A DNA stretch of 64,000 bases, from contig CBFIGX010000005.1 in NCBI GenBank assembly GCA_965662265.1, forward strand, positions 7,494 to 71,493. Direction: 5' to 3'. The notes below the pieces were generated by a model. That model was not told the DNA's origin. It searched no databases and saw only the letters and a list, made by a program, of their open reading frames with translations. This DNA is from Flavobacteriales bacterium. Lineage in GTDB: Bacteria > Bacteroidota > Bacteroidia > Flavobacteriales > UBA7430. Both the position numbers and the translations under genes were made by a program. Each line of letters opens with the position of its first letter. Positions within the stretch are counted from its first letter, which is position 1. Of the stretch, positions 1 through 64,000 are shown in pieces.

Positions 1-431
1 AAACCAGGATATTAAAAATGATTAAAGAAATGAGTTATATTAGTGAACTTACACTTATAGGTGGTTTGTTTATGATGTCTGTTGGTACTTATTTAGGTGG
101 AATTTGGGCTAATGAATCCTGGGGTAGATATTGGGGTTGGGATGCTAAAGAAACATGGGCTTTGGTAACCATATTGGTATATACTTTTATTTTACATATG
201 AGATTAATACCAAAAATGAAAGGTTTTTATAACTATAATGTTGCTAGCTTATTTGGCTTGGCTTCGGTTATCATGACATACTATGGAGTTAATTACTACC
301 TATCGGGTCTGCACTCATATGCTACTGGTGATCCAGTACCAATTCCAAACTGGGTATACTACACTGTAATAGCATTAATTGCAATAAGTATTTTGGCTTA
401 CTTTAAGAAAAAAGAACACAAACTTACGTAA
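1..431 (+). CDS. ccsA: Cytochrome c synthase CcsA/CcsBA (system II), C-terminal part; 5' end lies outside the window
   Basis: WWD domain GGIWANESWGRYWGWDAKETW and heme-ligand motif GVNYYLSGLHSYA. Confidence 0.93.
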   Translation, partial: TRILKMIKEMSYISELTLIGGLFMMSVGTYLGGIWANESWGRYWGWDAKETWALVTILVYTFILHMRLIPKMKGFYNYNVASLFGLASVIMTYYGVNYYLSGLHSYATGDPVPIPNWVYYTVIALIAISILAYFKKKEHKLT

Positions 432-1187
432 CTAATTTACGAGTGTACCTTGTTCAAGTAACAAAGGATATGAATAACCGGCTCCAAAATCTTTGTTCAG
501 TGTAATTCGTGCCTTAAATGTTACGCTATCACCTAATTTAACATTATCATTACTAGTAATTACCAGATCGTATGAATCCAAGGTGCCATCTTTTATATGA
601 ATCCAATTTCTATCTAAAATAGCCGTATTTACTTTCACACAAATACCAGATAAAAGCACCCATGAGCTAATATATTTTGTTGGATTCTCAACCAACTCAG
701 CAATAGTTACAGAAATGGATTCAGAATTTTCATCAAATGGATAATCGGCACCTGTATCTTGATTGTCGAGGTTACCATGATTACAGTTTGGTCCATGAAC
801 ATGCCCCTTGGTATTTAATGAAGATGCTGGTATTAAATTAGAGACTAAGTTGAGCTGCTCAAAAACTCTATTAAACTCTTTGCTGCTGAAATCTGTTTTA
901 GGAATAAATGAGCTGTATACATACTCCTTACCAATAACATACTCCCCCTTCTTTGTAGCCAACCAATAAGAAAGTGTATCCTCAGAAACGTACATATAAT
1001 CGTAGTTACCTCCCTCTAACAGCTCTAAGACAGTGACGTTATGCATTTGAGCTGATTGCTTATTAAATATACGTTCTCGGATTTCCGAATTGGCTATTTC
1101 TTTATCATCAATTACTTTAGTAGAATTTGAGCAAGATGAATACAAAACAATAATACTAAGTACTAAAAGGTGAGGCAATCGAATCAT
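432..1187 (-). CDS. NrfJ-like lipoprotein with two predicted OB-fold domains and a His/Cys linker
   Basis: Likely ATG at 1187 (MIRLPHLLVLSIIVLYSSC, lipobox-like). Motifs GGNYDY..W.A, F.SKEFNRVF, ILDRNWIHIKDGT and KDFGAGYSYPLLLE. Linker GHVHGPNCNHG. Confidence 0.6.
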   Translation of the reverse strand: MIRLPHLLVLSIIVLYSSCSNSTKVIDDKEIANSEIRERIFNKQSAQMHNVTVLELLEGGNYDYMYVSEDTLSYWLATKKGEYVIGKEYVYSSFIPKTDFSSKEFNRVFEQLNLVSNLIPASSLNTKGHVHGPNCNHGNLDNQDTGADYPFDENSESISVTIAELVENPTKYISSWVLLSGICVKVNTAILDRNWIHIKDGTLDSYDLVITSNDNVKLGDSVTFKARITLNKDFGAGYSYPLLLEQGTLVN

Positions 1188-1558
1188 AATTATTTGTTTC
1201 AAGATTAACAATATAGTGTCTTTGATTTTTGGAGTTAATTACAAATACAAAAATAATCAAGAATACCTATAAAAACACAATGATTTTGAGTTGATTATTT
1301 ATTAATCATCAATAAAATAACAAGTGATTAATATTATTATGATATTATAAAAAACTGAGACTATTTAGCTTTTGTTGGTAATTGAAAACTTCATCTATAA
1401 ATAACAACTTTTATTCGAACAATAATTACAGAATATACCTAAATAAGTAAGTTTTTAAAAACCAAAATTCAGGAAATAATAATTGGGTGAAATATAACCT
1501 TCTCAGAAAAAAACTCAGATTAATACTCTTTGATAGGATGAAAATAGGTGCTTATCTT

Positions 1559-3064
1559 TTAGTAAAGAGATGTATCAATAGCTAAGTTTTTAAGAAATGA
1601 AATTGATTTATCTATGTCGTCTTTTAAGTAACGGTCATCTTGAACAAATGCCACTTCTTGCCTATATGAAGCCAGAAACATCTGTAAAAAGGGTGATGTT
1701 TTCTCCTTTCTAAACTCAAGAGCTTGCGCAGCATTCATAAGCTCTATAGCTAAAACACGCTCCGTATTCTCTATGACTCTGAATAATTTTGTAGCTGCAT
1801 TAGCACCCATACTAACATGATCTTCTTGGCCGTTTGATGAAACAATAGAATCTGCAGATGCTGGAGTACACAACATTTTTGATTGAGATACAATACTGGC
1901 AGCAGTATATTGGGGTATCATAAATCCAGAATTCAAACCAGGATTTGCTACTAAATAAGAAGGAAGCCCTCTGAGGCCACATACCAATTGATAAATTCGT
2001 CGCTCTGAGATATTTGCTAACTCGTGAATTGCAATAGCTAAATAATCCATAGGTATGGCTATTGGCTGACCGTGGAAATTACCACCAGATATAATTTTAT
2101 CAGCCTCAACAAATACATTTGGATTGTCGGTAACTGAATTGATTTCTGTCTCAATCATATCGCAAACATGCTTAATAGCTTGTTTAGATGCGCCATGAAC
2201 TTGAGGTATACACCTAAATGAATAAGGATCTTGAACGTGCTTTTTATCTCTAACTATAAGTTCAGACCCTTCTAAAAATTCTCGAATACGTGCTGCGGTC
2301 TTTATTTGACCATTATGAGGTCGTGCAAAATGGATTAAGGCATCAAAAGGCTCTATTCTACCGTCAAAAGCTTCCAAAGACAAGGTTCCAATTACATCTG
2401 CTAAATAGTCCAACTTTTGAGACTGAAGAATAGACCAAGTACCATAAGCACTCATAAACTGAGTTCCATTTAATAAGGCCAAGCCTTCTTTAGATTTTAG
2501 AGTTATTGGCTCCCAAGACATTTTCTTTAACAAGGAATTGCCAGATAGTCGATCTTCTAGATAGTCGACTTCACCCATTCCTAATAATGGCAAAGCTAGG
2601 TGTGCTAATGGTGCCAAATCACCTGATGCACCGAGAGAACCTTGCTGATAGACTATCGGTAAAATATTATGATTAAACATATCTACCAACCTTTGAACGG
2701 TAATGAGCTGAACCCCTGAATGGCCATAAGAAAGAGACTGAATTTTTAAAAGTAACATTAACTTTACAATCTCGCTAGGGACTTCTTCTCCTGTACCGCA
2801 AGCATGAGACATTACTAAATTGGCTTGTAACTGACTTAAGTCTTTATCAGATATACTGTGATTACACAAAGAACCAAAACCTGTGTTTACGCCATAAATA
2901 GGTGCTACTGTTCGAGCAACCTTGTCATCTAAATAACTTCTACATTTTTCAATTGCAGAGCAGACTTCCTCAGAGAGTTCAATTTTCTTTCCTTGAGCTA
3001 TGATATCATGTATATCATCAAAACTTAAGGGCGCTTTACTAATACTATGCATCGTGGTATCCAT
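1559..3064 (-). CDS. hutH: Histidine ammonia-lyase
   Basis: YGVNTGFG, MIO-forming GASGDLAPL, QDPYSFRCIPQVHG, SGGNFHG; the start may be at 3052. Confidence 0.96.
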   Translation of the reverse strand: MDTTMHSISKAPLSFDDIHDIIAQGKKIELSEEVCSAIEKCRSYLDDKVARTVAPIYGVNTGFGSLCNHSISDKDLSQLQANLVMSHACGTGEEVPSEIVKLMLLLKIQSLSYGHSGVQLITVQRLVDMFNHNILPIVYQQGSLGASGDLAPLAHLALPLLGMGEVDYLEDRLSGNSLLKKMSWEPITLKSKEGLALLNGTQFMSAYGTWSILQSQKLDYLADVIGTLSLEAFDGRIEPFDALIHFARPHNGQIKTAARIREFLEGSELIVRDKKHVQDPYSFRCIPQVHGASKQAIKHVCDMIETEINSVTDNPNVFVEADKIISGGNFHGQPIAIPMDYLAIAIHELANISERRIYQLVCGLRGLPSYLVANPGLNSGFMIPQYTAASIVSQSKMLCTPASADSIVSSNGQEDHVSMGANAATKLFRVIENTERVLAIELMNAAQALEFRKEKTSPFLQMFLASYRQEVAFVQDDRYLKDDIDKSISFLKNLAIDTSLY

Positions 3065-4425
3065 TAGGCATTTAATTTAGTAATCAATTCGTTTAGCGTT
3101 ATCAACTCTTGATTTCCTTGCGTCATATTTTTCACGGTCAACTTACCACTCTTGATTTCGTCCTCCCCCACTAGTATTACAAAAGGAATTCCTTTTTTAT
3201 CGGCATAATTCATTTGCTTTTTCATTTTGGCTGCATCCGGATACAATTCTGCATTAACCCCAGCATTACGTAGAGCTGTTAAACAATTAAGACAATAGTC
3301 GGCTTCTTCGGCACCAAAATTTACGAAAAGTACTTGTGTACAGTCAGCTTCTAAACTAGGAAACAAGTTTAGTTCTTCCATCACTAAATAAATACGATCT
3401 AAGCCAAACGAAATTCCTATTCCAGGAGTATCTTTTAAGCCGAAAATGCTAGTCAGGTCATCGTATCGACCACCCCCACCTATAGAACCCATTTGAACTC
3501 CTTTAGCCTCTACTTCAAAAATAGAACCTGTGTAATAGTTTAGTCCACGAGCCAGCGTCAAATCAAAATCTAAGGTAGACAGCTGCAAGCCCAAATTAGT
3601 GACCTTAGAAATGACAAAGTCTAGTTCTTCAATTCCTTCAAGACCAATTGTAGAAGTAGCCAACACATTGCGCATGGTGTTTAATTTTTCGGAAGTATTA
3701 CCATGCATAGTTAGTATAGGGTTTAGCTTCTGAATAGCTTTTTCAGACACTCCCTTGGTTCTCATTTCATCTTTTACCTTTTCAATCCCTATTTTATCTA
3801 GCTTGTCTAAAGCCACAGTAATATCTATAATTTGATCTTCGGCACCTATTACTTGAGCAATACCGCTTAATACTTTTCTATTGTTTAGTTTAATGACAGC
3901 TTCCAAATTTAAAGCAGAAAATACCGTATCATATAGCTGAACAAGCTCTATCTCTTGAAGCAAAGACTTTGAGCCTACCACATCGGCATCGCACTGGTAA
4001 AACTCTCTAAATCGTCCTTTTTGAGGCCGATCGGCCCGCCATACTGGCTGCATTTGATACCGTTTAAAAGGGAAACTAATCTCGTTTTGATGCTGTACTA
4101 CATAACGCGCAAAAGGCACAGTCAAATCATATCGCAAAGCTTTCTCGCTTATTTTAGCTGTCATTTTTTTTGCTTCAAAATCAGAGTCTCTATCTACCTT
4201 TTTTAGGTAATCACCAGAATTTAAAATTTTAAATATTAATCGATCGCCTTCTTCGCCGTACTTCCCCATTAAGGTGGATAAGTTTTCCATAGAAGGGGTT
4301 TCTATAGGTAAATATCCGAACCTTTGAAAAGCATTTTTGATCACACGTATCAAGTAGTTACGCCTTAACATGGTTGTGGGCGAAAAATCGCGTGTTCCTT
4401 TAGGTATAGAAGGTTTCTGTGCCAT
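3064..4425 (-). CDS. hisS: Histidine--tRNA ligase
   Basis: PKGTRDF, LRYDLTVPFARY, RPQKGRFREFYQCDAD, ARGLNYYTG, GGGRYD. Confidence 0.97.
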   Translation of the reverse strand: MAQKPSIPKGTRDFSPTTMLRRNYLIRVIKNAFQRFGYLPIETPSMENLSTLMGKYGEEGDRLIFKILNSGDYLKKVDRDSDFEAKKMTAKISEKALRYDLTVPFARYVVQHQNEISFPFKRYQMQPVWRADRPQKGRFREFYQCDADVVGSKSLLQEIELVQLYDTVFSALNLEAVIKLNNRKVLSGIAQVIGAEDQIIDITVALDKLDKIGIEKVKDEMRTKGVSEKAIQKLNPILTMHGNTSEKLNTMRNVLATSTIGLEGIEELDFVISKVTNLGLQLSTLDFDLTLARGLNYYTGSIFEVEAKGVQMGSIGGGGRYDDLTSIFGLKDTPGIGISFGLDRIYLVMEELNLFPSLEADCTQVLFVNFGAEEADYCLNCLTALRNAGVNAELYPDAAKMKKQMNYADKKGIPFVILVGEDEIKSGKLTVKNMTQGNQELITLNELITKLNA

Positions 4426-4489
4426 TTTTATTTTTTTTTACAAAAGTCATTTATTAGGTACACTCAAAGGTAAAGGCCTCTGGGTAGGT

Positions 4490-5527
4490 TTACAAACCTG
4501 CTCGAAGTATTCCTTTACATATTTTTTTAATCATTGCGGGGCCTTCATAAACAAAACCTGTGTAAACTTGTACTAGGCTTGCTCCAGCCTTGATCTTTTC
4601 TATGGCATCTTCTGCCGTATAAATTCCTCCTACGCCAATAATAGGAAAGGCTCCGTTAGATTTTTCATGTAAGTAAGCAATTACCTCGGTAGACTTCTTT
4701 CGAACAGGTTTTCCGCTTAGGCCTCCTGCCCCTATTGCTTTTACCCTTTCTTCAGAGGTTGCTAAAGAGGATCTATCTATGGTGGTGTTGGTGGCAATCA
4801 CTCCTTCTATATTTACATCTGCTACAATGGCAATAATATCATCCAATTGCGAATGCGTTAGGTCGGGTGCAATTTTTAATAAAATGGGTTTGTGCTTTGG
4901 TTTGGCCCTCATTTCATCTTTCAACATTTTTAGCAAAGCCGTAAGCGGTTCTTTGTCTTGCAAAGCCCTCAAATTTGGAGTGTTTGGAGAACTTACATTA
5001 ACCACAAAATAATCTACAAACGAATATAGCGCATGAAAGGCTTTGTAATAATCATCATTGGCCTCTGCATTAGGTGTGATTTTGTTTTTTCCAATATTTC
5101 CACCAATAAGGACTTTGGTTTTTCTTTTCTTTAAGCGTTTTATAGCCGCCTCTACCCCTTCGTTATTAAAGCCCATCCTGTTAATGAGAGCTGTATCTTG
5201 AGGTAATCTAAACAGGCGTGGTTTAGAATTTCCATCTTGCCTTTTGGGAGTTAGCGTTCCTATTTCTATGAATCCGAATCCTATATTGGCCAACTCATCA
5301 AACAGCTTGGCATCTTTATCAAAGCCTGCTGCAATACCAATAGGATTGTCAAAATCTAAACCAAATACGGTTCTCCTTAGGTCGGGGTGATTCAAGCGAT
5401 AGGTTGATCGCATAAGCCATGCGCCGCCTGGAATTTTATGCAACACCTTAACCAGGTTGAACACAAAATGATGAATCATTTCAGGATCGAAGCAGAATAA
5501 AAATGGGCGTATAAGCAGTTTGTACAT
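4490..5527 (-). CDS. pyrD: Quinone-dependent dihydroorotate dehydrogenase (class 2)
   Basis: [36 protein letters not shown]. Confidence 0.97.
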
Positions 5528-5732
5528 TACCGTTGATTTAGAATAAGGTAAAAATACATAGAATCTTCAATAAATAAGCAGGAGAAGTGAAATTGTCCTC
5601 ATCATTATTTTCTTCTTTCTTAGAGAGGCAATTCTACAGTTCAGTATAGGCGCATTTAACAAGAAAACATCTTTTATACATTTGAGGAATTTCTGTCTCC
5701 TATTTTTGATTGCACCAGGAGCTTGGTTCCAG

Positions 5733-5762
5733 AAAAAAAAAGCCTCACATGAAGTGAGGCTT
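5733..5762 (-). terminator. Intrinsic terminator after the TBDR-DUF4249 pair
   Basis: aagcctcac-atgaa-gtgaggctt hairpin next to an A-tract, which is a U-tract on the minus strand. Confidence 0.8.
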
Positions 5763-5783
5763 GAAGAAAAAGGAATAAAAATA

Positions 5784-6632
5784 TTATTCTGTAATGACAA
5801 ATTCTTGGTAAGATTGATATCTAACCATAAAATTTCCATGAGCATTTTCGAAGTTATCATTTTGAGAGATAACGTTTCCATGTAATTCAAATGGTGGCGC
5901 TGCACCTATCCCACTAGACTCTGTGAGTAATGTATATAAGTTAAAATAGTAATAATAAGCATTCTCACTAATAGTAGATAAGGTTACGAAAACCGAATCA
6001 GATAGTGTAAGTGGCTCATCGTTAATGGTAAAGTTTAAGGACATACCGTTGATAAATTCATCTGTAAAAATACTAGATCTTTTAGTTCCTGGGGTAAGCT
6101 CAAAACTCACTGTATCTTGAACCACGGCTTCGATATGATAAAAATGTCCTTTCTGAGGTGGCTCCTGTGCCATAATATTCACAAAATACCCAGCTTCATT
6201 TTCTGGGAATGATACGTCATAATAACTGTAAATAGAATCTATTTCAGGAACATCTAGTGCAAAATCTTTGGCCATCCATTCACCTTCTACTCCATTAATA
6301 GTGGCCATAATACGTATATCCACCGTATCTAATGTGTTTTTAGGAATGCCAAATGCCGAGTAATATCCTACGGAATCTATAGATTCTTCAAGAATATAAG
6401 AGCCGTTTACTACAATCGTGGCTCCAGTTACAGGAGGGTTGTTTTCATTGCTAAAATAGGGTGCCGACTTGGTTAAATATACATGTGCATGTCCAGTATC
6501 TGAGGTGTCAGAAAAGTCTAAATAAGCTTCAGATATAAGTGTAACATCGTTACTATCTAAGCTAACGTCAATAACGGTTTCACATGAACTCATTGCCACA
6601 AAAATGGCTAATAATATGCTATAGTTTCTCAT
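5784..6632 (-). CDS. DUF4249-type outer-membrane lipoprotein
   Basis: Lipobox MSSC-ETVIDV; SIFTDEFING; C-terminal GNV...A.G.F pattern; lies directly downstream of a TBDR gene. Confidence 0.75.
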   Translation of the reverse strand: MRNYSILLAIFVAMSSCETVIDVSLDSNDVTLISEAYLDFSDTSDTGHAHVYLTKSAPYFSNENNPPVTGATIVVNGSYILEESIDSVGYYSAFGIPKNTLDTVDIRIMATINGVEGEWMAKDFALDVPEIDSIYSYYDVSFPENEAGYFVNIMAQEPPQKGHFYHIEAVVQDTVSFELTPGTKRSSIFTDEFINGMSLNFTINDEPLTLSDSVFVTLSTISENAYYYYFNLYTLLTESSGIGAAPPFELHGNVISQNDNFENAHGNFMVRYQSYQEFVITE

Positions 6633-6634
6633 CG

Positions 6635-9007
6635 TTAAAACTTTAAATTATAAGTAACACTTGGCAATATTGGGAATATAGATAGTTTTACCGCTTCAGT
6701 TTGCCCGTCTATATCTTCGCTTTCTCTAAAGAATACAGAAGAGGCATTTTTTCTATTGTATACATTATAGATGCTAAATACCCACTCTCTATTTTGATTT
6801 CCTAAAGGCCTATATGTTGCTGCAACATCTAACCTGTGATAGCTTGGCAGGCGCTCTTGATTTCGCTCACCTGTATAGTGGGGCACGACAATGTCTTCAT
6901 ACTCAAATTTGGCTACTGGGTAGTTGGTGGGAATACCAGTAGCGTAAACAAGGCTGGAGGAGAAAGACCATTTTGAATTGTGCTTATAAAAAGCAACGAG
7001 AGAAAGGTCGTGGGTTTTATCTTGTGGGTTTGGATACCAAGTACCATTATTAATTCCTGGATCATCTGGACCATATCCAGGCACTAAGCTTTCAGTTTTG
7101 GATAAAGTATAGGCAAGCCATCCGGTAAATTTACCTACATTTTTTTCTATCATAAGTTCTAAACCGTAAGCTCTACCTTCACCGTATAGTATTTCTGTTT
7201 CTAAATTGTTATTAAACTCAAGGTCTGCACCGTCTACATAGTCTAGTGTGTTTATTAACTTTTTGTAATAGATTTCTGTAGAAAAATCCCATTGCTGGTT
7301 ACTTGAAGTTTTAAAATAACCCAATGCAACTTGTTGGCTGTTTAGAGGTTTAATATAGGGACCTGAAGGCGCCCAAATGTCTAAAGGCGTTGGTGAGCTA
7401 GCATTGGTAATTAAATGCATGTATTGATTGATATTTTGAAACGATGCTTTTACTGACGACAACTCGTCGATTTGATACTTAATGGAAAAACGCGGCTCTA
7501 ACTTATTAAACCTAGAAATAACATCACCAGAACCATAGGTTTCTATATTTGTAGAATCTCCATTGATATATTGATTTTGTAGATCGTTATAGTTAATAGG
7601 AGCCTCATTATAAAGGGTAATGGTATCTGCCCCTACACGGAAGAAAGAGGATAAACGCAATCCAGCTTTTACAAGAATACGTTCGCTAATTGCCCATTCG
7701 TCTTGTGCATAAATACCTGTTTCGTAGGCAAATTTATCACGCATTTGAAAGTTTCTTACCGCAGAAGTTTCTGAAGCTGGGATAATTTCTCCAGGCATAA
7801 AATGGTACTCATTAGCAGCAATACCAAATTTAAACTTATGCTGATTGTTGGCAAAATAAGATAGGTCATATTTAAATTGATTGGATTTGATATGTGACAC
7901 CCAATCAAATTCAAAACCATCTGGTAAAATACTTATTTCGTAGTCATAGTCATTATAGTTCAATGACATATTAGATACCAATCGGTCGGAGAACAAGTGT
8001 AACCATCTTAAACTCATTGTAGTATTTCCCCATGAAGAAGCAAAGCGATTACCAAACTTAAAAGCATCTCTACCCATGTATGAGGAAAGGAATAGGCGGT
8101 CTTTATGGCCTAACCAGGTATTTATTTTCATGTTGAGGTCAAAGAAATAAAGTTTGTTGTCTTTAATAGCGGGATCATCAGACAACACTAAAAATAAATC
8201 GCCGTAGGAGCGCCTTCCAGCCAACATAAAAGAGCTCCTATCTGACCATAAAGGTCCTTCTAAAAGCAATCTACTAGAAATTAAACCGATCCCAGCTGAT
8301 CCGGCAAACTTATTGGCGTTACCTTCCTTTTGCCTTACATCAAGTACTGAAGATACACGAGAGCCATACTCAGCAGGTATCCCGCCTTTGTATAGTTTCA
8401 TGTCTTTTATAGCATCAGAATTAAATACAGAAAAGAAGCCAAATAAATGAGATGCATTATATAAAGTCATTTCATCTAATAATACTAAGTTTTCATCTGC
8501 AGAGCCACCTCTTACATTAAAACCATTAGCGCCTTCTCCAACATTAGTTACGCCAGGTAACAACTGAATACTTTTTATAATATCTACCTCTCCCAACACA
8601 GCAGGAAGCTCTTTTATAGCTTTCGTTTCCAGTCTGTTTACACTCATTTCTATGGATCTAACCTTTTGCAAGGCTTCGTCTTCCAGTATAATCTCTGACA
8701 GTTGTTCGGTAAAAACAGTTAGCAAAATATCTTTTCTAAGGCTTTTGTCTACTTTTACTTGAATGACTTGATCTTCATAACCAATAAAACTATACCTAAT
8801 AGTATAGTTTCCTGTAGGCAGCGTCATGGAATAAAAGCCATAAGGATTGGTTGTGACACCAATAGAGAGTTCTTCGCAAACTATGTTTGCGCCAATTAAG
8901 TCTTCTGAAGATGCTGCATCTTTTATAAAACCACTTAAAACAAGTTTATCCTGTGCCATTAGGGTTGTTGACAATACAAGCAACAATATCAGTATCCTTT
9001 TAATCAT
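6635..9007 (-). CDS. TonB-dependent receptor with N-terminal carboxypeptidase-regulatory-like domain
   Basis: Signal peptide, TTNPYGFYS, plug motif FNVRGGSADENLVLLD, YHRLD, C-terminal YNLKF. Confidence 0.9.
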   Translation of the reverse strand: MIKRILILLLVLSTTLMAQDKLVLSGFIKDAASSEDLIGANIVCEELSIGVTTNPYGFYSMTLPTGNYTIRYSFIGYEDQVIQVKVDKSLRKDILLTVFTEQLSEIILEDEALQKVRSIEMSVNRLETKAIKELPAVLGEVDIIKSIQLLPGVTNVGEGANGFNVRGGSADENLVLLDEMTLYNASHLFGFFSVFNSDAIKDMKLYKGGIPAEYGSRVSSVLDVRQKEGNANKFAGSAGIGLISSRLLLEGPLWSDRSSFMLAGRRSYGDLFLVLSDDPAIKDNKLYFFDLNMKINTWLGHKDRLFLSSYMGRDAFKFGNRFASSWGNTTMSLRWLHLFSDRLVSNMSLNYNDYDYEISILPDGFEFDWVSHIKSNQFKYDLSYFANNQHKFKFGIAANEYHFMPGEIIPASETSAVRNFQMRDKFAYETGIYAQDEWAISERILVKAGLRLSSFFRVGADTITLYNEAPINYNDLQNQYINGDSTNIETYGSGDVISRFNKLEPRFSIKYQIDELSSVKASFQNINQYMHLITNASSPTPLDIWAPSGPYIKPLNSQQVALGYFKTSSNQQWDFSTEIYYKKLINTLDYVDGADLEFNNNLETEILYGEGRAYGLELMIEKNVGKFTGWLAYTLSKTESLVPGYGPDDPGINNGTWYPNPQDKTHDLSLVAFYKHNSKWSFSSSLVYATGIPTNYPVAKFEYEDIVVPHYTGERNQERLPSYHRLDVAATYRPLGNQNREWVFSIYNVYNRKNASSVFFRESEDIDGQTEAVKLSIFPILPSVTYNLKF

Positions 9008-9098
9008 AGTCTATGGTTATAAAAAATAAATCGATTCAAATATATAAAAAACTACCTATGTTGTTAGTGTAATAAGTAGAGTTTGCAAATTGTCCTTA

Positions 9099-11591
9099 CT
9101 AAAAGTAACCACCATCCATATCATCGCCTCCCGATCCGCCGGAACGTCTTTTGTATGATTTAGACTTTAACTGCTCACCAAAATTAAAAGTTAAACTAAA
9201 AGTTAAGAATTGATTTTGTCTTCTAAACTCAAAGCTTCTGTCAAAGCCAGGTCCTGTTAAATCCATAGCATATCGTCTAGATTTAAATATGTCGCTGTAC
9301 TTTATCGTTAGCTTACCACTCTCTTTTAATATTGAAGTGCTGTAAGCAATATCTGAACTAAACATAGTTTTCATGGTACCTTGACCAATATCTCTTCCTG
9401 GACTCACCCATCCAGAAAGTTGAATTTTATGACCGTTCTTTTTGTAACCAAAGTTAAAACTAGACCAAGAACCCCATGTTTCATCATTGTATTCTGTGGT
9501 TAAGTTGGTTGCATCTACAAAGGACTTGTAAATATTGGTACTAAGCATAAAGTTAAAAGTAGGCGTAAGCTGCTTAGAGTACATCATTTCAAAGCCTAAA
9601 TCGAAAGCTCCAGCCATATTTTCGTGAGTAGTAATACTTATATTATTAGAATCTACATAAGTGAACCTACTGTGCTTATTGGTAATGTCTTTTGCATACA
9701 CAGATGTAGAGAAGGTGGTTCCTCGTCCAAATTTTTGGTAACCAATTTCGAAAGCCGAAACAAATTCGGGCATTAGATAAGGGTTACCAATCATTTTACT
9801 AGAAACTGACGAATATCTAGGGAACGGATTAAGCATTCCTGTTCGAGGCCTATTTACACGTCTTGAGTAGGATGCATTAAAGGAAGATGTTTCATCTAAG
9901 CTATAATTTAAGTAAGCACTAGGGTAAACTTCTAAGTAGTCGTTATTGTATTGTCCTGCACCTACCAAGTTAGAGTTGGTATACATTTGTTCAGTTCGCA
10001 ATCCGGCCTGGTAAGACCAAGAACCAAATGCTTTTGCGTATGTTAGGTATGTTGAATACACCTCATCACTGTAAATAAATTGATTTGAAATTAAGCTATC
10101 GTTTACCCATGCCTCCAGGTTCACATCATAGTAACTACCATTTTGAGATTCATCAAATTCTCTTTTTCTAGCACTCACACCCCATTCGAACTTACCGGCT
10201 TGTTCGGTACCATAGGCGAAATCTACTTTAGTTTCAAACTGGTTGTTGTTTCTTTTGTTGTCTATAATAGAATCTCTTGAAGCTAACAATCGGTTATAGG
10301 TGTTATTTTTATCGCGCACATTTCTAGATTTATTTAAGACAAAGTCCATATTTACCTCATTTTTAAACTTGTGCTTACCGGATAAGTCAACATTCCAATT
10401 AGTTTGATCTGTAATGGATTTGGTATACATAGAATCTATAAGCAGTGTAGAATTCAATAAATCTGGGTCAGATGCGTCAGATAAAATATCGTAAGTGGTA
10501 TTGTCTATTGTATCATTATTTATATTATCACTAAGGGTATAGCTTGTCTGAAGACTAAAGGAGGTTCTATCATTTGGTGTATAATCGATTCCACCTTTAA
10601 AACTATGAGATTTTTTGGTCCCTAGTCCTGTTTTATTTTCTAGAATTCTAGAAATAGTATCTCCATTATATACATTCATTGTACTTTCATACTCAAATGT
10701 TCGAGGTCTATCCATAAAACTATAAGATCCAAAAAGGTTTAACTTATCTGACCGTCTATTTAATAATGCAGTAAAGTTGTTTTTTATAGGGTAAGCTACA
10801 GAAGTAAGTAACTGACCGTTTAAACCTGATTTCTTATTTTTCTTAAGAACAATATTGATGATACCTGCCATCCCTTCAGGGCTAAACTTGGCAGAGGGGT
10901 TTGTAATGAGTTCTACATTTTCTATCATCGAAGCAGGCATCGTTTCGAGTAATTCAGAAGAACTTAGCATTGAGGGTTTACCATCTACATATAATCTTAC
11001 TTGATCGGATCCTCGTAGGCTTACATTCCCGTCTACATCAACTTGTACAGAAGGGAGTTTTTCCATCAGCTCAATGGCTGTTCCGCCAGAACTTGTAATG
11101 TCTTGAGATACATTAAAAATTTTCCTGTCGATACCTTGAACCACTAGTGCTTTTTCCTCTACGAGCTCCACCTCTTGAATTAGATCCGCAGATTTACTTA
11201 ACCCTACATTACCTAGTGCATACACTAAACCGGCGTCGCTTCTGGAAAAATTTGATGTACCTGAAGTCATTTCGGCTCTGTTAGGAACTAACCTTAGGTT
11301 CCCTATAGACTTTGGCTCATAACCCATGTATTCTACCAATAGGGTATACGAATTCATGGCTATGTCTGAAATAGAAAACTCACCTATTTCGTTACAAATA
11401 CCGCCAGTAATCAATTGATTTGTTTCTTGGTGAAGAAAGCTAACCGTTGCGAAAGGCAAGTACTGACCTGTTATAGAATCTACAACTTCACCTGTTACAG
11501 TTAAAGTTGGCTTTTGGTCTCCAGCTCCTCTCCTAGCTTGTGCTAGTAACGCATGAGGAATGATTAACAATAAGAATACGTATTTTTTCAT
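9099..11591 (-). CDS. TonB-dependent receptor / outer-membrane beta-barrel family protein
   Basis: Likely start 11591 (MKKYVFLL); plug ELITNPSAKFSPEGMAGIINIVLKK; SYSRRVNRP; GNPYLMPEF. Confidence 0.88.
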   Translation of the reverse strand: MKKYVFLLLIIPHALLAQARRGAGDQKPTLTVTGEVVDSITGQYLPFATVSFLHQETNQLITGGICNEIGEFSISDIAMNSYTLLVEYMGYEPKSIGNLRLVPNRAEMTSGTSNFSRSDAGLVYALGNVGLSKSADLIQEVELVEEKALVVQGIDRKIFNVSQDITSSGGTAIELMEKLPSVQVDVDGNVSLRGSDQVRLYVDGKPSMLSSSELLETMPASMIENVELITNPSAKFSPEGMAGIINIVLKKNKKSGLNGQLLTSVAYPIKNNFTALLNRRSDKLNLFGSYSFMDRPRTFEYESTMNVYNGDTISRILENKTGLGTKKSHSFKGGIDYTPNDRTSFSLQTSYTLSDNINNDTIDNTTYDILSDASDPDLLNSTLLIDSMYTKSITDQTNWNVDLSGKHKFKNEVNMDFVLNKSRNVRDKNNTYNRLLASRDSIIDNKRNNNQFETKVDFAYGTEQAGKFEWGVSARKREFDESQNGSYYDVNLEAWVNDSLISNQFIYSDEVYSTYLTYAKAFGSWSYQAGLRTEQMYTNSNLVGAGQYNNDYLEVYPSAYLNYSLDETSSFNASYSRRVNRPRTGMLNPFPRYSSVSSKMIGNPYLMPEFVSAFEIGYQKFGRGTTFSTSVYAKDITNKHSRFTYVDSNNISITTHENMAGAFDLGFEMMYSKQLTPTFNFMLSTNIYKSFVDATNLTTEYNDETWGSWSSFNFGYKKNGHKIQLSGWVSPGRDIGQGTMKTMFSSDIAYSTSILKESGKLTIKYSDIFKSRRYAMDLTGPGFDRSFEFRRQNQFLTFSLTFNFGEQLKSKSYKRRSGGSGGDDMDGGYF

Positions 11592-11741
11592 GAAATAATC
11601 TTTTGCACAAAAATAATCAATAAATATTATACAAACTTGACTCAAAGAGCTATTTGTTCTTTGTTTTCAACTTAAACTATAAATATGTTTACTTTAAATT
11701 TATTTAACAACTATGCTGTATTTAATAAGTGGTTTATAATG

Positions 11742-11749
11742 TATATTTG
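11742..11749 (+). promoter_or_regulatory. Bacteroidota sigma-70 -7 element (TAnnTTTG) for the DUF2520-kdsC-ubiA-maf operon
   Basis: TATATTTG about 45 bp upstream of the start codon. Confidence 0.65.
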
Positions 11750-11792
11750 CTAGTATTATGAGTTCTTAAGTTAAAACATTAATAATCACATA

Positions 11793-12569
11793 GTGAGTCA
11801 ACTCCGATTAAACATAGTTATTATTGGTTCCGGAAATGTGGCCTGGCACTTGAGTCGGGAACTCCAAAAGAAAGATCAAAAGATTATTCAGATATACAAC
11901 AGATCTGTCGAGAATGCCCTAAGTTTATCTTCAATCCTACAATGTGACTTTACGACAAGGTATGATGAATTAAATAAAGACGCTGACTTATACATTTTAA
12001 CAGTGAAAGATTCTGCAATTGATGAGGTGTCTAAAAAATTAATTACGAATAATAAGTTGGTTGTGCACACCTCCGGGGCCATAGAGCAAGATGTGATTCA
12101 ACATGAGCGCAGGGGTGTTTTTTACCCGCTACAAACTTTTTCTAAAAAAAAGAAACTCAACTTCAAAAAAATACCATTTTGTATTGAAGCCTCAAAAAGT
12201 GAAGACTTTAACACACTTATGCGTTTAGCAACACTATTAAGTCCGATGGTATATAACATCAATTCTCACCAAAGAAAAATACTTCATGTAGCAGCAGTTT
12301 TTGCTTGTAATTTTGCAAACTATATGTATATGAGTGCAGATAAAATTTTACAAAAAGAAGATATACCACTAGATATTTTACACCCATTAATAAAAGAAAC
12401 TGCTTCTAAAATAACCAAACATAAGCCCAAGGATGTGCAAACCGGTCCAGCTGTAAGAAATGATGAGTTTACCATAAAATCTCATCTAAATTATTTAAAG
12501 GGTAAAGAAAAAAGTGTTTACAAACAACTTACCAAAAACATTATTGAAGAAAATAAAGATGAACTATAA
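11793..12569 (+). CDS. Rossmann-like plus DUF2520 domain oxidoreductase (PanG-like)
   Basis: IIGSGNVA, VHTSGA, FYPLQTFSK, LHVAAVFACNF, QTGPAVRND. Confidence 0.85.
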   Translation: MSQLRLNIVIIGSGNVAWHLSRELQKKDQKIIQIYNRSVENALSLSSILQCDFTTRYDELNKDADLYILTVKDSAIDEVSKKLITNNKLVVHTSGAIEQDVIQHERRGVFYPLQTFSKKKKLNFKKIPFCIEASKSEDFNTLMRLATLLSPMVYNINSHQRKILHVAAVFACNFANYMYMSADKILQKEDIPLDILHPLIKETASKITKHKPKDVQTGPAVRNDEFTIKSHLNYLKGKEKSVYKQLTKNIIEENKDEL

Positions 12570-13080
12570 AACAAAGTTAACCCAAATAAAAGCTTTGGTC
12601 TTTGACTGTGACGGTGTGCTTACAGACGGTACCGTTACCCTTATGTCCAATGGGGAACAAATTCGAAAAATGCATACCCGAGACGGTTATGCACTTCAGC
12701 TTGCTGTAAAAAAAGGCTTTGTTGTGGCAGTAATTACTGGTGGTAGTTCTCAGTCAGTAAAAGATAGAATGACTCGCCTTGGGGTTCATGATGTTTATCT
12801 AGCTTGCCATGATAAAGTTTCTGCATTAAAGGAGTTAATGCATATGTATTCCCTTGATAAAAAAAATGTATTGTACATGGGGGATGATATGCCTGACTTC
12901 GATGTAATGCAAGAAGTAGGATTAGCAACTTGCCCTGATAATGCTGCTGCTGAAATTAAAAAACTCTCTGCTTATATTTCACCTAAAAAAGGTGGTGAAG
13001 GTTGTGTAAGAGATGTGATTGAACAAACCATGAAAATTCAAGGTAAATGGATCATAGACTCAAAAACACCGTCTGTGTAA
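12559..13080 (+). CDS. kdsC: KdsC-family HAD phosphatase (KDO-8-phosphate phosphatase)
   Basis: FDCDGVLTDG, ITGG, YMGDDMPD, GGEGCVRDVIE; likely ATG at 12559. Confidence 0.85.
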   Translation: MNYKTKLTQIKALVFDCDGVLTDGTVTLMSNGEQIRKMHTRDGYALQLAVKKGFVVAVITGGSSQSVKDRMTRLGVHDVYLACHDKVSALKELMHMYSLDKKNVLYMGDDMPDFDVMQEVGLATCPDNAAAEIKKLSAYISPKKGGEGCVRDVIEQTMKIQGKWIIDSKTPSV

Positions 13081-13095
13081 CACACATCTGTTTCC

Positions 13096-13992
13096 ATGAA
13101 AAACTACCTAAAACTCATTCGCATACAAAACCTTGTGGCTATGGTGCTTATACAATATCTTCTGCGCTACAGTTTTATTATTCCAAACTATAACAATTCT
13201 GACATTTTGGGGCATCTTGAGTTTGGCGTATTGGTTTTAAGTATGGTTTTAATTGCAGCAGGTGCGTATGTAATAAATGATTATTTCGACATACAAGTAG
13301 ATACTCAAAACAAGGACAATAAAGTTATTGTTGGTAGATTTATTAAGCGAAGAGTGGCTTTGTTATTACATATTTTATTTACCAGTATTGGAGTAATTTT
13401 GGGCTTTTATATGGCCTATAAGGTAAACTTTCTCTATTTGGGTGGAATAATGGCTATTAGTGCATATTTATTATGGGACTACAGCCTTCGTTTAAAGCGT
13501 AAATTATTTACTGGGAGTTTTATCGTGGCTACCTTATCTGCAATTTTTGTATTTTCTATAGCCTCATTTGAAGTTATACCTAAGCTTTACCATCCAGAAA
13601 GTTTAAGACTTTTAGTGCGGCTTGGACTCTATTCTTTTTTTGCTTTTATGTGCAGTTTGATGCATGAGGTTATCAAAGATTTACGTGACCAACAGGGTGA
13701 TTCCTTATTTAAAATTAAAACACTAGTAACCACTTGGGGTATTCCCAAATCCAAAGAATTTGTTAAATGGCTTAGCGTACTTACCGCATTTATGGTTATT
13801 GCTCTCTCTGTTTATGAATTTAGCACAGATATTTACGCATTACTCTATGCCGTCATCTTCATCATAACACCTCTATTCATTATGAATATCTGGATATACC
13901 AAGCAAAAAATATAGACGATTTTACTCGCATTTCATCTCTCAATAAATTTATCATTTTAGCAGGTATACTCAGTTTATACTTTTTCATCTGA
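13096..13992 (+). CDS. UbiA-family prenyltransferase (DGGGPS-like subgroup)
   Basis: INDYFDIQVD and EVIKDLRDQQGD Asp-rich motifs; many transmembrane helices. Confidence 0.85.
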   Translation: MKNYLKLIRIQNLVAMVLIQYLLRYSFIIPNYNNSDILGHLEFGVLVLSMVLIAAGAYVINDYFDIQVDTQNKDNKVIVGRFIKRRVALLLHILFTSIGVILGFYMAYKVNFLYLGGIMAISAYLLWDYSLRLKRKLFTGSFIVATLSAIFVFSIASFEVIPKLYHPESLRLLVRLGLYSFFAFMCSLMHEVIKDLRDQQGDSLFKIKTLVTTWGIPKSKEFVKWLSVLTAFMVIALSVYEFSTDIYALLYAVIFIITPLFIMNIWIYQAKNIDDFTRISSLNKFIILAGILSLYFFI

Positions 13993-14558
13993 TGACTTAC
14001 AAAATAATTCTAGCATCACAGTCTTCGCGCAGAAAACAATTACTTAGTTTATTAGATATAGATTTTAGTGTTGAAGTAAGATCTGTTCCTGAAGTTTATC
14101 CTCAATCTATAGCATCCCAAGACGTTGCCGAATATATCGCTAAACTGAAGGCTAATGCATTTAATGATATAGAAAATGATAAGATTGTTATCACAGCTGA
14201 TACTGTAGTATGTATTGATGGTAAGGTACTAGGGAAGCCAAAGAATGCCTCTAATGCTAAAGAGATGCTTCGTATGCTTTCTAATAAATCTCATAAGGTC
14301 ATAACAGGTGTTTGCATCAAAACAAAACAGCAAGAAGTTTCATTTTCAGATACGACTACCGTATACTTCAAATCACTTTCTGATACAGAAATTAACTACT
14401 ATATAAGTCGTTACAAGCCTTATGATAAGGCGGGATCATACGGTATACAAGAATGGATTGGAGCTATTGGTATTATTAAAATTGTTGGTTCTTATTATAA
14501 TGTAGTTGGTTTACCCACAGAAAAGCTATCTACTGAACTCTCCAAAATAATTTACTAA
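13992..14558 (+). CDS. maf: Maf-family nucleoside triphosphate pyrophosphatase
   Basis: ILASQSSRRKQLL, ADTVV, GKP, DKAGSYGIQ, NVVGLP. Confidence 0.93.
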   Translation: MTYKIILASQSSRRKQLLSLLDIDFSVEVRSVPEVYPQSIASQDVAEYIAKLKANAFNDIENDKIVITADTVVCIDGKVLGKPKNASNAKEMLRMLSNKSHKVITGVCIKTKQQEVSFSDTTTVYFKSLSDTEINYYISRYKPYDKAGSYGIQEWIGAIGIIKIVGSYYNVVGLPTEKLSTELSKIIY

Positions 14559-15133
14559 AAGAAGCTTTCTAGTTCTCTAACATCACCAGGCTTGAGGTCT
14601 CCAATTGTTAGTTTTCCTATTCTCACACGAATTAATCGTAAAGTAGGAAATCCAACCACATAGGTCATTTTACGGACTTGTCTAAACTTTCCTTCGGTAA
14701 TAGTCAATGATATCCATGATGTGGGCCCATGCCTATCATCTCGAATAGGTCGTGAACGCTCCGGAAATAAAGGTGTAGGAACTAGTCGACGCGCAAAAGC
14801 AGGTTGCGTTTTGTATGTTTCCTTGTTTACAGTTATTTCAACGCCATTATTTAATTGATCAATAGCACATTGTGAAATGACACCATCTAATTGAACATAG
14901 TACTCTTTTTCTACGGTCTTAGAACGAATTTGCGCACTCACTTTTCCATTTGTGGTTAGCAACAATAAACCTTCTGATTTTTCATCCAGTCTACCTATAG
15001 ACATGGTATTTTCAGGAAATGGATGAAATGAACCTAAAAACTTTTTTTTTCGCCCTTTTTGACGGCTTACAAATTGAGATACGTAACCATAGGGTTTGTA
15101 TAACATAAAGTGACGATGAGATATTCGCTTCAC
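14555..15133 (-). CDS. rluE: RsuA/RluE-family pseudouridine synthase
   Basis: YKPYG, GRLDEKSEGLLLLT, EGKFRQVRKMT, PTLRLIRVRIG. Confidence 0.8.
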   Translation of the reverse strand: MKRISHRHFMLYKPYGYVSQFVSRQKGRKKKFLGSFHPFPENTMSIGRLDEKSEGLLLLTTNGKVSAQIRSKTVEKEYYVQLDGVISQCAIDQLNNGVEITVNKETYKTQPAFARRLVPTPLFPERSRPIRDDRHGPTSWISLTITEGKFRQVRKMTYVVGFPTLRLIRVRIGKLTIGDLKPGDVRELESFF

Positions 15134-16488
15134 TTTCTTCTTTTTTTAGACCTTCGATTTGCTATTATATCTCCTTTTGTTTGTGACTTTTTGTACTTTT
15201 TAGCTAGCTTAAATCTATAAGAACCTCCCTGATTTTTTTTCTTATTTTTTTCTTTTTTTTCATGAAATGCGTCATTGCGAATAATAACTTCGGTACTTCT
15301 ATTTTTGCTGATTTTTGGCTTGTCCCGCTCTTCAGGGAGCAACTGATCTGAATCCTCTACAAGGTCAGGAATATCTAGTCGAGGTATCTTATAATTCATA
15401 AGTGACTCAATAGCTTCTTTTAATTCACTCTCTTTATCTGTATAGAATAATAGAGAATTACCTTTTTGTTTTGCTCTACCGGTTCTCCCTATACGATGCA
15501 TATAATTTTCTGGAAATACAGGGACGTTAAAATTGATAACATGAGTTATTTTATCTAGATCTAAACCTCTAGCCATTACGTCTGTGGATACCATAACTCT
15601 ATTTTCTGAGGCATCAAATTGTTTGATAGATCGAATCCTATAATTTTGGGATTTATTAGAGTGAATAACACAGATCTCTGAGCCAAAATGTGTTTCTAAA
15701 AATTCAAATATTAAGTCTGCATGTTTCTTATTCTTAGCAAATACTATAACTTTAGAATAAGTCTCCTTATCTATTAAAATAACATTTAATAAATTAAGCT
15801 TTGTATAAAAGTTCTGTACTCTGAAACAGCTTTGGTTAATATTACTTAAAGGTGTTCCACTTACAGCAATAGCTATTTTTTTGGGATTTATAAAAAACGA
15901 ATCTATTAGTGCATCTACCTCTTCTGTCATGGTAGCTGAAAACATAATGTTTTGTCTTCGCTCAGGTAAGATTGAAAAAATATTTTTGAGCTGAACTCTA
16001 AATCCTAAGTCTAGCATAACATCAACTTCATCAATCACTAGTTGCTTGATATCTTTTAATTTTAAGGCTCTACTGGCTGCTAAATCATAGAGTCTACCGG
16101 GGGTTGCCACAACAATATCAACACCAACAGAAAGTGCTTTTTTTTGTGTATTTATATTTGTTCCTCCATAAACCCCAATAATACGAAGTGATATGTACTC
16201 AGAAAAATCATTTATTCTCTCAACTACTTGAAGAACAAGTTCTCTAGTTGGCACTAGTATTAAAACTCTTGGAGAATCTGTTTTTGAAAAGCGAAGCTCT
16301 TGTAAAATAGGAAGTGTGTATGCTAGAGTCTTACCAGTACCTGTCTGGGCAATTCCTACAACATCAGCACCAGATCGAATTACTGAATAACTTTGATCTT
16401 GTATTGGTGTAGGCTTGATAAAACCCTTAGCGCTTAAGGCCTGCTTTAACTGTTTATTTATTCCTAATTCTTCAAACGAACTCATCAT
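15130..16488 (-). CDS. DEAD/DEAH-box RNA helicase
   Basis: PTPIQ, AQTGTGKT, PTRELV, TPGR, DEVD, SAT, ARGLD, HRIGRTGR; basic C-terminal tail. Confidence 0.93.
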   Translation of the reverse strand: MMSSFEELGINKQLKQALSAKGFIKPTPIQDQSYSVIRSGADVVGIAQTGTGKTLAYTLPILQELRFSKTDSPRVLILVPTRELVLQVVERINDFSEYISLRIIGVYGGTNINTQKKALSVGVDIVVATPGRLYDLAASRALKLKDIKQLVIDEVDVMLDLGFRVQLKNIFSILPERRQNIMFSATMTEEVDALIDSFFINPKKIAIAVSGTPLSNINQSCFRVQNFYTKLNLLNVILIDKETYSKVIVFAKNKKHADLIFEFLETHFGSEICVIHSNKSQNYRIRSIKQFDASENRVMVSTDVMARGLDLDKITHVINFNVPVFPENYMHRIGRTGRAKQKGNSLLFYTDKESELKEAIESLMNYKIPRLDIPDLVEDSDQLLPEERDKPKISKNRSTEVIIRNDAFHEKKEKNKKKNQGGSYRFKLAKKYKKSQTKGDIIANRRSKKRRK

Positions 16489-16664
16489 CGTGTTTTAACA
16501 AAATTAAATATAAAGAACCTAAACAAGTTGATTCCATTAGAATTAGAAAAAAACGTAGACCTAATAAAAAATCTAAAGCAGTTTATTTAAACTAAACAAG
16601 AGCTTCTACAAATACTCTGTTTAATTCTAAAAAGAATCAAAATTTATTAAGTAACTGGAAAATA

Positions 16665-18497
16665 TTACTTTGACTTGGTTGCCTTTTGCTGTTCTTTCAT
16701 CATTTTCTCTAGTCGTGCTTGAAACTTTGACTTTCCTTTATTTGGGGTCGATTTTTTATTTTCTTCCAACTTTGCTAAAAGTGATGAATCGTCTGTCATA
16801 GAAGCAATAATTTTTTGCTGACCAAAAGTGATTAGATTAGCTAAAAAGTAATAATAACTTAGTGCCGCAGCATAACTATTCATAACACCCAAGAAAATCA
16901 CAGGCATAAAATACATCATATATTTCATCTGGGGCATTTGAGCACTTGAACTCGACATGCTATTGCTAAATTTCATTTGAAGTATCGTAGTGACTGTCAT
17001 TAGGAGAGTAAACAAACTAACATGGTCACCATAAAATGGAATACTAAATCCTAAATCTAAGATAGAGTCATATGTCGATAAATCAGTTGCCCACAAAAAG
17101 GACTTTTGACGCAGTTCTATTGAAGCAGGAAAAAATCTAAATAGAGCAAATAAAATTGGCATTTGAAATAACATTGGAATACAACCTCCTAGTGGATTAA
17201 CACCAGTTTCTCTGTAAAGACTCATGGTTTCTTGCTGGGCTTTCATCTTATCGTCATGCCTGTCATTTATTGCATCAATTTGGGGCTTAAGGACTCTCAT
17301 CTTAGCCATAGACGTATATGACTTATAAGTAAATGGAAATAAAACCAGTTTTATTAATAATGCCATCAATAAAATAATCATTCCGTATCCTAGGCCCCAA
17401 CTTTCAAATGTATTGAATATGTTTATTACGATGTATTTGTTTATCCAGCCAATAATACTCCACCCTAGTGGGACCAACTCCTCTAATCCTATGTTGTAAG
17501 ATTTTAATGTTTTTACATGGTTAGGAATAAAATACCAAGCCATGTTATAAGATTGATTTCCTCCATTGTAATTTAATTCTGTTGTAGCAGAAAGAGTTTT
17601 AAGATAATTCATTGATGCCGAAGCATCATCAGAGGTCAATAGTATTTCTTTATCTATGTTTTTTGTAGAAAGTACAGATGAGAAATATTGGGATTTAAAT
17701 GCAATCCAATCTGTATTTATAACGCGTTCTGAAGATCTAGAACTAACAGATAAGTAATCAACTTCGTTATCCACAAAATAATAAGCAGAGGTATTCATAG
17801 CCTCATGATCAACATTTTTCTCTTGGCTAGGAATATTCATTACCCATTCCAAATTCATAGGTGAGCCTGACTGTATAACATTGTCAAGACCTATGATATT
17901 GATAGAGTAATCAATCTTATATGAATTATCTTCTAAGGCATAAACATACTCTAAATATTTACCCTCTTCAACATTTAGTTTAAATGATATTATCTGTTTG
18001 TTGTCTTGTTGACGTTGAGTAACATCAAAAACAAAATCAGCACTATTTAAACGTCTATTTTGAGACCAAAATTTTAAATTGTAGTATGAGGAATCTTCAC
18101 GAATTAAATTTAATGGAAGTGAGTCATGGGTTTGATAATTCTTTAGAAAGGCGCTTGTAATTCTGGCTCCCTTTGCGTCAATATCAACTTTTAATAAATT
18201 ATTTTCTAAAGAATATTTTTGATTGTCAGTAGCACTTGCAGCTTTTGCAAAAGCGCCATAAGCCTCATAAAGATCGGCATAAGCAACCGTATCTGATTGC
18301 TGGATGGTTGACACAGGAACTCCTTCAGGTTGAGAAGTTGTCTTATTATCTTTACTAGGAGAAACAACTTCTTGATTATTATCAATGTTTTCAAGTTCAA
18401 CCTCCGCTTGGTTATTCATAAACCAAAATAAGATAACACCTATAAGAGCAAATCCTATAATAGAATTATAATCTGTTTTCTTTTGTTCTTGTAGCAT
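16665..18497 (-). CDS. yidC: Membrane protein insertase YidC
   Basis: SMAKMRVLKP, GVNPLGGCIPMLFQMP, IELRQKSFLWATDLS. Confidence 0.96.
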   Translation of the reverse strand: MLQEQKKTDYNSIIGFALIGVILFWFMNNQAEVELENIDNNQEVVSPSKDNKTTSQPEGVPVSTIQQSDTVAYADLYEAYGAFAKAASATDNQKYSLENNLLKVDIDAKGARITSAFLKNYQTHDSLPLNLIREDSSYYNLKFWSQNRRLNSADFVFDVTQRQQDNKQIISFKLNVEEGKYLEYVYALEDNSYKIDYSINIIGLDNVIQSGSPMNLEWVMNIPSQEKNVDHEAMNTSAYYFVDNEVDYLSVSSRSSERVINTDWIAFKSQYFSSVLSTKNIDKEILLTSDDASASMNYLKTLSATTELNYNGGNQSYNMAWYFIPNHVKTLKSYNIGLEELVPLGWSIIGWINKYIVINIFNTFESWGLGYGMIILLMALLIKLVLFPFTYKSYTSMAKMRVLKPQIDAINDRHDDKMKAQQETMSLYRETGVNPLGGCIPMLFQMPILFALFRFFPASIELRQKSFLWATDLSTYDSILDLGFSIPFYGDHVSLFTLLMTVTTILQMKFSNSMSSSSAQMPQMKYMMYFMPVIFLGVMNSYAAALSYYYFLANLITFGQQKIIASMTDDSSLLAKLEENKKSTPNKGKSKFQARLEKMMKEQQKATKSK

Positions 18498-18502
18498 ATA
18501 GC

Positions 18503-20113
<1,611 letters not shown>

Positions 20114-20204
20114 TCAAGACTATTTACTTTGATTATGTTGTCATTAGATCATTCCTGCAAAATTAGAAATAATCAAACATCAAATGAACTATTTCTATTC
20201 TTTT

Positions 20205-22502
20205 TTAGAATTTGAAATTTAATCCTAAACTTGGCATAATAGGAAGTTGATCTACGCGCTGGTCTGTTAGTTGATCATAATAGAAAATATTTGCTCTATC
20301 ATATAAATTACTAATGCTTAATGACGCTTCTAAGATATTTGTTTTTGTAAATTCAATTTTCTTTGTTATAGAAACGTCTAACCTATGATAATTTGGCATC
20401 CTACCTTCATTATAGTCACTATATAAAATAGCAACATCATCATTTACATTGGTAATATCTGTATTAATTCCATCTGTAAAAACAATTTTCTCGTAGTAAG
20501 CTTGAGTTTTTGTAAAAGGGAATCCTGAACCAAAATTCCATCTCATATCAAGCGTCCAAGATTTATCCTCTCCAAAAATATGCGATGCTACAAAATTAAC
20601 ATTGTGTCGTCGATCATATAAAGGAGCATACTCTCCCAAAGCGTCTGTTCTACTTACTTTTCCCAAGGAATACACTAGCCAAAGACTGGTTTGGATATTG
20701 TTATACTTTAATAAAAAATCAACCCCTTTTGCTAAACCTGTTTCTACAACAAAATCTTTTTTCTCTTCGTCTGAGACTTGATTATTATATGAGTTGTCTT
20801 CGTAAATCTTATTTCTATTTAAATTAATCAATTGATTAAAATCTTTAAGGTATCCTTCAACATTTAAGGTCCACTTGTCATTTAAATCATACTCTAAACC
20901 AACAATAAGGTGTTTTGCTGTTTGGAGATATGTATCACGTTCTTCATCACCAAGATATTTTGGTAGATTTGTTGTACTTGAGATATAACCTTGAAATAAA
21001 TTCACAACCTCTCGTCCTGTAGATACTGCTATCAAGTTTTGAGAAAACAAACCTGCAGAGGACTTTATTCTAAAGTCTTCAGTAAGATTATATTTAAGAC
21101 CCATCCTTGGTTCTAATACAGACTCACCTAAGGATGTATAGGAATGAAAACGAAGACTTGGTTGTAATAGCAATCGTGTTCCTACGTGTTTATAGTCTAC
21201 AAAACCTGCAAACTCTGTGGTATTGTCATTATGAGATATTTTGACATTAGAGCTCGTATAAAAATCAAGGGTATTTCCAAATCCTAGTACTTCCACACCG
21301 TACTTAACCTCAGACTCACCTTCAAGGAAATATGTAAAATCAATTCCAGTATTAAAGCCTCCAATAGAGCTGTTTTTTGGTTTCTCATTGGCACTTATTT
21401 GCTCAGTATTATAATTAGAGTAAGCAAAATTTCCTTCTATCAAAACTCCAGAACCAGCAGGTAATAATATAAAACTAGAGCCAAAACCATAAGAATTCCA
21501 GTTAAAGTTTGTGATGGAAGAATAATCTACTTGATCAGAAAAATTAAAACCAAACAGGCTAAACTTACTTCCACTTTTTCCCATAAAAGATGCTTTACCA
21601 TAAACATCTAAAAAGCTGTAGGGCAAACCTTGATCTCCAGTATATTCGTAAATATTCGTAGATGTATAATCTATGTATGAGTTTTTTGCTGAAATAATAA
21701 ATGAAGAACTAGCCCCTTTTTCGTTTGGTTTTGAAAGAGGCCCTTCAAGCAAAATTTTAGATCCAAACGTATTGGCAGATACTTTCCCGGATAATCGTTT
21801 TCTATTTCCATCTCTTGTTTTAACATCTACAATTGATGAAATACGACCACCGTATTCTGCTCCAAAACCACCGGTATAAACATCAGCAGTTTTTATTACA
21901 TCTGTATCAAAGACAGAAAATAAACCTATTGAGTGAAATGCATTATACAATATCATACCGTCAAGTAATACAGCATTGTGAATAGGTGCACCACCTCTTA
22001 TATATAATTGACCTCCTTGATCTCCAGTAAACACAACACCAGGTAAAACTTGTAAATACTGAGCTAAATCTGGCTCCCCCCCAATTGAAGGAAGCTTTTT
22101 TAAAGATTTAGCAGTTAGTTTAACAACAGACGTATTTACACTAGTCTTTGCCTCTTGACGTTCAGCAGATAATTGAATCGTATTTAGTTCAATGCTAGAT
22201 TCGTTTAGGTAAAATGTTTTGTTCTGTATTTTGTTAGATTCAATTGTAACCGATATGGATTGTTGATCGTAACCAATATAACTAACAGTAACTGTATAAG
22301 TGCCTACTGGAACTTTTGATAGGTTATAAAATCCATTCGCATCAGTTACACCTCCTATGTTAGTACCTTCTAATAATATATTTGAAAACATTGCAGGTTC
22401 CCCCGAACTCGCTTCATACACAAAACCTCTAAGAGTACCAGTCTGTGCAAATAACTGGATAGTAACAAATAATGAAATGAAAATTAATTGAACTTTATTC
22501 AT
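20205..22502 (-). CDS. TonB-dependent receptor
   Basis: Likely start 22502 (MNKVQL); GEPDLAQYLQVLPGV, QLYIRGG, YHRLDV, C-terminal LNFKF. Confidence 0.9.
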   Translation of the reverse strand: MNKVQLIFISLFVTIQLFAQTGTLRGFVYEASSGEPAMFSNILLEGTNIGGVTDANGFYNLSKVPVGTYTVTVSYIGYDQQSISVTIESNKIQNKTFYLNESSIELNTIQLSAERQEAKTSVNTSVVKLTAKSLKKLPSIGGEPDLAQYLQVLPGVVFTGDQGGQLYIRGGAPIHNAVLLDGMILYNAFHSIGLFSVFDTDVIKTADVYTGGFGAEYGGRISSIVDVKTRDGNRKRLSGKVSANTFGSKILLEGPLSKPNEKGASSSFIISAKNSYIDYTSTNIYEYTGDQGLPYSFLDVYGKASFMGKSGSKFSLFGFNFSDQVDYSSITNFNWNSYGFGSSFILLPAGSGVLIEGNFAYSNYNTEQISANEKPKNSSIGGFNTGIDFTYFLEGESEVKYGVEVLGFGNTLDFYTSSNVKISHNDNTTEFAGFVDYKHVGTRLLLQPSLRFHSYTSLGESVLEPRMGLKYNLTEDFRIKSSAGLFSQNLIAVSTGREVVNLFQGYISSTTNLPKYLGDEERDTYLQTAKHLIVGLEYDLNDKWTLNVEGYLKDFNQLINLNRNKIYEDNSYNNQVSDEEKKDFVVETGLAKGVDFLLKYNNIQTSLWLVYSLGKVSRTDALGEYAPLYDRRHNVNFVASHIFGEDKSWTLDMRWNFGSGFPFTKTQAYYEKIVFTDGINTDITNVNDDVAILYSDYNEGRMPNYHRLDVSITKKIEFTKTNILEASLSISNLYDRANIFYYDQLTDQRVDQLPIMPSLGLNFKF

Positions 22503-22589
22503 AGTATGTTTTTTTGCTGTGCGAAGATAATTATTCCACTTAATAATAGTAGAATTTGTAAGCAAGTATTATTCCATATAAAATTTGAT

Positions 22590-22615
22590 AAAAAAAAAGA
22601 GCTCTATTGAGCTCC
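22590..22615 (-). terminator. Intrinsic terminator of the 50-aa gene
   Basis: Minus strand reads GGAGCTC-AATA-GAGCTCT followed by a run of T, about 20 nt after the TGA at 22636. Confidence 0.8.
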
Positions 22616-22635
22616 TTATAACCTATTTAGTTTTT

Positions 22636-22788
22636 TCAACTTCCACATGCTTCACATTCTGGATCATCAATAGAACATGCCTCTGGTTGATCCTTTTCTT
22701 CTAAATCTGTTAGCCAAGAAGAAAATGAATCTTCTTGTGTATTTTGCATTTCTTTTCTCACCTCTTCATGGTCTTTGTTGTCAATCAT
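22636..22788 (-). CDS. Unannotated 50-aa acidic small protein ending in an RNR-alpha-like CX6CX2CGS tail
   Basis: Hand translation: MIDNKDHEEVRKEMQNTQEDSFSSWLTDLEEKDQPEACSIDDPECEACGS*. It has an A-rich leader with A at -3, TAATTTAG upstream (22822-22829) and a terminator downstream. Confidence 0.88.
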   Translation of the reverse strand: MIDNKDHEEVRKEMQNTQEDSFSSWLTDLEEKDQPEACSIDDPECEACGS

Positions 22789-23001
22789 AATATTTTGTAT
22801 TGTAGGTTAATTTGATAATCACTAAATTATTCATTTATTTATTTAAAAATAAACACACAGCGTATTATTATCAACAGAAGGATCTTTAATATATTAAAGA
22901 GGTTAAGCTAGTTATTAACGATATAGTAATTTAAATAAGTAAAGGTGAAAAGTCAATTAAGCATAAAAATAAATTAAAGGAGATTTAAGCTGGTTTAATT
23001 T

Positions 23002-23009
23002 TATATTTG
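23002..23009 (+). promoter_or_regulatory. TAnnTTTG -7 element for the holA operon
   Basis: TATATTTG 17 bp before the ATG at 23027. Confidence 0.7.
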
Positions 23010-23026
23010 TCTAAGGGTATGATATT

Positions 23027-24025
23027 ATGACACACAACCAAATTCTTTTTGATTTAGAAGCTAAAAGGTATGCTTCAACCTACTTTTTAGCAGGAGAAGA
23101 AACTTATTATATTGATTTGATAAGTGATTACATAGAGAGTAATGTCTTAAAAGAAGAAGAGAAAGGGTTTAACCAATCTGTTTATTATGGTCGAGATATT
23201 GATGTATCTGATGTTATAGCGTCTGCAAAGCAATATCCAATGATGGCTGAACATACAGTTATTATTATTAAAGAAGCGCAAGACCTGAAAAAAATTGAGG
23301 AACTAAATAGTTATATCCAAAAACCACTAGAAAGTACGGTTTTAGTAGTGTGCTATAGAGGAAAGCGGTTAGACAAACGAAAAGCTCTTTATAAAAACAT
23401 TAACAAACATGGTTTATACTTTGAAAGTAATAAACTTTACGATAACAAAATCCCTAACTGGATAAGTGAATATTTAATAACAAAACATCGGTCTATAAAC
23501 TCTAAATCTGCAATACTTTTAGGAGAATTTATTGGAAATGATTTATCCAAAATTTCTGGTGAATTAAATAAGCTTTGTCTTTTAACTCAAAAGGGTTCTG
23601 AAATTACCGAGCAACTTATTGAAGACAACATAGGAATTAGTAAAGATTATAATAATTTTGAGCTACAACATGCTATAATTCATAAAAATGTGCTTAAAGC
23701 GAACCGAATTATTAAGTATTTTGAAGCGAATTCAAAAAAAAATCCTATTGTAGTAACTTTAACTGTTTTGTACAATTGTTTTAGTAAAATTCTAATTTAT
23801 CATAGCTTAAAAGACAAAAACCCTCAAGTTGTAGCCAGAAATTTAGGCATTAACCCATATTTTGTCAAAGATTATCAACAAGGAGCTGCAAACTATAGTC
23901 TTAAAAAATCTGTATATGCTTTAGATCTTCTCAGATCAACAGATGTTAAAGCAAAAGGATATAACAATCCTTCCACGTCGCACTCTGACTTATTAAAGGA
24001 ACTCATATACAATCTGATTCATTAG
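23027..24025 (+). CDS. holA: DNA polymerase III delta subunit
   Basis: YFLAGEETYYID, AKQYPMMAE, IIKEAQ, IGISKDYNNFELQ (Bacteroidota HolA). Confidence 0.92.
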   Translation: MTHNQILFDLEAKRYASTYFLAGEETYYIDLISDYIESNVLKEEEKGFNQSVYYGRDIDVSDVIASAKQYPMMAEHTVIIIKEAQDLKKIEELNSYIQKPLESTVLVVCYRGKRLDKRKALYKNINKHGLYFESNKLYDNKIPNWISEYLITKHRSINSKSAILLGEFIGNDLSKISGELNKLCLLTQKGSEITEQLIEDNIGISKDYNNFELQHAIIHKNVLKANRIIKYFEANSKKNPIVVTLTVLYNCFSKILIYHSLKDKNPQVVARNLGINPYFVKDYQQGAANYSLKKSVYALDLLRSTDVKAKGYNNPSTSHSDLLKELIYNLIH

Positions 24026-24035
24026 ATATTTAGAG

Positions 24036-24482
24036 ATGATTAGGCTAAACCTACCCACGTATGTATTTAAGTACAAAAAAGAGAATTCGAAAACATATAT
24101 TTTTGACACTATTAGAAAAAAATACATCATTTTAACTCCTGAAGAATGGGTGCGTCAAAACATAGTCAGATTTCTTACAAAAGACAGAAATTATCCTGCT
24201 TCGCTATTTGCTATAGAAATGGGTATTGATGTGTTGCAAACAAAAAAAAGATGCGATGTTATAGTTTATGACAATAAAGGTTTACCCCAACTAGTTGTTG
24301 AATGTAAATCGCCGAAAATTAAAATAAATCAAGCCGCTTTTGACCAAATTGCGAGGTATAACATGACGTTAAAAACAAAGCTGTTAATTGTAACAAATGG
24401 TCTTGAACACTATACCTGTACAATGGATCATGATAATAAGCGCTATAAATTTTTAAAAGACATTCCTTTTTACAGTCAATAA
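24036..24482 (+). CDS. Stand-alone HsdR N-terminal-like (PD-(D/E)xK) domain protein
   Basis: IFDTIRKKYIILTPEEWVRQ, RCDVIV, VECKSP, FDQIARYN, TNGLEH. Confidence 0.85.
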   Translation: MIRLNLPTYVFKYKKENSKTYIFDTIRKKYIILTPEEWVRQNIVRFLTKDRNYPASLFAIEMGIDVLQTKKRCDVIVYDNKGLPQLVVECKSPKIKINQAAFDQIARYNMTLKTKLLIVTNGLEHYTCTMDHDNKRYKFLKDIPFYSQ

Positions 24483-25013
24483 ATGAATATTAATGACACA
24501 ATTAAAGATGAGTTAAAACCTACTGCTGGTAGTCAAAATGCTTTGCTTATTTCTAAAATGAAGGCAGATCAAGATTACTTTGAACAGGTTTTTAAAATTG
24601 CCTTGAGTACAGAATATCCATATGCATGGAGAGCATCATGGTGTATTCAAAAGATGCTTCCTATGTACCTTTCCTTTTTAAACAAAAATGTGAATTTAAT
24701 TTTAAAATCATTTCCTCATTTCTCTCACCACGGCCAGCAAGGTTGTATGATAAAAGTCTTAAATAATTTGGACTACAACATAGAAAAATCTGGACTGTTA
24801 ATCGATAATTGTATTCAATTTTTAAAAAATGAAAGTATTCCAGACTATGTAAAATATTATAGTATGGAACTCTTAGTAAACACGGCAAGAAAGATGCCTG
24901 AATTTAAAGATGAGTTTTGCTTTTTTATTGAAGAAGCTATTCCTAAAGGAAGAACATACATGATAAAAGTGAAAGCGTTAAAATTATTAGATGAGCTAAG
25001 ATCTTTACAATAA
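24483..25013 (+). CDS. Hypothetical alpha-helical (HEAT/ARM-like) protein
   Basis: 176-aa ORF abutting the previous gene; AWRASW motif; amphipathic helices. Confidence 0.6.
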   Translation: MNINDTIKDELKPTAGSQNALLISKMKADQDYFEQVFKIALSTEYPYAWRASWCIQKMLPMYLSFLNKNVNLILKSFPHFSHHGQQGCMIKVLNNLDYNIEKSGLLIDNCIQFLKNESIPDYVKYYSMELLVNTARKMPEFKDEFCFFIEEAIPKGRTYMIKVKALKLLDELRSLQ

Positions 25014-25072
25014 AGTCTAACTTACTCACAATATTAGTAGACTTAAATAAAATTTCTCATATTTATTCTATA

Positions 25073-26584
25073 ATGAATATACCCATAAACATAAAACTTA
25101 GACACTTATTTTATTGCATATATATGTACTTCTCTAGTAGTATAGCTCAAACGGATTTGAGTGGATGGGTCTATGATAAAAAGTCAAATGAGAGCTTGGC
25201 ATATGTAAATATTCAATTTGTTAACAGTAATTATGGCACATTAACTAATGAGTTCGGTCATTTTACGATAAGCAACAATTCGTTTAATGAAAAGGATAGT
25301 ATCTTAATTCAACATATTGGTTACCAAACACAAAAACTAAGTGTTAACGACTTATATAAAAATAACAAAGTATATCTCGAAGAAGATATTTTTCAACTTA
25401 CGGAAATCGTTTTATTAGCTTCTAGCCCTAACATAAATAGTATAATAGACTCTGTCCTCAAATATAAAAGCAATAACTATAATGAGCTTCAAATAAATGC
25501 TTTAGCTTTTACTAGAGATAGATACATAAATAATATTGAAAAAATTGAACTAGAGAAAAAGAAGACTAATATTGATGTTATCGATACGGATTTAATGAAT
25601 AATTTTAGAGATAAGCTTCCAAGAGAGTCTTATTTTTACCGTGATTTTTTAGGACGAATTTACATCAATCAACTGGAAGGAAACAGCGATACATCATTGA
25701 AAATAAACGCTATTAAGACGGTAGAACTTAACACTAAAGAGATAGATGAACTTAAATATTTCAATTCTGTTTTTGATAGTCTATTTAGCAACACAAACCA
25801 AGATGAATATTGGAAGGTCAAATCGGGAATAATTGGTCGAAATATAGATTATAGTTATGGAAATGAAGTAGATAGTTTGCCAGACTCAACGATATCAGCA
25901 CAAACAAATTTAAAATATTTTAAGTCCAATTTAAAAAACAAATTTGAAGTTACAGATATTGGCAATACCACATACTGGGAATTCATTCATAAATCAAAAA
26001 ATTATGATTACACTTATATCGGGACTGTCTTTATAGAGGGCGAAGAAGTATGTGTTATCGATTTTAGTCCTAGAAAAAAAGGTGTTTATGAAGGTCGATT
26101 CTTTGTAAATTTAAATGATTATGCAATCATTAAAAGCGACTTTAAATACGCAAAAGAACGTTTTGGACGTAATTTAAGTCTTATGGGGCTGGGATATAAA
26201 GAGCGTGATTTTTCACTATCTATAGCCTTCGAAAAAAAGCATATAAATTATGAAGTTAAATATTTCTCATACTCTCAAACTAGAGATGTGAGTTTTAATA
26301 GAGCTATTTCTCTTCAAAAGCGAAAGGAACGTTTTTTATTTGATAAAAAAATTCATGAATTAAAAGTAGACTTAAATTTGATTATAAGTTCTTCAAATAC
26401 ATTTGAATACTTAACAATAGACAGTAAACCATTGTCTACGAAAGAATTTAATTTGTATGTAGAAGAAAAAATATTAGATGTCATTTATGTAGATCAATTT
26501 GATAACAGTCTATGGGAAGGCTATCCAATAATACAGCCTACTGAAAAAATGAAACAATATAAATCTAAGCCTAAACTGTTTTAA
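25073..26584 (+). CDS. Exported protein with carboxypeptidase-regulatory-like N-terminal domain
   Basis: SGWVYDKKSNESLAYVNI..GTLTNEFGHF..QHIGY; DNSLWEGYPIIQP near the C-terminus. Confidence 0.75.
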   Translation: MNIPINIKLRHLFYCIYMYFSSSIAQTDLSGWVYDKKSNESLAYVNIQFVNSNYGTLTNEFGHFTISNNSFNEKDSILIQHIGYQTQKLSVNDLYKNNKVYLEEDIFQLTEIVLLASSPNINSIIDSVLKYKSNNYNELQINALAFTRDRYINNIEKIELEKKKTNIDVIDTDLMNNFRDKLPRESYFYRDFLGRIYINQLEGNSDTSLKINAIKTVELNTKEIDELKYFNSVFDSLFSNTNQDEYWKVKSGIIGRNIDYSYGNEVDSLPDSTISAQTNLKYFKSNLKNKFEVTDIGNTTYWEFIHKSKNYDYTYIGTVFIEGEEVCVIDFSPRKKGVYEGRFFVNLNDYAIIKSDFKYAKERFGRNLSLMGLGYKERDFSLSIAFEKKHINYEVKYFSYSQTRDVSFNRAISLQKRKERFLFDKKIHELKVDLNLIISSSNTFEYLTIDSKPLSTKEFNLYVEEKILDVIYVDQFDNSLWEGYPIIQPTEKMKQYKSKPKLF

Positions 26585-26644
26585 ATTTTACACATTATTT
26601 TATTGAGTATATTTACAAAATAATTTTTGGTTTATTCGACATTT

Positions 26645-27424
26645 ATGCTTCACTACAGCAGCTACATAAAGGAAGAAGAAACACCTTGGATAACGTTTAT
26701 CCATGGTGCAGGTGGCAGTAGTTCTATATGGTATAAGCAGCTTAAAGAGTTCAAAGAACATTACAATGTATTACTCATTGATCTTAGAGGACATGGTAGA
26801 TCAAAAAGTTCTATTTATACTCAGTTACATTCTTATACTTTTTCAACAATTAGTGATGAAATTCTTGAAGTGTTAAATCATCTAAAAATTACTAGCTCTC
26901 ACTTTGTTGGTATATCCCTAGGTACAATTATCATTAGAGAAATTGCTGAACGGCACCCTAATAGGTGCATATCGATGATAATGGGAGGGGCAGTTATGAA
27001 ACTTAATATACGAGGTCAAATACTTATGCGAACAGGAGCCCTCTTAAAATCTGTAATTCCCTACCTTCTACTCTATCGCTTTTTTGCCTTTATCATTATG
27101 CCAAAAAGAAAACACAGAGAATCTAGAAATTTATTTATCAAAGAGGCAAGAAAGCTTTATCAAAAAGAGTTTAAAAGGTGGTTTAGCTTGGTATCAGAAG
27201 TTAATCCACTACTTTCTATTTTCAGAATTAAAGACTCCGGAATTCCCACATTGTATGTGATGGGTGAAGAGGATCATATGTTCTTACCTTCTATTTCAAA
27301 ATTAGTTAAAGACCACGACTCATCGGAATTAGTAATTATTCCAAACTGCGGTCATGTAGTGAATATAGAAAAACCTAAAATTTTCAATTCTAAGGTATTG
27401 AAATTTATTAAGGTTAATTCCTAA
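26645..27424 (+). CDS. Alpha/beta hydrolase
   Basis: HGAGG, DLRGHG, nucleophile elbow GISLG, GEEDHMF, GHVVN. Confidence 0.9.
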   Translation: MLHYSSYIKEEETPWITFIHGAGGSSSIWYKQLKEFKEHYNVLLIDLRGHGRSKSSIYTQLHSYTFSTISDEILEVLNHLKITSSHFVGISLGTIIIREIAERHPNRCISMIMGGAVMKLNIRGQILMRTGALLKSVIPYLLLYRFFAFIIMPKRKHRESRNLFIKEARKLYQKEFKRWFSLVSEVNPLLSIFRIKDSGIPTLYVMGEEDHMFLPSISKLVKDHDSSELVIIPNCGHVVNIEKPKIFNSKVLKFIKVNS

Positions 27425-27426
27425 GA

Positions 27427-28986
27427 CTATTCGACTTTTTTAACTCTATAATTTTCATACTTCACAATCTGAACAGCTTGGTTTCGTGAGCCATTGTTTG
27501 TATTTCTTTTGTAATTAAAGTCAAAGTTGTTATTTAACAATTCATTTGGCTCCATATACATGTCAGTCGACAAGCCACCATGTTCATAAAGTAGAGATAA
27601 AAAGTAAAATGAAATATCAAATCCTGCAAATGCAAACCTTGGACTTGGATCCGAATTTACCTCTTCATGATATTTACTCACAAAATACTTCGATAATGGT
27701 TTTTCGTAAGACAATAAACCACTGTTTGGGATATGTACATTTAAATTCTCCAAATAAGTATAGTCAAGAGATTTAAAAGAACTCCAACTAGACAAGCCGA
27801 AAACAACAAAATTACTATCTCTTGTTGCGTTTAATTTTGTTAGTAAATCGATTACAAAATCTTTTTCACCAGAAGGTATAAGAATGACATTTGTTTCTGC
27901 TAAAGAATCTAATTCGTGGTGTATTGAGTCTATAACCGCTTGATTAACTATAATTTCTTTGTAATTTATTATCGAATCAAAGTCAAAAGATTCAGTCATC
28001 CATTCAGCTTGTCTTGACTCTTGATCTGTGTTTTTTCTGACTAGAGTAATATTTTTATCAATATAATTATTTGATATGTAGCTAGATAAGACGTTTAACT
28101 GTCTTTTTTGAGATGGTATAATTTGAAATGCATTGGTAATATCTTCCAGTAGATTAGCCTTAGTAGATAGAGGCGCAACAACAGGTATACCTTTTCTTGA
28201 AAGGATTCCAGCTGCCAATCTAAAGTTTTTAGAGTAAAAAGGACCAAATACCACATCTATAGAATCAAAAACATTATCTGCAACTAAATCAAAAGTTACG
28301 TTGGGGTCATTTTTAGTGTCAAATACATGAATATTCATAGACACTCCGGATGCATTAAGACTGTCAATTGCAATTTTTGCTCCTGCGTAAAAGTCTAAAG
28401 CATAATGACTTTTTTTATAAATGTGACCACCTTCATTAAAGCTTTCAAAAGTTTCTAATGTATCATTTTTATCAAGATAAAGAGGCAATAAGAAGGCTAT
28501 ATTATAATGAGCCTTTTTTATAAATTTAGTATTGGCTTTAGAAGTGTGAATGTCGTCTCTTTTAACCAAAGCGTCTACCTCTATTATTTCTGCAGTCACA
28601 TCAAGTTCATCAAACTGAGGGATTTTAATATAGGTACCTGCTCGAAAGCCTTCTATAAGTTGTGGGTTAAATTCTAGTAATAAAGACTCTTCTATACCGA
28701 ATTTATTTTTAATCGAATAAAAAGACTCTAAAGGTCTTACTTTATGCATGATATATACAACAGTATCCACAGAGGTGTGAATTGTTGGAATTATAATACG
28801 CATTCCTTCTCGTAATCCTCTATTAGCATCAGGATTGGCCTTGATGATATCACTTATTGGAATGCCATATTTTTTTGACACACTAAATAAAGTCTCATCT
28901 CTTTCTACTTTATGCGACTCCTGGGCTTGAGAAATAAAACCTAAGTTTATAAAACATAAAAGAATAACAATAAAAATCTTATGCAT
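27427..28986 (-). CDS. Two LysM domains plus type 1 periplasmic-binding-fold protein
   Basis: HKVERDETLFSVSKKYG and HKVRPLESFYSI LysM repeats; IAFLLPL, DFYAG, GFDI. Confidence 0.85.
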   Translation of the reverse strand: MHKIFIVILLCFINLGFISQAQESHKVERDETLFSVSKKYGIPISDIIKANPDANRGLREGMRIIIPTIHTSVDTVVYIMHKVRPLESFYSIKNKFGIEESLLLEFNPQLIEGFRAGTYIKIPQFDELDVTAEIIEVDALVKRDDIHTSKANTKFIKKAHYNIAFLLPLYLDKNDTLETFESFNEGGHIYKKSHYALDFYAGAKIAIDSLNASGVSMNIHVFDTKNDPNVTFDLVADNVFDSIDVVFGPFYSKNFRLAAGILSRKGIPVVAPLSTKANLLEDITNAFQIIPSQKRQLNVLSSYISNNYIDKNITLVRKNTDQESRQAEWMTESFDFDSIINYKEIIVNQAVIDSIHHELDSLAETNVILIPSGEKDFVIDLLTKLNATRDSNFVVFGLSSWSSFKSLDYTYLENLNVHIPNSGLLSYEKPLSKYFVSKYHEEVNSDPSPRFAFAGFDISFYFLSLLYEHGGLSTDMYMEPNELLNNNFDFNYKRNTNNGSRNQAVQIVKYENYRVKKVE

Positions 28987-29070
28987 AAGTTCTAACAATA
29001 AAACACAAAAATAGACAAATTAAATAACGAGGAAAATATGCATCTAATTAATCCAACTTTATTGCTACAA

Positions 29071-29111
29071 ATAAAAAAATGCCATCAAATGATTTGATGG
29101 CATTTTTTTAT
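29071..29111. terminator. Long perfect hairpin terminator after the T9SS cargo gene
   Basis: ataaaaaaatgccatcaaat-g-atttgatggcatttttttat. Confidence 0.85.
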
Positions 29112-29123
29112 TGTGTAGTTAAA

Positions 29124-29858
29124 TTATTTGACAACAGTAAGTTGCTTTGTTATTTTCTCTTTTGATGTACTTAGGTTGTAAAAATATACACCAGCTTGTA
29201 ATTTCTCTGTATTAACATCAATATTGTGGGTTCCAGCTGTAAATAACCCTTTTGATAATACACTTACTTCTTGTCCTAAATTATTGTGAAGACTAATTAA
29301 AACTTCAGATTCTTCAGGAAGGTAGAAGCTTATTTTTGTATGGTCTACAACAGGGTTTGGTACATTTTGAAAAAGCTCTACAGTTTGATCAACAGACTCA
29401 ATAAATTCAATACTAGTAACAACTGTAATACCGTCTTTGATATATGTATTACCTCCACGTTCAAAAGAACCCATATTTATTGTAACCATTTCATTAGTAG
29501 ACTTCTTCCACCATTTTAATGAAAAAACTTCACCAGTAGAAAGTCCTTCTTTTTCAGAAGTATATTCATCATCGCCCCATAAAGCTATTCCTGTATGATG
29601 ACCAACATATGCAATGCTAGCTACCATATTCCCCGTCTTGTCATATGCAGCAATTTCATCACCAACCTCAGGAGTTAATTCGCCCCAAGCAGTATCTAAA
29701 ATTAAAAGCGTATGATTCGCTCCTGTGTTAACAGGTCTAGAAAAACGTGTTGTTTCTTGAGCTTTACTCATATCTTGAGCTTGAGCTTGAGCTTCTAAGC
29801 CAAAAAAACTTAAAGCTAATGCTAATGTAGTTCCCTTAATTAGATTTAATTTTGTCAT
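29124..29858 (-). CDS. Small T9SS type A sorting-domain (CTD) protein
   Basis: Signal peptide; C-terminal LFQNVPNP...LQAGVYFYNL...TKQLTVVK. Confidence 0.85.
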   Translation of the reverse strand: MTKLNLIKGTTLALALSFFGLEAQAQAQDMSKAQETTRFSRPVNTGANHTLLILDTAWGELTPEVGDEIAAYDKTGNMVASIAYVGHHTGIALWGDDEYTSEKEGLSTGEVFSLKWWKKSTNEMVTINMGSFERGGNTYIKDGITVVTSIEFIESVDQTVELFQNVPNPVVDHTKISFYLPEESEVLISLHNNLGQEVSVLSKGLFTAGTHNIDVNTEKLQAGVYFYNLSTSKEKITKQLTVVK

Positions 29859-29951
29859 AATGTTTTGATTTAAATATATAAATAACAGTAACAAATTTAA
29901 TAAAATTCCACAATACTATTATTTGATTAGTAAAAATAAAAGTAAAATAAG

Positions 29952-31553
29952 CTAAAAGAGATAATTAACACCTACATTTAGTTGTCTTCTGTTAACAGGC
30001 AACTCATTCCAAACTTCATAATCTTGATTTAAAACATTTACTAATTCTACAAAAAAGTTTAGTTGCTTGTCGAAATCATAATTAGCTCTTAAATCAATAT
30101 CTACAGATGGACTGATAGATTTTCTTTCTTCAGTATAACAAGACAAATCACTAACATAAAAGATAGATTCTCTTGATCCAATATATGATATTAGTGAACT
30201 AAATGACCATTGTTCATTGAAGTCATAGATATTAAAAAGTTTAACCTCTAATCTGGGAATATAAGATAGATATTTATTAAAGCTACTGTAGTTAGAACTA
30301 AGTATTAGATCATTTTTTTCATTAATTTCAGCTTCTATGTTAGCACTTAACTCTATCGAATTTAGTGACGTAAACACAGGTGCAATCCAGTTAATGCCTT
30401 CAACATTATTCTCCATATGAACATAATGCATCATATGATCTTGAGTTTTAAACGTGGTACTTATCTGATAATTGACCCCCTTATATAGGTTCCCAACTAA
30501 ACCAATTCTTGCACGAGATACTTTATTTGTAAGCGCAAAGACTTCTGCATTTGAATAATTTAGTGTTTCCCTTTTAAGGAAAGGATTGTTTTTATAGATA
30601 TCTGACCAAGATATGAATTCATTCTCGACCCCTATATCGCAATAGGTATAAAGTGTATTACTGATTAACGGGTATTGCACATAAAAAGATGGTAGAATGG
30701 AAAAAGATCCCTGCACTATATCTATATCTAGTATAAACTCTGTTTGCAGAAGATCATAAGTTCTTTTGGACATTAATTCTGTATTCCACTTTTTATAAAA
30801 TTGTCCTTCAAAAGATTTAAATATAATTTGATTTTTCAATGTCCAATCCAACAATAATGAATCTATTCCTTTGTGAACAGAAGTGATGTTCGTTGTTAAC
30901 TCATTTTGATCAGAATAAAGTTTATTTAAGGACGTATTAAGAGCTAAATACGAGGGCATGTACACAGAAGTAGAATCAGTAAATTTAAAACCTCCGAAGC
31001 CATTAAAATATGACTGTGAACGTTTGGTATTGTTAATATTAAATCGATTAATTCTAGTAAAATTAAGGTCACTTAAAAATTGTATTCCTTTAAATTCTGA
31101 TTTATAAAATCCTCCCAGAGATATTCTAGAAAAATCTCTATGGTTAGAAGAATTATGTTTGCTAGCATCATAATTAACGTATGAGTCATAGAGGTACTTG
31201 GTATTCCTTCCACTACTATGAGAATACATTAATCTAGGATTTAAAGAACTTCCTATAAATGAATGAAGTTTATTTTGGAAAAGACGATTTAAAATAGTCC
31301 GTTTACTGGAAACTGCTGGTAAAGAATCTATAGGTAAATAAACTTTGTAATCTTCAAACCTTATTGAATAATTAAGATATTCAGAAACTTTTGATGTATC
31401 AACAAATAAAGGTTGGGTATTTAATTTGGTTTTCAACATTACCTTGGGCTCAAAATCTTGAACAACATCAATTATTTCCTTTTTGAGGTTTTCTTGTGCA
31501 ATAACTTTAGTGATGGTAAAAAAGATGAAAAGTAGGGTAACTCTAATAGGCAT
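29952..31553 (-). CDS. Outer-membrane beta-barrel protein (TBDR-like, no clear plug), partner of the large TPR protein
   Basis: Signal peptide; IDVVQDFEPKV N-terminus; alternating beta-strand pattern; FVELVNVLNQDY; terminal GVNYLF. Confidence 0.7.
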   Translation of the reverse strand: MPIRVTLLFIFFTITKVIAQENLKKEIIDVVQDFEPKVMLKTKLNTQPLFVDTSKVSEYLNYSIRFEDYKVYLPIDSLPAVSSKRTILNRLFQNKLHSFIGSSLNPRLMYSHSSGRNTKYLYDSYVNYDASKHNSSNHRDFSRISLGGFYKSEFKGIQFLSDLNFTRINRFNINNTKRSQSYFNGFGGFKFTDSTSVYMPSYLALNTSLNKLYSDQNELTTNITSVHKGIDSLLLDWTLKNQIIFKSFEGQFYKKWNTELMSKRTYDLLQTEFILDIDIVQGSFSILPSFYVQYPLISNTLYTYCDIGVENEFISWSDIYKNNPFLKRETLNYSNAEVFALTNKVSRARIGLVGNLYKGVNYQISTTFKTQDHMMHYVHMENNVEGINWIAPVFTSLNSIELSANIEAEINEKNDLILSSNYSSFNKYLSYIPRLEVKLFNIYDFNEQWSFSSLISYIGSRESIFYVSDLSCYTEERKSISPSVDIDLRANYDFDKQLNFFVELVNVLNQDYEVWNELPVNRRQLNVGVNYLF

Positions 31554-31563
31554 AACGTGCTGT

Positions 31564-34500
31564 TTATTTTGTTTGTATCGAGTCAGTGATGGTTAATGAA
31601 TCTAAATTAAGTCGAAGTTGTGAATTACTCTCTGATAGAATTTGAGCCCTTAAACTATTAGCTTCTTTCAAAATATCCTTATCTTGAATATTTAAAATAA
31701 GTTGGTCAAGAGTATGACTAGCTTGAAATACATCATCGTCTTGTAGATAATTTTTTGCCAAAACTATAAAGGATTTTCCAAGCCATAACTTATACATTGG
31801 TAGTAGCCTAGATTGTTCAAATATAATTTGTTTAGACCTTTCATAATCTCCTTTGTAAAAAGCTATAAATGCCAGGTGATACATAGCCTCTGCTTTTAAT
31901 TCTCCTTGACTCTCAACATCTATGTCTCTGTACATAGATGCCGCTAGATCGATATCCATATCTAGATATGCTGATCTCGCAATAAAAGTTTTAACTTCTA
32001 GCAATAAACTCTTATCAACTCTGCCCGAATTTAATACTATTTGCGCTTGCTCTATGGCATTTTTATAGTCAGATAACTCGAAATAACACAACATCAAGCC
32101 TTGCTTTGCAATAAGTTGATCTTCTATGGTTTCTGCTTTATCGTCTAACTGATTGAAGGTACCAATTGCTTTTTTATAATTACGCTTAACAGTGTAAATA
32201 TCTGCTAAAGACTTTAATGCATCCATAGTAAATGAAGAATGTTGTCCAGAACAAACATATTCGTATGCTATGATAGCATCGTCTATGCTATCTATTTTGG
32301 AAGCTGATATTGCATAATAATAATGAGATATTAACTTAAAAATTCCATCATCATACTGATTAATGTATTCCTTAAATCCAAGATAAGCTTTATTGTAATC
32401 TGCTCTTAAAAATTGTAATTCGGCAGATTCATAAGCAGTGGAATCAAGTTGCGAGTTAGATAAATTTACAAAACTTAAAGTTTGCACCCAATCTGCATAA
32501 GACTTTACATCACCAATGTCAACAAATACACTCCTGGCATTACTAATAGCCTCACGAGCAGTTGCCGAAGACGGATAATCGGATGCTATATCTTTAAATG
32601 CTTGAATGCTCTCTTGATTGTTTCCTGAATTGAAGTATATGAGAGCAATTTTCATACGGGCATCAGGAACAAATGGACTTTTTGGGTATTTTACGACAAC
32701 TTTATTAAACATATCAATTGCTTGATCTGAATCTGACAATTTAACATAGGCTTGGCCCATTCTGTAAAATACATCATCATTATAAATAGACTTTGGAAAT
32801 TGCTTTGCAAAGTTCAGCAAATGCTCAACAACCAATTCATAATTACCTTTTTGATAATATGCTAAAGCTATTTGATATGAAGCATAGTCTGAATCAACAC
32901 CCCAAGAATCAACAGCAGATTTATAGTTTATGACAGCCTTATCATAGTCTTTAATCATAAAAAAGGCATCTCCAAGTCTAGCATAAGCATCATGTAACCT
33001 ATGATCGTTTTCGTTTGCATTTCCTATAAAAGACTCAAAGGCTTTTATCGCATTAGTAAAATCCCATAATTTATAATAGCTGTATGCCATATTATAATAA
33101 GAAGATACGTAAGAGTCCATTAAACTGGCAAAAGGTGTATTTTGAAAAGTAGTAAATGCCTCAATACTATTATTATAATCACCTAGTCTATAATAGTTCT
33201 CAGCTATCCAATACCAAGTTAAAGATTCATAGTTTCTATTGTGAGTATATCTCAATGCTTTATCAAAATAATCTTTTGAACCCTCATAATCTCCATCATT
33301 AAATAACTGTACAGCTCTATAATATGAGATCTCTTGATAGGCTTGCTGAAGGGTTATATTTTCTAAACCACTAGATTCCATTGAAACGATGGCTCTTGAA
33401 TAGTCTTTATGACTTAAAAATGCATTGACTAGGTATGAATATGCTTCTTCAGTATATTCTGAGTTAGGGAATTCATTAATAAAATCTTGGAGAATCATTG
33501 TAGGGTCTGCGTAAGGATATCCTAGCTCATAACAGAGTTTTGCAAAGTTAAAACTAGCATGCTCTGTAATACGATTATTTCCTCCTATAATTGCAGCTGA
33601 TTCAAATGCATTTTGGGCAGATCTTTTATCACCGAGCTCTATGTACGAATCTGCTAAGTAGTAATAAGCATTTTGAGCTAAACTATCTTCAGATGAAACA
33701 ATCTTATTAAACGCGGCACTAGCCAATGAAAATTCATCAATTCTATAGTAAGATTGACCAAGTAAATAGTACCCTAAATCAGATAAATTACCACCATTTT
33801 TTAGAAACTTATCATCAAAAAAGACTATCGCATTATTATAATCCCCCTTGTGATAGTATGCTTCAGCTATAAGCTTGTTAATTCGAATATCTACTGCACT
33901 AGAATCGGAAAATGGTAAAGCAAACTCTATTAGTTTATCGTAGGTCTCAAGTTTATGGTAAATTTGAGTAATAAATAAAGGTATGGTTGGATCATTAAAT
34001 GCTTCATCAAGAAGTTCTAAGAAATATGATTTGGACGTTACAAAATTTTGATTCAAATAAGCGATATATGCAAAATAGTACTTAGCAAATTGCTGATGTG
34101 GAGAATCTACGTGTATTAAATCGCGGAAGTAAGATAGAGACTCTTGGTAATACTCAAGCTCAAATAAACTATATGCTGTATTATATTTAAATTCAGATTT
34201 GTCAATATTATCTAGGTGGTTAACATCAACCAATTTATAGTAAGAATAGGCTTTTTTATAATCTCTTTTTTGATAATAATAATCGCCTAAATCCCTGTAA
34301 GATTGATGTAATAAATAGCTGTCAGGGTAATTCATTACAAAATCTTCCATGAGTTCATGTGCATCATTAGTGTATAGATACATAGCAGATCGAGCCATAT
34401 AATATGCACTTTTAATGGACATCATTTCATGTTTATCATCCAACGACTCATTAATTTTTAGAAATAAATGAAAGGCACGTTCATATGACTGAGATTCGTA

Positions 34501-34614
34501 TTGTTGAATCGCTAAATGATAATCATCTATAATAGGATTTGTGATAGACTCTTGGCCTAGCATCTTGTTATTCATTGCAAGAAACAACAGACTACAAAAG
34601 ACATATATTCTCAT
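31564..34614 (-). CDS. Large periplasmic tetratricopeptide-repeat protein
   Basis: Signal peptide and numerous TPR-like units such as YYLLGQSYY, AQNAYYYLADSY and ASFNFAKLCYELG. Confidence 0.9.
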   Translation of the reverse strand: MRIYVFCSLLFLAMNNKMLGQESITNPIIDDYHLAIQQYESQSYERAFHLFLKINESLDDKHEMMSIKSAYYMARSAMYLYTNDAHELMEDFVMNYPDSYLLHQSYRDLGDYYYQKRDYKKAYSYYKLVDVNHLDNIDKSEFKYNTAYSLFELEYYQESLSYFRDLIHVDSPHQQFAKYYFAYIAYLNQNFVTSKSYFLELLDEAFNDPTIPLFITQIYHKLETYDKLIEFALPFSDSSAVDIRINKLIAEAYYHKGDYNNAIVFFDDKFLKNGGNLSDLGYYLLGQSYYRIDEFSLASAAFNKIVSSEDSLAQNAYYYLADSYIELGDKRSAQNAFESAAIIGGNNRITEHASFNFAKLCYELGYPYADPTMILQDFINEFPNSEYTEEAYSYLVNAFLSHKDYSRAIVSMESSGLENITLQQAYQEISYYRAVQLFNDGDYEGSKDYFDKALRYTHNRNYESLTWYWIAENYYRLGDYNNSIEAFTTFQNTPFASLMDSYVSSYYNMAYSYYKLWDFTNAIKAFESFIGNANENDHRLHDAYARLGDAFFMIKDYDKAVINYKSAVDSWGVDSDYASYQIALAYYQKGNYELVVEHLLNFAKQFPKSIYNDDVFYRMGQAYVKLSDSDQAIDMFNKVVVKYPKSPFVPDARMKIALIYFNSGNNQESIQAFKDIASDYPSSATAREAISNARSVFVDIGDVKSYADWVQTLSFVNLSNSQLDSTAYESAELQFLRADYNKAYLGFKEYINQYDDGIFKLISHYYYAISASKIDSIDDAIIAYEYVCSGQHSSFTMDALKSLADIYTVKRNYKKAIGTFNQLDDKAETIEDQLIAKQGLMLCYFELSDYKNAIEQAQIVLNSGRVDKSLLLEVKTFIARSAYLDMDIDLAASMYRDIDVESQGELKAEAMYHLAFIAFYKGDYERSKQIIFEQSRLLPMYKLWLGKSFIVLAKNYLQDDDVFQASHTLDQLILNIQDKDILKEANSLRAQILSESNSQLRLNLDSLTITDSIQTK

Positions 34615-34785
34615 AATGCTAATTTTATTTTTTTAAAAGTAGAAAATCTACGGGTTAGATTTTATAAGAGCGCATGAACTTATGAACGATAAATAGTTAA
34701 TTCATTGTACAAATGCTTTTATAAATATGTGCATGTATAAAATATAAACTAACTACATTTACGTCAATTTTTATTATTTATTATT

Positions 34786-35565
34786 ATGGAACTAGCATGG
34801 TACATGTATTTCTTGTTATTTTTGGCGGGATTATTGGCTGGCACCATAAACACTCTTGCAGGGAATGGATCTGTATTCACATTAAGTTTATTACTGTTTT
34901 GTGGAATGCCAGCTGGTGTAGCCAATGGCACAAACAGAGTTGGCGCATTTGTACAGTGTATTGTTAGTCTTGTTACTCTAAGAACATCTAATAAATTTAA
35001 ACCATTACTCAATGAGAGCTTATGGTTTATGATTCCTACAGTTTTGGGTACTATATTTGGCGCTTATGTTGCTATTAATGTACCTGATGATCTGCTAAAT
35101 AAAGTTATTGGATACCTTATGATTTTAATGTTGGGTTTGCTGTTGTTTAAGCCTAAACGATGGCTTATTGAGACGTCACAAAAAGCAAACAATAAGTCAA
35201 TATTAAATTTTATTATTTTTTTGGCTATTGGTTGGTATGCTGGATTCATTCAAATGGGTATGGGCATTTTATTTCTCTCTGTACTTGTATTAATAGCTAA
35301 ATACACCCTTATTGATGCAAATTTTATAAAAATTATTATTTGTGCTGTTCTATTAATTCCTGCTCTTTTTATTTATGTGTATAACCAACAAGTTGATTGG
35401 CAACCTGCAGTTGTACTTGCTACTGGGCAAGGAATGGGAGCTTGGCTTGCAACATCATTTGCCCTGGAAAATAAGAAAGCCAATCTTTGGGTGCGATACT
35501 TACTTTTAATTATGGTATCGTTAGCAATAATTAAATTATTTAAAATTTATAAATATCTTGTTTAA
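34786..35565 (+). CDS. TauE/SafE-family (sulfite exporter-like) membrane protein
   Basis: AGTINTLAGNGS, ANGTNRVG, GWYAGFIQMGMG. Confidence 0.87.
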   Translation: MELAWYMYFLLFLAGLLAGTINTLAGNGSVFTLSLLLFCGMPAGVANGTNRVGAFVQCIVSLVTLRTSNKFKPLLNESLWFMIPTVLGTIFGAYVAINVPDDLLNKVIGYLMILMLGLLLFKPKRWLIETSQKANNKSILNFIIFLAIGWYAGFIQMGMGILFLSVLVLIAKYTLIDANFIKIIICAVLLIPALFIYVYNQQVDWQPAVVLATGQGMGAWLATSFALENKKANLWVRYLLLIMVSLAIIKLFKIYKYLV

Positions 35566-35566
35566 G

Positions 35567-36301
35567 ATGAACAAAAATTGGTTTGAAGACTGGTTTAACA
35601 CCAGCTATTATCATGTTTTATATCAAAATAGGAATGAGGCTGAAGCTTCTGTGTTCATTGATAATTTATGTAAACATTTAAATATTAAAAGTAACTGCTC
35701 AATTTTAGATTTAGCGTGTGGAAAGGGAAGGCATACCCTTCATTTAGCTAAAAGAGGGTATAAAGCTACTGGGATAGACCTTGCTCCTAAAAGTATTCAA
35801 GAAGCGAATAAGAATGCTATTTCAAACAGTAAATTTGAAGTTCATGATATGCGGAAAACATACCAGTTAAATTCGTTTGATTATGTTTTTAACCTCTTTA
35901 CTAGTTTCGGTTATTTTGAAAAAGAGCATGAGAATATTGATGTCTTGCGTGCCGTAAATAATAACCTAAAAGAAGGTGGTGTTTTTGTGTTAGACTTTTT
36001 AAACAGCAAAAAAACAATACAAAATCTGGTTCATCAAGAGACTAAAATTTTAAATGATATTAGATTTGATATCACAAGAAATTACAATGGAAAGGAAATT
36101 ATCAAAACAATAAATGTTAATGATAATGCTAAAATATTCAAGTATCAAGAGTGTGTTTCAGCCTTTACTTTAGACAATATTGAGATGATGGCAAGTATCG
36201 CTAAGCTCAAAGTGATAGAAGTTTTTGGAGACTATAATTTAAACGCATTTAGTCCCATTAAATCAGACCGTTTAATTATTATTATGAAAGCCGAAAAATA
36301 A
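35567..36301 (+). CDS. Class I SAM-dependent methyltransferase
   Basis: WFEDWFN, ILDLACGKGRH, NLFTSFGYF. Confidence 0.9.
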   Translation: MNKNWFEDWFNTSYYHVLYQNRNEAEASVFIDNLCKHLNIKSNCSILDLACGKGRHTLHLAKRGYKATGIDLAPKSIQEANKNAISNSKFEVHDMRKTYQLNSFDYVFNLFTSFGYFEKEHENIDVLRAVNNNLKEGGVFVLDFLNSKKTIQNLVHQETKILNDIRFDITRNYNGKEIIKTINVNDNAKIFKYQECVSAFTLDNIEMMASIAKLKVIEVFGDYNLNAFSPIKSDRLIIIMKAEK

Positions 36302-36359
36302 ATTTAAACCCTTATATATAGATTTTATATAGTATAGTAAAACCATTTCATTTTCTTCT

Positions 36360-36367
36360 TATATTTG
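36360..36367 (+). promoter_or_regulatory. TAnnTTTG -7 element for the ZIP transporter
   Basis: TATATTTG 19 bp before the ATG. Confidence 0.65.
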
Positions 36368-36386
36368 AAGCCCAAAAAAATTATGC

Positions 36387-37076
36387 ATGACTTACATTGT
36401 TTTAATAGCTTCCGTTTTGATTGGAGTAATTATAGTTCAGTCTATAACTAACTTAAAGGCAAATGCAATTAAGCTATTATTAGCATTTTCTGGAGCCTAT
36501 TTGTTTGCTGTTTCTATCTTCCATTTATTACCACAAGTATACACTGGAAATAACAAAGAAATTGGAGTTTACCTCGTTCTTGGCTTCGTTCTTCAAATTA
36601 TACTAGAATTTTTTTCACAGGGAATAGAGCATGGGCACGGACATGTCAGCAACAAGACTATTCCTATGACAATGCTTATCAGTCTAGCTATTCATGCCTA
36701 CCTAGAAGGTATGCCTTTAAGTGGTGAAAATCATCATGGACATAACCACTACCATAATTCACTACTTATGGGGATAGCGTTACACAAGATACCTGTAACA
36801 ATAGTGTTGATGAGTATGTTCGCTCAAGCAGGTTATTCTAGACTAAAAACATTCATACTCATTTCTTTATTTGCGCTTATGGCTCCTCTTGGTACTTTAA
36901 CGGCTAGTGTGATTCAAGAAGTAAGTAATTATCACAGAGAAATAACAGCTGTTGTAGTAGGGATATTCTTACATATTTCAACCACCATTCTTTTTGAAAG
37001 CTCAGAGGGACACAAATTCAACTTAAAAAAATTACTTGTTATTGGTTTAGGCTCCGTATTAGCCTATCTAGCATAA
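36387..37076 (+). CDS. ZIP-family metal (zinc) transporter
   Basis: LLLAFSGAYL, GIEHGHGH, HAYLEG, His-rich loop, LHKIP, FLHISTTILFES. Confidence 0.9.
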   Translation: MTYIVLIASVLIGVIIVQSITNLKANAIKLLLAFSGAYLFAVSIFHLLPQVYTGNNKEIGVYLVLGFVLQIILEFFSQGIEHGHGHVSNKTIPMTMLISLAIHAYLEGMPLSGENHHGHNHYHNSLLMGIALHKIPVTIVLMSMFAQAGYSRLKTFILISLFALMAPLGTLTASVIQEVSNYHREITAVVVGIFLHISTTILFESSEGHKFNLKKLLVIGLGSVLAYLA

Positions 37077-37078
37077 CT

Positions 37079-38359
37079 CTAATAGTTGTATTTATCTTTC
37101 CATCTTAACTTCAAGAATTCGCGCATAGCGCGCTCTCTTGAATTATCAGAAGGATCATAAAGTTTTGTTCCTTCTAACTCATTCGGTAAATATTCTTGCT
37201 CAATAAAGCTATTCTCAATATTATGAGGATAATTATATTCTTTACCATAATCTAAATCTTTCATGAGTTTTGTTGGTGCATTTCTTAAATGAATTGGCAC
37301 TGATAGAGAACCGGTCTGTTTTACGAGTTCTTGAGCTTTGTTTATTGCTTGGTATGAAGCATTACTTTTAACTGAACTAGCCAGATAGGTAACGCACTGA
37401 GCCAATATAATTCTGCTCTCAGGGTAGCCGATACTACTGACTGCCTGGAAACAATTATTCGCGATAACTAGTGCTGTAGGATTTGCATTACCGATATCTT
37501 CACTCGCTGCAATCAATAACCTTCTGGCAATAAACTTAACATCTTCGCCGCCTTCAATCATTCGAGCTAACCAATAAACTGAGGCGTTAGGATCTGAACC
37601 TCTAATAGATTTTATTAATGCAGAAGCTATATCATAATGCATTGGACCATCTTTATCATATGAACTAACAACTTGTTTTGCATATTTTTGCACAAGTTTA
37701 TCAGTAATAACTATACACTCGGATGGATGCGAATTGACAATTAGTTCAAAGATATTAAGAAGCTTTCGTGCATCACCACCTGACAAACGAAGTAAATCAT
37801 CATACTCATTTATCTTAATGTTTTTGGTAGAAAGTATAGAATCCTTATAAATTGCTCTGTCTAGAATTGCTTTTAGATCTTGTACACTAAAATGCTCCAA
37901 TTTATAAACTTGACAACGAGATAACAAAGCAGGTATAACTTCAAATGAGGGATTTTCTGTAGTAGCACCAACAAGAGTAATTATTCCTGTTTCTACAGCA
38001 CCTAAGAGTGAATCTTGTTGAGACTTACTAAATCGATGAATCTCATCAATAAAAAGAACAGGACTATTTGTGCCAAACAAACCTCTTGCTTTCGATTTTT
38101 CAATAACATCTCTAACATCCTTTACACCTGAATTGATAGCACTGAGAGTGAAAATTTCTCTTTTGAGTTGTTTTGCAATAATTTGTGCTAAAGTTGTTTT
38201 TCCAACTCCCGGAGGTCCCCATAGAATAATTGAGGGAAAAACCCCAGCCTTAATTGCTTGCCTCAATACAGAAGAATTTCCTACCAAGTGATTTTGCCCA
38301 ATATAATCATCAATACTTTTGGGTCTTAACCTATCTGCTAAGGGTTGCTTCATTGTCAT
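37079..38359 (-). CDS. rarA: Replication-associated recombination protein A (MgsA/RarA)
   Basis: PLADRLRP, WGPPGVGKTT, IDEIHRF, GATTENPSF, KSIRGSD, VPIHLRNAPT. Confidence 0.96.
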   Translation of the reverse strand: MTMKQPLADRLRPKSIDDYIGQNHLVGNSSVLRQAIKAGVFPSIILWGPPGVGKTTLAQIIAKQLKREIFTLSAINSGVKDVRDVIEKSKARGLFGTNSPVLFIDEIHRFSKSQQDSLLGAVETGIITLVGATTENPSFEVIPALLSRCQVYKLEHFSVQDLKAILDRAIYKDSILSTKNIKINEYDDLLRLSGGDARKLLNIFELIVNSHPSECIVITDKLVQKYAKQVVSSYDKDGPMHYDIASALIKSIRGSDPNASVYWLARMIEGGEDVKFIARRLLIAASEDIGNANPTALVIANNCFQAVSSIGYPESRIILAQCVTYLASSVKSNASYQAINKAQELVKQTGSLSVPIHLRNAPTKLMKDLDYGKEYNYPHNIENSFIEQEYLPNELEGTKLYDPSDNSRERAMREFLKLRWKDKYNY

Positions 38360-38388
38360 CAGTTCAATATAAATTCAAATATAGAGCT

Positions 38389-38413
38389 AAAAAAACCCAC
38401 TTGAGAGTGGGTT
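38389..38413 (-). terminator. Intrinsic terminator after the small lipoprotein gene
   Basis: A-tract followed by aacccact-tgag-agtgggtt. Confidence 0.7.
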
Positions 38414-38441
38414 ATAAATTAATTTATAGAATAATATAATC

Positions 38442-38789
38442 CTATAGTTTAGTGTCGAGAATATAAACTATCTCCTTTTGATGTTCGATAGAAGTTCCTT
38501 GTTTTTCCATCTGTTTAATGACCACTTTCTTTTTTGTTTCAGGTTTTAACTTAGACTTTTTAAGAATCATCAATATTTTTTTAGCCTTCATAGAATTGTC
38601 TGCCTCAACATCTAGTGCTTTAGAGACAAATTCAGATAGTTTTGAAATTTCCTTTACAGTTTCTTCTTTAGTTAGTTCGCTAGTCACAGCGACTTTCTCA
38701 GAGGCTGGTTCTATTGTTTTAGAACTGTTGTTTTGACAAGAAAATAATATCGAAGATACTATTGCAAATACAATTGTAAGTAATCTCAT
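38442..38789 (-). CDS. Small Lys-rich hypothetical lipoprotein
   Basis: MRLLTIVFAIVSSILFSC lipobox from the ATG at 38789; flanked by terminators on both sides. Confidence 0.7.
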   Translation of the reverse strand: MRLLTIVFAIVSSILFSCQNNSSKTIEPASEKVAVTSELTKEETVKEISKLSEFVSKALDVEADNSMKAKKILMILKKSKLKPETKKKVVIKQMEKQGTSIEHQKEIVYILDTKL

Positions 38790-38837
38790 AGTGTTTGGTT
38801 TAGTTAAGACAATATTAACAATATTCAATAAAGCTGC

Positions 38838-38867
38838 AAAAAAAAAAGCCCTCTAAATTAGAGGGCT
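38838..38867 (-). terminator. dnaK terminator
   Basis: A-tract followed by agccctctaa-a-ttagagggct. Confidence 0.85.
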
Positions 38868-38889
38868 ATCAAAATAATATAGATGCACA

Positions 38890-40779
38890 TTATTTAACTT
38901 CTTCGAAGTCTACATCAGTAACATCTTCTGTTTTTTGCTCTTCAGCATCAGGTGCAGATGTATTTGCCCCGCCTTCATTAGACTGTGCATACATCTCTTG
39001 AGATGCCTCTTGAAAAATTCGATTTAAAGTTTCCATTGATTTATCAATTGCATCAAGATCTTGAGATTCATGTGCTTTCTTTAAATCTCCAATTGCTTCT
39101 TCGATTGGCTTTTTCTTATCTTCTGGTAGCTTGTCACCGAATTCTGCCAACTGCTTTTCGGTTTGAAAAATCATTTGATCAGCGGCATTGAGTTTATCAA
39201 CTTTTTCTTTAACCTTCTTATCAGCATCTTCATTTGCTTTTGCTTCGTCACGCATCTTTTGAATTTCTTCTTCAGTAAGACCTGATGAAGACTCAATTTT
39301 AATGTGCTGCTCTTTACCAGTAGATTTGTCTTTTGCAGATACCTTCATAATTCCGTTCGCATCAATATCAAAAGTAACCTCAATTTGAGGGACTCCACGT
39401 TGTGCCGGTGGTATATCTGTTAGTTGGAAGCGACCGATAGTTTTGTTGTCTGCAGACATTGATCGCTCGCCTTGTAATACATGTATATCTACTGCTGGCT
39501 GATTATCTGCTGCTGTAGAAAAGACTTGTGATTTATTAGTAGGGATTGTTGTATTAGCGTCAATTAACTTGGTAAATACACCGCCCATAGTTTCAATACC
39601 CAATGATAATGGTGTTACGTCAAGCAATAAAACATCTTTAACCTCTCCTGTTAAAACACCACCCTGAATTGCTGCACCAACCGCAACTACTTCATCTGGA
39701 TTTACTCCTTTAGATGGTTTTTTTCCAAAAAACTCTTCTACAATCGCTTGAATAGCTGGAATACGTGTAGATCCACCAACTAAGATAACTTCATCAATTT
39801 CATTTTTGTCTAAACCAGAGTCAAGTAGTGCTTTTTTACATGGCTCTATGGAACGTTGAATTAATGAATCCGCCAATTGCTCAAATTGTGCACGTGTTAA
39901 TGTTCTTACGAGGTGTTTTGGGCCTGAAGAGGTAGCTGTAATATAAGGAAGGTTTATTTCTGTTTGTGTAGAGGAAGATAGTTCAACCTTTGCTTTTTCT
40001 GCTGCTTCTTTAAGACGCTGTAAAGCCATAGGATCTTGTCTCAAATCGATACTTTCTTCATTCTTAAACTCCGATGCCATCCAATCTATAATGACCTGAT
40101 CAAAGTCATCACCACCAAGATGCGTATCACCATTTGTAGATTTCACTTCAAATACACCGTCACCTAGTTCTAATATGGAAATATCAAACGTACCACCACC
40201 TAAATCAAAAACTGCAATATTTACATCGCTGTCTTTCTTATCTAATCCATAGGCTAAAGCTGCTGCTGTAGGTTCGTTAATAATTCTACGCACTTTGAGT
40301 CCGGCAATTTCACCAGCTTCTTTTGTTGCTTGACGTTGCGCATCATTAAAATACGCAGGAACTGTAACTACTGCTTCTGATACATCGTGTCCTAGATACT
40401 CCTCTGCTGTTTTCTTCATTTTCTGAAGTACCATTGCAGAAATTTCTTGAGGGCTATACATACGTCCATCAATATCAACTCTTGGAGTATTATTATCACC
40501 CTTAACTACTTTATAAGGTACAGATGAAACTTCTTTTTTACATTTATCAAAAGATTCACCCATGAAACGCTTAATGGAATAAATTGTATTTTCTGGATTC
40601 GTAATGGCTTGACGTTTTGCAGGATCTCCTACCTTACGTTCACCGCCCTCAACAAATGCAACAATAGAAGGTGTTGTACGTTTCCCTTCTGCATTAGCAA
40701 TTACTACAGGCTCATTAGCTTCCATAACCGAAACACAGGAGTTCGTAGTACCTAGGTCAATTCCTATAATCTTACTCAT
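38890..40779 (-). CDS. dnaK: Chaperone DnaK (Hsp70)
   Basis: [36 protein letters not shown]. Confidence 0.99.
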
Positions 40780-40824
40780 ATCTATGATTTTTTAATTTAA
40801 TGTTTAGAGTTACGAATTGACTAG

Positions 40825-40841
40825 GTCAATCATTATGCCAA
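40825..40841 (-). promoter_or_regulatory. Sigma-54-like -24/-12 promoter of dnaK
   Basis: Minus strand TTGGCATAATGATTGAC matches TGGCA-N6-TTG spacing exactly. Confidence 0.6.
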
Positions 40842-40872
40842 TACATTTAGGAGAGATTTTACCATAAAAAAA

Positions 40873-40928
40873 GTCATGTTTTGACAGTTTACCCATCAAA
40901 TCATGACATTACATATGACAGAATGTCA
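40873..40928. promoter_or_regulatory. Clustered TGACA/TGTCA operator or enhancer-like sites upstream of dnaK
   Basis: GTCA-N5-TGAC at 40873-40885, TGACA at 40904, TGACA-gaa-TGTCA at 40916-40928. Confidence 0.6.
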
Positions 40929-40932
40929 ATAA

Positions 40933-42024
40933 TTAATTATAGCGAGCTTCAATTTCACCATCACCATTAAGTATGAAGTAAGCAAAATTCAAATGTTTGG
41001 TAATATCAGAGGAGGAAATTTCATCATTGGTATCATTATTAATTTTTACACCTATTACATTTGCATAAGATCTAGACGATAATAACCCAATACCAACGTC
41101 TATGTTAGAGTACTCTGGACGCTCTGTAACTATAGAACTGCTAGACTGGTTAAGTAATAGATAATCAGACAAATCTTTACCTGCTATATTCAGGGTAAAA
41201 TCTAAGCACCTGTGAGAAATCACAAAACCACTTGTACTTTGAGGTGTTTCTGTTCCAAGAACCTGTCTATAAACGTTGGGATTAGGCTCTATATTAGCCG
41301 CTATAAATGACAGGAATTGTTGAGGATCAATGGTGATGAACATATCTTCTCCCCCATTTGTATTAATTGATTGCTTAAGAGGGAAATTCCAATCTATATA
41401 CTTATGCACTGTGTCATTTAGATTGGCTATTTGCTGTTCAATATAATGGAATCTAATTACTAATTCATACAATTTACCACCACGAATACTATTCCACTCT
41501 GCGTTAGCAGCATACCCATCTGTTAAAATGTTCAAAGGAGTTACTGTATTGGGTTTAATCAACTGAGGTGTCTCTAACAAATCAATGGCGCGTTCAGATT
41601 TCGCGGTAACAGAGTCCGAAACTTCAAGTTCTATTGAATAAAACTTGTTATCATATAAGATTTCATTCGTTTTATATATAACTTGAGCTGGTGAACTAAA
41701 ATCACCTTCGGGCTTATCAAAAACGTCAGTGGGTTCTAGAGTAATACTTCTATTACTAACTCCATTAGATGATGAATGTTCAAGAAGTCTCAACTCTACA
41801 TTGTCATCATTGTAATATATAGAGTCAAATTCTTGTGCCATCATCATCACGTTTCCTTGACCTAAGAAGGCTTTATTAAGTTTAACGTAATGTGTACTAT
41901 CATCTACATTTAAGATACTGTAGATTACTGGAATGTCTTTCCATTCAGCAGTTATGTCTAAATCATTTTCACACGAAGGTAAAAATGCAAGAGTAATTAA
42001 TCCAATAAGAGTTTTTCTAATCAT
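40933..42024 (-). CDS. DUF4249-like lipoprotein
   Basis: LPSC-ENDLDI lipobox; PVIYSIL; YVKLNKAFLG; YSNIDVGIGLLSSR. Confidence 0.7.
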   Translation of the reverse strand: MIRKTLIGLITLAFLPSCENDLDITAEWKDIPVIYSILNVDDSTHYVKLNKAFLGQGNVMMMAQEFDSIYYNDDNVELRLLEHSSSNGVSNRSITLEPTDVFDKPEGDFSSPAQVIYKTNEILYDNKFYSIELEVSDSVTAKSERAIDLLETPQLIKPNTVTPLNILTDGYAANAEWNSIRGGKLYELVIRFHYIEQQIANLNDTVHKYIDWNFPLKQSINTNGGEDMFITIDPQQFLSFIAANIEPNPNVYRQVLGTETPQSTSGFVISHRCLDFTLNIAGKDLSDYLLLNQSSSSIVTERPEYSNIDVGIGLLSSRSYANVIGVKINNDTNDEISSSDITKHLNFAYFILNGDGEIEARYN

Positions 42025-42077
42025 GAAAGCAAAGGTATAATATTTTCTTACTTTTGTTTAGTTACCAATAGAAGCTT

Positions 42078-43295
42078 ATGAAACAATTATCATGCCTTTG
42101 TCTTTTTATTACTTTTATCCATATACAGATGAAAGCACAGCAAACAGTTCAGCTTAAACTTAACCAGTTAATGCTTGACGAATCGTTTTCGGAAATTAAT
42201 GATTTGTGGCCTGTTATTACCAATGATGACAATTTTTTTGTGTTCGACAAAGGTGAGTTTTTCATGAATCGAGTTAAACAAGGAGCACCCTATGCACTGA
42301 TGAGTAATTGGGAAAATGACTTAAATGCATTTAGGATCCAAGCATCTGTTATGCTTGGTCCTTCAGAGTCGAATAACCAATCTATCGGATTAATTATTAG
42401 AGCAAGTTCAGATGGACAGAGCGCATTAATGATTGACATAAATAAAAATAATCGATTTAGGGTTCGTCAATTAGTTTCTGGTAATTATGTTACCGTAACA
42501 GATGAGAGCAAAGACGGATGGATTAAAAATTCATCTATAAAAGGTATCAATGAGTATAATGATATAGAAATCAGAACCAATGGTAAAGATCATGACTTGT
42601 ACATCAATGGATCCCTTGTATTTACTTTTACAATTGATGACTTAAACAGTGGTAATATTGGACTATTCATAGGTCCCAATACGAAAGCAAGGATAGATTA
42701 TATTTCTGTGTATGCAGATGAATTTTATCGCGACAAAAACAAAATTTATTTGACTGACGATGAAATTAGAGACCTAATTTATCAAAATGAAAAATTAGAA
42801 TTAGAGCTTGAGCAATCTCTTGATGCTCGTGCTTTAGAATTACAAAATGCAATACGTATACTTGAAAATCAATTAAAAGCAATGCGTCTTGTAAATGAAC
42901 AGTTAGATATAGAAAATTCACAATATGCAGTCATTAAATCTGCTATCGATACTAGCCAAACACAATTACTTCTCGATCTAAGTCATAAAGTTATTAATAA
43001 CACACTTGAAAATCGGCAGTTAAAAATAGAGCATAAAATTTTAAGTGATTCTCTAAAAAAAGTGAAATTAAACTATGAAAATTTAGAATTAGAATTATTT
43101 CAAAAAGTGATTGATGTTAAAACTGAAGAACAATTATTTATAGATTCTGTTTTAACTAAATTTTGTATTAATGATACCATCTATTTAAATTTAGACTCTT
43201 TAGTGATCGACTCGGTTTATTTAGATCATATTAAAAAAAATAATTTCACTCAAGACTCTATTTCAAAAGAGATTAGCGAACCCATAACGGAATAA
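42078..43295 (+). CDS. Exported protein with a beta-sandwich (DUF1080/lectin-like) domain and a coiled coil
   Basis: Signal peptide; GLIIRA, YNDIEI..G...LYING, GNIGLF; heptad-rich C-terminal half. Confidence 0.6.
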
Positions 43296-43297
43296 TT

Positions 43298-44116
43298 ATG
43301 TCTCCACACACAAATAAATTCAAGAAAATAACAACCAATGTGCTTCAAGAAATGAAGCGTGATGGAGAGAAAATATCTATGTTAACTGCTTATGACTTTA
43401 CTATGGCTAAAATGGTGGACTCAGCTGGTGTAGATGTCATTCTTGTTGGAGATTCAGCCTCTAATGTTATGGCTGGTCATCAAACTACACTACCCATAAC
43501 ACTAAACGAAATGATTTATCACGCATCATCTGTAGTAAGAGCTGTTAATAGAGCTTTAGTCGTGGTGGACTTACCGTTCGGTACTTATCAGGGTAACTCA
43601 ATAGAAGCATTAAATTCTGCTATTAAAGTAATGAAAGAGTCTGGAGCTCATTCAGTAAAGCTAGAAGGTGGATCCGAAATTATTGAATCTGTACGACGAA
43701 TTTTAACTGCTGGAATACCTGTCATGGGTCATCTGGGATTAACTCCTCAATCAATATATAAATTTGGAACCTATACGGTTAGAGCTAAGGAAGAGGCTGA
43801 AGCTAAAAAACTACTCGATGATGCACTACTCCTTGAATCGGCAGGTTGTTATGCGATTGTTCTTGAAAAAGTACCCGCAAAACTTGCTGAAAAAGTAGCT
43901 AAAAAATTAAGCATACCAGTTATTGGAATCGGTGCAGGTTCAAAAGTTAACGGTCAAGTACTTGTTACACATGATTTACTGGGGATGACTCACGAATTTA
44001 ACCCTAGATTTCTCCGAAGATATTTATCATTATACGATCAAATTACTGGGGCAATAACATCTTATGTAAAGGATGTAAAAAGTGCAGAATTTCCTAATGA
44101 AAACGAGCAATATTAA
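43298..44116 (+). CDS. panB: 3-methyl-2-oxobutanoate hydroxymethyltransferase
   Basis: [37 protein letters not shown]. Confidence 0.97.
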
Positions 44117-44784
44117 TGATTGACATTCTTTATGAAGACAATCATTTGATTGCTCTAAACAAAAAGTCTGGAGATATTGTTCAGGGAGACAAAACAGGAG
44201 ACAAACCCTTGAGTGAATTTGTTAAAGACTATCTTCGTAAGAAATATAATAAACCCGGAAATGTATATTGCGGTGTTGTCCATCGAATAGACAGACCAGT
44301 TACTGGAGTAGTTATTTTTGCCAAAACAAGCAAAGCACTTTCTAGGATGAATAACTTATTTCGGGAAAAAGACCTTCAAAAAACATATTGGGCAATTATC
44401 AATAATATGCCCGAAAAAGAAGAAGCTACACTAACTCATTATTTGATCAAAAATGGTCGAAATAATAAATCTCAAGCATTCAACTTTCCAAAAGAAGGCG
44501 CATTAAAATCCATACTCAGTTATAGAACAATAAAAAAATTAGATAAATATTTTTTAGTCGAAGTGCAACCAAAAACAGGAAGGCATCATCAAATCCGAGT
44601 GCAACTGGCTCATATAGGATCTACAATAAAAGGAGATCTTAAATATGGGGCAAAACGATCAAACAAAGATGCATCTATAAATCTTCATGCTAGACAACTC
44701 GAATTTGTTCATCCTGTTAAAAAAGAGTCTATCCTAATTATTGCGCCACCACCAAATACGCCTATATGGAATGCTTGCTTATAA
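44116..44784 (+). CDS. RluA-family pseudouridine synthase
   Basis: LYEDNH, VHRIDRPVTG, TGRHHQIRVQ, GDLKYG, LHA. Confidence 0.93.
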   Translation: MIDILYEDNHLIALNKKSGDIVQGDKTGDKPLSEFVKDYLRKKYNKPGNVYCGVVHRIDRPVTGVVIFAKTSKALSRMNNLFREKDLQKTYWAIINNMPEKEEATLTHYLIKNGRNNKSQAFNFPKEGALKSILSYRTIKKLDKYFLVEVQPKTGRHHQIRVQLAHIGSTIKGDLKYGAKRSNKDASINLHARQLEFVHPVKKESILIIAPPPNTPIWNACL

Positions 44785-44793
44785 GTTTGTGTA

Positions 44794-45786
44794 TTAAGTA
44801 CTTTTTGATTTATACCATTTTGTGAAATCCTGAAGAGTTTGTTGAGTAGTTTGTTGTGGTTCGTAACCGAGGTCTGTTTTAATTTTTTCAATATTTAAAC
44901 TCATAGAATATTTTAAAACAGCAACACCATAGGTGGTGATACTGGGTTCCACATCTTTTATTCTACCTACTATCTCATTAAGTTTAGCTGCAAGAAATGC
45001 AACAGAATATGGTACTTTAGTGAGTTTCTTATTATAATTTAACTCATTTAAAATCTGCATCATAGTACCCCAAAGATTTACCGTTTCTCCATCTGTTACA
45101 TTATATATCTTTTGATCAGCTATCTCTGGTTTATCTATGCATAGCTTGACCGCAAAACACAAATTATTTATAGACGTAAAATCGACTTTATTTTTTCCAT
45201 CGCCAACAACCTTAAGTTTATTGTCTTTATATGCTCTTATTACTCGTGGAAACACATTTGTATCACCTAATCCAATAATTGCCCTAGGCCTAAGTACTGT
45301 TCTGTGATATCTAAGATTAGAATTTAAAACTAGTTGCTCAGAAAGCGCTTTAGTTTCCGCATAGTAACCAGTAAAATTATTCGGCAAATCATCCGACTCT
45401 TTGATATTCAACTTGTTAGAATAAGAAAAGTATACGTTAGCAGAAGATACATATATCAAGTGAGTTTTATCTGAACATACATTAATAATATTTTCAGTAA
45501 CACAAATATTTGCTTTATGAAAAGAGTCATACGTACCCCAAATAGAGGATTTTGCAGCACAATGAATAATGCAGTCGAACCCTGAAAGTTCAGAGGATAC
45601 AAAACTTTGATCAGATAAATCGCCTACAATAATAGGGATAGATAATGCTTCTAGTTGTTTTGCCTTTTGTACATTTCTTCCTGTCCCAACTACTTGAGCT
45701 TCGGGATAATTTTTAATTAAATAACGAAGAATTTGTCCTCCTGCAAATCCTGTAGCACCTGTAACTAGAAACCTCATTTTTTCCAA
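44794..45786 (-). CDS. Extended SDR / NAD-dependent epimerase (3-beta-HSD/OleD-like)
   Basis: TGATGFAG, HCAA, YAETK (YxxxK), LRPRAIIG.GD. Confidence 0.87.
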   Translation of the reverse strand: MEKMRFLVTGATGFAGGQILRYLIKNYPEAQVVGTGRNVQKAKQLEALSIPIIVGDLSDQSFVSSELSGFDCIIHCAAKSSIWGTYDSFHKANICVTENIINVCSDKTHLIYVSSANVYFSYSNKLNIKESDDLPNNFTGYYAETKALSEQLVLNSNLRYHRTVLRPRAIIGLGDTNVFPRVIRAYKDNKLKVVGDGKNKVDFTSINNLCFAVKLCIDKPEIADQKIYNVTDGETVNLWGTMMQILNELNYNKKLTKVPYSVAFLAAKLNEIVGRIKDVEPSITTYGVAVLKYSMSLNIEKIKTDLGYEPQQTTQQTLQDFTKWYKSKST

Positions 45787-46346
45787 CTTATCTTTTCACT
45801 TATTGAGGACATGCGAATACCATCAACATTTATTTTTTCATCACAGTAACCAAAGTATAAAAACCCCAATACTTGATCTGGTTCTGAAAAACCTAAATAC
45901 GTCTTAAGTGAATTTGAGTAAGTCATACCTCCAGTCGACCAGTGAACAGCAACATTTTTCTCTGCAGCTACTAACAATATATTTTGCACAGCACAAGAGG
46001 TAGCAACAATCTCTTCTAGGAAGGCAATTTTAGAATTCGAATTTTTTGATATGACTGCAACTACATGAGAGGCTAGAATAGGAGTTCTAAGAAGCTTTTC
46101 ATATTTAGCTTCAGTAAAATTATTAGAATCTACTTCCTTCTTGTAAAGATCGGCTTGATAATGTGCAAATTTATTTATTGCATTATCGGAAAATACAACA
46201 AATCTCCATGGTTCTGTATTTCCATGAGTTGGTGCCCAGTTCGCAGCCTCAAGTATGTTTTCAACCAAGCTATCTGGCAAGCGCTTACCACTAAAAAACT
46301 TAGGCTTCACATTTCTTCTTTTTACTATTCTTTGTTTTATGTTCAT
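45774..46346 (-). CDS. Nitroreductase-family protein (YdjA-like)
   Basis: RRNVK, AANWAPTHGNTEPWRF, CAVQNILL, WSTG. Confidence 0.9.
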   Translation of the reverse strand: MNIKQRIVKRRNVKPKFFSGKRLPDSLVENILEAANWAPTHGNTEPWRFVVFSDNAINKFAHYQADLYKKEVDSNNFTEAKYEKLLRTPILASHVVAVISKNSNSKIAFLEEIVATSCAVQNILLVAAEKNVAVHWSTGGMTYSNSLKTYLGFSEPDQVLGFLYFGYCDEKINVDGIRMSSISEKISWKK

Positions 46347-46704
46347 TTTTATTATTGAAAAATTGAAAAATTATAACACCTAATAAATAAGCTAATACGT
46401 CTAGAATATCAGCAGTATATTGCTCCGATAAATTTGGTAAAACTAACTCAAAAATTAATGATATGTAAACTAAAAAAAATATTAATTGTTTAACAGAAAG
46501 TATATAGCATTGTTTTGCATATATGCTCAAAAAAAATCTTGTTATACTTAGAACAAGTACAGGTGCAATAATATCATTTAAATAAAATTGAATTATTGGG
46601 AAATTACAACCACTTATATACCATTCATTTAGAATAAACAACAAGAAAGAGGATATAAAAGTGCTGTTAAAAATAATTACCCAGGGAGTATGCTTGCTAT
46701 CCAT
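46300..46704 (-). CDS. Small membrane protein of unknown function
   Basis: About 4 hydrophobic segments; YLNDII..P, FELVLP, YTADILDV.AY.LG. Confidence 0.65.
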   Translation of the reverse strand: MDSKHTPWVIIFNSTFISSFLLFILNEWYISGCNFPIIQFYLNDIIAPVLVLSITRFFLSIYAKQCYILSVKQLIFFLVYISLIFELVLPNLSEQYTADILDVLAYLLGVIIFQFFNNKNEHKTKNSKKKKCEA

Positions 46705-46949
46705 AATAGTAATGAAATTATTCCAAAGAAAAGAAGTTGAACAAACTGAATAATGCGCTTGCCAAATATCATTACAAAGCCATCTGAATCATTAATTTTA
46801 ATAAATGGGATTTTATAAGGGTTAGGCTGGCCTTCTAGCACCTCTCTTGTCAAGCGTTCTTTTTTAAATAATTCTTCACCGCAATTGAAACAGTAAACCT
46901 CTTTGACAGAATTCCAATTTTTACATTTTGCACATAGCTTTTCATTCAT
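46677..46949 (-). CDS. Small zinc-ribbon protein with C-terminal membrane helix
   Basis: CAKC-x9-CFNCG and hydrophobic C-terminus; lies directly after priA. Confidence 0.7.
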   Translation of the reverse strand: MNEKLCAKCKNWNSVKEVYCFNCGEELFKKERLTREVLEGQPNPYKIPFIKINDSDGFVMIFGKRIIQFVQLLFFGIISLLLWIASILPG

Positions 46950-46960
46950 TTCTTAAGGGA

Positions 46961-49444
46961 TTAAAAAGGATCTACATCAATTCGGATTTTTACACCTTTA
47001 AATTGTTCCATACTCCTAATACTATTTACATATTTGTTAAGCCTAAGTTTAGAATCAGCATAAGATAAGCTTCGTTCAATCTTCAATAAAATTTGCTTTT
47101 GATGTAATGATTTGATTCGCTCTATATATGGAAATTCAGGCCCCAACACTCTAGATTCAAAAACTTGCCTTAAAGCATTTGCAAGTGTATCTGATGCATT
47201 AATTACTGTTGATCTACTTCTGTGACGGACCAATATATGTATCATCCTATAAAAGGGTGGGTATCTATATGTTTGACGCTCCTTTAACTGAACTTGTAGC
47301 ATGGTCTTGTAATCATTTGACTTGACAAAGTTTAACACATCATGCTCTGGCTGAAAGGCCTGTATGACAACTTTACTTTGTTCTTGTTTTCTACCAGCAC
47401 GACCAGACACTTGGCAAAGCATTTGAAAGGCCCTCTCGAATGCTCTGAAATCTGGAAAATTGAAAAGCTGATCGGCATTTAATACACCAACCATCCCTAC
47501 ATGCTTAAAATCTAAACCTTTACTAATCATCTGTGTACCTACTAGAATGTCAATTTCTCTGTCTTCAAAGGCGTTAATTAGTCGTTCATAAGCTCCTTTC
47601 TGTCGTGTTGTATCATAATCCATTCGCAGAATTACTTTATCAGAGAAAATGGATGCTAATTCATCCTCAATTTTCTCAGTCCCAAAGCCCTTATACTTTA
47701 CATCAAAGTTGTTACATAGCTTACAAAAGTTTGCGGGCTTTTCTGTATAACCACAGTAATGACATTTATGTTTATGTGTTTGTTTGTGGTAGGTAAGGCT
47801 AACATCACAATACTTGCATTGAGGAACATGGCCACAAGACTGACATTGTTGCTGAGGTGCAAAACCTCTTCTATTCTGAAACAAAAGAACCTGTTGTCCA
47901 GTATTTATAGTATCTTGAATAGAGCCTAACAATTGTTCAGAGAAGTGGCCGTGCATTTTTTTTCTTTTATACGCATGACCAATGTCTACAATCTGAATCT
48001 CTGGAAAACTAAAGTTCCCAAACCGCTTTTTTAGAGTAGTAAGGTGGTACTTTTGCTCATAAACATTATATGCTGTTTCGAGAGAAGGAGTAGCAGTTCC
48101 AAGTAATATTTTACTTCCATAATGGCCTCCCATGTAAACAGCCAGATCCCTTGCATTATATCTTGGCGCTGGGTCTTGTTGTTTAAATGAAGTATCGTGC
48201 TCTTCGTCAACTATAACAAGTCCCAATTTAGCGAAAGGTAAAAAAACAGATGAACGCGCGCCAACTACAATTGGAAATCTAAGGTTGTGTCGTATATCAC
48301 TCCATAACTCAGCTTTTTCATTTATTCCAAACTTAGAGTGGTATACCGCTACTCTATCTCCAAAAGCATACTTTAGGCGTGATACTAGCTGTGTAGTTAA
48401 TGCAATTTCAGGAACTAAATATAAAACCTGCTCTCCAGCATCTAAATACTTTTTAATGATATGAATGTATACTTCTGTTTTACCACTTGATGTTACTCCG
48501 TGAAGAAGCGAAACTTTTTTATCTGTAGAGTTAAAGCTGTCTAATGCCTTTTGTTGCTCCTCATTTAGATGCTTTAATTTAGGAATCTTTAAATCAAATT
48601 GTTCTAACCTGTTAACTTCAACATCATACAATTCAATAATATTCTTTTCCACAAGGCCCTTGGCATGAACAGTTTTAAATCCATGATTTTTACAGAAGGG
48701 ATAAAAATCTATTTCAGATTGGGATTCCAATAAAAATTGATGCAAAAATGCTTCTTGTTTAGGTGATTTTCTATACTTATTTAAGAGTTTGATAGCATTT
48801 TCTGAATTGACATCTTTTGCCAAACAAAAGACACGTTTCTTCTTAGAACGATACTGCTCTTTGATTTCATCCTCTAGCTTAATTATTTTTGAGTCTTGCA
48901 TACCTTTGATGAAAGGTAACACTGTTTTGAGTTGTAAAATTTTAGCAACTTCTTTAACCCTCAATCTTTGGTGTAATTCTAATGCCTCTACAACAAGAAA
49001 TTCAGCATCAGTTAATTCAGTTTTATTTAAATTGAAATCAGGGTGTATAACAAGATAGGTTTCGTTAGCGAGCTTATATGAAGACGGTAGAGCTGCATTC
49101 ATAACTTCACCTATAGAACACATGTAGTATTTTGACACCCATTGCCACAAAGCAATATTTGCCTTAGAAACTATAGGTGTATCATCTAAAACTTCCATAA
49201 CATACTTAAGTTCATAGGAAGGTTTAATATGATGAATTGACTCAACTATTGCAGCATATACTTTTGTATTTCCAAAAGGAACGGCAACGCGACATCCTAC
49301 TTGAACCAAGCCTAAGATTTCCTCTCTTAACTGGTACGTAAATATTTGTTTTACAGGCAGGGGAAGAATTACATTAACATATATATTTTCCTCAGCCTCC
49401 AACAGTTTGTTTTTTTGCTTTTTTAGAGCCAGAATACAACTCAT
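46961..49444 (-). CDS. priA: Primosomal protein N' (replication restart helicase)
   Basis: HGVTSSGKT, VPEIALT, DEEH, NRRG, CxxC clusters, QVSGRAGR; true start may be TTG at 49402. Confidence 0.97.
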   Translation of the reverse strand: MSCILALKKQKNKLLEAEENIYVNVILPLPVKQIFTYQLREEILGLVQVGCRVAVPFGNTKVYAAIVESIHHIKPSYELKYVMEVLDDTPIVSKANIALWQWVSKYYMCSIGEVMNAALPSSYKLANETYLVIHPDFNLNKTELTDAEFLVVEALELHQRLRVKEVAKILQLKTVLPFIKGMQDSKIIKLEDEIKEQYRSKKKRVFCLAKDVNSENAIKLLNKYRKSPKQEAFLHQFLLESQSEIDFYPFCKNHGFKTVHAKGLVEKNIIELYDVEVNRLEQFDLKIPKLKHLNEEQQKALDSFNSTDKKVSLLHGVTSSGKTEVYIHIIKKYLDAGEQVLYLVPEIALTTQLVSRLKYAFGDRVAVYHSKFGINEKAELWSDIRHNLRFPIVVGARSSVFLPFAKLGLVIVDEEHDTSFKQQDPAPRYNARDLAVYMGGHYGSKILLGTATPSLETAYNVYEQKYHLTTLKKRFGNFSFPEIQIVDIGHAYKRKKMHGHFSEQLLGSIQDTINTGQQVLLFQNRRGFAPQQQCQSCGHVPQCKYCDVSLTYHKQTHKHKCHYCGYTEKPANFCKLCNNFDVKYKGFGTEKIEDELASIFSDKVILRMDYDTTRQKGAYERLINAFEDREIDILVGTQMISKGLDFKHVGMVGVLNADQLFNFPDFRAFERAFQMLCQVSGRAGRKQEQSKVVIQAFQPEHDVLNFVKSNDYKTMLQVQLKERQTYRYPPFYRMIHILVRHRSRSTVINASDTLANALRQVFESRVLGPEFPYIERIKSLHQKQILLKIERSLSYADSKLRLNKYVNSIRSMEQFKGVKIRIDVDPF

Positions 49445-50573
49445 ATTTTACAAATCTACATTCGAGTTTAGCTTGAAAAATTTCTATTTTTCTAGATGAA
49501 CGAAGTCCAACATACTTCAAACCTTCTAAGTGAGATGTTAAAAACCAGGCTTCAGCACCGGCGTAATATTTCTTCAATGTATTACCTATAGCTTCGTATA
49601 AAGTAGGAATATTTTCTTTTATTCTAACACCATATGGAGGGTTAAATACCAGATGAGTTGGGCCGTCGGGTTTTGATGTTTCAAAAAAGTTTTTATGTTG
49701 AATCTCGATATACTCTTCTAAACCAGAATTTGCAATATTTAACTTTGCATGTTCTACCGTTTCTTTGTTAAGATCGTATCCAATTATTTTACCATAGCAA
49801 TCTTGAGCTTTTTTTAGCTGACTAGCTCTAATGAGGTCCCATAAATCTTGATCATAGTCAGGCCAGTGTTGAAACGCGTAGTGTGGACGGTTAATATTAG
49901 CTGGTATATTGGCTCCAATCATGGCAGCTTCAATTAAAAAAGTACCAGAACCACACATACCATCAACAAAATGAGATTTTTTATCCCAGCCACTAAGAAG
50001 TATAAGACCGGCAGCTAAAGCTTCAGATATAGGTGCCTCATTAGTATGTAATCTGTAGCCTCTTTTGTGAAGAGATTTTCCAGAACTATCTATTGATAAA
50101 GTACAAGAGTCATTAGTGATATGTATATTGAGTCTTATGTCTGGCTCATCTAAATCTACATCAGGTCTTAAACCACAGTTATCTCTAAATTGATCTACAA
50201 TGGCATCTTTAGCCTTTAGAGAAATATATAATGAATGATTGAAATAAGGGGAATTAACGAAAGAATCAATCGCAAAAGTTTGATCAATAGTCATGTAATT
50301 ACTCCAATCTATAGCACTCATTTGGCTATAAAACTCGGCTTCATTTTTGACTTTAAAGGTTTTTATTGGTTTTATGATTCTTACGGCAGTCCTCAAGGAG
50401 AGATTAGCTTTATACATAAATCCCAAATCACCTTTAAACTTTACGGCACGTCTTAGTGTTTTAATATCTTGTGCACCCAACTGAAGTAATTCTTTAGCAA
50501 GTACATCCTCTAGACCATGATAGGTCTTAGCAATCATTTCATAATTGCAATCCATGTTTGTTTTCTTTGGCAT
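49392..50573 (-). CDS. THUMP-domain RNA methyltransferase (RlmL-like)
   Basis: SGKSLHKRGYR, APISEALAA, DGMCGSGT, NPPYG. Confidence 0.9.
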   Translation of the reverse strand: MPKKTNMDCNYEMIAKTYHGLEDVLAKELLQLGAQDIKTLRRAVKFKGDLGFMYKANLSLRTAVRIIKPIKTFKVKNEAEFYSQMSAIDWSNYMTIDQTFAIDSFVNSPYFNHSLYISLKAKDAIVDQFRDNCGLRPDVDLDEPDIRLNIHITNDSCTLSIDSSGKSLHKRGYRLHTNEAPISEALAAGLILLSGWDKKSHFVDGMCGSGTFLIEAAMIGANIPANINRPHYAFQHWPDYDQDLWDLIRASQLKKAQDCYGKIIGYDLNKETVEHAKLNIANSGLEEYIEIQHKNFFETSKPDGPTHLVFNPPYGVRIKENIPTLYEAIGNTLKKYYAGAEAWFLTSHLEGLKYVGLRSSRKIEIFQAKLECRFVKYELYSGSKKAKKQTVGG

Positions 50574-50630
50574 TCCCTTAAACCATCTTTGTTTACTACA
50601 AAGATAAATGTATTTAATAAAGCAAAAAAT

Positions 50631-51836
50631 CTATAGCAATTTACCTGCAATGAATCCAGTAGTCCAAGCTGCCTGAAAGTTAAACCCACCAGTAATACCG
50701 TCAATATCAAGTATTTCTCCTGCAAAATATAAGTTTTTGTATTTGTATGTTGACATTGTATTTGGATTTATTTCTTCTAAACTTACACCCCCACAAGTTA
50801 CAAACTCTTCCTTAAAGGTAGTTTTGCCAGATACATTATAGGTGTCGTTAAGTAAAACATTGACAATTTTATTTCGATCTTTTTTTGATATGTCTTTCCA
50901 AAATATATCTTCATCAACACCTATTTTACAAACTAGATAATTCCAAATTCTAGAAGGAAGGCTAAAGGGATTGGTGTTTTTTATTTTCTTTTTTTCAATA
51001 GATAATAATTTATGATCTAAAAGAAGCTTTACCTGATCTTCATTTTTAATTGAAAGCCAATTTATTTGCAAGGTAAACTGGTAATTTTTTTCTTTTAAAT
51101 ACCTAGCGCCCCATGCAGATAATTTTAGTACGGCGGGACCACTCATTCCCCAGTGTGTAATAAGAACAGGACCTTGGTATTCTAGTTTTGTAGATTGAAT
51201 ACGTACCGATGTATTTTCTACAACAACTCCCATCAACTCTTTAATAGACGCTTCAGGCATGTTAAAAGTAAAAAGAGACGGAACTGGATCTACTATTGGT
51301 AAATTAAAAGCGTTAAGCCAATCAAAGCCTTTAATTTTAGGACTACCTCCAGTGGCAATTATGACCTTATCGAATAATTTGATTTCTTTATTTACTTCAA
51401 GTCGAAAGTTATCATTTAATTTAGATATCGCGCTCACTCTAGACTCAGTTAAAATCTTAATATCTAGGTCTTGTGCTTCTTTTAAAAAACAATTTATTAT
51501 TGTTTGAGAGTTATCTGTAATAGGGAACATTCTGTTATCATCCTCTGTTTTGAGTGCTACATTTCTTGCTTCGAACCAGTCGATGGTATCTTGGACATGA
51601 AATTGTGAAAATGACTTTTTCAAAAAGGACTCACCTCTTGGATAAAACTTTGACAATTGAGAGGTCTTTAAGCAATGATGAGTAACATTACAACGTCCTC
51701 CCCCAGAAACCTTAAGTTTAGATAGTAGTTTGTTTGATTTTTCAAACAGGGTTACTTGTGAGTTTTTGTGATGCTTTTTAACAGAAAAGGAAGCGAAAAA
51801 ACCTGCGGCACCGCCTCCTATGATTGCTACTTTCAT
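50631..51836 (-). CDS. HI0933/BaiN-family flavoprotein
   Basis: GGGAAG, SGGGRCNVT, THWGMSGP, TCGGV, GITGGFNFQAAW. Confidence 0.92.
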   Translation of the reverse strand: MKVAIIGGGAAGFFASFSVKKHHKNSQVTLFEKSNKLLSKLKVSGGGRCNVTHHCLKTSQLSKFYPRGESFLKKSFSQFHVQDTIDWFEARNVALKTEDDNRMFPITDNSQTIINCFLKEAQDLDIKILTESRVSAISKLNDNFRLEVNKEIKLFDKVIIATGGSPKIKGFDWLNAFNLPIVDPVPSLFTFNMPEASIKELMGVVVENTSVRIQSTKLEYQGPVLITHWGMSGPAVLKLSAWGARYLKEKNYQFTLQINWLSIKNEDQVKLLLDHKLLSIEKKKIKNTNPFSLPSRIWNYLVCKIGVDEDIFWKDISKKDRNKIVNVLLNDTYNVSGKTTFKEEFVTCGGVSLEEINPNTMSTYKYKNLYFAGEILDIDGITGGFNFQAAWTTGFIAGKLL

Positions 51837-51893
51837 AGGGCTAAAATAAATACGATTCTAAACTAATATACTTAGTTTCTAGTAGATTTTTTT

Positions 51894-53651
51894 TTAAATC
51901 TTTCGCATCCTCAGGCTTTCTGGTGTTACTTCTAGATACTCATCTTCTCCAATATACTCCATAGATTCTTCGAGTGAAAAAACAATTTTTGGTGCAATTT
52001 TCATGGCGTCATCTGAGCCAGATTTCCTCATATTTGTTAATTGCTTACCCTTAATCAAATTAACTTCTAAATCGTTATCTCTAGAGTGTTCACCAACAAC
52101 TTGGCCTTTATAAATGACATCTCCTGGGTCAACAAAAAAACGACCTCGATCTTGTAATCTGTTAATGGCAAAACCAGTAGCAGGTCCTTGTTCCATAGAA
52201 ATAAGAGCTCCTTTAGGTTTGGCATTGAGTTGACCTTTAAAAGGCAAATACTCTCTAAACCTATGGGTCATAATAGCCTGCCCAGCAGTAGCGGTAAGCA
52301 TATTGTTTCTCAATCCTATCAAGCCTCGCGATGGAATATCAAACTCTAAATGTTGAAGGTCTCCTTTAGGCTCCATGACCAATAAGTCACCTTTACGTTG
52401 TGTTACTAGCTCAATGGCTTTTCCAGAGTAGTCATCTGGCACATCAATAACCAATGACTCATATGGTTCACACGTTTGCCCATTAATTTCTTTTTTAATC
52501 ACCTGAGGTTTTCCTACTTGAAGTTCATATCCCTCACGTCTCATTGTTTCAATTAAAACAGACAAATGGAGTATTCCTCGACCATAAACATTAAACTTGT
52601 CTTCAGTATCTGTTTCTTCAACACGTAGTGCAAGATTTTTTTCAGTCTCTTTAAATAAGCGATCTCTTAGATGGCGTGAAGTGACAAATTTTCCTTCTTT
52701 ACCAAAGAATGGGGAATTATTAATTGTAAAAAGCATACTCATAGTAGGCTCATCGACAGCTATTCGTGGAAGTGGGTCCGGATTGTCGATATCTGCCAGA
52801 GTATCCCCAATTTCAAAATCTTCTAAGCCAATTATTGCACATAAATCGCCACTCCTTACCTGTTCAACTTCAGTTCTTCCCAAACCCTCAAAAACGTAAA
52901 GTTCTTTGATGCGAACTTTTTTATTTGCACCATCTTTACAAAGCATATAATCTTTACCTCGAATTAAATCGCCTCTAAACACTCTTCCAATCGCTATTCT
53001 ACCTTTGAAACTAGAAAAATCTAAGGATGTAATTTGCATTTGTGCAGTACCTTTATTGTATGGTGCCTCCGGAATTGTATCTAATACAGCATCTAATAAT
53101 GGAACTATGTTCTTTGTTGGCTTCGTCCAATCTGTACTCATCCAACCTTGCTTTGATGAACCATAAATAGTTACAAAATCTAATTGATTTTCTGTCGCAT
53201 CGAGATTAAACATCAAATCGAATACCTGTTCTTGAACAATCTCTGGTGTACAATTTTCTTTATCCACTTTATTAACAACTACAATAGGCTTTAAACCAAG
53301 TGAGATTGCCTTACTTAAAACAAAACGTGTTTGAGGCATAGCCCCTTCAAAGGCATCAACTAGTAACAAAACTCCATCCGCCATTTTCAACACACGTTCC
53401 ACTTCCCCCCCAAAATCAGCGTGACCAGGCGTGTCAAGTATATTGATTTTCACACCTTTATACATGGCAGCAACGTTTTTGGAAAGAATAGTAATACCCC
53501 GTTCTCTTTCTAAATCATTATTATCCAAAATTAAATCACCTGTATCTTTTCGAGGATCCATAATTTGGCATTCGTGAATAATTTTATCTACCAAAGTTGT
53601 TTTACCGTGGTCAACGTGGGCAATGATTGCAATATTACGTATAGACTTCAT
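51894..53651 (-). CDS. typA: Translational GTPase TypA/BipA
   Basis: AHVDHGKTT, ERERGITI, DTPGHADFGGEVER, NKVD, GRGILHL. Confidence 0.97.
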   Translation of the reverse strand: MKSIRNIAIIAHVDHGKTTLVDKIIHECQIMDPRKDTGDLILDNNDLERERGITILSKNVAAMYKGVKINILDTPGHADFGGEVERVLKMADGVLLLVDAFEGAMPQTRFVLSKAISLGLKPIVVVNKVDKENCTPEIVQEQVFDLMFNLDATENQLDFVTIYGSSKQGWMSTDWTKPTKNIVPLLDAVLDTIPEAPYNKGTAQMQITSLDFSSFKGRIAIGRVFRGDLIRGKDYMLCKDGANKKVRIKELYVFEGLGRTEVEQVRSGDLCAIIGLEDFEIGDTLADIDNPDPLPRIAVDEPTMSMLFTINNSPFFGKEGKFVTSRHLRDRLFKETEKNLALRVEETDTEDKFNVYGRGILHLSVLIETMRREGYELQVGKPQVIKKEINGQTCEPYESLVIDVPDDYSGKAIELVTQRKGDLLVMEPKGDLQHLEFDIPSRGLIGLRNNMLTATAGQAIMTHRFREYLPFKGQLNAKPKGALISMEQGPATGFAINRLQDRGRFFVDPGDVIYKGQVVGEHSRDNDLEVNLIKGKQLTNMRKSGSDDAMKIAPKIVFSLEESMEYIGEDEYLEVTPESLRMRKI

Positions 53652-53709
53652 TGTTAATTTTTTGAGACTGCAAAACTAACGAGAATATATGATTGACCGT
53701 CTATTTTAT

Positions 53710-54378
53710 TCAGTTATTTGCCGAATCAGTAAAATATAGATGTATGAGATGTTTTTTTTGCAAAGCAAATGTCAACAAGGAATTAACTCCATTTAGATTC
53801 AATTTTCTACATATATTAAACCTATGATTCTGCACCGTTTTAACACTAACAAATAACATTTCAGCAATTTGATTTGAACTGAAATTATCTGCTATTAGCT
53901 TTAAAATTTTAGACTCACTCTTCGTTAATGATTTTATTGTAGTACTAGAGGACAAATCTATATTACTTTCCCTGCTTGTAAAAAACATTTGTATAGATGA
54001 TGAAGTGAAAATATCGTCATCAAAAACTGTATGTATACCTCTTATAATTTCATCAGTTACATCTTCTTTTAACACATAAACTTTCGCACCAAAATCTAGT
54101 GCTAAATTATATATGGATTCATCCTTATACTTAGTCAAAATAATAATCTTAGTTTTAAGATTAAGGTCTTTGATCTTTCTTGTAATCTCTAGTCCATTTA
54201 TATTTGGTAAATCTACACCCAAGATTGCTAGATCTGGATGTAAGGACTGTATTGTTTCTAATACTTCATCGCCTTTGGTAAGCGTGTGTTCAACATTAAA
54301 ATTTTTTTCTTTATTTATAATTGATTTTAATCCATACAAAAAGACTGGATGATCATCCGCCACTATTATTTTTTTCAT
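53710..54378 (-). CDS. NarL/LuxR-family response regulator, atypical receiver (Asp replaced by Gly)
   Basis: ADDHP receiver motif; PDLAILGVDLP; LuxR HTH LTKSE..IL..IA...IAEMLFVSVKTVQNHR. Confidence 0.88.
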   Translation of the reverse strand: MKKIIVADDHPVFLYGLKSIINKEKNFNVEHTLTKGDEVLETIQSLHPDLAILGVDLPNINGLEITRKIKDLNLKTKIIILTKYKDESIYNLALDFGAKVYVLKEDVTDEIIRGIHTVFDDDIFTSSSIQMFFTSRESNIDLSSSTTIKSLTKSESKILKLIADNFSSNQIAEMLFVSVKTVQNHRFNICRKLNLNGVNSLLTFALQKKHLIHLYFTDSANN

Positions 54379-54683
54379 GATTATATATTTTTATTGATTA
54401 TGTTTTAGCTTTATTATTAAAATTGGCACTATGTTTTTATTAAATATTATTATAGAAATTATTACGCAATATCAAATATATGATAATTTACATATTATAT
54501 TAGTTAGTTTTATTATATTGTTTTGTGTATTATCACTCAATTTTATTTAAAATTGCACGCACCACAATATATAGTCGAATGTAAAAAAACCGAATCGAAT
54601 AAATGATTAGGTTAATTGGTTAGTTGGTGTAAAGAATTGATATACGAGTATGATTTTCTTAATTAAATTATTATGTTGTTGGC

Positions 54684-55715
54684 ATGAAATATAGGGTTCC
54701 ATTTTTTTTTATACTAACACTTTTATTTAGCGCTTGTCGTGTTAATTACAATAGCGCAATTCATTTTGATAAAATTCCGAAGCAAATAGCACCTGATTAT
54801 AGCAATCAAAATAATTGGGCTGCACTGCCATTTGTAAAAGATTATGCTGATTTAGTTCCCAGCGAGGACACAAGAGACGAACAGGATGAAAGTTTGATAG
54901 ATGTTTTTTATGTACATCCTACTACATTTGGTTCTAAAAATAGTCCCGAATGGAATGCGAATGTCGAAGATGATAAAACTAACTTCATCACTGATTTCTG
55001 GGCCATTAGGCACCAATCTTCTGTGTTTAACAATGTTGGTAAAATTTACGCACCACGGTATAGGCAAGCACACGTTAAATCTTATTACCATCTTGATAGC
55101 GGTGGCAAAGAAGCTTTGTTATTTGCTTATGAAGATGTCAAACGTGCTTTCGAATATTACTTGAAAAATTACAACAAAGGGAGACCATTCATAATAGCAT
55201 CTCACAGTCAAGGTAGTACACATGCGAATTTTTTAATTCGAGATTTTATAGATGGAAAAGCTCTTTCTAAAAAACTAGTTGCTGCTTATTTGTTAGGCAT
55301 GAGTATTAATAAAGATGTTTTTAAAACAATTCCACCTTGTGAAGGTGCTACTCAAACACAGTGTTTTGTAAGTTGGCAAACTTTTAGTGAAGGCTACTTA
55401 CCCAAAGATGACTTTGATGAATACAGGCAAAATGCATTCGTAATAAATCCAATTTCTTGGTCTTTAGATGAGGATTACAGTGAATTGAAAGAACATAAAG
55501 GTTTGGTAATGTCAGACTTTAAAACCGTCTATAAGCGTTCACTAAAGGCTAGAATAAACAAGAAAAAAAATATCATTTGGATTACTAAACCTAAAGTCCC
55601 ATTTTCTTTTTTGTTAAAAAGGAAAGACTATCACATGGGAGATTATAACTTATTCTGGTTTAACATAAGAGAAAATGCAAAACTCCGTACCAATTCATAT
55701 TTGAAGAAGCTATGA
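54684..55715 (+). CDS. DUF3089 alpha/beta-hydrolase-fold lipoprotein
   Basis: FSAC lipobox; DVFYVHPT, APRYRQA, SHSQG, YHMGDY. Confidence 0.88.
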   Translation: MKYRVPFFFILTLLFSACRVNYNSAIHFDKIPKQIAPDYSNQNNWAALPFVKDYADLVPSEDTRDEQDESLIDVFYVHPTTFGSKNSPEWNANVEDDKTNFITDFWAIRHQSSVFNNVGKIYAPRYRQAHVKSYYHLDSGGKEALLFAYEDVKRAFEYYLKNYNKGRPFIIASHSQGSTHANFLIRDFIDGKALSKKLVAAYLLGMSINKDVFKTIPPCEGATQTQCFVSWQTFSEGYLPKDDFDEYRQNAFVINPISWSLDEDYSELKEHKGLVMSDFKTVYKRSLKARINKKKNIIWITKPKVPFSFLLKRKDYHMGDYNLFWFNIRENAKLRTNSYLKKL

Positions 55716-55717
55716 CT

Positions 55718-57211
55718 CTAACTAGATGCTTTTTTAGATATAGATAACACTTTCCATTTGGCGGATTCATTCATTCTGGAAGAAGGTAATTTTACAGCCG
55801 TTACTCTAACTGTATCGCCCAATTCGTGGCCTCTTTTTTGTGCAAACTCCATATTAATTGGAACAGAAGCTACAAGGTGTAAATTATCTTCCTTTCTAAT
55901 TTGATCTTCAACAACTTTATAAATAGATCTCTTAGGTCTCTTCTCTGTATTATCTACATTTAAAGCTTTGTATTTAACGCCTTGATGGTTTGCAACTCTT
56001 TGCAGTTTTAAATCTACAAAACCTCCAACTTTTATCCGCTTATCACCAAACAACTTAAAAGCGCCATGAACGTCATCAGACACAATAAATTCGGCTAAAT
56101 CTTTATCCGAATTAATACCATAAATTATTCCTGTTTGAGAGGTCCAATCTTTAAACACTTCCCTAACAAGTGGTTTGGAAAAACGATAACAATAAGTCTG
56201 TACATTTACGCTTTTCTTATTCTTCTTAAACCACTCTAATTTTTGATGTGACTTCCACTCATCAGTTATACCTTTACCTAACTCTCGTTTTGTGTCGTTA
56301 ATTGTATAATACAAAGCCTTAGCAATATCGTACTGCTGTTCGTTTAAAAACATATGATAAAGCTTCATCTGTGGTCTTAACAATTGCCCTGCCCTTGTGT
56401 GACAAATAATTGCCTTAGATAAGGCTCTCATTTTACGTATGGGATCATTCACTATATCGGCCAATAATTCCCAACCTAAATATTCCTTACTTCTTTTACG
56501 AATATATTCTAGAATGGCTAATTCTGCATCTTGCTTGTTACCGCTAGCATCATGTGCCTTGGCTCTGTAATAAGCTGTGTAGGGAATATTAGGATAGTGA
56601 ACTTCAACAAAATCTAGTTCTTCAAGTAGTATCTTTATATCTGATTTGTTCGGGCTTTCTTTTGCTGTTAGGACCTTAGCGATAGTTAATAAAATTTGTT
56701 CTCCCAAGGATGGTTTTTTCTCACCATCTTCATTAATTGCTTCAAAATGATTTGGAGGAAGGTGGCGTAGCCTCTGGTGAATAAGAAGATTTAAATAGGA
56801 TGTGTTATATTCTTTTGACTCGAGAGCAGAGCTTGTTATAAAAGTGAATAAGCTCGTTTTTGGTGGCAATTGTACGTGTGCAATTTTTGCAAACAAGTTG
56901 TCAAATACTTCAGATGGTGCTTCAGATCGCGTAAGTTCTTTTATAAACTTACCAACTTGCCACATAATATTCTCGTGTATCACGGAGTCTCGCGCTGGAA
57001 TATCTAGTTCATAGAACTCATCTAAGTAAGCAAAAAATTGCTCTTTGTTGTCTAGTAAACAATGTTTCTGAAGCAAGTCAGTTAGAACTCTAGCTAGATC
57101 TTTCTTAACCAACTCTTGATCTGGCTTCTTTGCTAATCTTATTTTTGCCATTTCATAGGCATGGAGCACATCTCCTTCTCTTCTCAGACTGTCAATCACG
57201 GACATAAACAT
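55718..57211 (-). CDS. TPR-like helical protein with C-terminal S1/cold-shock OB-fold-like domains
   Basis: Helical repeats (YYRAKAH, WELLAD, ALSKA) followed by beta-rich GIIYGIN...GGFVDLKL and GDTVRVTAV. Confidence 0.6.
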   Translation of the reverse strand: MFMSVIDSLRREGDVLHAYEMAKIRLAKKPDQELVKKDLARVLTDLLQKHCLLDNKEQFFAYLDEFYELDIPARDSVIHENIMWQVGKFIKELTRSEAPSEVFDNLFAKIAHVQLPPKTSLFTFITSSALESKEYNTSYLNLLIHQRLRHLPPNHFEAINEDGEKKPSLGEQILLTIAKVLTAKESPNKSDIKILLEELDFVEVHYPNIPYTAYYRAKAHDASGNKQDAELAILEYIRKRSKEYLGWELLADIVNDPIRKMRALSKAIICHTRAGQLLRPQMKLYHMFLNEQQYDIAKALYYTINDTKRELGKGITDEWKSHQKLEWFKKNKKSVNVQTYCYRFSKPLVREVFKDWTSQTGIIYGINSDKDLAEFIVSDDVHGAFKLFGDKRIKVGGFVDLKLQRVANHQGVKYKALNVDNTEKRPKRSIYKVVEDQIRKEDNLHLVASVPINMEFAQKRGHELGDTVRVTAVKLPSSRMNESAKWKVLSISKKASS

Positions 57212-57342
57212 CGTTTATTAAAAAAGCAAAATTACAAAAAGCTATGATACATATAGCACACAATATTATATAAGTTTGAACATAACTCCAATGAAAGACG
57301 CTTTTCAGACACTGTAAATGAACAATTAAAGTCTTAAATGTT

Positions 57343-57350
57343 TATATTTG
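57343..57350 (+). promoter_or_regulatory. TAnnTTTG -7 element for the DUF349 gene
   Basis: TATATTTG 19 bp before the ATG. Confidence 0.65.
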
Positions 57351-57369
57351 CTAACCTTAATTTTTTTGA

Positions 57370-59208
57370 ATGGAAAAGATGACTGAAGAGAACAATTTAA
57401 CAAATGAAACAGTGATTAACGAATCTCCAACAGATTTGATTCAGGAACCTATTACAGACACCAATGATGTTGTGGATTTGGCTAGATATGTTTCCATGGA
57501 TACAGAGACACTTATTAATACAATTAATCATCTAATTGAGACAACTGCAATACAGAATCTAAAGCCTCATATCGAGGAAGCAAAAAAAGTGTTTTATGAT
57601 CGCAGTAATTCGGCTTACAGCGAAGCTTTAGAAAAGTTCAAGTCTGAACAGTCAGAAACTATTGAAGGAGAAGAAGAAGTTGCCTTTGAGTACAGCTATC
57701 CTCATACGGATAATTTTAAAGCAATGCTCAAGGTTTACAAAACAAAGAGAGATGCTTTTTATAAAGACCAAGAAAAGCAAATGAAAGCAAACCTTAAGCT
57801 TAAACTTGAATTAATAGAAGAGCTTAAAGGTTTACTAAATGCAGAAGAAAAAATTAAAGAAACTTTTGAGCACTTCAAAAGTATTCAGCAAAAATGGAAA
57901 TCTATAGGACAAGTTCCCATATCAGAGTTAAATAACTTATGGCAGACATACCACCATCATGTAGAAAAATTTTTCGATTATCTGCGTATCAATAACGATT
58001 TAAGAGATATTGAATTTAAACGCAATCTAAATCAAAAAATAAGTCTTTGCGAAAAGGCAGAATCTATAGGATCGGAAGAGAATTTAGATAAAGCCTTTGC
58101 TGTACTTCAAGAGCTACACTCAGAATGGAAAGAAATTGGACCAGTAGGAAAAGATCATAGAGAATCTATTTGGGAGAGATTCCAATCTGCTACTAAAATT
58201 ATACATAAAAAAAGAAATGATTTCTATGAGGAAAGAAAGCAATCTTTTGAAGCTAACTTTCAATCAAAAATTGCCATGTGTGAGCTTGTAGAAGCTATTG
58301 ATACTTCATCTCTTACGCACCACAACAAATGGCAGAAACAAACTGATGTCATCAATAAGCTCAGAGAAGATTGGAAAAAAATTGGTCCTATAAGCAGAGA
58401 GCAAAACAGTATTTCTTGGACTAGATTTATGGCTGCCATCAAGGAGTTCAAAACAAAGAAAAACAATTTCTATAAAGAACTAAAAAAAGATCAAAAGAGC
58501 AACCTTGCTCAAAAGCAAGCTATTGTTGAAAAAGCTGAATCACTTGCGGATAGTACAGATTGGGAAGAAACAGCAAATGTATTAAAAGGCTTACAAGCTG
58601 ATTGGAAAGCGTCGGGAATTGCTCCTAAAAAAGAGGCTGACTTACTTTGGAATAGACTAAAAACTGCGTGTAACACCTTTTTCGATAAGCTAAACGAACA
58701 ACAGGCAATAAAAGAAAAAGCCTATGAAGCTAATCTGGAAGCCAAACAAAAGTATATTATTGAGGTGGAAGCATTTAAAAATTCGGGGCATGCCAAAGAC
58801 GATGTCAAATCAATAATGTCTTTTGTTAATCATTGGAAAGAACTGGGAAAAGTACCTCGAAAAAATGTAAAATCTATTGAAACTAAATTTCATAAACTAA
58901 TTGATTCTTTCTTTGAACAATTGGATATGGATAAGAATGAAAAAAGAGACATCCAATTCAAATCAAAGATTGAAACTATCAAAGGTGAAGGGGATCCATC
59001 CAAATTAACAGACGAGTTGTATAATTTTCAACAGAGCGCTAAAAAATGTAAAGACGAATTGGTGCTCTTAGAAACAAATATGAGTTTCTTTAAACATGCA
59101 AAGGAAGATAACCCACTAGTTAAAGAAGCAAGAAATAATATAGACAAACAAAAAGCCAAGCTCGAAGAGCTGAATTCAAGAATTGCTTTTATTAAAAGCG
59201 TTATATGA
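57370..59208 (+). CDS. DUF349 domain repeat protein
   Basis: Repeated W(K)xIGPV/I...W.RF units and NL..K..L helical repeats. Confidence 0.9.
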   Translation: MEKMTEENNLTNETVINESPTDLIQEPITDTNDVVDLARYVSMDTETLINTINHLIETTAIQNLKPHIEEAKKVFYDRSNSAYSEALEKFKSEQSETIEGEEEVAFEYSYPHTDNFKAMLKVYKTKRDAFYKDQEKQMKANLKLKLELIEELKGLLNAEEKIKETFEHFKSIQQKWKSIGQVPISELNNLWQTYHHHVEKFFDYLRINNDLRDIEFKRNLNQKISLCEKAESIGSEENLDKAFAVLQELHSEWKEIGPVGKDHRESIWERFQSATKIIHKKRNDFYEERKQSFEANFQSKIAMCELVEAIDTSSLTHHNKWQKQTDVINKLREDWKKIGPISREQNSISWTRFMAAIKEFKTKKNNFYKELKKDQKSNLAQKQAIVEKAESLADSTDWEETANVLKGLQADWKASGIAPKKEADLLWNRLKTACNTFFDKLNEQQAIKEKAYEANLEAKQKYIIEVEAFKNSGHAKDDVKSIMSFVNHWKELGKVPRKNVKSIETKFHKLIDSFFEQLDMDKNEKRDIQFKSKIETIKGEGDPSKLTDELYNFQQSAKKCKDELVLLETNMSFFKHAKEDNPLVKEARNNIDKQKAKLEELNSRIAFIKSVI

Positions 59209-59213
59209 TGACT

Positions 59214-59241
59214 AAAAAGGCAAATAAGTATTTGCCTTTTT
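59214..59241. terminator. Hairpin with U-tract between the DUF349 gene and uvrB
   Basis: aaaaaggcaaata-ag-tatttgccttttt. Confidence 0.7.
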
Positions 59242-59251
59242 CTTTTTAACC

Positions 59252-61255
59252 ATGCCAATGTCATTCGAATTAGAATCTATCTTTAAACCTACTGGTGATC
59301 AACCAAAAGCGATTCAACAGCTTGTTGATGGTGTTCACGACGGAGTAAAATATCAAACATTACAAGGAGTTACTGGGTCGGGTAAAACTTTTACCATGGC
59401 AAACGTCATTCATAAGATAGATAAACCCACTCTTATTCTTTGTCATAACAAAACATTAGCAGCCCAGTTATATGGAGAGTTTAAACAGTTTTTCCCTAAC
59501 AATGCAGTTGAATATTTTGTTTCTTATTATGATTACTATCAACCTGAGGCATATATCCCACACTCTGGTTTGTACATAGAAAAAGATTTGTCTATCAACG
59601 ATGAAATCGAAAAGCTACGATTGAGCACCTCTTCTACTCTATTGTCTGGAAGAAGAGACGTAATTGTTGTTTCATCAGTATCATGTATTTATGGAATAGG
59701 AAATCCAGATGAGTTTAGTAAAAATGTTATTGAACTGGAACTCGGCCAGCGAATAGATCGTCAGGAGTTATTGCGCACTCTAGTGTCTTCTTTATATTCA
59801 AGGACAGAAATTCAACTAGAGCGAGGCCAATTTCGTGTTAAAGGCGATTGCATTGATATTTTTCCTGCTTATTCCGACTTTGGTTTACGACTCTTGTTTT
59901 GGGATGATGAAATTGAAGCTTTGGAATCTTTCGACCCTATAAGTGGTAAGCGAATGGATAAGTATGATAGATTGCGTATCTATCCAGCCAATATATTTGT
60001 TACATCTAAAGATCGATTAGATGCTGCACAGCATAATATCAGAACTGATTTAATTAAACAAGTTGACTATTTTAAAGACATAGGAAAACATCTTGAAGCG
60101 AAGAGACTTGAAGAAAGGGTAAACTTTGATTTAGAAATGATTCAAGAACTGGGTTACTGTTCAGGAATTGAAAATTACTCAAGATACCTAGATGGAAGAG
60201 ATCCAGGTTCAAGACCCTTTTGTTTAATTGATTATTTCCCAAAAGACTTTATGCTAATGGTAGATGAAAGTCATGTAACACTACCTCAGGTTCGGGCTAT
60301 GTATGGCGGTGATAAATCCAGAAAAATTAATTTAGTAGAGTATGGTTTTAGGCTTCCTGCAGCTATGGATAACAGACCATTACAATTTGATGAATTTGAG
60401 AGCATTATCCCGCAGACTATTTATGTTAGTGCCACACCAGCAGATTATGAGTTAGAACAATCTGAGGGTATCATCGTAGAACAAATCATTAGACCAACAG
60501 GTTTACTGGATCCAATAATTGAAATAAGACCAACGCAAAATCAGATAGATGATTTGTTGGAAGAAATTACCACACGTGTAGATATCGATGAACGTATTTT
60601 AGTGACAACACTTACAAAGCGTATGGCTGAAGAGCTAACTAAGTATCTTACAAAATACAATATCAGATGTCGTTATATTCATTCTGATGTTGATACAATT
60701 GAGCGTGTTGAAATCATGAGAGATTTACGACTAGGTGTTTTCGATGTGCTTATTGGGGTTAACCTACTAAGAGAAGGTCTCGATTTACCAGAGGTATCTC
60801 TAGTAGCAATTTTAGACGCTGACAAAGAAGGCTTCTTACGATCGCAAAGATCATTGACACAAACTGTAGGTCGTGCTGCAAGACATGTAAAAGGTAAAGC
60901 TATATTTTATGCAGATAAAATTACAAACTCCATGCAATTAACCATGGATGATAATGAACGTAAACGGACAATTCAAACAGCATATAACACTAAAAATAAA
61001 ATTACGCCATACGCACACAAAAAATCTAAATCAAATATTTTAAATCAAACAGCCGTTATAGGAAGTAATAATAAAGCTGCAGAAGAACTAACAACAGAAT
61101 TGAGTGTTAATGAAGATAATATCAAATATTTAACAGAAGATAATAAGCGTAAAAAAATAAATACACTTCGGAAAGCCATGGAAAAAGCTGCTAAAAATCT
61201 TGATTTTATAGAGGCGGCAAGATTAAGAGATTTAATTAAAAAGCTAAACAACTAA
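59252..61255 (+). CDS. uvrB: Excinuclease ABC subunit B
   Basis: PTGDQP, GVTGSGKT, YYDYYQPEAY, DESH, NLLREGLDLPEV, C-terminal UVR domain. Confidence 0.98.
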   Translation: MPMSFELESIFKPTGDQPKAIQQLVDGVHDGVKYQTLQGVTGSGKTFTMANVIHKIDKPTLILCHNKTLAAQLYGEFKQFFPNNAVEYFVSYYDYYQPEAYIPHSGLYIEKDLSINDEIEKLRLSTSSTLLSGRRDVIVVSSVSCIYGIGNPDEFSKNVIELELGQRIDRQELLRTLVSSLYSRTEIQLERGQFRVKGDCIDIFPAYSDFGLRLLFWDDEIEALESFDPISGKRMDKYDRLRIYPANIFVTSKDRLDAAQHNIRTDLIKQVDYFKDIGKHLEAKRLEERVNFDLEMIQELGYCSGIENYSRYLDGRDPGSRPFCLIDYFPKDFMLMVDESHVTLPQVRAMYGGDKSRKINLVEYGFRLPAAMDNRPLQFDEFESIIPQTIYVSATPADYELEQSEGIIVEQIIRPTGLLDPIIEIRPTQNQIDDLLEEITTRVDIDERILVTTLTKRMAEELTKYLTKYNIRCRYIHSDVDTIERVEIMRDLRLGVFDVLIGVNLLREGLDLPEVSLVAILDADKEGFLRSQRSLTQTVGRAARHVKGKAIFYADKITNSMQLTMDDNERKRTIQTAYNTKNKITPYAHKKSKSNILNQTAVIGSNNKAAEELTTELSVNEDNIKYLTEDNKRKKINTLRKAMEKAAKNLDFIEAARLRDLIKKLNN

Positions 61256-61388
61256 CATCTTCAAATTCGAATAGAAAAATACAGAATAGTCTATTTGAAT
61301 GTTAAATAGGCTTAATTCTTACTTGATATCAAGCCACACCTTTTGAAGTCCACTTACTATTACTTAATATTGTACAAAACATCAATTT

Positions 61389-63149
61389 ATGAAACAATTC
61401 TTAAAATTTACTCTTGCATCACTTTCAGGAATTATTCTTGGAGGTTTACTATTGGTAATTATATTCGGGACTATAGCCTCAGGGGGTTCTGATGCAGAAA
61501 TCAAACTGGAAGATGCACACATATTAAAAATTAGCCTTAACGGCCCTATTCAGGATCGTGTTGCGGAAAACCCATTCGATATTTATGGTCAGCTTCTAAA
61601 TAATGACCCATCTGTGCTTGGACTTAATGATGTCTTAGAAAGTATTAATAAAGCAAAGGATGATGAATATATCAAAGCGATATATCTTGATATGGGTTAT
61701 GTAGGCGCTGGTTATGCCACTATGGAAGAAATTAGGAACGCACTATTAGATTTTAAATCCTCTGGCAAGACCATTATTGCTTATTCTGAGGTGTTCACAC
61801 AAAGTTCCTATTATTTGGCATCTGTGGCAAATAAAGTAATTATGTACCCAGAAGGTGGTATGGAACTAAAAGGAATGAATAGTCAAATTACTTTTTATAC
61901 AGACGCCCTAAAAAAAATAGGTATAGAGCCACAAGTGATTCGTCACGGCAAGTTCAAATCTGCAGTAGAGCCATTTATGTTAACTTCCATGAGTGATGAA
62001 AATAGAAATCAAATAAAAACCTATATGGGCTCTATTTGGGATCATTACCTAGCAAATATTTCACAAGATAGAAACATTGATATAGATAGGCTAAATGCTA
62101 TAGTAGAAGGTTTTGAAATTAAGAACTCTAATGATGCTGTTCATCTAGGCCTTATTGATACTCTTTATTACAAAGATGAACTACAGAATGAATTTGCACA
62201 ACTAATGGGTACAGATAGTATTGAGGATGTCAACTTCATAGAGATCAGCAAATACTCTAGAGTTAACAACGGCTCGGCACGTCAGAAATACAAAAAAGAT
62301 AAAGTGGCTGTTATCTACGCTCAAGGTGAAATACAATCAGGACAAGGTAGCGAAACTGTCATTGGATCAGAGCGTATTTCAAAAGCTATAAGAACAGCAA
62401 GACTAGATGATAAAGTTAAGGCTGTTGTCTTAAGAGTAAATTCTCCTGGTGGCTCTGCCCTAGCATCAGATGTTATTTGGAGAGAAGCGAAACTTTGTAA
62501 AGACGTTAAACCATTTGTAGTTTCTATGGGTGATGTTGCTGCTTCAGGAGGTTATTATATTGCTGCTGCTGCAGATAAGATTTATGCATCACCAAATACG
62601 ATCACTGGATCTATAGGTGTTTTTGGTATGCTTTTAAACTTAGAAAAACTCTACACAGAAAAATTAGGCCTAACATTTGATCAAGTAAAAACAAACCAAT
62701 ATGCAGACATAGGTTCTATGACTAGAGCTCTTACCGCTGATGAGTATGATATTATTCAAAGTAGTGTGGTTGATGTTTATGAAACATTTACTTCTAAGGT
62801 ATCCGAAGGTAGAAATATAAGCCAACAAGAGGTAGATGCTATTGGTCAGGGTAGAGTTTGGTCAGGAGAAAACGCCTTAGATATAAATCTTATTGATGCA
62901 TATGGCGGTCTTTATAAAGCGATAGATGGTGCTGCTGAACTGGCCAACCTAGAAGATTATCGTATTACTGAATTACCAGTCCAAAAAGATCCGTTTGTAG
63001 TACTTATGGAGAGCATTGAAGAAAATGCAAAAGCATATCTATTAAAATCTCAATTAGGCGATCAATACCATTACTACAAAACCATAAACGACATACAACA
63101 CTTAAAGGGAATTCAAGCTAGAATGCCATACCAGGTTACGATAAACTAA
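61389..63149 (+). CDS. sppA: Signal peptide peptidase SppA (67K type)
   Basis: GKFKSAVEP, LRVNSPGGSA, SMGDVAASGGY, TGSIGV, GRVWSG. Confidence 0.96.
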   Translation: MKQFLKFTLASLSGIILGGLLLVIIFGTIASGGSDAEIKLEDAHILKISLNGPIQDRVAENPFDIYGQLLNNDPSVLGLNDVLESINKAKDDEYIKAIYLDMGYVGAGYATMEEIRNALLDFKSSGKTIIAYSEVFTQSSYYLASVANKVIMYPEGGMELKGMNSQITFYTDALKKIGIEPQVIRHGKFKSAVEPFMLTSMSDENRNQIKTYMGSIWDHYLANISQDRNIDIDRLNAIVEGFEIKNSNDAVHLGLIDTLYYKDELQNEFAQLMGTDSIEDVNFIEISKYSRVNNGSARQKYKKDKVAVIYAQGEIQSGQGSETVIGSERISKAIRTARLDDKVKAVVLRVNSPGGSALASDVIWREAKLCKDVKPFVVSMGDVAASGGYYIAAAADKIYASPNTITGSIGVFGMLLNLEKLYTEKLGLTFDQVKTNQYADIGSMTRALTADEYDIIQSSVVDVYETFTSKVSEGRNISQQEVDAIGQGRVWSGENALDINLIDAYGGLYKAIDGAAELANLEDYRITELPVQKDPFVVLMESIEENAKAYLLKSQLGDQYHYYKTINDIQHLKGIQARMPYQVTIN

Positions 63150-63204
63150 TTAACTGTTCGTATGTCAACAAACTGTATTTAAAATACAAAGATTAAATTT
63201 GAGC

Positions 63205-63240
63205 CAATAAAAAAACCACCTAAAGGTGGTTTTTTTATTG
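63205..63240. terminator. Bidirectional terminator between convergent sppA and pdhB
   Basis: caataaaaaaaccacc-taaa-ggtggtttttttattg. Confidence 0.9.
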
Positions 63241-63261
63241 ATATTATACCTACAATAGCAA

Positions 63262-64000
63262 TTACTTCACATAGAGTACAGATTTCACTTCTTCCATAAT
63301 CTTAGACACTTTTGGTAAAAACTCTTCCACTAAGTTAGGAGCATAAGCCATTGGTACATCGGCAGTACAAACTCGTTTTACCGGGGCATCCATAAAATCA
63401 AAGGCATCTTTTTGAACGTTAAAAGCTATCTCTGAAGACAAAGATGCCATAGGCCAGGCTTCTTCAACAATTACCAGTCTGTTGGTTTTCTTAACTGAAG
63501 TAAATATAGTTTCGTAGTCTATAGGGCGCACAGTTCTCAAGTCAATCACTTCGGCACTAATCCCTTCCTCTGCTAATTTTTCTGCTGCTTCTAGTGCGCG
63601 TTTCATAATTTTACCAAATGAAACAATTGTAACATCAGTTCCCTCTTTCTTAATATCGGCAACTCCTATAGGAATAATGTAATCGCCTTCAGGAACCTCA
63701 CCTTTATCTCCGTACATTTGTTCAGACTCCATAAAGATAACAGGATCATTATCTCTAATAGCAGCTTTTAATAAACCTTTAGCATCATAAGGATTTGAAG
63801 GACAAATAACTTTTAAACCTGGGCAATTTGCATACCACGACTCAAATGCTTGCGAATGCTGAGCACCTAACTGACCTGCTGAAGCTGATGGTCCTCTAAA
63901 TACCATAGGAATAGGAAATTGCCCATCAGACATCTGCATCATCTTGGCGGCCGAATTAATTATTTGATCTATAGCAACTAGAGAAAAGTTGAAGGTCATA
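63262..64000 (-). CDS. pdhB: Pyruvate dehydrogenase E1 beta subunit; 5' end lies outside the window
   Basis: MTFNF, PMVFRGP, AQHSQ, DAKGLLKAAIRD, EVIDLRTVRP. Confidence 0.93.
   Translation of the reverse strand, partial: MTFNFSLVAIDQIINSAAKMMQMSDGQFPIPMVFRGPSASAGQLGAQHSQAFESWYANCPGLKVICPSNPYDAKGLLKAAIRDNDPVIFMESEQMYGDKGEVPEGDYIIPIGVADIKKEGTDVTIVSFGKIMKRALEAAEKLAEEGISAEVIDLRTVRPIDYETIFTSVKKTNRLVIVEEAWPMASLSSEIAFNVQKDAFDFMDAPVKRVCTADVPMAYAPNLVEEFLPKVSKIMEEVKSVLYVK

Follow-up and report, generated by a model that had tools for sequence, protein, structure and literature searches.

Why would a bacterial chromosome encode, as a separate gene of only 50 codons, a protein that ends like the alpha subunit of ribonucleotide reductase (RNR)? 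The question is raised by a minus-strand ORF in the 64,000-nucleotide stretch of a Flavobacteriales genome analyzed here, referred to below as the window. The supply of DNA precursors is set by RNR, and one of the less understood steps of the enzyme is its regeneration through the C-terminal tail. An earlier note on this DNA had read the ORF, from 22788 to 22636, as a monocistronic gene for a highly acidic mini-protein with a terminal cluster of cysteines, and had likened that end to the tail of RNR alpha. Our translation is identical to the peptide quoted there: aspartate or glutamate occupies 16 of the 50 residues and the cysteines, counted on the translation, are Cys38, Cys45 and Cys48.

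The promoter-like box and the terminator that the note had assigned to the gene were both located (Table 1). The box, TAATTTAG, has one mismatch to TAnnTTTG, which we take to be the -7 consensus of Bacteroidota. The hairpin found by the terminator scan consists of 9 pairs followed by a T-run, and two terminator-like sites were observed in 900 nt compared with 0.3 expected from shuffled sequence. A search of positions 22000-23500 against Rfam returned no RNA family at E up to 1, and searches of Pfam and PHROGs with the mini-protein returned no protein family. Beyond holA, the neighborhood continues with pyrG and then yidC. In one metatranscriptome run, two 151-nt contigs with a depth of 2 were found at 22655-22805 and 22408-22557. 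The first spans nearly the whole mini-protein ORF and is a weak hint of transcription, with DNA carry-over as a possible source.

Table 1. Features of the mini-protein locus, given as positions in the window.
Feature	Position	Strand	Basis or remark
Mini-protein CDS, 50 codons and stop	22636..22788	-	Stop codon = 22636-22638; ORF and translation
Predicted long acidic amphipathic helix, codons 4-31	22696..22779	-	AlphaFold2 model, 91 sequences
NrdA-tail module, codons 33-50, DQPEACSIDDPECEACGS, Cys 38/45/48, runs to the C-terminus	22639..22692	-	Matches to RNR alpha tails
Promoter-like box TAATTTAG, 33 nt 5' of the ATG	22822..22829	-	Sequence, and box in 8/10 orthologs
Intrinsic-terminator-like hairpin (22617-22596), then T-run	22587..22617	-	Terminator scan; recurs in 10/10 orthologs
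TonB-dependent receptor gene, downstream of the mini-protein gene	20205-22565	-	Ordinary chromosomal neighbor
holA, upstream, divergent	23027-24025	+	Ordinary chromosomal neighbor

The ORF recurs in related genomes. A six-frame search detected full-length copies in 9 of the 16 further genomes of its family, and a profile search identified the gene in 10 of 17 once the genome of the window is counted in; among the high-quality genomes of the family, 6 of 7 carry it by the latter search. Every family copy is a stand-alone ORF of 50 codons. In an alignment of 16 family sequences, residues 1 to about 18 are variable and those from residue 19 onward nearly fixed, with W25, D28, L29, E30, K32, Q34, P35, C38, C45, E46, A47, C48, G49 and S50 invariant. 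W25 and all three cysteines of the C-terminal end, whose conservation the earlier note had proposed to check, are thus without variation. Pooled over 45 pairs of ten orthologs, pN/pS was 0.11 for codons 19-50, 0.49 for codons 1-18 and 0.25 overall, at a pooled pS of 0.68, which is near saturation. The signals around the gene recur as well: a TAnnTT[TA]G box lies 28-38 nt 5' of the ATG in 8 of the 10 orthologs, and a hairpin with a T-run lies 3' of the stop in all 10, with stem sequences that vary among genomes. A conserved stand-alone ORF with its own box and hairpin agrees with the monocistronic gene that had been proposed. Judged by these comparisons, the mini-protein is a real, conserved gene, and codons 19-50 are under strong purifying selection.

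The surroundings of the gene are less constant. In one genus (g7) the receptor gene is kept downstream and holA is not; in two others (g2 and g3) holA is kept and the receptor gene is lost or truncated. A functional link to the TonB-dependent receptor or to holA was rejected, because each neighbor is retained only in part of the family. From synteny, the mini-protein gene is one that stands on its own. Genus g4 has an NrdA (the class Ia RNR alpha subunit) of the same type as the window's genome, and the profile search of the family genomes found no mini-protein copy in it. Genera g5 and g6 have a distant, different RNR alpha and are without the mini-protein.

In class I RNR, the disulfide of the active site is reduced by a pair of C-terminal cysteines, which thioredoxin or glutaredoxin reduces in turn, as described in PMC4078304. 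The final 18 or so residues of the mini-protein match this part of the enzyme. The NCBIfam model NF005544 (RNR alpha) aligns residues 18-48 to profile positions 934-964 of 965 with an E value of 0.0043, and with a score far below the whole-protein cut-off, as expected of a 31-residue match; apart from this tail match, no family was found for the mini-protein in Pfam, PHROG or NCBIfam. The only meaningful PDB match is also to an RNR alpha chain, 5im3_A, at residues 948-962 (E 0.0088) and with the same Cx6CxxC spacing. The genome itself has a single RNR alpha gene, the only one with PF02867, which adjoins nrdB on contig C1. Its product ends in ...EQLACSIDDPDDCIACGS and the mini-protein in ...DQPEACSIDDPECEACGS, with ACSIDDP...C.ACGS as the common pattern. 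Of 24,222 open frames in this genome that span 30 aa or more, NrdA and the mini-protein ORF alone contain the pattern. The resemblance to the RNR alpha tail, first noticed in the earlier note, is thus borne out both by the family model and by the genome's own enzyme.

The likeness extends to other genomes. In two Cytophagales MAGs, the final 14 residues of NrdA are identical to those of some mini-protein orthologs, and the [DE]QPxAC lead-in is common to the mini-protein and to many gammaproteobacterial NrdA sequences. The Cx6CxxC spacing recurs in NrdA tails both of other Bacteroidota and of Gammaproteobacteria. Within the window's family, the gap between the first and second cysteine is 6 residues in the mini-proteins compared with 7 in the NrdA of the same genomes. 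Across 35 flavobacterial NrdA sequences, no variation occurs at C783, C791, C794, S784, P788, G795 or S796, and the presence of invariant cysteines in both mini-proteins and NrdA fits a shared chemistry. Of the seven ACSIDDP codons, mini-protein and NrdA have 4 in common and differ in the remaining three only at the third base (18/21 bases), and the last six codons share 10 of 18 bases. The shared residues are largely encoded by different synonymous codons, so the likeness is kept by selection on the protein; a recent duplication or gene conversion from nrdA was rejected for the same reason.

The enzyme has not given up the segment. NrdA keeps its own tail in this genome, as the earlier note had wished to see checked, and in all 11 other family genomes with the same NrdA type. 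In this genome, nrdA and the mini-protein gene lie on different contigs; in a genus of another family (g88), the mini-protein gene lies 9 kb from nrdAB, and the interval is filled by unrelated housekeeping genes, primase and ahcY among them. When NrdA was compared by tblastn with the entire 64 kb window, only residues 782-796 aligned, to the mini-protein ORF, in line with the previous statement that no nrdA remnant is visible nearby. An nrdA pseudogene fragment was rejected, since the window holds no flanking nrdA-derived sequence and pN/pS is 0.11 in the conserved half. By these sequence criteria, residues 33-50 of the mini-protein are a true copy of the NrdA reductive tail.

The part ahead of the tail has a different character. 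AlphaFold2, supplied with an alignment of 91 sequences, modeled one helix at residues 4-31 followed by an extended tail (mean pLDDT 80.9), and the helix was most confident at residues 21-30 (mean pLDDT 92). Its conserved core is F22..W25 L26..D28 L29 E30. The conserved amphipathic helix that precedes the mini-protein tail was not found in NrdA. The mini-protein is predicted to be a two-part protein, made of a long acidic amphipathic helix and an NrdA-type tail.

When 1.84 billion representative proteins were searched with the profile, 96 matched at E up to 1e-3, 92 of them 29-103 aa long. The four long matches (825-2286 aa) were multi-stretch and stopped short of the profile end; these were taken as acidic low-complexity sequence and not as fused forms. 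Most small members read [FW]xx[WF][LIV]x[DE]LE...[ED]QP..C(6-7 residues)CxxCGS up to the C-terminus, while a few end differently or have a short extension past CxxCGS, and some have an added N-terminal CxxC-x4-CxxC knuckle. In 91 diverse small members, C38, C45, C48 and G49 never vary, and conservation reaches at least 90% at L29 and S50. The names given to family members in the source databases are all "hypothetical" or "uncharacterised", and in the ESM Atlas only unnamed "hypothetical protein" clusters match. One cluster of 40 aa is found on hundreds of contigs, up to 2.17 Mb in size, that are labelled Schleiferiaceae or Cryomorphaceae.

In the genomes sampled, the cellular distribution is narrow. 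Among 401 genomes of the order, stand-alone copies were confined to 10 genomes of the window's family and 4 of genus g88, and the remaining matches were NrdA tails. All 14 stand-alone carriers also have an NrdA with the same tail type, a co-occurrence that stands for two lineages only. A sample of 400 further Bacteroidota genomes, drawn from the whole phylum, yielded no copy at E up to 1e-5. Most of the 80 loci kept from a scan of genome contigs with a generic tail pattern were gammaproteobacterial NrdA tails, and the 15 loci that were checked comprised 2 stand-alone ORFs (L043 and L044) and 13 NrdA genes. Cellular copies sit in housekeeping contexts.

Relatives of the mini-protein are encoded on 409 IMG/VR contigs, and in all 80 loci examined there the gene was a stand-alone ORF of 45-68 aa. 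In 40 of these 80 loci, the gene is followed on its own strand, at a distance of about 0.8 kb, by a large terminase (phrog_6681); a portal gene is present in 19 and PhoH comes directly after the gene in 21. Exonuclease, GroES-like, holin-like, M15 peptidase and DnaB-like helicase genes are recurrent neighbors, in at least eight distinct gene orders. The relatives of the terminase and portal proteins (87 records in all) come only from phages of Flavobacterium, Cellulophaga, Tenacibaculum and Maribacter and from one uncultured record. Judged from gene content, homologs are present in both host chromosomes and bona fide phage genomes. The family is large and unnamed. Its cellular carriers are marine Flavobacteriales with small genomes, and on these counts it is carried far more often by phages than by cells.

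RNR alpha was absent from all 30 carrier viral records searched, 7 of which are estimated to be at least 97% complete. Of five carrier phage records, none had a glutaredoxin and four had a PF00085 match. These PF00085 proteins begin with a signal-peptide-like stretch and look secreted, and the CxxC is missing where the active site would be; a link to a phage thioredoxin was rejected on both grounds. Since the carrier phages are without RNR alpha, glutaredoxin and redox-active thioredoxin, the protein must act on parts of the host. Among cultured phage records, a tblastn search of 50,697 phage records with two family members gave no match, a search in which the low-complexity filter may mask acidic queries, and a profile search of MW202828.1, Maribacter phage Panino and Flavobacterium phage elemoA_7-9A gave nothing; no isolate with the mini-protein gene was found among the cultured phage records searched. 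The gene content characterizes the family as mainly phage-borne, on flavobacterial-type phages without an RNR of their own. We regard this distribution as the most important new fact, as it shifts the probable purpose of the protein.

Cells and phages have exchanged the gene. In a tree built from the last 34 residues, with 52 viral rows left from the 80 loci after identical viral sequences were dropped, the g88 cell clade adjoins three viral sequences (support 99/94), and the window's family forms a short-branched grade beside other viral clades. This placement indicates exchange of the mini-protein gene between cells and phages, with too few columns in the tree to give the direction of transfer.

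The interpretation in the earlier note is supported in part: the stand-alone gene and the tail mimicry are borne out, and the trans-acting shuttle, Sml1-like regulator and thioredoxin decoy that it put forward are candidate activities. Our preferred reading, which we favor tentatively and at less than even confidence, is that an amphipathic helix and an NrdA tail together assist the re-reduction of the host RNR in trans. The mini-protein would act in trans on the host's NrdA, with the helix as a non-covalent tether, and its tail would join the NrdA-tail relay, passing electrons from thioredoxin to the tail cysteines and on to the active-site disulfide. NrdA would gain an extra, or differently fed, reductive arm. 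For a phage without RNR, an auxiliary metabolic gene of 150 nt would raise or protect the dNTP output of the host enzyme, and cellular copies would do likewise for the cell. Retention of the same protein by cells and phages would match the usual pattern of auxiliary genes that support metabolism. That the mini-protein binds NrdA, that it takes part in redox exchange and which way the effect runs are all inferred here.

Several observations count against such an assisting role. NrdA has its own tail in every genome examined, so that a second arm has no obvious use, the mini-protein gene is unlinked to nrdAB in this genome and in g88, and genus g4 has the same NrdA type with no copy found. The co-occurrence with the NrdA tail type is known from two lineages only. 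Moreover, the trans-acting precedents that involve RNR tails, UN-24 and the class II domain, were reportedly harmful or inactive, and a strongly conserved tether helix would suit a tight-binding regulator equally well.

Such a regulator, comparable to Sml1 or UN-24, is possible, although we consider it rather unlikely. Here the helix would dock on NrdA and the tail would occupy, or lock by a disulfide, the entrance to the active site, in competition with the enzyme's own tail and with less dNTP as the outcome. In cells it could be a redox- or growth-linked regulator, and in phages it could halt host replication while the phage reuses host nucleotides. Tight binding fits the conserved tether helix, the part of the model with the highest confidence, and the carrier phages encode an exonuclease with which they could conceivably live off host DNA. 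The detached UN-24 C-terminal domain reportedly formed a non-reducible complex with Rnr1p and gave an incompatibility-like phenotype, and a class II cysteine-rich domain expressed separately restored no activity; by its title, Zhang et al. 2007 concerns inhibition by Sml1 at the C-terminus. However, phages without RNR (0/30 records) need dNTP synthesis by the host, and a chromosomal inhibitor under purifying selection in two cell lineages would need tight control, of which no sign was seen. Plain competitive binding, furthermore, needs no invariant redox cysteines. We lean slightly toward assistance of the host NrdA over its inhibition.

It is improbable, in our estimate, that the target is instead thioredoxin or another redoxin that reduces the tail. 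The tail would then serve as bait, and the mini-protein would be a decoy, a sink or an adaptor, or a redox reporter, through which the host redoxin is diverted or recruited, for instance to a phage process. Within NrdA the tail is indeed the substrate of the redoxin, according to PMC4078304, and the five carrier phages are without redox-active thioredoxin or glutaredoxin, so any redoxin used would be that of the host. However, the tail features conserved beyond the CxxC, namely the first cysteine and the SIDNP stretch, are shared with NrdA, so that these data do not separate recognition by the redoxin from that by the RNR active site, and no linkage to any redoxin gene was found in cells or phages.

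A role unrelated to RNR, with the tail reused in a small Zn- or Fe-binding peptide or in a protein whose acidic helix imitates nucleic acid or blocks a defence protein of the host, seems to us a quite poor prospect. Mimicry is common among small phage proteins of very acidic composition. A metal could be bound by the three invariant cysteines together with the many carboxylates, some members have the N-terminal CxxC-x4-CxxC knuckle, and a TonB-dependent receptor gene lies downstream in the window and in genus g7. However, 14 tail residues are identical to those of real NrdA tails at non-cysteine positions too, which would be needless for a generic metal site, the linkage to the receptor is lost or truncated in genera g2 and g3, and no maturase or transporter recurs beside the gene. 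A RiPP precursor or metallophore peptide was rejected because neither a maturase nor a transporter recurs in the cell loci or in the 25 commonest viral neighbor clusters, 19 representatives of which were annotated. Finally, a non-functional 3' remnant of nrdA or a chance ORF, which the very short length and the resemblance of only the tail to any known protein might suggest, has a negligible probability given pN/pS of 0.11 with saturated synonymous sites, conservation of the start, the terminator and the promoter-like box, the occurrence of the gene in about 92 small-protein clusters and on 409 viral contigs, and no other NrdA-like stretch in the window, and is excluded as far as sequence evidence goes.

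Returning to the action on the host's NrdA, a wider proposal, which we rate as an even call, is that marine flavobacterial phages without RNR use a portable tail with an acidic helix, 45-68 residues in all, to control the regeneration of the host's class Ia RNR, and that this device has been exchanged with, and fixed in, streamlined hosts. If true, the mini-protein would mark the first case in nature of a class I RNR tail that works in trans, and no earlier viral factor would be known to target RNR through tail mimicry. Searches of the main texts of the literature outside subscription journals turned up neither a free-standing class I RNR tail protein nor a phage mimic of the RNR tail. The conserved family suggests an undescribed tuning of the supply of DNA building blocks. 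A natural detached tail with a docking helix would offer a handle on the way in which the tail gets to the active site and to the redoxin. Phages without RNR that tune the host enzyme would also represent a new class of phage-host interaction in nucleotide metabolism, and the work would put a name to a family so far known only as "hypothetical protein" on hundreds of marine contigs.

Compared with the tail of class Ia NrdA, the mini-protein has the same [DE]QPxAC-S-I-D-[DN]-P-...-C-x-x-C arrangement at the very C-terminus, with three conserved cysteines. Unlike NrdA, it has no catalytic barrel (PF02867), is 50 residues long and has a helix of its own ahead of the tail.

That an RNR reductive module can be encoded apart from the enzyme is already known from nrdJb of class II. 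In the split NrdJa+b system, NrdJb resembles the mini-protein in being an RNR reductive C-terminal module with a separate gene. However, it is described as a cysteine-rich zinc-finger domain of 150-220 aa that is elsewhere fused to NrdJ, and its catalytic chain is without the module. The mini-protein, in contrast, has 50 aa and three cysteines, belongs with class I, is unlinked to nrdAB, coexists with a retained NrdA tail and is phage-borne. An NrdJb-like split tail was rejected, since NrdA retains the module and the mini-protein is without the 150-220 aa cysteine-rich domain. For the class II cysteine-rich C-terminal domain, mixing the separately expressed domain with the truncated enzyme reportedly did not restore activity. 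What sets the mini-protein apart is that the enzyme keeps its own tail, that the genes are unlinked and that the main carriers are phages without RNR.

Closer in its trans action is the PA incompatibility domain of UN-24 from Neurospora, in which a free C-terminal arm of an RNR large subunit acts on another large subunit. The detached domain reportedly gave its non-reducible complex with Rnr1p and the incompatibility-like phenotype at low-level expression. It differs in being a 135-aa experimental construct from a fungal allele and not a natural stand-alone gene.

Sml1 of yeast reportedly inhibits RNR at the C-terminus of the large subunit. Sml1 itself is not known to carry an RNR tail. No sequence relation between it and the mini-protein was detected, and Pfam, PHROG and NCBIfam gave no membership of the mini-protein in inhibitor families of the Sml1 or Spd1 type. 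Common to the two is that each would be a small protein acting at the C-terminal regeneration step of the large subunit, as is proposed for Sml1. If the mini-protein is inhibitory, it would be the bacterial and viral counterpart of the logic of Sml1 in yeast.

In genus g88, which belongs to another family and carries stand-alone copies of the mini-gene, nrdAB and the mini-gene were located on one contig, 9 kb apart. A TonB-dependent receptor gene was present in this locus at 1.5 kb from the mini-gene, on the side opposite nrdAB. The genes separating the mini-gene from nrdAB are included in the table below.

Coordinates and content of features in the window and in related genomes
Feature	Location	Strand	Content
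TTTGGAATGAAACTTG-like stretch	window ~22555-22580	-	conserved spacer stretch
148-aa ORF after holA	window 24036-24482	+	type I restriction R-subunit N-terminal domain only
g88 locus (L268)	G326:C6:162000-181000		between mini-gene and nrdAB: ahcY, GNAT/ACPS protein, dnaG, MscS channel, polyprenyl synthase, TerB-DnaJ protein
Additional NrdA-like gene (L042)	G001:C2:1-2732		one relative

Within the family of the window genome, RNR alpha was not uniform. Genera g5 and g6 (L040 in G004 and L041 in G009) encode a different type with another tail ending, showing 34-36% identity to the C-terminal part of the window genome's NrdA, and the mini-protein was not found in these two genera. The additional NrdA-like gene at L042 showed 76% identity across 176 residues and had a different tail; it represents either a second copy or bin contamination.

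The TTTGGAATGAAACTTG-like stretch lies in the spacer that separates the mini-gene terminator from the beginning of the TonB-dependent receptor gene. It is common to the window and genus g7, with orthologous spacers in L003 and L008-L011, and may serve this receptor gene as a promoter or regulatory box. In one relative (L004, G002:C96), the receptor 3' of the mini-gene was reduced to its last ~160 residues, split over two frames, and is a decayed TonB-dependent receptor gene. Elsewhere in the window, the 148-aa ORF matched HSDR_N_2 with an E-value of 1.2e-39; an ORF consisting only of this domain also adjoins holA in genus g2.

The thioredoxin-family matches in the carrier phages, IMG/VR viral contigs encoding mini-protein relatives, were thioredoxin-fold proteins (L263-L266; viral records G769-G771 and G773) with a signal-peptide-like N-terminus and without CxxC at the active-site position. 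Some mini-protein relatives from the profile search (P0033, P0056, P0057 and P0082, as well as P0017, P0050, P0051 and P0090) carry a cysteine-rich N-terminal extension, frequently CxxC-x4-CxxC. These extended relatives recall the zinc-finger-plus-tail layout reported for class II RNR C-termini.
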